The notes under the pieces: model-generated | Databases searched by the model: none | The model's input: the letters and a program-made list of their open reading frames with translations, nothing else | What the model was told of the DNA's origin: nothing | NCBI RefSeq assembly: GCF_001194135.2 | Contig: NC_068993.1 | Location: 42,170,271-42,219,886 of the forward strand | DNA from: Octopus bimaculoides | Lineage: Eukaryota | Length of the DNA: 49,616 nt | Direction: 5' to 3' | Program-made: the position numbers and the translations under genes | Shown here: positions 1 through 49,616 of the stretch, in pieces | Position numbering within the stretch: the stretch's first letter is position 1 | Layout: the number at the start of each line of letters is the position of its first letter

Positions 1-73
1 CATATTGGCAGTAGCTAATAAACCTTTCTATTATAGGCACAAGGCCTGGTTTTTGAGGGAAGGAGCAAGTCAA

Positions 74-121
74 TTAGGGTTAGGGTTAGGGTTAGGGTTA
101 GGGTTAGGGTTAGGGTTAGGG
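74..121 (+). repeat. Interstitial telomeric-type repeat (TTAGGG)8
   Basis: Eight perfect TTAGGG units; non-repeat sequence on both sides. Confidence 0.95.
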
Positions 122-401
122 AAAACGAACACACTTCTGCAAAATGTCAGAAGTAATGGAGATTAAATACGTTTACACCGCTTAAACTGCCAAAGGAGTA
201 ACTGTAAACAGCTGAATACTTGTCAGTGATTGGTTGAAATTATCGATATAAGACAATTTTTTACATGAAATTAATTCGAATACAAACATTTTTTTTCTGT
301 TCTATAACACAAAATAGATAAGTATACGAAGTTTGAAAGTCTTTCGGTACCGAAAACACTATATAAAACATAAATGATAACTGGTGCCCCCGTTTTGAAC
401 T
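122..401. mobile_element. Probable non-autonomous repeat attached to the TTAGGG array; class uncertain
   Basis: Non-coding block between SINE fragments, abutting the TTAGGG array; contains perfect palindrome TTTCGGTACCGAAA (342-355); boundaries approximate. Confidence 0.35.
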
Positions 402-1225
402 AAATCCCAGAGGCAGCCTGGTTGCAAAGTGAGCTTCTTAAACTCATAGCCATTCCTGCATCTCTTTGACGATCTGTGGTAGCTACGGTGTAATGCTATT
501 GCTGTGACAAAGTAGGAGACGCAATCAATATTTATGAAGGAGAATTAACTATATCCCAGTAGAACTAAAATATTACCTCTAACGCTTTCAGAAGATTAAA
601 GTTAAGGACGAACGTTATTTCGTAAAACACAAAGTAATTTCATTCCTTTGGTTGTCTTCCAACATAACAAAACCCATTCTCAGATAAACGAGCATTGCTG
701 GAGAAAAGGTGAGGGGAAAAACAAATACAGAGGATTCATACCGATGATGATAACTAAAATCCTTTCATACTGAAAAGTGAAATTTGATGCTAAGTAGAGG
801 GAGTGTATCTATGTTAAAACTATAAGCATGAATAAGTATAATAACCATAAATAATATTTATTTTATGCAATGTCTATGTCAGAAACATTTAGAAGCAGTT
901 ATTTCTGATTATATATAGCAATATTAAGTATTTGAGTTAGACAACATAACCCACACATGTTTATTGCTTTTTTCATGTAGTATCTAAGCAAAAGAATATT
1001 GACATGGCTGTTTCTAGCAATATGCCGCTTTAATAGTAACAGCAGCAGCAACAACGAGGAGCCTTCCTTTATGTGGTCGCTTAAACTGCCAGATTATACT
1101 TACATCATTCCTAAGCATTTAAAGTATATTTTAATTAGAAATCTTCCAAAGGAGGAGTGTTCAGAAAAGGAATGTCCTTGATCATAGGTGTGCTTAATCA
1201 GAGTTCAGCTTATGTTAAATAATCA

Positions 1226-1467
1226 TTTCTATTAAAAGCACAAGGCCTGAAATTTGGCGGGAGGGGACTAGTCGATTACATCGATCCCAGTTCATTTCAC
1301 TGGTATCTCCTTATCCTCGAAAGGATGAAAGTGATATTTAATTCACCCCCTTAAGAATGAAACGCAAAATCGACCTCGGCGGAATTTGAACTCAGAACGT
1401 AAAGAAGAAGGAAATACCGCGAAGCATTTTGCCCTGCGGACTAACGATTCTACCTGCTCGCCGCCTT
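1226..1467 (-). mobile_element. tRNA-derived SINE, family A (head GGCGGCGAGCTGGCAGAATCGTTAG)
   Basis: Reverse complement has tRNA-like head with B-box GAGTTCAAATTCC; same body recurs many times in the window. Confidence 0.85.
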
Positions 1468-1609
1468 CCCCGTGTTAAATAATCGCATGAGCAATATTTT
1501 TAATTTTATAATCAAAAGTAACTCGTACTACTTCTATATTTTCTTTCCTTGTTCCTACATTATTGAATCTATTCTTTATTAAATTTTCTCTTCTTTGTTT
1601 GAAATTTTA

Positions 1610-2816
1610 TTAGGTTGGAATTAAAGTCTTTCCGCCTTTCAAAATCGGCAAGAAACTAATGCTTCTTTGGTCTAAATTGATATATACTTTATCAAGATAA
1701 TATGTCTCGGGCGTAAAGTTCTCAAGTTTTCGTGGTATAGAAACTTTCAATATTGTTCTTAACTTCTTCGCAATTAATAAGCTGCGTTCCTCAAACAAAC
1801 TTAACTATCATCTGAAAAGTTGATAGATAGAACACGGTCAGGAGTGTAAAGAGGATGAGGCAAAATTTCCGTATTCAGTGCCATAATCTTTATCTGAGCA
1901 GTTTAGGTCATATGTAGTCTTACATTGTTGTGTCAGAGTAAGAGCCTTGTATGGTCAATCAATGATGGATACTTTTCCTGCGAATGTTTGTGTAGTGCTT
2001 CCAATTCACGACAATATCCCTCTGTATTATCTCATTCGTTTTGGTTTAACAGCTTATGATAGACAACCTACTTCATATCCCACCAGACACAGAGCATATT
2101 TTTTTTCGGGTGTAGTCCTGATTTGGGCATGTGCTCTCCGTTTTCACTAGGTGCTAACCATTGTAATTTTCGTTCCATCTGATTATAGAGAACTCCCTTT
2201 TCATCACTTGTGATAATTCTACTGATGAAAGGTTCGGTAGCAAGTCTCCTCTCAATGATAAACAGAAAACAACTCTTTGGTTAAGCTGAGAAGCATTCAG
2301 ACGTTGGGGAATTCATTAACGCAGTTGAAACACTTTTCGCAATTGATGAAAATGCTTTCTGATTGATGTGTGACTTGGGTTGTTTTGTTAATTCTCAGAT
2401 AGTTTGCTTTGGATTTTCTTCAACTACGGTTTTCAGAAACTCAATATTGACCGAATGTGATCGTTCAGGACCAGGTAAATCTGCGAGATAAAACCATTCC
2501 GAGCGAAACTACCTAAAAGCATCGTTGGCGTGGACACTTAAAATTTCATTTACATAGAGAGAACGAATGTTTGTTACCACTTTCTTTGCTGAAAAGTTAT
2601 ATTTGAATTCATACAACATGATGTGTTTCATATGAGACTAATATAATCTAAACTCATTTTAAAAGAGTAAAATCGATGCGAATTTAACCTCTGTAGTATA
2701 AGGTCTAATGCAAAGAAAGAAAAATATGCTTGGATGTAAAAGATTGGTGCTTATTTTACTGTAAGCACCCACGTTGATCTTGTAAAAAATGTTATAGGAC
2801 TTTCTTTCCCGCATAA
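1610..2816 (-). mobile_element. Near full-length decayed mariner (DD34D) element with transposase pseudogene
   Basis: Minus-strand translation gives IITSDEKGVLYN, CVWWDMK, HNNVRLH, LPHPLYTPD (mariner IVTGDEKW/WWD/HDNARPH/YSPD motifs) with stops and frameshifts; left TIR TA-TTAGGTTGGAATTAAAG, degenerate right TIR followed by TA. Confidence 0.9.
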
Positions 2817-3259
2817 TATAATTATTTAATGTTATTTTCAATGGTTATTTTGTCTTTAATTTCAAACAATATTTTAATTTTGATAGTTATTTTGGTTTTA
2901 TCTTTTTAGGGGGCAGGTGATAAACTTATTTATTTTCAGAAAAATACGTTGAGACATTATCAAATAACTTCTCCCGGAAATGTAGCCAAAAACAAGTAAC
3001 TTGGATCGTTAAGAAAGATTTCTTGAAATTCACAGATATGAGTTGACAAATACAGAACAGTCTACACAGTTCTGATTTATTGAATGTATCTCTTTGGATC
3101 GAAAATGGGACATAAATATCTCATATTCAACACAAAAAATCAAAACTATAATGATGGTAATCGATCTCCGTCATTCGGAGATGAGATTCCAGTTCTTGGA
3201 TCAAGCAAATTACTTCTTCCTGAATTAATGTGTAAGTGACTGTGTTTTCTACAAACATA

Positions 3260-3505
3260 TGTACCCTTATTCTCTGGCAGAATCAGGGTGACATAGTGCA
3301 CGGCAAGCCATTACCCCTTTTGAATTACGTGCACAATGCACCTAATTAATTTCTGTTCAGTTCCCGACCATCGGATTACACTCGTGAAGTACGTGGTGAC
3401 CCGAGGCAAAAGAAAGTGACTTTGCCCAGAATGTCCCGGATTGGAATCGAATCCAGGATCTCGTCATTTGGTGAAGTGAACTGCTTAACCATTCAACCAT
3501 AGTAT
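3260..3505 (-). mobile_element. Old tRNA-derived SINE fragment (not family A or B)
   Basis: Reverse complement shows degenerate A/B boxes (TGGTTGAATGG...GATTCGATTCC). Confidence 0.45.
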
Positions 3506-3945
3506 GCCTAAAAAAAGCAGAAACATCTCCAATATTTAAGATTTAATTTTTATTGGAATGTATTATCGTAAATGCTTTTGAATATATGTGTGGTAGTGTG
3601 TATATCATGCAAGGCTTCAGGAATTTTTCTTTAACTTGTTTGAGGATAAAAGATCCGTTTTGATTGAAAATCTTTAGAAAATGCAAATTCTATCTTGTAG
3701 AGAATTTTAATCCTGATTGATTTGATTTTAAATCGCATCAATAATTACGTTGTTTATCGAACAGCATGTGTGAGATCAGCATTAAACTGCATGTTAGACC
3801 AGCATTCAGTACCTTCAGGAGATTTCGACAGAGTTGGAGTACTGTTCCGTATGCATAGCCATTCAGTCAACTGCCAATAAGAATATTGAATCTGAGCACA
3901 CATTACTAGTCATTATTGATTCTATCAGCTCGCTGTCACCATGTA

Positions 3946-4160
3946 GGTGACAGCGAGCTGATAGAATCCCTAGCACGCCAGATAAAATGCTAAGCGGCAT
4001 TCCGCCCGTCTTAATGTTCTGAGTTCAAATCCTGTTGAGGTCGAATTTGCCTTCCCTCTTTTTGGATCGATTATATAAGTACCGTTTAAGCACTGGGGTA
4101 CATGAAATCGACTAGACCTCAACCCGAAACTTCAGGTCTTGTACCTATTGTAGAAACGGT
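3946..4160 (+). mobile_element. SINE family A, diverged; head duplicated as an inverted repeat
   Basis: Head, B-box GAGTTCAAATCC and body match other family A copies. Confidence 0.85.
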
Positions 4161-4274
4161 TATTTAAAGCAAACAGCAAGTCATGTAATTTAATGTGTAG
4201 TAACCTACACACACTATAGCAATTCATATACAGTTTTAAAATATTTTAACTAACTACAATTAGATTATAATTTC

Positions 4275-4680
4275 AAATGTTGGTACAAGGCCAGCAATTT
4301 CAAGGGAGATGGTAAGTCGATGAGATCCACGCCAGTGTTCAAGTGGTACTTATTTCATCGACTCCAAAATGATGGAAGTTAAAGTTGACTTCGCCAAAAT
4401 TTAAACTCAGAACGTAAAGATGCATGAAATTCCGTTAAGCATCCCCCCACTCCCGCGTGCTAACGGTTCTGCCAGTTCGCAGCCTACATTAACTATATTT
4501 GGTTTCAAATTTTAGCATAAGGCTAATTTTGGGGTATGATGTAAGTCGATTGACTGGTACTTATTTTATCGACTTCGAAATGATAAGAGGTAAAGACCTC
4601 CACTGCAGAATTTGAATTCAGACGAATGCCGGAAAGCATTTTGAGCGGTGTGCTAACGATTCTGCCATCACGCAGCCTTG
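4275..4680 (-). mobile_element. Two tandem SINE family A copies
   Basis: Two successive minus-strand copies (~4275-4485 and ~4500-4680), each with a GAACTCAG/GAATTCAG B-box and a GCTAACG.TTCTGCC head. Confidence 0.8.
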
Positions 4681-6695
4681 TTGTAACTACACATTAATAT
4701 CTAATATAGGGAGAAACTTACAAATGGTGTAGTGAATCGAATAATGCCTTACAATATTAGGATTGGCTCAACTAATTTCAAGTTTGATTATAATTACTTT
4801 AATTGACAGCCCTCAGGTTTAGGTGTAAAGCTAAATCACGATCTGCTTCATCGTAGTTCAACCCTTATGGAGCAGGCTCATCATCACAAACATTTCAGTT
4901 GTGACTATCTCTTCTTTTTAAAGATTTGTATGACAATATTTTATAATAGTTTCTCTCTCCTATTCAAGAAGGTGCGGCGTGATTTATAGATTTGGCTACC
5001 ATTTTTCGCAGTTTCAGCGACTAAGTACATGCTCTCTCGCCTAAGTCACAGTAATGTATTATGGCTGATTTATTGAGGTTTTGTGTATTTAAAAAGAAAA
5101 TGGCTATTAGTATTTATAGTTGAACGTTTTAAAAATTAAATTACTACAATGGATTTTTGTCTGGTATGTCTTTGTTTCGCGAACGTGTTTACGAATATAA
5201 ATATCTATCGAAGTGAAAAGAGCTGGTGTTGTGTTAAATCTAATAAATCCACTTTTATTACAACTTCTCTACTGAGTAGTTGCCCTAAAAAGAACTAAAA
5301 ATCGTCAAGACCCATTGAAAATACTTATTGCAACAAGAATTGTAGTTGCATGAATGCAAACTATAATTTAGAGAATTTCAGCATACTCATTCAGCAAACA
5401 ATCTCTTGCTTGATATACAACAATATATTACATTATTTTCAATCATTATTTAGAAGAAGATAAAAAAACTCATGAGATTCTTTCAGATAATTTGCTTATT
5501 TATCAAGGTGTATCTAATAAACTATTTACTTAGATAACAGGAAATGGAGACTGTGCACGTATGAGGGCTGAAAACAAGTTATTGACTTTACTTTACAGAA
5601 TACCTTGTTAAGGAATGATTGTGCACAAAAACTGCCATCATTCTATGCCAAATTTAATTCTCTAATCTTTGTCAACATTCACAGGTTAACAGCAGGTTGC
5701 TTACAATTTGTAGAGATGGTTTGCAAGAATTTACTGTCTTCATTTGTGTGAGATGTTGAAGTCAGAGATAAAAGTGATAAATTAAAATAGAGGAAATACT
5801 TGTAAGCAAGAGATGAGAAACTATCTATTTGATACATCAGCGTTGACATTAAAGCAGGGAATAATAATTTCTTCTATTTGAAGAGAAACATCAGTGTGCA
5901 CTATAACTACAATTACTGAGAATTTTATTCGCTTCAGTAGACACTAAGATGACAATTTACTTCTTTTTGCACAGCACTCGTGATTCATTTCACAGACAAG
6001 AATAGATCATATAGTAGCTTGGAAGACGCTGTGTAAACATTACGGGGGAAAGTACGAAAGAAAATTTGATTAGAGAAGAAATGCGAACACAATGAAACGC
6101 CAAATTGCGACTGAAGCAATGTGATCAAACTCTATTAGTAAATTGCGCAAACACAGTAAAAGAAGAAAAATAATTGTTTGTGAGGAGAACCTTTCATATG
6201 AGGAAATTTCGAAAAAGTAGATTGTTAAAATGGAACTAGTCGGGAAGAGCTAACAATACCGAATTGATGGAAATATCTAAATAACAGTAAAATCAAGTTG
6301 TTAAAAATACCTCTTTCTTATGATTGTCTACTGTGTTTCAAATAAAGGGCCTTTTGAATGAAAGGCTTGCGAATTAGCAGTCTGATATTGCTTTGAGCTG
6401 TTAAATAGTGGTTACTTGAGAGATGATTTCAATTTCAGTATATATATGTGGGTGTGAGTGTGTTGCGTAAATTAAATAAAGCTTGGCAGAAGTTCGAAAA
6501 AGCGATATCTATGATTTAAATAAAAGTTACTTTCTTCGAAAGATTCAAAGAGGTCAGGATGTTCGTGAAGGGAAATTTTAGGGAATTATTGTAATATGTG
6601 AAAACAAAAAGATACACTAGCATGGATGTGTGGCTAGGAATTTTGTTTTGCAATTAAGTAGTTTTGAGTTCTGCTCCACATTGAGGTGTGTTCTA

Positions 6696-6907
6696 CAGGG
6701 TGTCCACAAAGTCCGGCTACATGGAGTAAATAAAATCATAACATAAACAATTAAATATAAGACATAATAATTTCTTAAAGTATGTGTTAATTCCCATGTG
6801 GGTACATGGAGTAAATAAAATCATAACATAAACAATTATATATAGGAAATAATAATTTCTTAAATTATGTGTTAATCTCCATGTACCCAGACTTTGTGGA
6901 CACCCTG
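6696..6907. mobile_element. Tc1/mariner-type MITE, 212 bp
   Basis: 31-bp TIRs CAGGGTGTCCACAAAGTCYGGSTACATGGAG (2 mismatches), TA on both flanks (6694-95, 6908-09), no ORF, internal 85-bp direct duplication. Confidence 0.92.
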
Positions 6908-7019
6908 TACAACTATTGCCACGGACCAACTAAAAGCTTGTGAGAGGATTTTGTAAATGAATACAGCCGACTCCCTTTGTCATATATATATCTATGTGAG
7001 TGTGTGTGTCGTTGCGTTG

Positions 7020-7230
7020 ACGTTTTTCCTTTACCACTTGGCAACTGGTATTTGTTTGTAGTCTGGTAATGTGCCTATTACTTAGTGTTTTTGGCAAAAA
7101 CGAACCGCTAAAATACGTACCAGACTTAAAAATAAATACCGAGGGCGATTTCATCAGCTAAATCTTCCAAGGTGGTGCTCCATAATGGCCGCAGCCAAAT
7201 ACCTAATGCAAATAAAAGAATAAACGAATA
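7020..7230 (+). mobile_element. SINE family B, 3' part
   Basis: GGCAAAAACGAACC...GGTGCTCCATAATGGCCGCAG...AAAAGAATAA matches the 3' half of the copy at 11463-11805 in opposite orientation. Confidence 0.65.
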
Positions 7231-7510
7231 AAGGAAAATGTAGTCGAAAACAAGTCTAAATTTGTTCAGTAGTCTGACATGTCTGTTCACTGATCTAAAC
7301 AAACTATTAGAAAATGACAGAACAGACAATATCTTAAAAGATCTTATCATTCCTCTGATTAAAAAAAAGACGGAGTTTTCAACCTTCAAAGAACTAAACA
7401 GGAACATTTATTTTTCTAAATCACTCAAGAAAATTAAAATCAACGTGAGAGCTAATAAACAGTAGGGGTTTTATAAAATAAACTCTAAGTAATAATAGTA
7501 GAGCCAGTTG

Positions 7511-7735
7511 AAGGCGGTGAGCTGGTAGAATCGTTAGTACGCCAGGGAAAATGATTGGCAGCATTTCGTCTGTGCTCTCATTCTGAGTTCAAACACTGAC
7601 GAGGTCGGCTTTGCCTTTCATCCTTTTCGAGGTGGAGGGCACTTAAAATAAGTACCAGTTGAGTACTAGGGTCGATCTACTCGACTCGTCACCTACCTCG
7701 AAGTTGCTGGACTTGTACCCAAAATTTACACCAAT
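7511..7735 (+). mobile_element. SINE family A
   Basis: AAGGCGGTGAGCTGGTAGAATCGTTAG head, GAGTTCAAAC B-box, family body. Confidence 0.85.
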
Positions 7736-9035
7736 TTTAGTTCACCCAGTAATCACGTGTGAGCTATCTGAGTGTTTATAGTTTGATAAGAGTAACTTGT
7801 ACCATGCTTTCTCTGTTTTAATGCGTGCATATTGTTGCAATTAGACATAATGATCAGCTTGGGCATTCCACAATTGACCCAGCAGAACACCCACGATATG
7901 ATAGTTGGAGAGAGAACACCAGCAAGCGACTGGTATTCATGTTCAGCTGAATAGGAGGGAAGAACGGAAAATGAAGTGCGTTGCTCAAGAATAGAGCGAT
8001 ACAGCTCAGTGCAGGAACTGAACCGAAGAACTTATGATCACGTGCTTTCACACGTAATAGCAATATGCTAATTAGATATGCTAAAGTTTCAACGAAAATA
8101 AATTAAATCAATATTTTAACTAAAGTCCAACTCACCCTTTTTCTTTTCGTTAGTTTATTCAACTTAAATCTAAGACAGCGAATTGGCTGAATCGTTCGAG
8201 CGTTGGATAGAATCTTCTGCCTCTCCACTCTGTGCCAGGCGGCACATTAAACCTCTCCCTCCATCTCTTCCCCTCTCTTTCTCCATCCCACTCACTCTCC
8301 CCATGCTGTCGATGGTTGCAGTTTGTACCTTGTTCTACATTCTCGATATCAACAGTTCTTCGGGTGTTTTTGTGTCTTCTGCTCTTTCTCCTTCCTTCAG
8401 TGGCGGATATCATGGTTGCCATCCTTTCGGTTTTCACTCAAAAACCTCATGATTCCTTCTTTTTTCAGGCTAGGATCCATTGCCTTTCCAACGTAGTGTC
8501 GGTTCTTCTGAGTATTTAAATTTTCTGTACACAGAAGGTTTTTCAAGATCAGGTAATTAACCCAATGCTAAAACTTCAAAACCTGGAAAAAAAGAGTTAC
8601 CTTTCTGTCCAGGGATTCTCTTCCTTAGACTTTCGCTACCCATGCTCACGAGAACCATCTATTAGGGAATTAAAATTGAAGTTTCCTCCTCCTATGGCGG
8701 TTCATGTCTCCGAGCTCCACCAGTTAACTCCTCCCAAAAGGAAATGTCAAGAACTAGTCTTCATATCACACCGGTCTTTCACCCCACTTCTGCGTTAATC
8801 ACAGCTGAAGACACTTACAACCTGCCTTTTGTCTAGAGGAAACTCCTGTATTAATGTGACGTGGAGATACGACAATGGAGTTCACCGTCTTTTAGAAGCA
8901 CCATGAGCACTGTAAGCTGCGGCAGCTCTTAACAGGGAATTGATAGAATACTTTATTTGCTCTGGTACCTGGATTTCAAATCTCTTCCTTTTCAGACTCA
9001 AGAAATAAAACGCCAAGCACTAATATTAAGTTTAC

Positions 9036-9176
9036 CTCTCTCTCTATCTCTCTCACTCACACTCTCTCGCTCTCTCTCACTCACTCTCTCTCTCTCTCAC
9101 ACTCTCTCTCTCTCACTCACTCTCTCTCTTTCTCTTTGTCTGTGTCTGTCTGTCTATCTGTCTCTCTCTCTTTCTA
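9036..9176 (+). repeat. Compound (CT)n/(CTCA) microsatellite
   Basis: Directly visible. Confidence 0.9.
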
Positions 9177-10129
9177 TCACTACGTAAGGAGAGCATCAAG
9201 GATATATTCCTGTTGTGCCCTTGGTAAATCTTTCGCCACCACACTATAAACAACGAAATTAGAAACAAAATATAAAGCAACTCTTACAACTGAAACTATT
9301 TTTACTTTGAAATATGGATGACTACCCGTAAGAACTAAAGTCAAAAGCTTCTGTCATAATCGTGTGCACTTTCTATTTTTGAAGATATATGTGCTTATAA
9401 CAAGATGGTATCCTTAATCACTTTTTCATCTGATTTCAATTTCTTTCCTTTTCTGACGAAAATTCAATCGTTACCATAGTTAGGATAAGTATGGCTTATG
9501 TTAAAACCCTATTTTTAGTGTGAATTCTGCCAATTATATATGGAAAGGACAAGCTAAAGAAAGGCTTCTTTTATTTTCGTAACGTTGTCCAGTTATTAAT
9601 CAATACTGAAAATAAACTCCATTTCAGTGGTTCGTCATTTCTATTGCTTCCTATAACTTAACTGTACGTTTGGTGATTTGATTGCTTCACTTAAAGGGTT
9701 GTAGTTTTACACAAACAGATAGAGAATTCAACTACAGGAAAATTTTTATCCTTGGATATAATACTTAACGGGTAATAACTTATAGAAATACTGTTACATA
9801 TAAATGGAATAAGGTCATTTGCTTATATGCATTTGCAAATGAAATTACGTTCATTAAGATGCTTTTTGAGCATCATTAGAATCAGTGAGGCAATACCTGT
9901 GCGGAGTTTAGGATTTGTATAGTTAATACAAAGTGACTGAAAGGTTGATTATTTTACTTCGCTGCCCGTTTGGTGTACATAACAAATGAAAACCTGCAGC
10001 TTACTGCTAATTCTTCAGACAATTATGATCCTATGAAAATATATTAGAATAACTACGTAATATGTAAATAAGCAGTAATTGTTTCCAGAAATGTTCTCAT
10101 AAACACAGACAAATTTGGTTGCAATAATG

Positions 10130-10370
10130 AAGAATTTTTTAACCTCGATTTGGAACCACCAAGTTTCTTAGCCAGTCCCACTGCGTAATACCTTAGGGCA
10201 ATTTTTTCTACTATAATCCGAGGCAAACCAATGCTTTGTGAGTGAATTTGGAAGACCGAAACGATGAGAAAGCGTGTATCATGTTCCAGCTTAGCCGCAG
10301 TTCAATGGCCCAAGCAGACAAAAGATATAGTGACAATTCCGAAAAACTTTGGTCTTGAATAAATGAATTT
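10130..10370 (+). mobile_element. Degenerate SINE family B
   Basis: CAGTCCCACTGCGT...CCTTAGGGCAA...CTACTATA...GTGAGTGAATTTGG matches family B head and core. Confidence 0.6.
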
Positions 10371-10944
10371 TATCAAGAGAAATGACTGATTCCTGGTTAT
10401 CTAATCTACTCACAAACACTGTTACTGCCGGTGTTGGCTTTGAGTATAATGATAGTAACAGCAATAATGAGACATTCTCACAACGTAGGTAGCGTTTTTT
10501 GTGTATTTGTAGATTATATCAGTAACACATATCTTCACTTATAGTCTATTTTAGCAATACGAAAACTTTATATTCCGATGCGTCCTGAAATAGTGCACTT
10601 TATGACACATTGTTGCAGTCTATTCAACAATACATTTTTGCTACAGCTCTCTTTACCTCCAACTGAGTCACCATTAAGCTGGTACTTCATCAGTCATATA
10701 AAATGGTGTAACTTAATATCTCTCCCTGGATATTCAGCTGCGTGAAAGCTAGGCGTATCGCGTGGGTGGCAAAATCTGTATAAGCATATAAACCAATTAA
10801 GGAATGCATGGTACAAGCTATGGGGGCAAACACGCTTCTGAATGAAGACTGGCTGAACTGTAAAACTTGGGCGAATATGAATGCAAAGTAAACAGAGCGA
10901 TAATACAACGTTTTCTGAAGGTAACAACATCATAAAAAATAAAG

Positions 10945-11162
10945 ATTTCTTCTACTGCGGGCACAAATCCTGAAGTTTAGTGGGAAAGGTCCAGTCGATT
11001 ACATTGACCCCGGTGCTTGACTGTTACTTATTTTATCCGACCCGAAGGGATGAAAGCAAAGTCGACCTCGGCAGAATTTGACCTCGGCAAAGCGTTAAAA
11101 CGGACGTAATGCCGCTAAGCATTTTTTCTGACGTGTTAATGGTTGTGCCACCTCACGCCCCT
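10945..11162 (-). mobile_element. SINE family A with small internal duplication (GACCTCGGCA x2)
   Basis: Family body on minus strand. Confidence 0.8.
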
Positions 11163-11462
11163 AGCAATTATGATGAAATCGCATTGTTTTATTTTACCGC
11201 GATGTTTACTGCGATGTATTACAAAAGGGGTTACAAATAAATGTCGGGATGTACATGCGTATTAATACATAAACGTGGTGGAGGTCAAGGATGTTATATA
11301 ATATAATAAAACTTATGAACATATCTATAAATTTACAGAAATATGTAAATGAATATATTCTTACTCTTTCGAGTAAATATTTCAGTCTTGGTGGTCGTGC
11401 GGACAGAATGTTGGCTGGTGGGGGGGGGGTTACCCAGAATATAGCCGTAGTTTTCAGGAATA

Positions 11463-11805
11463 CTCTTTTACTCTTTTACTTGTTTCAGTCATTTGACTGC
11501 GGCCATGCTGGAGCACCGCCTTTAGTCGAGCAAATCGACCCCAGGACTTATTCTTTGTAAGCCTAGTACTTATTCTATCGGTCTCTTTTGCCGAACCGCT
11601 TTGTTACGGGGACTAAACACACCAGCATCAATTGTCAAGCATATATACGACGGGCTTCTTTCAGTTTCCGTCTACTAAATCCACTCACAAGGCTTTGGTC
11701 GGCCCGAGGCTATAGTAGAAGACACTTGCCCAAGGTGCCACGCAGTGGGACTGAACCCGGAACCATGTGGTTGGTAAGCAAGCTACTTACCACGCAGCCA
11801 CTCCT
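11463..11805 (-). mobile_element. Near full-length tRNA-derived SINE family B (head GGAGTGGCTGTGTGGTAAGTAGC)
   Basis: A-box TGGCTGCGTGG and B-box GGGTTCAGTCC on minus strand, then ACCTTGGGCAAGTG; compatible with the octopus OK/OR-type SINEs, exact family not assigned. Confidence 0.9.
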
Positions 11806-12605
11806 GGTTATTAGAAATTCTGGAATAGGTTGTTTGAAATACAGTGTCCATACATATGTCACCCTAACATATGTTATACCTTATCACTTATGCCCTAGTT
11901 ACTTTCATGTAATGTCCCACAAATGAAACATTAATACAAGAAGTAACATCGCTAACAATTCTCATCACCGTGATCCTCATTGTCCAATACAGTAAAGCTT
12001 TTGTTTAAAGGATTGTGCGTATGTGTGTGTGTGTGGTGCATCAGTGTTGCCTGATTTCTTGTATCGTCGTCACATTTGAATGCAAGGATCTCACTCTTAC
12101 CCGAATAATAAAGGAACACGCTTCCATACATTACATAATTATTCCCTTTAGAGCAACTGGAAACATTGTGCTTCCTTCACGAATCAATTGTGTCTCTTTA
12201 TTCTTTACTCATCTTGAGATAAATCTAGCAGGTAAGGTTACACTCACTTTAATCACATTTTACTGCCAAGTTAGTTTCTACGACAGCTGCAAAGTGTCAA
12301 ATATTTAATTTTGGGTAGAAACCCTTACTAAAACGTCGTTATTGTTATTACTGTAGTTGTTCTTATCGTTTGTGGTACTGGTTGTGTGTAGTGTTGGTGA
12401 TAGAGGCAGGGCTGTTTCTGATGCTGGTGATACATTTTCATGTTGTGTAAATAAGCGATTTGGGGTGTCATATTATAACTCTTCTTGATTGTTTTATTGC
12501 CATATTCTTCCGTTTATACATACTCACACCATACATATATGTATATGTATATATGTATGTGTATATATATGCAGGTATATATGTATGTGTATATATATGC
12601 ATGTA

Positions 12606-12640
12606 TATATTATTATTATTATTAGTAGTAGTAGTAGTAA

Positions 12641-12698
<58 letters not shown>
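12606..12698 (+). repeat. (TAT)n followed by (TAG)n microsatellite
   Basis: Directly visible; source of the poly-V and poly-S ORFs. Confidence 0.95.
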
Positions 12699-12699
<1 letters not shown>

Positions 12700-13114
12700 A
12701 CATGTTATATTTAATATCTATTCCTTACTGGAAATTTTCCTCTATTCGAAATCAATTACATCATATTCCATAACGTGATAACAAAATTATATTTGCATAA
12801 AGAATAAACTCAATCATCCGTCTCTTCTACACATCGACATCTGAACGTCGGCTCCCATCAAAAGCTATGATTTCTAAACACATGACCAGTAGGAGTAAAC
12901 AGTCACACGGGACTTGATCGGTACTTCATTCTATAAGCTCAGAAGGCACGAAATGAAAAGTCAACCTCCAGCAGGATTTAAATTCAGAACTTAAAAGTAC
13001 TGAAACAATGACAGTCTTGTATTTTTAGCAACGCATTAATGGTTCAGCGATGCCTGTGTTATCGAGATGTGGTATGAATGTGTATAATACATTAAACAAA
13101 TAATTTTATCTTTA

Positions 13115-13580
13115 TATTCTTACTCGTTTCAGTCGTTGAACTGCGGTCACGCTGGAGTAGCGTGGAACAGATCGACTCGAGTGCATATTTTTTAAAGCTT
13201 AGTTGTCATATTTTCGGCCTCTTTTGCCGAACGGCTAAGTTACGGGGACGTAAACGGATCAACACCGGTTGTCAAGCGTTGCAGAAGGAACAAAGACACA
13301 AAGATACACGCGAGCGGGCGCTCACATACACACGGATACACATATGCACATGCACAGACACACATACACACGCACACACACATATATATATATATTTATC
13401 TATTTATATCTGACGGGCTTCCACTGAGTTTTTATCAACCATGTTCACAAAATTAGTCACAAGGTGTTGAAGAGCAGTCAGTGGTTATAGTAGAAGACAA
13501 GGGCCGAAGGTGCCCGCTCAATGGGAATGAACCTGAAACAACATGATTGCAAATAGAGCATCTTAACCGCACGGATACTT
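13115..13580 (-). mobile_element. SINE family B, diverged, with internal (CA)/(TA) tract
   Basis: Same blocks and order as 11463-11805. Confidence 0.8.
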
Positions 13581-14179
13581 TTCATCGATGCGCTGTACCT
13601 GACCGATTGATCAATATTCAGAGACAGGTAATATTGCTATGTACGTGTATCTTATAAATTCAATGGAATAACATTTGATATTATAATTCAAATTACACTG
13701 TTTGATTTCATATGTATGAATTGTGTCTGTTGTTTGTCATCGTGTGTAAATATAAACTAAATCTTTAGAGAAAATACTTGTGATATCACTTTTCGGTTTG
13801 TTTTTCTGTTATTAACAGCTTCACCTCTAGTACTAACCCGACTACGATTCATAATCTTGTCTTCGAAATTCCTCGAAGCTATTTCATAATTTAAAAAATA
13901 AAAATAAAGAACAGAACTACTCTTCGAAATTGAAACCAACTTTTATACGTCATTAAAATTCGAAGTGTCATAATTCTCCTACTTCATTTTCCTGAAACCT
14001 CTCAGCTGGTAGCATTCGTTGCATAGAATTATCATTAATGTTGTATTGAATTACCATATAGAGGATGGTTTGCATGCCGAAGCTAACCGGGATCAGCTAA
14101 ATCAGAATTTTAAAATCGATATCACAATTCTATGACTGTCGTGGTTTGTGTATGTATTTTTTTTATTACTTTTATTGTA

Positions 14180-14620
14180 AGGTGGCGATCTGGCAGAACC
14201 GTTACAGTAATCGGGATGAAAAAAAAAAAAGCTGCTCCGTAGCATTTCAAGTCGTTACAATCTGAATTCAAATTCCACCGGAATCAACTCTGGCTTTCAT
14301 CCCTACACTGTCGATAAAATGTAGCATCAGTCAAGTGCTAGAGTCGATAGTATTGACTAACGCAGCCTCCCCACCTTAACCCCCCAACCGCCGCCGCTAA
14401 AATTGCTGACTTTGCAAAAAATCTGAAAGAAAGCTGAGAGAATCATTAGACAACCGCACAAAATACTCAGAGGTGATTCTTCTGAGTTCAAACTGTGGCG
14501 GGGTCAATGGTGCTTTTCATCCTTTCGATAATATACGTACCTGTTGGGCATGATTCTCGATGTAATCAACTGATCAGTTGTCGCTAAAAAATTGCTCGCT
14601 TTGTACCACAGTGTGAAGCA
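14180..14620 (+). mobile_element. Two SINE family A copies (second partial)
   Basis: AAGGTGGCGATCTGGCAGAACCGTTA head and two CTGA.TTCAAA B-boxes. Confidence 0.7.
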
Positions 14621-15271
14621 AATATTTTTTATTTTAATGATGTTTGGTTGGACTATGCCTATGCTGTAGTAACTTATTCTATTTTTTTTTTACACAATCA
14701 AATAGCCCCTGTAATTATTTTAGATTAGTACCCAACTTATCGATCTCTCCTTGTTGCATCACTCTATAACGCCTACACATAAAGTGAAGTAACGCATGAC
14801 ACCAGCTTTTAGAAGCAGACACACACACACACAGAAACAGGCAGACATTCTAACATATACATATACATATATATATATATATATACATATATANNNNNNN
14901 NNNNNNNNNNNNNNNNNNNNNNNNNNNNNNNNNNNNNNNNNNNNNNNNNNNNNNNNNNNNNNNNNNNNNNNNNNNNNNNNNNNNNNNNNNNNNNNNNNNN
15001 NNNNNNNNNNNNNNNNNNNNNNNNNNNNNNNNNNNNNNNNNNNNNNNNNNNNNNNNNNNNNNNNNNNNNNNNNNNNNNNNNNNNNNNNNNNNNNNNNNNN
15101 NNNNNNNNNNNNNNNNNNNNNNNNNNNNNNNNNNNNNNNNNNNNNNNNNNNNNNNNNNNNNNNNNNNNNNNNNNNNNNNNNNNNNNNNNNNNNNNNNNNN
15201 NNNNNNNNNNNNNNNNNNNNNNNNNNNNNNNNNNNNNNNNNNNNNNNNNNNNNNNNNNNNNNNNNNNNNNN

Positions 15272-15343
15272 CGGATGTCAAGCGATGTTGCGGGGACAAA
15301 CACAGACACACAAACATATACACACACATACATATATATATAT

Positions 15344-15384
<41 letters not shown>

Positions 15385-15550
15385 ACGACGGACTTCTTTC
15401 AGCTGCCGTCTACCAAATCCACCCGCATGGCTTTGGTCGGCCTGTGGCTATAATACAAGACACTTGTCCAGGGTGCCACGCGCAGTGGGACTGAATCCGG
15501 AACTATGTGGTTGGGTAGCAAGCTTCTTACCGCACAGCTACGACTCCGCC
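15272..15550 (-). mobile_element. SINE family B, 5' half, abutting the DD37D relic and an N gap
   Basis: GACGGACTTCTTTCAG...GTGCCACGCGCAGTGGGACTGAA...AGCAAGCTTCTTACCGCACAGC. Confidence 0.88.
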
Positions 15551-16394
15551 TATGGTAAGGCAAAAAACTGAATCCTGCAGCCACATACTGGCCTTCAGGG
15601 AGCAACCGTTTTCAACCGAGTTTTAACCAGCATCCAGTAGCTTCACATAGCTGTGTGAATTGACCCTAAGTTTTTGTTTAAAGATGTGGGGCAGCATGAT
15701 GTCACCTTCACTGAAGACTCTCACTCGAAGACAACCAAAGTTTCAAGGAACTTGGTTTTCATGATATGTGAGACATCACATGGATTGTATGCAGACTATC
15801 TGTTGCTCTCAGTGCTATAAAATTAGTCCTGGTAGAAGTTGTTTTCATGAGAAGGAACAAATCATGCATGGCTCAACAAGATGACTCAGCTTGTTTAGGA
15901 GCTTCTCCTTGTCCATAGCCATCAGAATTTTCCTTTGCACCTTTGTACGAGTGGTAGCGATGATCCACATTCAAGAGCAACTCCATTGTGTCAAAGCCCG
16001 GATTCCCTTGCTCAAATCGTCCATCACCTTGTTCTGCAGTTATTGTAAGAACTCCGATGTGCAGAGGCAATCAGAACACCTGTTGAGATTTCTTGACTGA
16101 CGACGGCATCTTAGTCTCCATTGCAGCTGTCCATGTCACAGACTCCACAAGGTTCAAGGAGGACTGAGCGGCAGTAATTATGTCGTCATTTTTATACCCG
16201 GTGCGAATCATCATGATAGAGGTAATTGTTTTTTCAATGATCAAGATGGCCGTCAGTCCTCCAAGTCAGCTAACGTTTCCGCAAGTACAACTTTAATCTC
16301 TCGAACGCTGTTGAATCTTCACCAATTCGTCAAACTGTTTCTAAATAACTGTCATGTCACGACATAAATCGCCAAATCTAACTGGGACATCTTG
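15551..16394 (-). mobile_element. Decayed Tc1/mariner-superfamily element, DD37D/maT-like transposase, 3'-truncated
   Basis: Frameshifted minus-strand translation KLLNKLSHLVEPCMI..., NFYQD*FYSTESNR*SAYNPCDVSHIMKTKF, SEGDIMLPHIFKQKLRVNSHSYVKLLD, ..RPYVWLQDS resembles DD37D transposases; terminus CAAGATGTCCCAG next to TA (16395-96). Confidence 0.8.
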
Positions 16395-16424
16395 TAGATA
16401 TTAATATTATATTGCTTTCAAATT

Positions 16425-16605
16425 TTGGCTCAAAGCCAGCAATTTTGAGGGAGTGAGTACTCAAGTGATACACATTTTATTGATCCAGAAAGGAATGAAA
16501 GGGACAGATGACCTGGGCAGTATTTCAACTCAGCACATAAATACTGACGAAATGCCTTTAAACATTTTGCCCAGCGTGTAAATGATTCTGCCTGCTAGCT
16601 GCTTT
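16425..16605 (-). mobile_element. SINE family A, diverged
   Basis: Family body, reverse orientation. Confidence 0.7.
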
Positions 16606-16912
16606 AACCTTAGATATTAATATTAATATTAACATTATATTATAGTATATCATATTATATTATATCATGTTTATTAATGATGAGTCAGCAGATGTCTCGT
16701 AATTAGCTCTACTAGCGTACTGCTGTTAACTAATGAGGTTAATTACGTGACTCATGTTCCCTTGTCATTCATTAATTAATGTTATACTCTGTACTTCTGT
16801 TCTCACCTAACGCTTTAGTCTGTACATGATATTCAGTCTTAATAAGTGGTTATTAGTGTCTCTGTGCCTAAGTGAAATCATAATTTATGTGTATGTGTGA
16901 GTGTTTATGCGG

Positions 16913-16962
<50 letters not shown>

Positions 16963-17393
16963 GTGTGTTTGCATGTAGATATATTTGTATGTAGAGATGT
17001 AATAAAAATGTGTCATCACCGTTTGGGTATTTCGAATTTAAAATTCGATTCCACTGCATTAAGTATGATAATGCTAACTTAACTTTTGTTCATCATGTAG
17101 AAGGCGTCTCTAAGTTACCAACATCGGTAATTTAGCTTGCTTTTTTTTTTCATGTGGATTTGATGACACTTTTGTATTAAGTTATGTACCTCAACTTGTA
17201 ATTCATCAAGTACGGTGAAATTAGTCTGAGTACAACTAATATGATCGAAATATGTTCTGAGTAACATCCCGTAGTTATCTGAATATTGATATTATAAGTC
17301 ATTAAAGTACATCTCTATTTTCCCTCGTCGCATTAAGTATTTCTAATTTGATTATTGATTGTTCTAGTCACTTAATATAGTTATCCGCATATA

Positions 17394-17435
<42 letters not shown>

Positions 17436-18499
17436 CTCTGTGCGCATGAGTGTGTGTTTGTGTAAGAGTGTGTGCGTGTGTGTGAGTGAGTGTGTGTGTG
17501 TGTGTACCGTCTCTTCAAACACCAACTCTCAACCCATTGCTACGATTCATTCCGTCTCAACCTTGCGTACACAGGGGACGTTCACATTCAACATCAAAAC
17601 GTCTCATCAGACATACATTTAATCTATTAAAATACACTTGAGCAATGCACATTAGTTAACGACATTGTTAAACTTAACTCTTTCAGTGCATCCAATATAC
17701 AGTCACTACTCATATCTAAGAATGTATCTTGTACATCACAATTTCCATTTTTCGTTAGCAGTTAATTCTATACACATCTATTTTATTGCTTGGATTACAA
17801 CCCCAACACTTACCTTTCACTTCATGGCTGTAAAATACGTCAGCTCCAAGAAATTGCTGACATTCTAAATTTGTGACCCGCAGGTTTAGGACGCTGCTAC
17901 TGAAATATATATCAGTGATATCCAAGACCATATCCAAAAAACGTTCACACGACTGGTTGTCATAACATCTCTTATATACACGCCTTAATCAATGGCCCTA
18001 AGCATTCTCGCGCCTCGTCTCTTTCCGCTTTGGCTGGCCTCTGCTTAAAATTTCTCAACTCACTTCTTTCCCTTACTCCTCTTGCCACTCTTTATGCCCA
18101 ACGTATCCTGCCCTCTCTAGTACCTATATTTAGCTCTTCTGCCTTAAGACATATTGATCTGAATCTGTCTTACTTTCAACATTTTAAACATAACTTTAGC
18201 AGAATCAATCTAAATACTCTGGAAGGCCATGGACCCTGCCCCTTCCTCGTGATCCAGACTAAAAACATGGTACTTTTAGTACTATACTGTATAATTCGCG
18301 CTACCGACAAATGTTCAAACTGAACAGCTGCACCATTGTCTTTAATATAGGATGACGTAAATGTGAATGAGAACTTTTTTTTCTTGAGTCTAAGATTCAT
18401 AAGACCGTTTACCCGGTTTCCATAGCATGTAAGCGACCGAGATCACAATATTCTCTTAAACGGGATGTTGCGAGACAGCAATATTAAGAGGTACGTGAA

Positions 18500-18675
18500 A
18501 GTCAACCACATTAACCACAGTGCTTGACTGGCACTTAATTTTATCCATCACGAAAAGGATGAAAGGCAAACGTTGGCTTTGGTGGAATTTGAACTCAGAA
18601 TGTAAAGAGCCGGAAGAAATACTGGTAAACATTTTGTTCGACGTGGTAAAGATTCACCACCGGCTCACCACCTCA
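18500..18675 (-). mobile_element. SINE family A
   Basis: GGATGAAAGGCAAA...GGAATTTGAACTCAGAATG. Confidence 0.8.
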
Positions 18676-19521
18676 CACTAACTATATACATACATATATT
18701 CATATGGATGTGTGTGTACGTGTGTGTGTGTTTTTTTATTGCTTGTACAGACGGGAGAAAATTATTTAAACATTGAATAGGATGTATACATTTATCTGAA
18801 GCTAATAATTCCCTCAATTGTTACTCTGAGTTCTCCACATTTAAACATTCATACAGACGTCTGAGCGAATGAACGAACAAACAAACGAACGAATGCATAA
18901 AAAACGCTAATCTAGGAATAGCAACAATTGTGAATCATCAATTTGAAATAAATATATATTTGTCCATCAACGGTTTCTATGGAGTTACATTGCATAAATT
19001 GTAACGTTGTTATTTTGTATATGTCATTAGGACTCCGTGAAATCGATTCCCTGAATGACAGACGTAAAGTAATGAAATGTTAAGCTAACAGAAAAGAATT
19101 TGTATTCATCAATATCAAATATAGTTCGGAAGCTTTTCGCAATATATGTTCCAATTTATTTAGTTATAATTACACCAAGTGTTTGAATGGATAGCATCAA
19201 CTAATTCCTGTTATTTGTTTTTCTTTGAGATATAATGTTTTATAATAGTAAATCTGAATGTGGTAACATAATGTTCTATAACAGTCAACAAACTTTGGTA
19301 GCTTAAATATCAAGCACCAAGAAGAAAGTAACTAACTTATTTAATAAATAAGTGAAAAATATATTCCAAGTTTGCCGCAGACAAAATATGTTGGGAAAAA
19401 TTTCGTTTGTGGAGAAAGTTTTTTTTTACTTTCATAATATGAATAATTAACTGAAGTTTCACGAAGGTTGTGAGGAGCTTCAGCATGACCGCATTCGCAT
19501 GGTTGAAACGTATAACAGAAT

Positions 19522-19670
19522 GGGGGATCACTCAGCTCGTCCGTCGATGAAAAGCGCGGCTATCCGCGTGAACTGATGCGAATTTCAGGATTCAGTGAAC
19601 ATCGACACCTCGAACGCACATTGCGGCCACGGGATCCCATCGTCCCAGGGCCACATCCGGTCGAGAGTTA
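19522..19670 (+). rRNA. 5.8S: Solitary 5.8S rRNA-derived copy lacking about the first 10 nt; probable retro-pseudogene
   Basis: GGATCACTCAGCTCGTCCGTCGATGAA...GAACATCGACACCTCGAACGCACATTGCGGCC matches conserved eukaryotic 5.8S blocks in order; no 18S or 28S nearby. Confidence 0.92.
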
Positions 19671-19675
19671 CTTCT

Positions 19676-19912
19676 AAGGCGGTGAGCTGCCAGAAACGCT
19701 AGCACGCCGGGCGAAACGCTTAGCTGTATTTCGTCTGCAGTTACGTTCTGAGTTCAAATTCCGCCGAGGTCGACTTACCTTTCATCCTTTCGGGGTCGAT
19801 TAAATAAGTACCAGTTACGCACTGGGGTCGATGTAATCGACTTAATCCGTTTGTCTGTCCTTGTTTGTCCCCTCTGTGTGTAGCCCCTTGTGTGTAGTAA
19901 AGAAATAAGATA
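19676..19912 (+). mobile_element. Full-length, well-preserved SINE family A fused 3' of the 5.8S copy
   Basis: AAGGCGGTGAGCTGCCAGAAACG head, B-box GAGTTCAAATTCC, complete body and AAAGAAATAAGA tail. Confidence 0.93.
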
Positions 19913-21032
19913 TGAAACGTATAATAGAATAAGAGAATAAGGTTATTGTAATTGAAAGAAAGACATTCTACTCTGTTCAGAGAAGTTTAGAAGTTTGGGA
20001 GTAACGCTGGTACTGAAATCTGTGACTGACAAATACGATATGTTGCATGAAATGATGTTATTTCATAAGCAAATAACGCACCAGATAATATTTGATATGC
20101 AATGATATCTTGATATACAAATGTCATCTGACAATCAAATAACTTACTACAAACAACATTGTAACTCTTATTAAATAATCCCATTGGTGGCAAATTCATT
20201 ACCAGTCGAACAACTTTCTCTTTCCTCGAAACCACAACTGCCAAGGTCCGTACACCACTTGAAAACAAATGGTAAAAGGGAGGGTAGAATGGCTTTAATG
20301 ATACTAAAACTTTATGTATAAAAGTTGACAATAAAGTATAATTACTAAAAGATTCAAGTGAAATATGATGAAATATATAAGGACTGATAATTTGTCATCA
20401 CGCGCGATTTTTAGGACATTGCAAACTGTTAAACTAGTACCTTTTATCCTGCTCAGAGTAAAAGAAAGCTTTTTATCAGTTATGGTAAATGAGATAACAA
20501 TAAAAGAAGAAATAAAGCGAAATAATTTGAGGTGGTGATTAAAGAACCAATAAAAATATCAAAGTTAATAAAACTGCCAGTATGAGTCAAGGCATTTAGC
20601 AATTATAAATTTATAGAGATAAAAATCATTTCATACAAGTAAAAAATGTGAGTAGATATTTCCCACAATGCAAGTGATGACTTATAAAGTAACAACGTTT
20701 ACTTTAATGAAACACTGTTGAATGTGTATTTCAGAAGAATGTTGCCTTCTGCTCTGATCCATACCACATTAACGAAATCACCACGACTACGCAAGTGACC
20801 TAAATACATTAACTTCAGTTAAATACAAGCATATAATCAACAGCTCACTAGACATTCTTCGCATGAAAGATCTTGGTCATGGGTCCGTAATCAGCATGTG
20901 AATATTACCCAACAATTTACAGCAGAGTATTATTCCTTACATGGTGAGTACAAAATTGAAACCAGACGACTGAGCGTGTGGCATTAACCTTTGCACTACT
21001 GCAGAATGTCCTCATGTATGTATGTGTGTGCG

Positions 21033-21072
<40 letters not shown>

Positions 21073-21188
21073 TGTCTGTCTGTCTGTGTGTCTGTGTGTG
21101 TGTGTNNNNNNNNNNNNNNNNNNNNNNNNNNNNNNNNNNNNNNNNNNNNNNNNNNNNNNNNNNNNNNNNNNNNNNNNNNNNNNNNNNN

Positions 21189-21234
<46 letters not shown>

Positions 21235-22071
21235 TATGTTTGAGTGTGTGTGTGTTTGTGTGTGCCTGTGTACGTGTGTGTTTGTGTGTGTAGTATGTCT
21301 CGGACAAAATTATAGAAATATAGAAATTGAATTATTGCTGAGTAAGAAAAATTTCGATTAATTATTTTCCCCATTTCCATTAATGGGGACCACCCCATCA
21401 AACTGTATCTTACTTTGTCACATAAACAATTATAATTCACTATAATTCTCATTAAAAATATTCATTAGCCATATCAGCTTTTTGTTCNNNNNNNNNNNNN
21501 NNNNNNNNNNNNNNNNNNNNNNNNNNNNNNNNNNNNNNNNNNNNNNNNNNNNNNNNNNNNNNNNNNNNNNNNNNNNNNNNNNNNNNNNNNNNNNNNNNNN
21601 NNNNNNNNNNNNNNNNNNNNNNNNNNNNNNNNNNNNNNNNNNNNNNNNNNNNNNNNNNNNNNNNNNNNNNNNNNNNNNNNNNNNNNNNNNNNNNNNNNNN
21701 NNNNNNNNNNNNNNNNNNNNNNNNNNNNNNNNNNNNNNNNNNNNNNNNNNNNNNNNNNNNNNNNNNNNNNNNNNNNNNNNNNNNNNNNNNNNNNNNNNNN
21801 NNNNNNNNNNNNNNNNNNNNNNNNNNNNNNNNNNNNNNNNNNNNNNNNNNNNNNNNNNNNNNNNNNNNNNNNNNNNNNNNNNNNNNNNNNNNNNNNNNNN
21901 NNNNNNNNNNNNNNNNNNNNNNNNNNNNNNNNNNNNNNNNNNNNNNNNNNNNNNNNNNNNNNNNNNNNNNNNNNNNNNNNNNNNNNNNNNNNNNNNNNNN
22001 NNNNNNNNNNNNNNNNNNNNNNNNNNNNNNNNNNNNNNNNNNNNNNNNNNNNNNNNNNNNNNNNNNNNNNN

Positions 22072-22114
<43 letters not shown>

Positions 22115-22318
22115 GAATAAGAAATAGAAAGTCCTTGATAAAGTATTATATATTTGCCAAAAATTGTATAGAAAATGGCTTTTCTCATAATTTTTCCACT
22201 TTAGTAATTAGATATTTACAAGATATAACATGTTAGGTATCTGAACATGTAATTATTAAAGTGGAAAAATTATCAGAAACCCATTTCTATTCAGTTTTTA
22301 AAACACACACGCGTGCAC

Positions 22319-22375
22319 ACATGCACCGCACACGCAGACATGCACCGCACACGCACACATGCACCGCACACGCAC
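22319..22375 (+). repeat. 19-bp tandem repeat x3 (ACATGCACCGCACACGCAS)
   Basis: Three near-identical units, derived from (CA)n-like sequence. Confidence 0.9.
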
Positions 22376-22384
22376 ACATACACA

Positions 22385-22485
22385 GGATAAAGACCCCTTT
22401 GGGTCATTAATGACCATGGGTTTGTACTCAGAAGGTTCCCCACCGTGGCACATGTCCAGGCAAGGTTGTTTATGGAAGACCAGTA
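22385..22485 (-). mobile_element. 3' end fragment of a retroposon (SINE/LINE tail)
   Basis: GACCCCTTTGGGTCATTAATGACCATGGG...GGCAAGGTTGTTTATGGAAGACCAG resembles an abundant octopus repeat terminus (recollection, not searched). Confidence 0.45.
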
Positions 22486-22857
22486 AAAGCTTTCTTTTAC
22501 TCTGAGCTGGAGATAAGCTACGAATTTCATTGCTTTCAACGTCATCAAAAAGGCGCGTTTTAACCTCAATATTACTTGGTTCTCTCTTTCTAAGTCTACC
22601 TAATATGCATGCTGATCTACATCGCTTTGTAGGAAGTCCAAGTATCTTCTAGCTTATAAGAAGATTCTGGGTCATGTAATATCATTAAAAAGTAGAGCAA
22701 TGCATGCAACGCAAAGCATATTCCTCTTTGTGATAAGACCTGGCATTTTAGCTATTCAAGTCTCTAAGTATGTTTTGGGAAAGCATGCTTAGATACTTGA
22801 ATTCATTCTTTTTTTTATTTTTAATCAGAACTTACTTTATACAGGAAAATACAATAC

Positions 22858-22893
<36 letters not shown>

Positions 22894-24479
22894 GTGTAAA
22901 TGTTTGTGTGTGTGCGCGTCTGTGTTTTAGCTTTAAGTTCTTATTCTGAAAGAGTCATTTCCGATGCCTTATAAGTTTCAATTCTGTAGTGATCCGACCG
23001 TACCCATGATCGTTTCTCACTTCTGTGGCTTTGCTATCTGCATTTTTCGGGGATGTGAGTTTTTCATAGTAGACTCTTCAACTCACTTGCCGTTTTCCCG
23101 GTAAGTAATCTTTGCTAGACCTTCCGGGAAAGGAAATGAGATGTTTTACATTGCATAGTTGACTTGTATACTTTTGTATTCTGTGATGTAATCATAGTCA
23201 AATTTGTATCTGTATAGAACATATATTTTTTTTTAATTTTGTTAAGACCAACTCAATTTGTTTACCTTTCCTTTTGTATTAAACCCATTTTAAATTGAAA
23301 CTTCTGATAGCTTACATGTATAACATTCGAACTAGAATAACTATTGATTTATTTTTTTGATATATTATATTAAAACCATTTTCTCCAACTCTTTTCGGAC
23401 AATTTCCTGGCAGAGATACTAAGTCATCGGAACTTCTGAAGTTCAATATAATATTTTTTCCCCAAATGTGAATAATCGAGAGAGTTCGTCGGCTATTAAC
23501 TCAAACAATGGATTTTGACAAATAAAGATATATTCAATCAACATCAAAATGATTTACAATAAAACATTATAAACGACGTATAAAAAATATTCCCTCATTA
23601 CTCATAGCGGTAATAATACATTTGAGAACAGTGTCAGTAAATATATTTCAATGATTGATAGACATTATCTCTTGATAATAGACGAGAGGGTCTTTGAGAG
23701 AATCGAAATTGATAAATGAAAATATCATACGCTGGTCAGAATAAACAAACAAAACAATAATTATAATTGAAAATGAAAATAGATAAATGTCAAAGGGTTA
23801 CTAAAGATTCAACTGGAGGAAAAAAAACAAAACAATCTTTCTTATATAAAACACAAAAAGGAGAGAACTATAAATTCAAACTGCTATATGTGTTGCTTTC
23901 TTTTTTGTTTCCTGATTACTCTGTAATACAATGAACTACAGTGGGTCTTTGCTTAAATTCCAGTGTAACAGCTTCGTGAGTTTACATACAATCCATCATA
24001 TGTTTTATAGACATCGAGGAGCCACCAACTGCAAGTTCTTACATGTAATTTAGGGTAGAAAAAAATAGATTCTTCCCTCCGTATGAAGTCTACTTATAGA
24101 TAGGTGTATTTCTCACTGCAGTATAGTCCTGTGCAAGTGACGCACAACATACATAATTCTTTAGAATAGTCAAATGCCATTTTAGTTGTTGATATATTTT
24201 ACTCATGAGACAGCTATAAAGACGTCGTTCTTCGATCAGCTGACTATGTTGTTTCTTGAAGACGATGTCTCAAGTCCATTCCACATAACACTGCTGTTGT
24301 TTAAGTAGATAGAAATTATGAATCAAAAATGATATTCAGGAGATAGAAGTTAAAGCAAGTAAAGAATACATACGTTATTGAATAGTCGGCTAGAGTTATG
24401 GCTTGAGATAATATAAAGTTTATAGAATATTTTTGGCCTACAACTATACTTATTAAATATGGCAGAAATATTATGGAAA

Positions 24480-25035
24480 TTTTGTTGGTATTTGGTGGTA
24501 TCTATGTCGGAAATAAATATTTACTATCACACGAACAATGATATTTTTCACAGATTGTCAACATTTGATGGCATGTATATCGGAACTAAACATTTAATAT
24601 CTAAATGCAAAACTATTTAGAATTTTTAACATTTGGTGGTATCTATGTCAGAAATATACATTTTAATATCTGTCTAACTACATTGTTGTTGAGAGTTGTT
24701 AACATTTGGTTGTTGCTATGTCGGAAATAAACATTTAATGTATGCATAACTACTAAGATATTCAGTGATTGTCAACGTTTGATGATATCTATGTGTGAAA
24801 AGCACATTTTCTTGTTAACATTTGATAGTATTCCTGTCGGGAACAAACAACTAATATATGTCGAACTGCAATGTTATAGAGAGAGAGACAGTCAGTAATT
24901 CGTGTTATCTTTCGTGGAAATAAATATTTCATTTATGCTTAACTACAATGTTATTCACAGACTGTCGACAATTGCTGGTATCTATATCGGGTATAAACAT
25001 TTAATATATTTCCAAACTACAATGTTTTTATGACA
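24480..25035 (+). repeat. Degenerate minisatellite, ~72-73 bp unit, ~8 copies
   Basis: Motif AACATTTGGTGGTATCTATGTCGGAAATAAACATTTAAT recurs near 24490, 24563, 24631, 24704, 24777, 24820, 24898, 24970. Confidence 0.85.
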
Positions 25036-26264
25036 CGTTTGAAATTTGTTTAAAACAGTTTACTGGTGATTGTTGATATTTGAAACAGGAAAACCTAGGT
25101 TTCTCGACAGATTTTTTTTTTTTTCAGTAAAATTAATATTTATAAAGACATTATATCTTAGCAGAATATTTCATTATTAGGATATAGAATTTGTCAGCGA
25201 CACAATGTTGTTGCTGCTTTTTTTATATAGATAAATAGATTAGACAGTTTCACTCAGAAAGCGTCGTACTTCTAGCTGATGGAATATAATTTAGGCTTCT
25301 GAGCTTCTGAAATACAATTTGCTTGCTATTACACATTAAATTAATATTGATTGAACGTGCATACAAAATAGGATAAATATTTAGTATCTGGAGACAATGA
25401 GAGTTCAGTAAATTAATGAGTAAGACTTTGCAATGATTAAAAATAATTATTCTTCCTTGTGTAAGATCAGGTGAAATTTATTTTCAATACTGAAGTCATA
25501 TATGACGCATATGACAAATCTGTGCACCAGTTAACATACTCTCTATCCACACAGTGTTTGTTTCTCTATTCATCTACCCAGCAGCTAGTTAAAATGGAAC
25601 AATAATCAAACTGCTAGTAAACGTAGTAACAGTAATTATGTCTTCTAGAAGTAGTAGCAAAAGTTGTTTCTGAAACAGACATAATACTAGGAAATTATAT
25701 AATAAAAAAAGGTATAACAAAAGTAGAAAACTATTACATTCATGGTGCCAAGTTATCTGGATCGCCAATGGACGAATCAGCGTGTGTTGCTATTAGTAGA
25801 AGAGTGGGACTTTTAATACGTTTGTCAGAATAATTCTAAATATACAGTTCCTTTCCTTCAATATGTATCAAATCTTAAATACTAAACTTTATATCCACAA
25901 TTTAAATGGAATGTTTTCAACTTTTATTTTAGTGAATTATTGCTCCTGTGGTGTTTAAATGATTATCCCATGTGATAAAAGCTATTAATCGTACTGGCGT
26001 TAGGGAGAGTAGATTGGGCAGAATTGTTAGAGTGATGGTCAAAATGACCTGTGATGATTATTCTGGATCTTTTTGTTTTGAGTTTAAATCACACTGAAGT
26101 CAGTTATTCCTCCAAGTTCAATAAAGTAAACTGATTTTCAGAACCTAAGGATTTAATCGATAAAATTTCTTACCTACATTTTCTTTGTTATAAACAGTAA
26201 TTTTTTATCTTAGAAAATGCATCCTGAAACATCATGAACCTCACTCATATATCCGTTAGTTTTC

Positions 26265-26400
26265 TTCTACAAAATCCACTCACAAGGCTTTGGTCTGCCC
26301 GAGGCTATAGTAGAAGACACATGCCCGAAGTGTCAGTCGGACTGATCCCGGAACCATGTGGCTGGGTACCAAGCTTTCTACAACTTAGCCACGCTTATGC
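26265..26400 (-). mobile_element. SINE family B, 5' part
   Basis: CAAAATCCACTCACAAGGCTTTGGTC...CCCGGAACCATGTGG. Confidence 0.85.
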
Positions 26401-26925
26401 CTTTAATTTATTATTCGTAGAGACATCATAAACGCTATGTAGACACCTCGTCAGAATTTTTAGTCAGAAGTTTTTGTTGATAAAGTTAAGTACATCATCA
26501 CAGATATTTATCGTAAAAAGAGCATAACAATATTGTACTCTTTGTTTACAGCGGAATATCAATTTCAGAAAATTTCCTTGCTTTCTCTGTTGAACCTCTT
26601 TTCGCTTTAATCACATCTTTGTAATAGATGTGAGCTAAAGTGTGATTTCTGGTAGTTACTTGAAGATCGAGTTAAACCTTTCAGTAAATAAATCAGATTA
26701 TGGTATGTACGAGTGTGGGAGATATAGTAGGAAACAATTCTAGATAATTAACATTCACTTGGTGCGAAAATTATTACCAAAATAATTTAATCGTCCTTAG
26801 AATTTCTTCAGTGTTTTTTTAATCATATTTTGTTCTATATATATATATATTCTTACAAACAAACACACCTACATACATAAATGCACACATGCACACATAA
26901 ATGCACGCAAAAGTATAGTTGTGTG

Positions 26926-26971
<46 letters not shown>

Positions 26972-28798
26972 NNNNNNNNNNNNNNNNNNNNNNNNNNNNN
27001 NNNNNNNNNNNNNNNNNNNNNNNNNNNNNNNNNNNNNNNNNNNNNNNNNNNNNNNNNNNNNNNNNNNNNNNNNNNNNNNNNNNNNNNNNNATATATATAT
27101 ATATATATGTATATGTATATATATATATGTATATGTATATATGGATGTACGTACGTATGCATGTATGTATTATGTATGTATGTATGTATGTATGTATGTA
27201 TGTATGTATGAATAGAAAGCGATTTAATTAAATTCCTAGCAAATCTACGTCATAAATTGAAAATTTATTTCTAACAATGCAGAGAATAAATAATTCGTAG
27301 AAATAATAGGATGAAGGAAGACATATTTATAGTGATTTCATTTATATTTGCTTTTTTTATATTATTATTTCTGCAAAATGAAGTTTAGCAACTTCTTAGT
27401 TGATATGAGAGAGTCTCCTTTGTTGCTGCACACAATAGTTTACGTAGCTGTACACTTTTCCTTGCTTCTATTAGATACATCGTTTCTATATTGTTTGCCT
27501 TGTATGTGACTATATAAACGAGCAGTAAATTTTATAATTGCACAGAGTCTTCTATATCCGATATTGACTAAAAATCTGTGCACAAGATACATTTAAAGTA
27601 TATACAGACTGTTAAATAGATACATGGCGAAAGAAAAAGCAGCTTATATTTGGATTCATGGGGTAACAATAGACAGCAGTCCCTTATATAAGTTGTACAC
27701 GTATAGTTTTCATGCTGATGTCTAATCACCAACGTGAATATACAAACCTAGATTCTATTTATGGATAAAACAATACATACGTGGTGTATCGGTAGAGATT
27801 GGTTGAGGTAAACACTTGTATGTACGTGATCAGCATTTGAAGAATTGTGATTGTTATACTGATTTGGCCAACATTAAGCCCAGATACATGCTATTTTATT
27901 TACAAGTAGGCTCATTATACGTATTCTCTTACGTACAGAATGTGGTGGAGCTGAATTGAAAACAAAGTGACTGACAAAAGCGAGATTTTTTTTTCTTTTT
28001 GTACTTTTTCCCTTAAGCTTTAATTTCGAAAGGATGAACAGCACCCATAATGATTATTAAGATTTTTTTGTCAGATTATATGTAACAGAGTGGACTCAGC
28101 CAGAGCTAACTATAGGCCATGTAGTGGCGGTAGATTGGAGATAAATTAAGCCTACCACCCACAAAATAGGTAACAGTCTCACTTAAGTTATAACTTTTAT
28201 ATCACTGAATATAATGTTCTTTCTTTTATATGTAGATTTCATTTAACTAACAAGTGTTCTCTAAGAATACCAACATCTTAATCATCATGTACATCTTATA
28301 AGTCATCTACCTTAGAGAATACTGTGTACTGTGTAAGTCAATCTCACTATTCTTACAAATGTACTAAATATAATCACCATACAGTTTCTAAACAAAATGG
28401 TTAATGAGTTTATTGACATAAAATGGAACATTTATCCCTATTTAAACGTGAATGTTCTTTTAGAGCAAAATATACTGCGGTAGTTACCTTGAGAGGAACT
28501 GTCATTGGCTTTTAGTAGAAGATGCACTTTTGTTCACATCGCTAGTGGGCACTGTTAGAACAAACTATACTGCGATGCTTACGTGAGAGAAACTCTAATA
28601 CTGGGGTTTGGTGCAACATGTTTTAATAAACATCCACGTGTAAGTGGGGCTAAATGTTACTTCTCGGTATTAATATTGCCCCTCTCTCTAATAAATAAAT
28701 GGAACAGCCAGCAACTTAGCTGTTCTAGGACAAGGATAGTTCATAGCGAAAAAATATTTCACAAATACTTTATGTTCACATGCAGAAAACATCGTGTA

Positions 28799-28873
<75 letters not shown>

Positions 28874-29357
28874 TGTGTGTGTGCTTACATGCATATCTGT
28901 ATGCAAAGAAAAGCAAAATAAACTCAGAAACCAGTAAGTTCTTAAACAAGATTAACCCTATATGTGTACGTGTGCGTGTGTTAGTGTGTCTAATATCCAC
29001 AATCATATATGCAGTCATATATGCATATAGATATATATGTATACATACCTATATGTGAGCACGTGTGTTGTATTTTTTTGCCTCAAATTTAAGACAGCAT
29101 AATTAGAAATGTATTATAAAAATTTATCGGATTTTTGTCCTCCGCACAAATGTAAGGGATGCGCAGATCTGGACAAACCGTCTCCTTCCGTTGTATCTGC
29201 AGTATATTATAATTTAGAAAACGTTGATTTTATTGGTTTCTATGTATTCTAATATTGTGTAGGAAGCTTAAGAGCAACGGCAAAACTAGATTAGTCTGTG
29301 ATATATCTAATCTACTCTTATGAATCTGATGATTGTTTAAATCATAATGCGCTCGCT

Positions 29358-29377
29358 GACGATGATGATGATGATGG

Positions 29378-29417
<40 letters not shown>

Positions 29418-29418
29418 A
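29358..29418 (+). repeat. (GAT)n microsatellite
   Basis: Directly visible. Confidence 0.95.
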
Positions 29419-30044
29419 ATGTCGGTGATGATGGTATGTGTGTGTGTTGTTTTTTGCAAAAGTGACAGATGAAATATTACGATATTGTTCATTTTTCTTT
29501 CTGCTTTTTGCTTTTTGTTTGTTTTATTTTTCATTCTCTTTTTTTTTTAACGCAATACTACATTCTATTCTATAATAATCTGGAAATGAAACATTGTTAG
29601 TGACGAAATGCATCATCATATAGGATAGTAAGGCGACGTGTAACGTAGTGCTTGGAAGGTTTCCAAAGTATTTACATTCCATATATTAGCTAGTTTAGTG
29701 CATCAAGGCTGAATGTTATGATATTTTTGTTCTAAGGAAGTTGTATCCTCTTTTTCATAGGAGCTGCCTCTTTATTTTGATTAACTTGGAAGTAGATAAT
29801 ACACCAGGATTTCGTCGGGTTTTTAAACCACTGCCACCATCACCACCATTTAAAGCAGTGCCGATGTTTTTTTTTTACAGACGTTTCAGGGTTGGTAGAA
29901 AGACAGGAAAATAAATTATTCTCATACAAGATCTAACTCGAATCTTTGCAAGGATCAGCTAGACGTACTTAAGGAACCTTACCAGTTTTGTGTCAATGTT
30001 ACTGTAAATATGATGATTAACGGAGTTATAATTATCCTTTGCGC

Positions 30045-30445
30045 AGGAATGGCCGTGCGAGTAAGAAGCTCGCTTCGGAACGACGTGGTTTTAGGTTCAG
30101 TTACTCTGCGTGGCACATTTGGCAAGTGTCTTCTAGTATAGCCCTCTCACTACTATTGCTTTGTAAGTTTTTTGTAGATGGAAACTCAGTTGAAACCTGC
30201 TGTGTGTGTATAAATATAAATGTGTGTGTGTGTGTGTGTGTGTGTAAGTATGTTTGTGCATATGCATGTGTGTCTGTATGTTTGGAATTCCAGGGAACCG
30301 CTTAGCAACCACTGTTGGTTTCTTTCTCACCATAACTTAGCAGTTGAGTTTAATAGACCGATAAAATAAGTAGCAAATACCAAATTAAAAGCAAATAAAG
30401 TAAACACCGGGTCGAGCTGTTTGACTAAATTACTCTAAGTCAAAC
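30045..30445 (+). mobile_element. SINE family B, diverged, with internal (TG)n
   Basis: GGAATGGCCGTGCGAGTAAGAAGCTCGCTTC head, GGTTCAGTT B-box, family 3' blocks. Confidence 0.8.
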
Positions 30446-30541
30446 AAGCTAGTAGAAATGGCGGATAGTTTGTGTAGTAGAGAAAAGCTACTACAGCTGG
30501 GTCATTTACAATTCTTCTTCTTCGTTTTGTTGATGTAAGTG

Positions 30542-30632
30542 ATGATTATTGCGGTGGCAAGAGTGAAGTATATTCTAGTGCTGCTGCTGTGTTGTGTTAT
30601 AACTCGTGGAGGATGTTTATTTCTGGTAGCAG
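30542..30632 (+). CDS. Candidate first coding exon encoding a signal-peptide-like segment MIIAVARVKYILVLLLCCVITRGGCLFLVA
   Basis: ATG, basic n-region, hydrophobic core, strong phase-1 donor CAG|GTGAGG; no homology recognised. Confidence 0.3.
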
Positions 30633-30864
30633 GTGAGGAAAATGAAATACGAAGACTTTCTTAATAGCTTTTGGTTAATTATGGCCGCACGTCTTCAGCC
30701 ATGTTTGTCACAACAGAGATAAGGAGAAGAAGAAAAAGAAGAAGAAATAAGATGAATATACAAATAAAAGTGGGGCGGATTCAAAATGTACTATTACTAC
30801 TGCAACAGCTGCCGATTGTTGTTTACCATGTTATTAAACTCCATTTTCGTCGTATTTGTATTGG

Positions 30865-30869
30865 GGCTG

Positions 30870-30901
<32 letters not shown>

Positions 30902-31074
30902 GGTGGTGGTCGAGTTGTTGTTGTTTTTGGTATTGGTGGAAAGGTTGTGTGGTTGAAGGTTAGCGAAGGTGCATGTGCAATGATGTGTGAAAGTAATTGC
31001 CATGGTGCTTACGGTGACGATGACTGTGATGATGATCGGCAGCAGCATCCTCATGATCATCCTCGTCGTCGTCG

Positions 31075-31106
<32 letters not shown>

Positions 31107-31463
31107 GTCATGTTAAGGGTGGTAGTGATGGATGATCAGGATTATGATCATCATCATCATGGTTATAAAGGTGGTGAGCATGACAAGAAGGAGGACAGGG
31201 ATCTCGGTGCTGGTAATGATGATGATGATGATGATGAGAAGGAGGAGGAGGAGGAGGAGGAGAGGAGGAGAATCAGGTGTAGTAGGAAAAGGATGATGAA
31301 GGAGAACAACAACAACGAGAAGAAGAAGAAGAAGAAGAAGAAGAAGAAGAAGAGGAATAAGAAGAAAAAGAAGAAGAGGAATAAGAAGAAAAAGAAGAAG
31401 AAGAGGAAGAAGAACAAGAAGAAGAGGAATAAGAAGAAAAAGAAGAAGAAGAGGAAGAAGAAC

Positions 31464-31497
<34 letters not shown>

Positions 31498-31589
31498 AGA
31501 AGAAGAAGGGGAGCTTGTAGTTGGTGGTGATGATGGTCATGTTGCAGCTGCTGCTGCTGATGATGATGATGAAGATGATGATGATGATG

Positions 31590-31627
<38 letters not shown>

Positions 31628-31690
31628 GGCGACGACAGCACGGAGGACGATAACGACACCGACGGTGATGAGTAATAACAGTGATGCGAG
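30865..31690 (+). repeat. Mosaic of trinucleotide repeats (GTT, GGT, CGT, CAT, GAT, GAG, AAC, AAG, GCT)
   Basis: Directly visible; generates the homopolymeric ORFs. Confidence 0.95.
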
Positions 31691-32244
31691 GAACGCTCTA
31701 TCTTTAGTACGGCATTTAGAAGTGTTTATTATAGGCATTATACGATCATTACTTCCCTTCGAACTCCATCAAATGCCAAATGGGTGTAATAAGGCAAAAA
31801 TATGACCTATAATAACTGTACATCATTAGTGTACAAGTTTTATGATTAATAGACCATGTTACTCACTAAAATATAGCTATCTCTTTCAAGTTACTGTTGT
31901 CAGAGGCTGACTTTCCATTCACGTCGACGCCACTTCCACCCGGCTCCCCCGTGAACTTGTTTTACAACTAGTTCGGAAATATAATGAAGAATAATTAGAG
32001 AAGTGGGAATATTTCTAATTCTTCGATATATGCATTTATTTATTGCTTTTACCCCTTGGTTTTTCTAATGCTGGACTTGCATTCCGGTTGTCCGGTCGGC
32101 AAGACGATCATCAATCATACTCAGTAAAGACAGTTTTAGGAGAACGTTGATTGATTTGCTTCGTTTGACTAGTTACGCAGCTGTTTTTTTCATGATTGGA
32201 TAACATGGTTGGCGAGCGAACCCCAATTAAACCTATAGATTTTT

Positions 32245-32845
32245 TGTTTGAGAGAAAGAGAGAAAGACGGTGGGAAGGGGGGGAGATAAAGAGGGACAGA
32301 ATTGTGAGAGAAATAGAGGGAATGAACAAGAGAAAGAAGAACACAATCTCGTGTAAGGCTAAAGGTGAAATCCGTAAGAGAGAAAGAGAAAAAAATAAGC
32401 GATGAGGAAAGGTAAATGATTAGGAAAAATGAAGGTGAATGAGAGATAGAGTGGGCGGGGGGAACAGAGAGAGAGAGAGAAAGAGAGGGTAGAGGTGAGA
32501 GAGAAAGGAGGAGAGAGAGAGAAGGAGGAAGAGGTGAAAGAGAAAAGAAGATGACGAAGAGTAAATACAAATTAATAGGGAGAAAGAGATGACAAACAGA
32601 CAGAGAGAAATAGTTACTACCAGGGTTAAAGGTGAAACATCTGGAGAGAGGGGGAGTGAGAGAGAGACAAAGGAGAGAAAGAGATAGTGAAAGAAGAAGA
32701 GAGATGGGGAAAGAGAAGGGAGAGAGAGGACGAGTGAGGCTGAAAGAAGAAGAAGAGACGGGTGGGAGAAAGAAAGAGTGAGGAAGAAAAGGAGCAGGTG
32801 TAGACTTAAAACAAATTATTAAGGAAAGAGACAGAGGGGGACAGA

Positions 32846-32899
<54 letters not shown>

Positions 32900-32903
32900 T
32901 AGA

Positions 32904-32961
<58 letters not shown>

Positions 32962-32970
32962 TAGAGTGTG

Positions 32971-33001
<31 letters not shown>

Positions 33002-33075
33002 TAAATAACAGTATCTAAAAAGATAGATGGCGAAATGATGAATGAGAGAAAGAAAAAGAGAGAAAGAGGGAAAGC

Positions 33076-33108
<33 letters not shown>

Positions 33109-33260
33109 ATAAAGGCAGAGAAACACATAGGGAGAAGGAGAAAGCCAGAGAGAGAGAGAAAGAGGTGAGGCAGGGAGAATGTAAAGAATTCAAATGAAAC
33201 AAGTATAAATAAAACAAAGGGAAGAGAAAAAAAAAACAATATAAAAAAGAAATGAGTATG
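32245..33260 (+). repeat. ~1-kb purine-rich low-complexity tract with (AG)n
   Basis: Plus strand overwhelmingly A/G; includes a 62-bp-period duplication at ~32850-32990. Confidence 0.9.
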
Positions 33261-33700
33261 AAAGGAAAAAAAACTTTATTGCTAATAATATGCAATAGTG
33301 TGTCAGTAGAAACAACATTATTATGGGTGGGGGGTCCGACAAGGTAGAGCATTAGTTCAGGTACTATTGATTTTTATATAGGATTGAAAGTAATAATATT
33401 GAAGATCGGAAGGAAATTATATGGGAGCTAGTTAATAATATCACTGCTTATAAGGATACATGACAGTGGTTGCTTCGATTGGAATAACGACACGATAGAA
33501 ATAAAAAATGGCACTACTTATTATCGGATGTTATTACCATAAACACACATATACACGCGCACGAAAACATGTACACAATCGAACGCACACAGAGATATGT
33601 ATACATACAACAAACGAAAAGAGACACTGATTAGTATAAAGAGTGTATTTCGTATATTCACACAATGATAGAGAAAACAAATCAGGTGTATATATATGTA

Positions 33701-33742
<42 letters not shown>

Positions 33743-34246
33743 NNNNNNNNNNNNNNNNNNNNNNNNNNNNNNNNNNNNNNNNNNNNNNNNNNNNNNNNNN
33801 NNNNNNNNNNNNNNNNNNNNNNNNNNNNNNNNNNNNNNNNNNNNNNNNNNNNNNNNNNNNNNNNNNNNNNNNNNNNNNNNNNNNNNNNNNNNNNNNNNNN
33901 NNNNNNNNNNNNNNNNNNNNNNNNNNNNNNNNNNNNNNNNNNNNNNNNNNNNNNNNNNNNNNNNNNNNNNNNNNNNNNNNNNNNNNNNNNNNNNNNNNNN
34001 NNNNNNNNNNNNNNNNNNNNNNNNNNNNNNNNNNNNNNNNNNNNNNNNNNNNNNNNNNNNNNNNNNNNNNNNNNNNNNNNNNNNNNNNNNNNTTGCAGTC
34101 ATTCGTGCGCTTCCGGCAAGATAGCTTTATGAACAGGTTTTGATTCATGCTATCATGTCCAATGATGAATATTTAAGGCTACTAAAAGTTGAGCAATCAA
34201 AATTTGTGTCAACTGTAGGTAAGATTACGCACACACACACACACAC

Positions 34247-34279
<33 letters not shown>

Positions 34280-34312
34280 CACACACACACATGCACACAC
34301 ACATATGTATAT

Positions 34313-34357
<45 letters not shown>

Positions 34358-34514
34358 AGGTGATATGAATCGATTCAGGGAACGATGGAGATAATGGATG
34401 TTTGCTAGCTACATCTGCTTCGAAATATATACGAACATATTAACCGCAGTTTAAAATGTGTGTTGGGTGCCGGTGACACACACATGCCCGCTCACATACA
34501 CGATCACACACACA

Positions 34515-34612
<98 letters not shown>

Positions 34613-34705
34613 CATGCATACATGTATATATACTGGGGAAAATATATAAGCATTATTTTACTGAGGAAGTCGTTTGATATTTCGACTTCAATGTGTTAAG
34701 ATATA

Positions 34706-35320
34706 TCAAGTCATCCCATAAGTTCTGTTCGAATTTTGAATAAAGAAAACAAGTGATCAAATGTTATATTGAATTGAAATTTAATCATAAATATACTTTC
34801 CCTGATTATCTGTGACTTCCTTCCATCTATTTACAAGCTTTTTAATCCCATCAACTTAAGACATTTTGGTCTTCAAAGCAAAGAACTCTGAAATGTCAGC
34901 TTCGACCTCCTCTTGGCTTGCGAAAGTTATGTCCCCCAAACGATTCTGTAAACTGCGAAACAAATCGTAGTCTGAAGGAGCAGGTCGGGAGAATAAGGTG
35001 GACGAGGAATTTTTTCCAAACCAAGCTCTTCGACCTTCTGTGGTGTGATTTTTGCAGTGTGGGGTCACACATTGTCCTGATGAAACATCACTCCATTACG
35101 ATTCACTAAAGCGGGTCTTTTTTTCTTCAAACCTTGGTCCAAACGCTCTAATTGCTGACAGTAGACTTGAGCATTATTGATTGTTGCTTTAGGTAGTAAC
35201 AATTCAAAGTGAATTAACCCTAACCCTAATCCCACCAGATAGAGAGAAGAACCTTTTTCCCATGAAGTTCCTTCTCGGTTGTGGTTGAGCTTTTTCCCTT
35301 TTACAGACTTCGAATCTCAG
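34706..35320 (-). mobile_element. Mariner (DD34D) 3' half with terminal inverted repeat
   Basis: ELHGKKVLLSIWWD, VYCQQLERL, FHQDNV, PPYSPD-APSDYDLFRSLQN, DGIKKLVNRWKEV; terminus TA-TCAAGTCATCCCATAAG. Confidence 0.92.
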
Positions 35321-36085
35321 TGAAGTTAACTTAACCTTTCGACTTTTTCAATCAATGAAATATATCGATCTATGGGCTGTGGATTACTAGAAAACTAAGA
35401 CTATTAACTTGAATGATTTTTCAGCTCTTTAGTTTTAGGGTTCAAAAACCCAAAATCCATCGTCCACATTCAAACCACTACCTCTTATGTTCGCTGCCAT
35501 TAAGGGAATCCGATCTATTGCAAGCATACAGGCCGCGAGTTTTTCTCTCTCTGACCAAGGCCTTGTATATAGTGAGAGCGCTATCTAAAAGATAAAAACA
35601 AAATCTACGTCCATCGATCCGTCCATCTATTCATACATTCTATAATGATGACTTCATCTTGTCAGATGGCATCCATCTCATTATCCAATGTTGAAAAATC
35701 TCTCACTGCCCATGAGCAGATTCGTGACTATATGCTTCCAATAAGTTAAGTCTGCACATGACACCAATTCCCCAATGCTGCTGGACTTCAGTACAGAAAA
35801 TAAAATAACAAAATGAGGTGATGACATTTTCCATAATGGATTATGGTGACACATTGTTGTGTGAACACATAACACTTTCTAAATATACACACGTAATGTC
35901 CATAGTTAGATGACGAATGGCAAGCAAGAATAAGATGACCGGTAACGATTTCGAACGAAGATTTTATATTTTCTTCTGTCAATACGAGTTACTAACAATT
36001 TGATGTTGGAGATTAATTGTCCCAGATGATTATACAGCTAGTCCATATTCAAGCCGGAGAGTTAGGTGCAGTCATTGAACGCGCT

Positions 36086-36163
<78 letters not shown>

Positions 36164-36173
36164 TGCGTGTGTT

Positions 36174-36204
<31 letters not shown>

Positions 36205-36205
<1 letters not shown>

Positions 36206-36395
36206 CTTGACCACTAAATCTACAAGTTCTTTTTTATTCTCTCTCTGTTATTTTCTCTTATTCCTTTCTATTGAAGAGCCTAGGCTCGAATCATAAAAGA
36301 CTTTTTCACTTCCCCGAGCATGCATCGATCTAATACATCTTCTTGTTGTTCATACACCTGTCTTCGTCTTTTGTTTTTCTATAAATTTCAACTAT
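36205..36395 (+). mobile_element. Probable solo Penelope-type terminal repeat with degenerate hammerhead-like motif, ending in (TA)n
   Basis: CTTT-CTATTGA-A-GAGC(CTAG)GCTC-GAATC-ATA-AAAG follows minimal type-I hammerhead topology; between (TG)n and (TA)n. Confidence 0.55.
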
Positions 36396-36600
36396 ATATA
36401 TATATGTATATATATATGTGCAACTTTTATCTTTTACCATTTAATTCTTCTAGTTAGAGTGTGGCCATGTTGGAGAAATGATGCCAGTGAATTGACCCCA
36501 GTACTTAATTCTTATAATCCTAGTACAATTCTTATAATCCTAGTATAATTAAGTACTGACCCCAGTACTTAATTCTTATAATCCTAGTACTTATTCTGTT

Positions 36601-37555
36601 AATCCCTCAACTTCTGGAGCGTCATTAGTGAAACGTGTGGTCGACCATTGTCATGAAGAATGATTTGCACTCTTCTGCTGAACAGTCCGGGACGGAGGTG
36701 TAGCAGGTTTCCGTTCATTTTGGCAATTTAATGGTAATATATTTCTGCAGTAATGGTTTTTCCGCGTTTGAAGAAATTATAGTCGATTAGTCAAGTAGTA
36801 CACCACCAAACATAACCTTCTTTTTGAAGAGCTCGGGTTTAGGGAAGGTTTTCGGTGCTTCATTTTGGTCCAACAACTGCGAAGAACTTTTTCTATTATT
36901 GTTCAGAATTCACTTTTCATTGCAAGTTACAATACAGTCGAGAAATGGGTGGGTCTGGTAACGGGGAAGAAGCAACGAGCAAATTTCATATCTGCGCATT
37001 TTCTGATTTTCATTCAAATTGTGTGATACCCATTTGTCGAGCATTTTTGGTTTTCCGATCGCATGCAAATGGTTGCTGGCAGATCTCTGGCTAACTTGAA
37101 GTACTTTTTCCAGTTCTCGAATGGTTTTTCGTGGATCTTTCTCAATGACGGACTTTTATTGACTGGCATCGATGATAGATGGGCGTCCACTATACTCACG
37201 ATCTTCAGGGCACAGGCTTCTACTGCGAAATTAAAAAAAATTTCGACCTAACCACTCACTGGTCATTTCCTCAACTAATGTTTCGTTGATATCGCACACA
37301 GTTTCAGCTGCTTTACGTTCTCTTTTGAAGTTGAATAGCCAAATTGCTCGTACATCGCACTTTGACAGTTCCATTTCAGATGATTGTAACAATGGGGAAA
37401 AAGTATCAATGTTAATTTATTGATGAATTTGGGCAAGTCTATATCTTTATTATCAAACAATTGCAAAAAAAATGTTTAAAAAACATTCAAAACTCTGTGA
37501 AAATTCGGTACAAATTCGTCATGGTTCAACCGTTGCTTACTTTTTACTCGACTTG

Positions 37556-37556
<1 letters not shown>
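36601..37556 (-). mobile_element. Mariner (DD34D) 5' two-thirds with 5' TIR, 3'-truncated
   Basis: ATG at 37374: MELSKCDVRAIWLFNFKR...SGRPS...LDKWVSHNL...IVTCNEK*ILNNN...PKPEL...HDNGRPH; TIR TA-TCAAGTCGAGTAAAAAGTAAG. Confidence 0.92.
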
Positions 37557-37598
<42 letters not shown>

Positions 37599-39041
37599 TA
37601 CAAACCCATATAAATACATACATACATACATACATACATACATAAAATAATATTCGAAGAACCGATAGTCTCGGAAGTCAAAATAATAAGAGCTATTGTG
37701 ATGTAGAAGCCATACTAAAAATATGTAAGTATACTTTCTTCTGTTAAAAACTTTCTACAATGTAAGCATAACATGATCTGACATATGAAGAAATGTTTAA
37801 GTAATGACTGGAGAAGTTCTTACGAAAGGAATCTGTTATAGGCACATATTTGTTTAATTCATTTGTTTATATCCTAGTTTGTAATTCGTTTTCACTTTGT
37901 GTATCTGCATGTTTAGCAATAATGCGTAGAAAATAAACATCATCAGATTTATATTTCCCCAGAATGAATATTTCGAGTTGAAGAACTGGAAAGGAATGTA
38001 AAACTGATGATTCAATGGAGAGAAATTCTAGATTTTTGACCTTTCCATATTACATTTACACGAAGGGTGTAAATGATATTCGAGATGATACCGTAATTAA
38101 ACGCTGAAACTTCGGTTTGCTAGTAAATGCCAAGCTTCAAGTCATGCGGACGTTCTAATGACGGTTTATAATTAAGCAATGATGTAGAGAATACACATGT
38201 TATTTATAATCAATTACGTTAATGCAAATCTCATGAAGGGATTTATATGTGGTTTCTTGATCCCGATATCCTTCAAAGAGATCACAAAGATCTTGAAAAT
38301 GAAGCATATTTGGAAAATTTAATTCTTGTTATACAAATAGACAACATTGGTCATGGGTGATTTGCCTTTAATAATCATATGTGTACTCAATGAGGAGTGA
38401 CCTAGGGTCAAAAGGTCAATACCAATATAAAATGTAAGTATTACAGATAATACCTATTTGAAGATATGTAGAGACCTAACTGAGAAGTTTCGATGGAAAA
38501 GGTTAAGAAAGACCTGTAAAATATATGTGACCGTAAATCTAAGGTTAATCGATCATTAATCAAAATGAAACTATAAATACTTAGTTCAGTATAATTGAAT
38601 CAGTACGATGTAAAAATCTAGTCGCATACTACAAGAACAGACTGCGGAAGCACAAAGGGAGCTATCTTGACAAAAACCATAAAATCAAAGACCGAAGGGA
38701 ATGTAACATCAGAAACTCATATATTAGTTACCCTATTTACTCCCAATCTGAAGAATTTGGTGCACTTAACTAGAATGCTTGGACGACGTTTACTGATTGT
38801 TATGACCCATAAGTAATTTTATCTGCCCTATACAATAAATTTGCATTGATGAATATTAAATAGTATACAGAGCAAATACCCAAAGATCAAAGAGATACTT
38901 TCAAAGTGACAAACGATAATTGATTCCGGAATTATTCGTAGATGAATTGGATGTTGGCACAGGCAATTAAAATAAGGCAAGCCCAAGAAAGCAAAAACCA
39001 CTTGAGAGACAGAAAGGCAGAGAGGGAGAGAGGGGGGAGAA

Positions 39042-39044
<3 letters not shown>

Positions 39045-39086
<42 letters not shown>

Positions 39087-39087
39087 C

Positions 39088-39124
<37 letters not shown>
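39045..39124 (+). repeat. (GATA)n tetranucleotide repeat (another at ~34313-34357)
   Basis: Directly visible. Confidence 0.95.
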
Positions 39125-39125
<1 letters not shown>

Positions 39126-40004
39126 ATGTAAAAATAGAGAAGAACAAATAAGCAGAAAATTGTCAACTGAGGAAATTATTATTGATGGTCTTTTCGATAA
39201 AACTGTAACTCAATAGGCAAATTGTAATATTAACGATTATTTAAAAGGTATTCCAATAAAGCAAACAAAGACATGTCAAGGGTTTGTTTAAGAAGAATTA
39301 GACGTCTATGGTTTATTGAATCCATGAGTTAAATCTTAGATATGTAATAAATGTTTAGCCTTTTTTTTTTTGCATTGCATACACACCGACAAAAAGTGTA
39401 ATCAAAATGCATCTACGATACATATAGATACACAAACATATGCGCACACACACATTAACATATATACATATGTCTATAAACATGTATGCATACATATACA
39501 TGTATATAACCTGTTGTTTACTATATTTATATATATGTGAGAGGGACAGAGACAGACATAGAAAGAAACAGAGAAAGACATAGAGAGCAAGAAAGGGACA
39601 GAGAGTGGGGTGACTAGATGAAAACATTGGCAACAATGATTAATATTAGCATGCCTGTAGAGATAACGCAATTCCTAATTTGGAGAAATTCGAAGAGGAA
39701 TTGACGTAAATAAACTGATATAGGTATTATCTGAGATTCGTGAGCAATTTTGTTTCACCTCAATTATCCAACTGGTAGCATCTGAATTGCTATTTAATTG
39801 GATCATACTGCGCAGTATGAATGCCCAGTGAGATCGATAACAAATGACCATATAAGGTGCACCCACACTCTCGTCCTCTCATATATGAGTACACGTGCAC
39901 ACATACATATATATGCATTGTGTATGTTTGTATGTCTGTCTGTTTATATGCATGCATGTATGTATATATGAATGAATGTATGAGTCTATCTATCTATACA
40001 TACA

Positions 40005-40093
<89 letters not shown>

Positions 40094-40352
40094 ATATATG
40101 TATATATGTATGAGGTGGTGAGTCAGNNNNNNNNNNNNNNNNNNNNNNNNNNNNNNNNNNNNNNNNNNNNNNNNNNNNNNNNNNNNNNNNNNNNNNNNNN
40201 NNNNNNNNNNNNNNNNNNNNNNNNNNNCACACACACACACAAACACACACAAATCATATATATGAAAAGTACTAGCCCGCGTATGCGTCACAGTCGGATT
40301 GTACCCGGGAATGTTAACCTCTCCGTAGTGCATGATTATTTTGTATTCCTAG

Positions 40353-40457
40353 ATGTGGAAGAATGTAATCGAAGTCGAGATTTTAATCCTTCAGAATGTA
40401 GTAATTGTTTAAAAGAGGAACATCAAATACGACGCTATGTATTGTATCGTGCAACAG
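40353..40457 (+). CDS. Candidate internal phase 1-1 exon, 105 nt: (D)VEECNRSRDFNPSECSNCLKEEHQIRRYVLYRAT
   Basis: Acceptor TTATTTTGTATTCCTAG, donor CAG|GTAAAG, only one of three frames open, non-repetitive, 3 Cys; family not recognised. Confidence 0.45.
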
Positions 40458-41340
40458 GTAAAGAGTAAAGGAAGCTGATTTCTTTTCTTATTAATCATGT
40501 TCCAATCCAGATTCATCTTTAAAAATACACACATACACACACACATACACACTCACACATGCACACACACACATGCACGCACACGCACACACACACACAC
40601 GCACACGTACACACATGCATCACGTAAACACAGATACAGAGGCAATCGCATGTTCAGATAAGTAAATATATATATATATATATATATANNNNNNNNNNNN
40701 NNNNNNNNNNNNNNNNNNNNNNNNNNNNNNNNNNNNNNNNNNNNNNNNNNNNNNNNNNNNNNNNNNNNNNNNNNNNNNNNNNNNNNNNNNNNNNNNNNNN
40801 NNNNNNNNNNNNNNNNNNNNNNNNNNNNNNNNNNNNNNNNNNNNNNNNNNNNNNNNNNNNNNNNNNNNNNNNNNNNNNNNNNNNNNNNNNNNNNNNNNNN
40901 NNNNNNNNNNNNNNNNNNNNNNNNNNNNNNNNNNNNNNNNNNNNNNNNNNNNNNNNNNNNNNNNNNNNNNNNNNNNNNNNNNNNNNNNNNNNNNNNNNNN
41001 NNNNNNNNNNNNNNNNNNNNNNNNNNNNNNNNNNNNNNNNNNNNNNNNNNNNNNNNNNNNNNNNNNNNNNNNNNNNNNNNNNNNNNNNNNNNNNNNNNNN
41101 NNNNNNNNNNNNNNNNNNNNNNNNNNNNNNNNNNNNNNNNNNNNNNNNNNNNNNNNNNNNNNNNNNNNNNNNNNNNNNNNNNNNNNNNNNNNNNNNNNNN
41201 NNNNNNNNNNNNNNNNNNNNNNNNNNNNNNNNNNNNNNNNNNNNNNNNNNNNNNNNNNNNNNNNNNNNNNNNNNNNNNNNNNNNNNNATATATATAACGT
41301 GAGAGAGTTAGGGGTTGGGGGTACAACCCACTAAAGGATA

Positions 41341-41376
<36 letters not shown>

Positions 41377-41536
41377 TACAGAAACACAACATGGACGAAA
41401 CGAATCAAGAGAAGGCGTATGGGATAAAGAATTGGACAAGAGGTCACGGGATGTGACGAAAGAGTCGTGACAAAGAAACAATAATGGTAATAATAATAAT
41501 AATATCATCTTCATCATTATCATCATCATCATCAAC

Positions 41537-41593
<57 letters not shown>

Positions 41594-42129
41594 GAAGCGG
41601 AAGTAAAGACCAAACTCTATTTCACATCAAGAACCTTGCAAAACAAACGCATAAAGGTAATTTTAATTTTACTGCTACTCGTTTTATCCAAAGGCTGCGT
41701 CCATGCTGCAGCACTGCTCTTGATGAGATTGAACTATCTCACCAGCACTGTTTCTGGTAATGGAGTGTATTGAACAGAGCTGCTCATCTTTGGGTTTCTT
41801 GTTATAGTTTCATCACAGATAAAAATTTCTCCAAATATTCTTACAATACATGCACATCTACTTCCCACAGATTTCGAAGGTTGTTTGGCAGTGTTGAAAG
41901 CTTGAAGACATTTGAAACAAGCTGCTACGGTACTGTTTTCTTAGTCTGTCTAGTTGGTGAGGGCGGAATTGTTGGTATTCTTTAGTGCCATTCAGTTCGC
42001 TGGCTTTGGTATAGCTTTCAAACACAATGTTCGAAACTAGAAGACCTTCTAGAACCACATACGCGAGCTCGCGTACATACACACACATATGTATATTTGT
42101 GTGTCTGTATGCATATATATACATATATG

Positions 42130-42290
42130 AGTGGCTGTGTGGTAAGTAGCTAGCTTACCAACCACATGGTTCCGGGTTCAGTCCCACTGCGTGGCACCTT
42201 CGGCAAGTGTCTTCTACTATAGCCTCGGGCCGACCAAAACCTTGTGAGTGGATTTGGTAGACGGAAACTGAAAGAAGCTCGTCGTATATA
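42130..42290 (+). mobile_element. SINE family B, 5' half, low divergence, running into (TA)n and a gap
   Basis: GAGTGGCTGTGTGGTAAGTAGC...CCGGGTTCAGTCCC...GAAGCTCGTCG. Confidence 0.92.
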
Positions 42291-42298
42291 TGTATATA

Positions 42299-42333
<35 letters not shown>

Positions 42334-43269
42334 NNNNNNNNNNNNNNNNNNNNNNNNNNNNNNNNNNNNNNNNNNNNNNNNNNNNNNNNNNNNNNNNNNN
42401 NNNNNNNNNNNNNNNNNNNNNNNNNNNNNNNNNNNNNNNNNNNNNNNNNNNNNNNNNNNNNNNNNNNNNNNNNNNNNNNNNNNNNNNNNNNNNNNNNNNN
42501 NNNNNNNNNNNNNNNNNNNNNNNNNNNNNNNNNNNNNNNNNNNNNNNNNNNNNNNNNNNNNNNNNNNNNNNNNNNNNNNNNNNNNNNNNNNNNNNNNNNN
42601 NNNNNNNNNNNNNNNNNNNNNNNNNNNNNNNNNNNNNNNNNNNNNNNNNNNNNNNNNNNNNNNNNNNNNNNNNNNNNNNNNNNNNNNNNNNNNNNNNNNN
42701 NNNNNNNNNNNNNNNNNNNNNNNNNNNNNNNATATGCATATACACTACTATATACTTTTCTCCTTCCCCTGGGGAAGTGGTCTCAGTCCATTTAACCTCA
42801 CTCTCTAGCTCATCTGTTGCGTTACCTTCTCTTCTTTATTTAATGGTACTGGATTGGATTGCCTCGACTTCCGCTGTTACTTTGACGGTTTGTGACGACC
42901 ATATTTTGGAGTAACTGTGAGGAAATGTTCTGCAAAGAATACCCCGTAATACTTTTTCCTGGTTCTGAATGATCTCAAAATCCAGCCAACCACCAGTTTT
43001 GCCATTTTAGTAATATGCACATGGAATGATGCAGCTACCCCCTGTGGGTTCGCAGGTCAGGCACCGACTCTGAGAGTTCTACATATTTGTCAAGTCTAAA
43101 CATCATGTATGTAGGTTGAAAAGAATTGGTGCCTGGTGTGATAATTGGTTACACTTGTTTCCTTCCACCCTCCTGTCCAAGTTAATAGTTAATACTGGAT
43201 ATTTACGTCCTACAAGATGTAAAAGTCCCATCCATGACAATATAATACATACATATATNNNNNNNNNNA

Positions 43270-43305
<36 letters not shown>

Positions 43306-43859
43306 TGTGTCGTCATTGGTATGCGCAACAGAGTGGTACATTCATTTATGCAGTAGGCGTACACGATATGAAATTTTGTTCTTAATATGCCACAGGTAGA
43401 AATATTTATGGGAAAAACAGGATTTATCAAACCTATACACATATGTTTCGTTCTCGTATCCTGGTTTACACCGCATAAAACCTTTGTCCTATTGTAAATG
43501 TATTGCTGTACAAATCCTTTTAACAACTGATAACGTTATAACTGCCGACTCACTACCCACAATGTAATATATCATGTTACTTCCTTTAGAAATATAGTGA
43601 TAGGGGTCTGAATATCATTTTTTGTGCATTTAAGTGTTACGCATGGAAATATTTCTGACGTGAAATATTTAGAACATTGTTCCCTAGATTTTCGTGGTTG
43701 TTTTCCATTTCTTATGGCTGAGATATTACTGTTGACAATAGATTGCTCATAGTGTCCATGTGTGAATAGAGAAAGAAATCTGCTGTTTGTAATGACAGAT
43801 GATATGTTTAAATATAACAACAGAAGACATTCCCTATTGTTGCTATTTTCTTCCTGTTT

Positions 43860-44530
43860 AAGGCGGCGAGATAGCAGAATCATTATAGCGCCACAAAATT
43901 TATTTGCGGTATTAGCTGCAGCACTCTACCTACTGAGTTGAAATCCCACTCAAGTCTACTTTACTTTGAATTTCTCCGGCTTCGATAAAATAAAGTAGCA
44001 GCCAAGTATTAGGGTCGATGGTATCGACTAATTCCCGCACCTCAAACTTAGCCCTGTGCGTAAATTATAAACCATGATTTTCCAGTGTGTAAGGCGGTAA
44101 GCTGGCAGTATCATTCGCATGTTGAACAAAGTGCTTATGGGCGTTTCATTCGTCTTTAGATCCTGAGTTCAATTTCCACGCAGTTCGACTTTGAATTTTA
44201 TACTTTCGAGGTCGATGAAATAGTTATTTGGGTTGATGTAATCGATTAGCACTCTTCCCTAAAATTTCAGGCTTTGTGGTTATAGTTGAAAGGATTATTT
44301 TTCACTGTAAGGTGGCGAGCTGTCAGGATCGATAGAAAATCGGAAAAATAAAAAGCGCTATGCAGTATGTGTTCGAATTTCTATCATCTGAGTTCAAATG
44401 CTAGAAGTTGCCGAGCTCAACGTTTCTGTTCATCTCTCCAGGTTAGTTAAAATAGTGTACTAGTCAAATGGAGTAGTCGAAGATGTCTGTTAATCCCCGC
44501 AACATCTTAACTTTACTGGTCTTGTGCCTT
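43860..44530 (+). mobile_element. Three head-to-tail SINE family A copies
   Basis: Heads AAGGCGGCGAG (43860), AAGGCGGTAAG (44091), AAGGTGGCGAG (44309), each followed by a B-box. Confidence 0.85.
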
Positions 44531-44567
44531 CATTTACGATAAATAATAATATGAAGTACCTTATAGT

Positions 44568-44946
44568 TGGCACTCCGTCGGTTACGACGTCGAGGGTTAC
44601 AGTTGATCCAATCAACGGAACAGCCTGCTCGTGAAATTAACGTGCAAGTGGCTGAGCACTCCACAGACACGTGTACCCTTAACGTAGTTCTCGGGGATAT
44701 TCAGCGCGACACAGTGTGACAAGGCTGACCCTTTGAAATACTGGCACAACAGAAATAGGAAGTAAGAGTGAGAGAAAGTTGTGGTGAAAGAGTACAGCAG
44801 GGTTCGCCACCATCCCCTGCCGGAGCCTCGAGTAGCTTTAGGTGTTTTCGCTCAATAAATACTCACAACGCCCGTTCTGGGAATCGAAACCGCGATCCTA
44901 TGACCACGAGTCCGCTGCCTTAACCACTGGGCCATTGCGCCTCCAC
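44568..44946 (-). mobile_element. Full-length tRNA-derived SINE, family C, with perfect 10-bp TSD
   Basis: Minus head GGAGGCGCAATGGCCCAGTGGTTAAGG (A-box) and GGTTTCGATTCC (B-box); ACCTTATAGT at 44558-44567 and 44947-44956. Confidence 0.93.
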
Positions 44947-45074
44947 ACCTTATAGTATCAAACGGTAATGACACACGTTCTGATAGTAAACGGAGGTAAA
45001 ATACATGTTGACGACTCACTTTCGAATTCTGGTTAAGCAATTTCTCTGCTCTTTGAACGTATTTAACGTGTTGA

Positions 45075-45985
45075 AATCTTTCTTTCTAGCATAGGTGCAA
45101 AATCAGAATATTTCGAGAGGAGATTGGTAGATTACATCGCCTACTACTTAACTAGTAGACGAATAAAAGGAATGCTAAAGAGCATGAGCTAATAATCCAA
45201 CACATATTTTCTGGTGCCTTAACGATTCTCTCAATGCAACATCCTATAATAATGGCTTCTAATGTAGGCACAAAACCGAAGTGGGAACGAACGACTGCTT
45301 ATATCAGACACTGTGCTTGATTAATACTTTATTTTATACAATCGCAAAAGATGAAAGACACATTGACGTTCATAAAATTTAACTCGAGGGCGTAAAGAAC
45401 TAGAACAAACACCAGATGGCATTTTATACGACAATCTAAGGATCTTTACAGTTCACTACAATTTATAATAGTTTCAAACTTTCGTATTAGGCCAGTGATT
45501 TTAGCTGAAAAGAACGGATAGCATGGTACAGTAGGCTGCAGGTAGTGAGCCCGCTAAGCATGCAAGACCCCAGGAGCTCCAACAAAATCTGTGATAAAGA
45601 GAAAATAATAACAGCAACAACAACAACAACAATAATAATAATAATAATTATTATTATTTCTAATTTTGGTACAAGGCCAGCACTTCTGATGGGAGACGTC
45701 AAATCGATTACACTAGCTGCTTATTTGATTGCTACTTATTTTACTAGCCGTGAAAAGTAAAGCACTTCATAATAACGCTTTTCTAATTTTGACTGAAGCC
45801 CTGCACTTTTCAGGGTAAGTCGATCGTACATACCCCATTGTTTAAATGGTATTTGTTCAATTGACCCTGGAATGGTAGAATGCAATATTCGACTCGGTGG
45901 AATTCGCGCTCAGAATATAATGAACCGGCAGAAATGCCGCTAAGCAATTTGTTCGACGCTATTGCACTTCTGGCAGCTCGCGTCT
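45075..45985 (-). mobile_element. Cluster of diverged SINE family A copies and fragments interleaved with (AAC)/(AAT) repeats
   Basis: Repeated GGTACAAGGCC / GTCGAT / AATGCCGCTAAGCA blocks. Confidence 0.65.
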
Positions 45986-46027
45986 TTACCGTTTATTTCA
46001 AGAAAAAAGTTAATTCTTTCGATTTAG

Positions 46028-46089
46028 ACATCTGGCGAGGATGTCTTGAAGAGAAAGGAATAGCCGACGAGATCGAGATCAATGTGTGA
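46028..46089 (+). CDS. Candidate terminal phase-1 exon (D)IWRGCLEEKGIADEIEINV*
   Basis: Acceptor TTAATTCTTTCGATTTAG, only the phase-1 frame open, ends TGA-TAG; speculative. Confidence 0.25.
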
Positions 46090-46507
46090 TAGGTACATTT
46101 ATGTTATGGAGCTCGAAAGAACGAAATACTAAATTGTCCTCGGCCATATTTGAAATCTCGAGGTAAAGAGCGAGAAGATGCACTGCATTTTGTTTGAAGT
46201 TCAATGGATTCTGTCTATCCACTACTCTTCACTTGGGGGATTTAATGGTCATCATACTATGCACGAATTTAAGATCTTGTATAGAAAATAATGAATAGTA
46301 CACAACAAATGCATACTGGAATGATATTAATGTATTTTTTTTATGTTTGTTTAAAAGTTGTATTTATAAATGATGAGCACAAATATAATGAGTAATTAAA
46401 ACTGATATAATTAATAATTAATTAAACCTCATGACACACATTTTGTTTCATTTTAATGAAAGGAATCGAATCAGCATATTTTGGATAAATGAGTTTTCAA
46501 TAACGTT

Positions 46508-46509
<2 letters not shown>

Positions 46510-46587
<78 letters not shown>
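46510..46587 (+). repeat. (CT)n microsatellite
   Basis: Directly visible. Confidence 0.95.
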
Positions 46588-46589
<2 letters not shown>

Positions 46590-46837
46590 AATTATGCTAT
46601 TATTTGAACAATAGAAGAATAGAAGACAACTAAGGAGAGATTTTGTATAGTGGAGCTTTTAAACTTGTATAAAATCATGCATTGAAGATGTTTAACTCGT
46701 AAACGGTGGAAGAAGGTCACACGAATGTGTGTGCCAAATGGGTCAAAACCAGAAACTATATATTTTTTATTAAGGGCTATTTTATTTATATTTATTTATA
46801 TTTATTTTCACATTAAATATGCACAAAAACTAGGAAA

Positions 46838-47580
46838 ATGATACAGTTCCTGGACGTATTAATAATAACACGCACCAAGTATGGATTCAGGACATCCGTA
46901 TACCGCAAGCTGACCTTCACCGGACGATACCTCAACTTCAATTTCCACCATCCATACAGTGTAAAGAGAGGGATTGCTCAGTGCCTAAAACATCGAGCAA
47001 AGAATATAAGTAGTGATCGAGATACCAACCACGATGAAATGATCAAGCTCAGTAACAATCTATTAAGCAACAACTACCCCCAAAACATACTATCTACTCC
47101 AATTATGAAAAAAAGAGAGGATAAAACCAACAAACTGTCTACAGTCTGTCTACTCTATGTGAAAGGACTCTCCGAAAAGATACAAAAGATATGCGGCCCA
47201 AATGACATCAGGACAGTTTTCAAGAGTAAGAGAACACTTTGCAAATATCTCCTTCGGTTACAACCACCAATAGAAGAGAATATGACCCAAAACTGCGTGT
47301 ACTCTATCCCAATCAGCTGTGGTAGGTTATACAAAGGTGAAACACGTCGCCACCTCAAAATAAGGGTAGAGGAACATCGCAAAGCTGTGACACGAGGAGA
47401 TATTAATAAATCGGGTATAGCCGATCGGGTATGGAAAAATGGAGACCACCTCTCCCTGTGGGATGAAGTTAAATAATAGACAGAGAACACCACTGGAAAA
47501 TACAAAAACTAAAAGAGGCAACACATATGCTGGGACGCAACAACCTCTTAAGCAGACCGAGTGCAGATATGAACAGCATA
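46838..47580 (+). mobile_element. 5'-truncated Penelope-like retroelement: RT C-terminus/thumb plus GIY-YIG endonuclease, one frameshift near 47472
   Basis: FLDVLI, SVYRKLT, GRYLNFNFHHPYSVKRG, CVYSIPISCGRLYKGET, RVEEHRK; continues in shifted frame IIDREHHWKIQKLKEATHM; ends in (TA)n. Confidence 0.93.
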
Positions 47581-47856
47581 TATATATATATATATANNNN
47601 NNNNNNNNNNNNNNNNNNNNNNNNNNNNNNNNNNNNNNNNNNNNNNNNNNNNNNNNNNNNNNNNNNNNNNNNNNNNNNNNNNNNNNNNNNNNNNNNNNNN
47701 NNNNNNNNNNNNNNNNNNNNNNNNNNNNNNNNNNNNNNNNNNNNNNNNNNNNNNNNNNNNNNNNNNNNNNNNNNNNNNNNNNNNNNNNNNNNNNNNNNNN
47801 NNNNNNNNNNNNNNNNNNNNNNNNNNNNNNNNNNNNNNNNNNNNNNNNNNNNNNNN

Positions 47857-47889
47857 TGGTAGACAGAAACTGAAAGAATCTTAACGGTT

Positions 47890-47929
<40 letters not shown>

Positions 47930-48325
47930 ATGTGTGTGTGTGTGTGTGTGTGTGTATAAATGCGTGTGCATGTGTGTTTTGAGAGTGTGTTTACGTCCGC
48001 GTTACCTAGCAGTTCAGTAAAAAAGACCGATAGAATAAGTGCTGGACTTTGAAAACAATAAGAACTGTGGTCGATTCGTTCGACTAAAATCCTTCAAGAT
48101 GGTTCTCCAGTCAAATGACTGAGACAAATAGAAGAGAGAGAGAGAGATAGAGAGAGAGTTAGATAGATGATGAGCTTCCTCACAGTTTTTGTCAACTAAG
48201 TTCATTCACAAGGCATCGATCGGCTCGGATCTATAGTAGAAGCCAGTTACCCAAAATGCCGCGTAATGAGACAGAACCCGAAACGACACAGTTGCAAAGC
48301 GAGCTTCTAAACCACACAGCCATGT
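47857..48325. mobile_element. SINE family B fragments in opposite orientations (+ 47857-48130; - 48170-48325)
   Basis: TGGTAGACAGAAACTGAAAGAA...ATAGAATAAG; TTCACAAGGC...CTATAGTAGAAG...CTAAACCACACAGCC. Confidence 0.7.
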
Positions 48326-48709
48326 TTGTTTGAGATAGAAAATTAAATTGATTTTTTTTTAAATTGTTATTCTGTAAGTGTTCAAAGAGTTGATGCTATG
48401 CTTTGATTTAGAAAACTGATAGTTTCTTATAATTTCTAAACCAGTATTATTTATTCCCTGCTACTTCGTTGCTATGCACTCAAATTAGATTTGTAGTAGT
48501 GTTAAAATGACTGCCTTTGTTCATCTATTAAGGTCAATCAGAGGCATTATATAATTAAAGATTTAATTAAATCCTAACAAGTATCTAATGACTACCTTTC
48601 TAGCAAAAGCCAATGAAAGTATAGAATGGTACTGTCGATCAAAGCATTAACAACATTGTTATTCAAGGGGAATTTAGAAACAGAATAAAATTTGTGAATG
48701 AAATATAAT

Positions 48710-48925
48710 AACGGCTTCAAATTTCGGCAGTGGGTCAGCAATGTGAAAAGAGGTGTTTAGTCGAGTAAATTGACCTCATAACTCAACTGGTACTTAATTT
48801 ACCGACCCCAGCAGTGTGAAAGTCAAAGTGAATCTCGGAGGAATTTGAACTCATAATGTAAAGCCGAACGAAATACTTCAACGAATTTTTTCGTCGTGGA
48901 AACTATTCAACTACACCGCCATCTT
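48710..48925 (-). mobile_element. SINE family A
   Basis: GAATCTCGGAGGAATTTGAACTCA. Confidence 0.75.
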
Positions 48926-49064
48926 TCCATGAAGTGCAATATGAAAAGAAAGAACAGAAAATGCAAAACTGAATTAATTTACTTTTGTAAAATAACATCG
49001 TGTGATAAGAAAACTCAATCGGTAAAAACTGTAAGATTTTGATTCATGGTTATGAACATACACT

Positions 49065-49550
49065 CTTTTATTCTTTTATTTGTTTTAGTCATTGGATTGC
49101 GGCCATGCTGGAACACTGCTTTCAGGAGTTTAGTCAAATGAACAGGCCCTAATATGTATTCTTCTCTGAAGTCTATCTGGTATTTAGTCTATCTGGTTTG
49201 TTGTCGAACCTTTAATTGTGTAAACGTATACAAGTCAACACCGATTGATAACCATTGTGGGATCCAGCACAAAGGCACTCACGCACATGCGCATGCTAAT
49301 ACCCACATCTACCTATCGACGTATTTATCTACGTATATACACACATATAGATGCATACATACATACATATATGCTTGTATGCATGCACCACGGTTTCACA
49401 GAATTTCCATCAACCTAACTTACTCACAAGACATTGGTCGACCCAGAGCTATATTAGAATGAAACATGCTCAAGATACCACGCAACGGGACTGAACATAA
49501 AATCACGTGTTCCAAAGCGATCTTTTTTCATCATACAAACATGCTTGCGC
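49065..49550 (-). mobile_element. SINE family B, diverged, near full length
   Basis: TTTAGTCATTGGATTGCGGCCATGCTGGAACAC...CACGCAACGGGACTGAAC. Confidence 0.75.
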
Positions 49551-49616
49551 CCATTCAATACAAATAGAAGGCTGATATGTAAATAATAAGTTCAAACGTG
49601 TGTATATATATATATA

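What the first reader, a model, noticed from the sequence alone, without database searches (positions are those of the whole stretch)
19504..19930. 5.8S rRNA-SINE chimera inserted as one unit inside an 18-bp target-site duplication
Seen: a 5.8S rRNA copy (19522-19670) is joined by about 5 nt (CTTCT) to the first base of a full-length family A SINE (19676-19912). The pair is flanked by TGAAACGTATAACAGAAT (19504-19521) and TGAAACGTATAATAGAAT (19913-19930), a 17/18 match. Removing the insert rejoins an older SINE-B-like tail (CTTCAGCATGACCGCA...TGAAAC...AGAATAAGAGAATAA), supporting a single integration. Established: LINE machinery makes bipartite retrocopies such as U6-L1 by template switching or RNA ligation, and SINEs with tRNA, 7SL, 5S and 28S-derived parts are known. 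Inference: either a one-off capture of the Pol I-derived 5.8S RNA after complete reverse transcription of the SINE, or a member of an amplified 5.8S-headed composite SINE family, which I do not know to be described.
Basis: partly seen in the sequence, partly recalled or inferred. Interest (0 to 1): 0.85.

Follow-up and report, generated by a model that had tools for sequence, protein, structure and literature searches.

The report
5.8S rRNA–SINE chimeric retrocopy in octopus
A decayed copy of the octopus's own 5.8S ribosomal RNA and a full-length SINE were pasted into the genome together in what looks like a single retrotransposition event; this is a clean example of a known kind of accident, with an RNA partner (5.8S) that I could not find reported before.

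Summary
Window 19504-19930 contains an 18-bp target-site duplication (17/18) around a 5.8S rRNA copy (19522-19667), 8 unassigned bases (19668-19675) and a full-length SINE (19676-19912), all in the same orientation.

Real octopod-type rDNA, recovered through spurious ORFs in the protein collection, shows three things:
- The 5.8S part is 94.5% identical (138/146) to the lineage's own 5.8S.
- It has no ITS1 upstream and no clear ITS2 downstream.
- All 8 differences are G/C to A/T.

That 5.5% decay equals the TSD's (1/18) and about half the SINE's distance to a sibling copy in Octopus bimaculoides. The sibling has its own TSD and no 5.8S.

Best explanation: one target-primed reverse transcription event. 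The LINE enzyme copied the SINE RNA to its 5' end, jumped to 5.8S rRNA near its 3' end, and stopped 10 nt before the 5.8S 5' end.

It is disfavoured: 0 of 11 other 5'-intact copies carry 5.8S, and 5.8S has no Pol III promoter.

Verdict: new member of a known kind, of moderate-to-low interest.

The parts
19463..19503 (+). Boundaries are approximate.
   Evidence: Alignment A4 with L124 61545-61735 and L124 69975-70170(-). The family has >=9 copies in L124 and >=5 in the window.
19504..19521 (.). Left copy of the 18-bp target-site duplication, TGAAACGTATAACAGAAT
   Evidence: 17/18 with 19913-19930. Unique at that offset outside gaps and microsatellites.
19522..19667 (+). Retro-copied 5.8S rRNA. 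It corresponds to positions 11 to about 156 of the roughly 162-nt octopod 5.8S. It lacks the first 10 nt (AACCCTGGAC) and about the last 6 nt. It has 8 substitutions, all G/C to A/T.
   Evidence: Rfam 92.5 bits. 138/146 identical to the identical 5.8S of L001, L002 and L003. No ITS1 homology upstream.
19668..19675 (+). Junction filler TTACTTCT of unknown origin. The first 4 nt could be 5.8S/ITS2-boundary sequence if a 4-nt deletion is assumed.
   Evidence: The local alignment to rDNA ends at 19667. The rDNA continues GCGGTTACGA or GCGGTCACGA. The filler is not part of the SINE consensus.
19676..19912 (+). It has A-box-like (19683-19695) and B-box-like (19750-19762) motifs read by eye, and an A-rich tail ...GTAAAGAAATAAGATA.
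   Evidence: >=13 copies in the window and 17 hits in L124. Both ends are defined by alignments A1 and A3. The sibling copy at L124 ~40604-40897(-) is 89-91% identical over the full length and has its own TSD, TATAAGGCCTA.
19913..19930 (.). Right copy of the target-site duplication, TGAAACGTATAATAGAAT
19931..19941 (+). Continuation of the older SINE-B tail (AAGAGAATAAG) after the insertion
   Evidence: Contiguous with 19504-19521 in the paralogues.

Best explanation
This is a bipartite (chimeric) retrocopy made in one target-primed reverse transcription event, probably a dead-end one-off.

Inferred sequence of steps:
1. A LINE-encoded endonuclease/reverse transcriptase nicked the bottom strand in the A-rich tail of an older SINE, at the left edge of the future TSD (5'-GTTTCA^ACCATG-3' on the bottom strand).
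2. It used the SINE RNA as template and copied it all the way to its 5' end.
3. Instead of finishing, the enzyme, carrying the nascent cDNA plus 4-8 extra bases, switched to a molecule of the host's own processed 5.8S rRNA. It entered at or within about 6 nt of that RNA's 3' end.
4. It copied 146 nt and stopped 10 nt short of the 5.8S 5' end.
5. Second-strand synthesis and repair produced the 18-bp duplication.
6. The insert has since decayed neutrally by about 5%.

Shown by the data: the anatomy, the boundaries, the identity of the source RNA, the shared orientation, the single TSD, the equal decay of the parts and the contiguous empty site.

Inferred: the enzyme, the order of copying, the template jump itself and the origin of the 8 extra bases.

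From established knowledge of type 2 Pol III promoters, transcription of the SINE starts at about its first base. The upstream 5.8S part would therefore not be in the SINE's transcript, and the composite should not propagate as a unit.
For: - One 17/18 TSD encloses both parts. No direct repeat of 5 nt or more flanks the SINE alone or the 5.8S alone.
- The empty site is contiguous in two paralogous copies of the host repeat.
- The SINE is complete at its 5' end, as expected if reverse transcription ran to the end of the template.
- The 5.8S part matches the lineage's own 5.8S at 138/146. It has no ITS1 and no clear ITS2, so it came from processed RNA and not from rDNA.
- Both parts are in sense orientation.
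- All 8 substitutions are G/C to A/T, 3 of them at CpG. This is the spectrum of in-situ decay in a 34% G+C genome.
- The decay levels agree: 5.8S 5.5% (95% CI 2.4-10.5), TSD 5.6%, and SINE about 10% pairwise to a sibling, or about 5% per lineage.
- The features match the published definition of template-switch chimeric retrogenes, which lists ribosomal RNAs and SINEs among known partners (PMC2104539).
- The cDNA of the SINE 5' end is complementary to the 5.8S 3' end over AGGCGG(T) (p about 0.01-0.05), which could have favoured this acceptor.
Against: - The junction is not the seamless product that the AGGCGG(T) microhomology predicts. Eight bases (TTACTTCT) are unexplained.
- The 5' part is not a full-length RNA copy: it lacks 10 nt at the 5' end and about 6 nt at the 3' end. 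The classical chimeras have full-length 5' parts.
- No LINE partner sharing the SINE's 3' tail was found in 126 kb.
- Template switching cannot be told apart from prior RNA-RNA ligation using one locus.
Confidence: 0.75

Rival explanations
1. The locus is one member, or the founder, of an amplified composite SINE family whose head is 5.8S-derived. The composite would be transcribed from some upstream or acquired promoter and retrotransposed repeatedly.
For: - SINEs with 5S-, 28S- and snRNA-derived parts exist (PMC4758252; reference list).
- A 5S unit fused upstream of a tRNA head has taken over promoter function in some Deu-SINEs.
- No genome-wide search was possible, so copy number is unknown.
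- The protein-collection search is nearly blind to SINE ORFs: only 4 hits for a very abundant repeat.
Against: - The 5.8S has no other copy in the window, or in 76 kb of O. bimaculoides that holds 17 SINE hits.
- 0 of 11 other 5'-intact SINE copies carry it (95% upper bound 24%).
- The same subfamily exists without 5.8S.
- The 5.8S part is no more diverged from real 5.8S than the TSD is from itself, leaving no room for a long master-copy history.
- 5.8S is a Pol I product with no internal Pol III promoter, and the SINE's own promoter would start transcription downstream of it (established knowledge).
Confidence: 0.07
2. This was still one insertion event, but the two RNAs were joined before reverse transcription. 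An RNA ligase would have joined the 5.8S 3' end to the SINE RNA 5' end, as proposed for some U6/L1 chimeras. The hybrid RNA was then copied straight through.
For: - It gives the same anatomy as template switching: single TSD, same orientation, SINE 5' end intact.
- RNA ligation is named as an alternative mechanism for sense-oriented 28S/L1 chimeras (bioRxiv 10.1101/2025.02.02.635956).
Against: - The 4-8 extra bases at the junction do not fit a direct end-to-end ligation, unless the SINE transcript carried a 5' leader.
- The 5.8S 3' end appears trimmed or deleted.
- 5.8S 3' ends are made by exonucleases and carry 3'-OH, not the cyclic phosphate used by the RtcB-type route (my knowledge, not tested).
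Confidence: 0.1
3. Two separate events occurred. The SINE inserted first and made the TSD. Later a 5.8S cDNA or rDNA fragment was captured exactly at the SINE's 5' boundary, for example during double-strand-break repair, without a duplication of its own.
For: Filler bases at the junction are also typical of end-joining repair. One locus cannot rule this out formally.
Against: - It requires a break at exactly the boundary between the left TSD copy and SINE base 1.
- Neither part has a private TSD.
- The parts show equal decay.
- The fragment's ends coincide with the ends of processed 5.8S RNA rather than arbitrary rDNA positions, and there is no ITS.
Confidence: 0.03
4. Assembly artefact: a draft short-read assembler joined rDNA reads to a SINE-containing contig.
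For: The window is a gap-rich draft (N runs at about 14.9-15.3, 21.1-22.1, 33.7-34.1, 40.7-41.3 kb and elsewhere). Repeats are where such assemblies fail.
Against: - The 5.8S part carries 8 decay substitutions, lacks 10 nt and has no spacers, so it is not made of reads from active rDNA.
- It is embedded between a TSD copy and unique flank, with a matching TSD 409 bp away.
- The empty site is validated by paralogues.
Confidence: 0.02

Closest known systems
Template-switch chimeric retrogenes (U6/L1, U3/L1, 5S/L1, 28S/L1 in mammals; WEIRD-MGL 'MINE' and WEIRD-MgSINE in Magnaporthe)
   Same: A copy of a small, abundant cellular RNA lies 5' of a retroelement copy. Both are in sense orientation, both sit inside one short target-site duplication, and the whole was made by LINE machinery in one event (features listed in PMC2104539; catalogue in bioRxiv 10.1101/2025.02.02.635956).
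   Different: - The partner RNA is 5.8S, which does not appear in that catalogue (0 occurrences) or in my other literature searches.
- The 3' part is a complete SINE rather than a 5'-truncated LINE, so the jump was from the very end of the template.
- The 5' part is slightly truncated at both ends.
- There are 4-8 filler bases.
- The host is a cephalopod mollusc, where the responsible LINE is unlikely to be L1 and was not identified.
SINE families with rRNA-derived modules (SINE3 and other 5S-headed SINEs; SINE28 from the 28S 3' end; 5S-headed Deu-SINEs)
   Same: rRNA-derived sequence is joined to SINE sequence. Such families are thought to begin as just this kind of template-switch product (PMC4758252).
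   Different: Those are amplified families with many copies and, for 5S, an internal Pol III promoter in the head. Here only one copy is known, and the 5.8S part has no known promoter and lies upstream of the SINE's start site.
Processed or tailless retropseudogenes of non-coding RNAs
   Same: A decayed copy of a processed non-coding RNA with no flanking spacer, inserted by LINE machinery with a TSD.
   Different: In human, products of nucleolar Pol I rRNAs are strongly under-represented and no 5.8S case was reported (PMC5322556). Here the 5.8S did not prime its own insertion but rode on a SINE.
Octopus SINEs (OK, OR1, OR2 of Ohshima and Okada 1994, as cited in PMC4758252)
   Same: The 3' module is an abundant octopus SINE present in O. 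bimaculoides.
   Different: I could not assign it to a named family because no repeat library was available. Neither ARAGORN nor Rfam recognises a tRNA in the focal copy.

Membership tests
Template-switch chimeric retrogene (Buzdin/Gogvadze definition, PMC2104539) | (v) The chimera is flanked by short direct repeats (one TSD around the whole) | tested here: met
   18-bp TSD, 17/18. No private TSD for either part.
Template-switch chimeric retrogene (Buzdin/Gogvadze definition, PMC2104539) | [quoted passage not shown] | tested here: met
   5.8S (+) by Rfam and SINE (+) by alignment. The join is not strictly direct: 4-8 filler bases.
Template-switch chimeric retrogene (Buzdin/Gogvadze definition, PMC2104539) | (i) The 5' part is a full-length copy of a cellular RNA | tested here: inconclusive
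   146 of about 162 nt are present. 10 nt are missing at the 5' end and about 6 nt at the 3' end relative to ends predicted by homology. Mature 5.8S ends have not been mapped in octopus.
Template-switch chimeric retrogene (Buzdin/Gogvadze definition, PMC2104539) | (ii, iii) The 3' part is a 5'-truncated retroelement copy, truncated at a random site | tested here: not met
   The SINE is full length at its 5' end. The jump was from the template's end, not from an internal site. This is a variant of the same mechanism rather than evidence against it.
Template-switch chimeric retrogene (Buzdin/Gogvadze definition, PMC2104539) | The 5' part derives from processed RNA, not genomic DNA (no flanking gene sequence) | tested here: met
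   No ITS1 upstream, and homology ends before ITS2.
Amplified SINE family with an rRNA-derived head | Many dispersed copies share the same head-body junction, each with its own TSD | tested here: inconclusive
   There is no second copy in window + L124 (126 kb), and 0 of 11 other 5'-intact SINE copies carry 5.8S. A genome-wide search was not possible (closed; uninformative; searches show the protein route is blind to it).
Amplified SINE family with an rRNA-derived head | The head supplies an internal Pol III promoter | not testable with these tools
   From established knowledge, 5.8S is processed from a Pol I transcript and has no Pol III promoter. No transcription data are available.
tRNA-derived SINE (3' module) | Short, non-coding, highly repeated, flanked by TSDs, defined 5' and 3' ends | tested here: met
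   >=13 copies in the window and 17 hits in L124. The sibling copy has its own 11-bp TSD.
tRNA-derived SINE (3' module) | The head is recognisably tRNA-like | tested here: not met
   ARAGORN finds no tRNA and Rfam finds nothing at E<=1 on 19660-19930. Only A-box-like and B-box-like (GAGTTCAAATTCC) motifs are visible by eye. The tRNA origin of octopus SINEs rests on the literature.
5.8S rRNA (5' module) | Matches the 5.8S covariance model and the host lineage's own gene | tested here: met
   92.5 bits against 117.4 for real genes. 94.5% identity to three identical octopod-type 5.8S genes.

The most novel reading that the evidence does not exclude
The locus is a member or the seed of a young composite SINE lineage with a 5.8S-derived 5' module. 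The composite would be transcribed from outside, or would have evolved a promoter, and so be mobilised as a unit. That would be the first 5.8S-headed SINE and a caught-in-the-act example of how molluscan 'jigsaw' SINEs acquire new heads.
Probability: 0.07. Interest if true: 0.7.

Novelty: new member of a known kind. Interest (0 to 1): 0.35.

Why it matters
This is a well-resolved natural example of a reverse transcriptase running off the 5' end of a SINE RNA and continuing on another cellular RNA, in a cephalopod. That step is the one invoked to explain how SINEs gain and swap modules, including in molluscs.

It adds 5.8S rRNA, a Pol I-derived ribosome-bound RNA, to the list of RNAs that LINE machinery can capture. 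Surveys in human found such nucleolar RNAs strikingly under-represented.

It also shows that the octopod 5.8S is itself unusually diverged from the metazoan norm. That matters for anyone judging rRNA pseudogenes in these genomes against a vertebrate reference: against human the copy looks 23% diverged, but against its real source only 5.5%.

As a single dead-end insertion it has no evident function.

Tried and rejected
There is therefore no junction depth, no empty-allele test and no RNA evidence.
- Exact-ORF look-ups of three window ORFs around the site found nothing.
- The metagenome scan with CCGGTCGAGAGN{0,20}GGCGGTGAGC was badly designed.
- The protein collection returned no junction-frame ORF. 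The SINE's own frames returned only 4 O. bimaculoides proteins, so this negative says nothing about copy number. For the same reason I did not spend search of protein representatives or the third protein search.
- I considered and rejected the idea that the 5.8S part is much older than the insertion, or was A-to-I edited. That idea came from its 77% identity to human 5.8S, including apparent A>G and T>C changes. The 'odd' bases are native to octopod 5.8S, and the true differences are 8 G/C to A/T changes.
The real rDNA does not support that reading.
- AGGCGG(T) microhomology is only marginally significant and does not predict the observed junction.
- No LINE sharing the SINE's 3' tail was found in 126 kb.
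- Pfam on three window ORFs gave nothing. Rfam and ARAGORN find no tRNA in the SINE.
- Buzdin et al. 2003 (PMC169886) is not held. Accession searches did not reveal which species L001 (GCA_024449705.1) or L002 (ERR13252635) come from.
Full report
**What is there**

Rfam finds exactly one RNA gene-like feature in the 49.6-kb window. It is a 5.8S rRNA match at 19512-19670 on the + strand, 92.5 bits against a gathering score of 42, covering the whole model.

Directly downstream, 19676-19912 is a repeat. It has at least 13 diverged copies elsewhere in the window. The pair is bracketed by TGAAACGTATAACAGAAT (19504-19521) and TGAAACGTATAATAGAAT (19913-19930), a 17/18 direct repeat.

A scan of the whole window at the same spacing looked alarming at first, with 406 positions at 17/18 or better. 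All but the focal pair lie in runs of N or in microsatellites. From the window's 34% G+C, I estimate the chance of such a pair at about 4e-9 per position pair.

**Finding the true source of the 5.8S part**

Against human 5.8S the copy is only 77% identical. On its own, that would suggest an old or heavily modified sequence.

I therefore translated the four open frames across the 5.8S part and the junction and searched the large protein collection.
- All hits match one frame of the 5.8S. The eight of the 15 whose sequences I read are spurious ORFs across real rDNA.
- One of them comes from the cuttlefish Acanthosepion pharaonis, and the weaker hits I read share that sequence type.
- Three hits are of a type much closer to the focal copy.

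Their DNA was retrieved:
- L001, from NCBI assembly GCA_024449705.1.
- L002, from a Logan assembly of ERR13252635.
- L003, from an ENA metagenome.

Together they show the 18S-ITS1-5.8S-ITS2-28S layout, each covering part of a unit, with 5.8S scoring 117.4 bits. I could not name the species of these three records. The three 5.8S genes are identical to each other although their spacers differ.

The focal copy matches them at 138 of 146 positions over 19522-19667. The bases that looked strange against human are native to this lineage's 5.8S.

The eight real differences are G>A (4), C>T (1), G>T (1) and C>A (2). All are G/C to A/T, and three are at CpG. This is what neutral decay in an AT-rich genome produces. 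It is not what A-to-I editing would produce.

**Boundaries of the 5.8S part**

Upstream of GGGGGATC the rDNA reads AACCCTGGAC, preceded by ITS1. The focal locus has the TSD copy there instead, with no spacer similarity. The copy therefore starts 10 nt inside the RNA.

Downstream, the rDNA continues GTCGAGAG-GCGGTTACGA (L001) or GCGGTCACGA (L002, L003). The focal locus reads GTCGAGAG-TTACTTCT-AAGGCGG. By homology with the human 3' end (…GAGCGTCGCTT, my knowledge), the mature octopod RNA should end near …GAGAGGCGGTT. Two readings are possible:
- The copy stops about 6 nt short of that end and is followed by 8 unassigned bases.
- It has a 4-nt deletion, runs to TTAC, and is followed by 4 unassigned bases.

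Either way there is no run of ITS2.

**The SINE**

Translations of the SINE's frames hit only Octopus bimaculoides proteins. This places the host among octopuses.

One of those proteins gave a 76-kb stretch of O. bimaculoides chromosome CM046612.1 (L124). It contains 17 SINE hits at up to 90% identity and no 5.8S.

Alignments of copies from the window and from L124 show unrelated sequence upstream of a common start, (A)AGGCGG. So 19676 is the SINE's first base, and TTACTTCT is not SINE sequence.

The last 70 nt of the focal SINE have no counterpart in the window. They are shared by one L124 copy (about 40604-40897, minus strand). That copy ends in the same …AAAGAAATAA(G)ATA tail, has its own 11-bp TSD (TATAAGGCCTA) and has no 5.8S.

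The focal SINE is thus full length at both ends. It belongs to a subfamily that normally exists without 5.8S. Neither ARAGORN nor Rfam sees a tRNA in it, so its tRNA origin rests on the literature.

**The target**

Joining the flanks with one TSD copy gives …GGTTGAAACGTATAACAGAAT|AAGAGAATAA…. This stretch is matched contiguously, straight across the breakpoint, by L124 61683-61713, and more loosely by L124 69994-70016.

These are the tails of an older SINE-like repeat. It has at least 9 copies in L124 and at least 5 in the window.

**One event or two**

No direct repeat of 5 nt or more flanks the SINE alone or the 5.8S alone. The decay levels agree:
- 5.8S part: 8/146 = 5.5% (95% CI 2.4-10.5).
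- TSD: 1/18 = 5.6%.
- SINE: 9/99 and 20/184 mismatches to its sibling, about 10% pairwise and so about 5% per lineage.

A misassembly with active rDNA reads is excluded by the decay substitutions and by the missing spacers.

**Mechanism**

The anatomy fits the published definition of template-switch chimeric retrogenes:
- A copy of a small cellular RNA lies 5' of a retroelement copy.
- Both have the same orientation.
- One TSD surrounds the whole.
- Ribosomal RNAs and SINEs are among the known components (PMC2104539).

I therefore propose a single target-primed reverse transcription event. It was primed in the A-rich tail of the older SINE. The SINE RNA was copied to its very 5' end, 4-8 extra bases were added, and the enzyme jumped onto processed 5.8S rRNA near its 3' end. 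Copying ended 10 nt before the 5.8S 5' end.

It differs from the classical cases in three ways:
- The 3' part is a complete SINE rather than a truncated LINE.
- The 5' part is slightly short at both ends.
- There is filler at the join.

The 5.8S 3' end and the SINE 5' end share AGGCGG(T). The SINE cDNA could therefore pair with the 5.8S 3' end. The match is only marginally significant (p about 0.01-0.05), and the seamless junction it predicts is not what is seen. The 8 bases remain unexplained (note). RNA ligation before reverse transcription would give the same anatomy and cannot be excluded.

**Family or one-off**

This is the question that decides the interest, and it is the one I could not settle. 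What I have:
- There is no second 5.8S copy in 126 kb of octopus DNA that holds about 30 SINE copies.
- 0 of 11 other 5'-intact copies carry it (95% upper bound 24%).
- The subfamily exists without it.
- The 5.8S part is no older than the TSD.
- From established knowledge, 5.8S has no Pol III promoter, and the SINE's own promoter would start transcription downstream of it.

The protein-collection negative is uninformative, because the same collection holds almost no SINE ORFs. My one metagenome scan was too loose and returned only chance matches. I put the family reading at about 7%.

**Comparison with what is known**

A 2025 catalogue of LINE-1 chimeras lists U1-U6, U3, 5S, 28S, 7SK, 7SL, Y RNAs, tRNA and Alu, but never 5.8S. 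A human survey found nucleolar Pol I RNAs strongly under-represented among retropseudogenes. Four further full-text searches found no 5.8S-derived SINE or 5.8S chimera. The library is incomplete, so this is absence of evidence only.

Template switching is the accepted route by which molluscan SINEs exchange modules.

**Verdict**

This is a real, cleanly delimited chimeric retrocopy. It is a new member of a known kind, with a new RNA partner and a new host group, and most likely a one-off with no function. Interest is moderate to low unless a genome-wide search shows that the junction is repeated.

Noticed in passing
L001 3093-3251; L002 431-589; L003 765-923 (compare window 19522-19667): The octopod-type 5.8S rRNA is itself unusually diverged from the canonical metazoan sequence: the focal copy, which is 94.5% identical to it, is only about 77% identical to human. 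This includes a change on both sides of the first hairpin (CGCGG..CCGCG instead of CGCAG..CTGCG). It scores only 117 bits on the Rfam model. Judging cephalopod rRNA pseudogenes against vertebrate references is therefore misleading.
   Followed up: partly
window 74-121: Eight perfect TTAGGG telomere-type repeats near the start of the window. This may be an interstitial telomeric sequence or a scaffold end.
   Followed up: no
window ~14.9-15.3, 21.1-22.1, 33.7-34.1, 40.7-41.3, 42.3-42.7, 47.55-47.85 kb: Numerous runs of N, mostly flanked by dinucleotide microsatellites. The window comes from a gap-rich draft assembly, and the nearest gap is about 1.2 kb downstream of the finding.
   Followed up: partly
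window 46838-47476 (+): A 212-aa ORF whose C-terminal part (…YKGETRRHLKIRVEEH…) reminds me of the GIY-YIG endonuclease of Penelope-like elements. Pfam gave no hit, so this is only a recollection.
   Followed up: partly
The chimera inserted into a decayed copy of its tail.
   Followed up: partly
L124 ~40700-40790: In the O. bimaculoides chromosome-level assembly, the sibling SINE copy is interrupted by a 10-N gap flanked by a duplicated stretch of about 60 nt of the SINE. This is probably a scaffolding artefact.
   Followed up: no
window 19869-19897: The focal SINE subfamily carries a 14-nt tandem duplication in its 3' part (CCCCTCTGTGTGTAG x2). The O. bimaculoides sibling shares it, so it is a subfamily feature and not a local event.
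   Followed up: partly
window 6718-6884 and 24490-24794: Two longer-period tandem repeats: 85 bp x 2 at 92% identity, and 73 bp x 4.3 at 68%.
   Followed up: no
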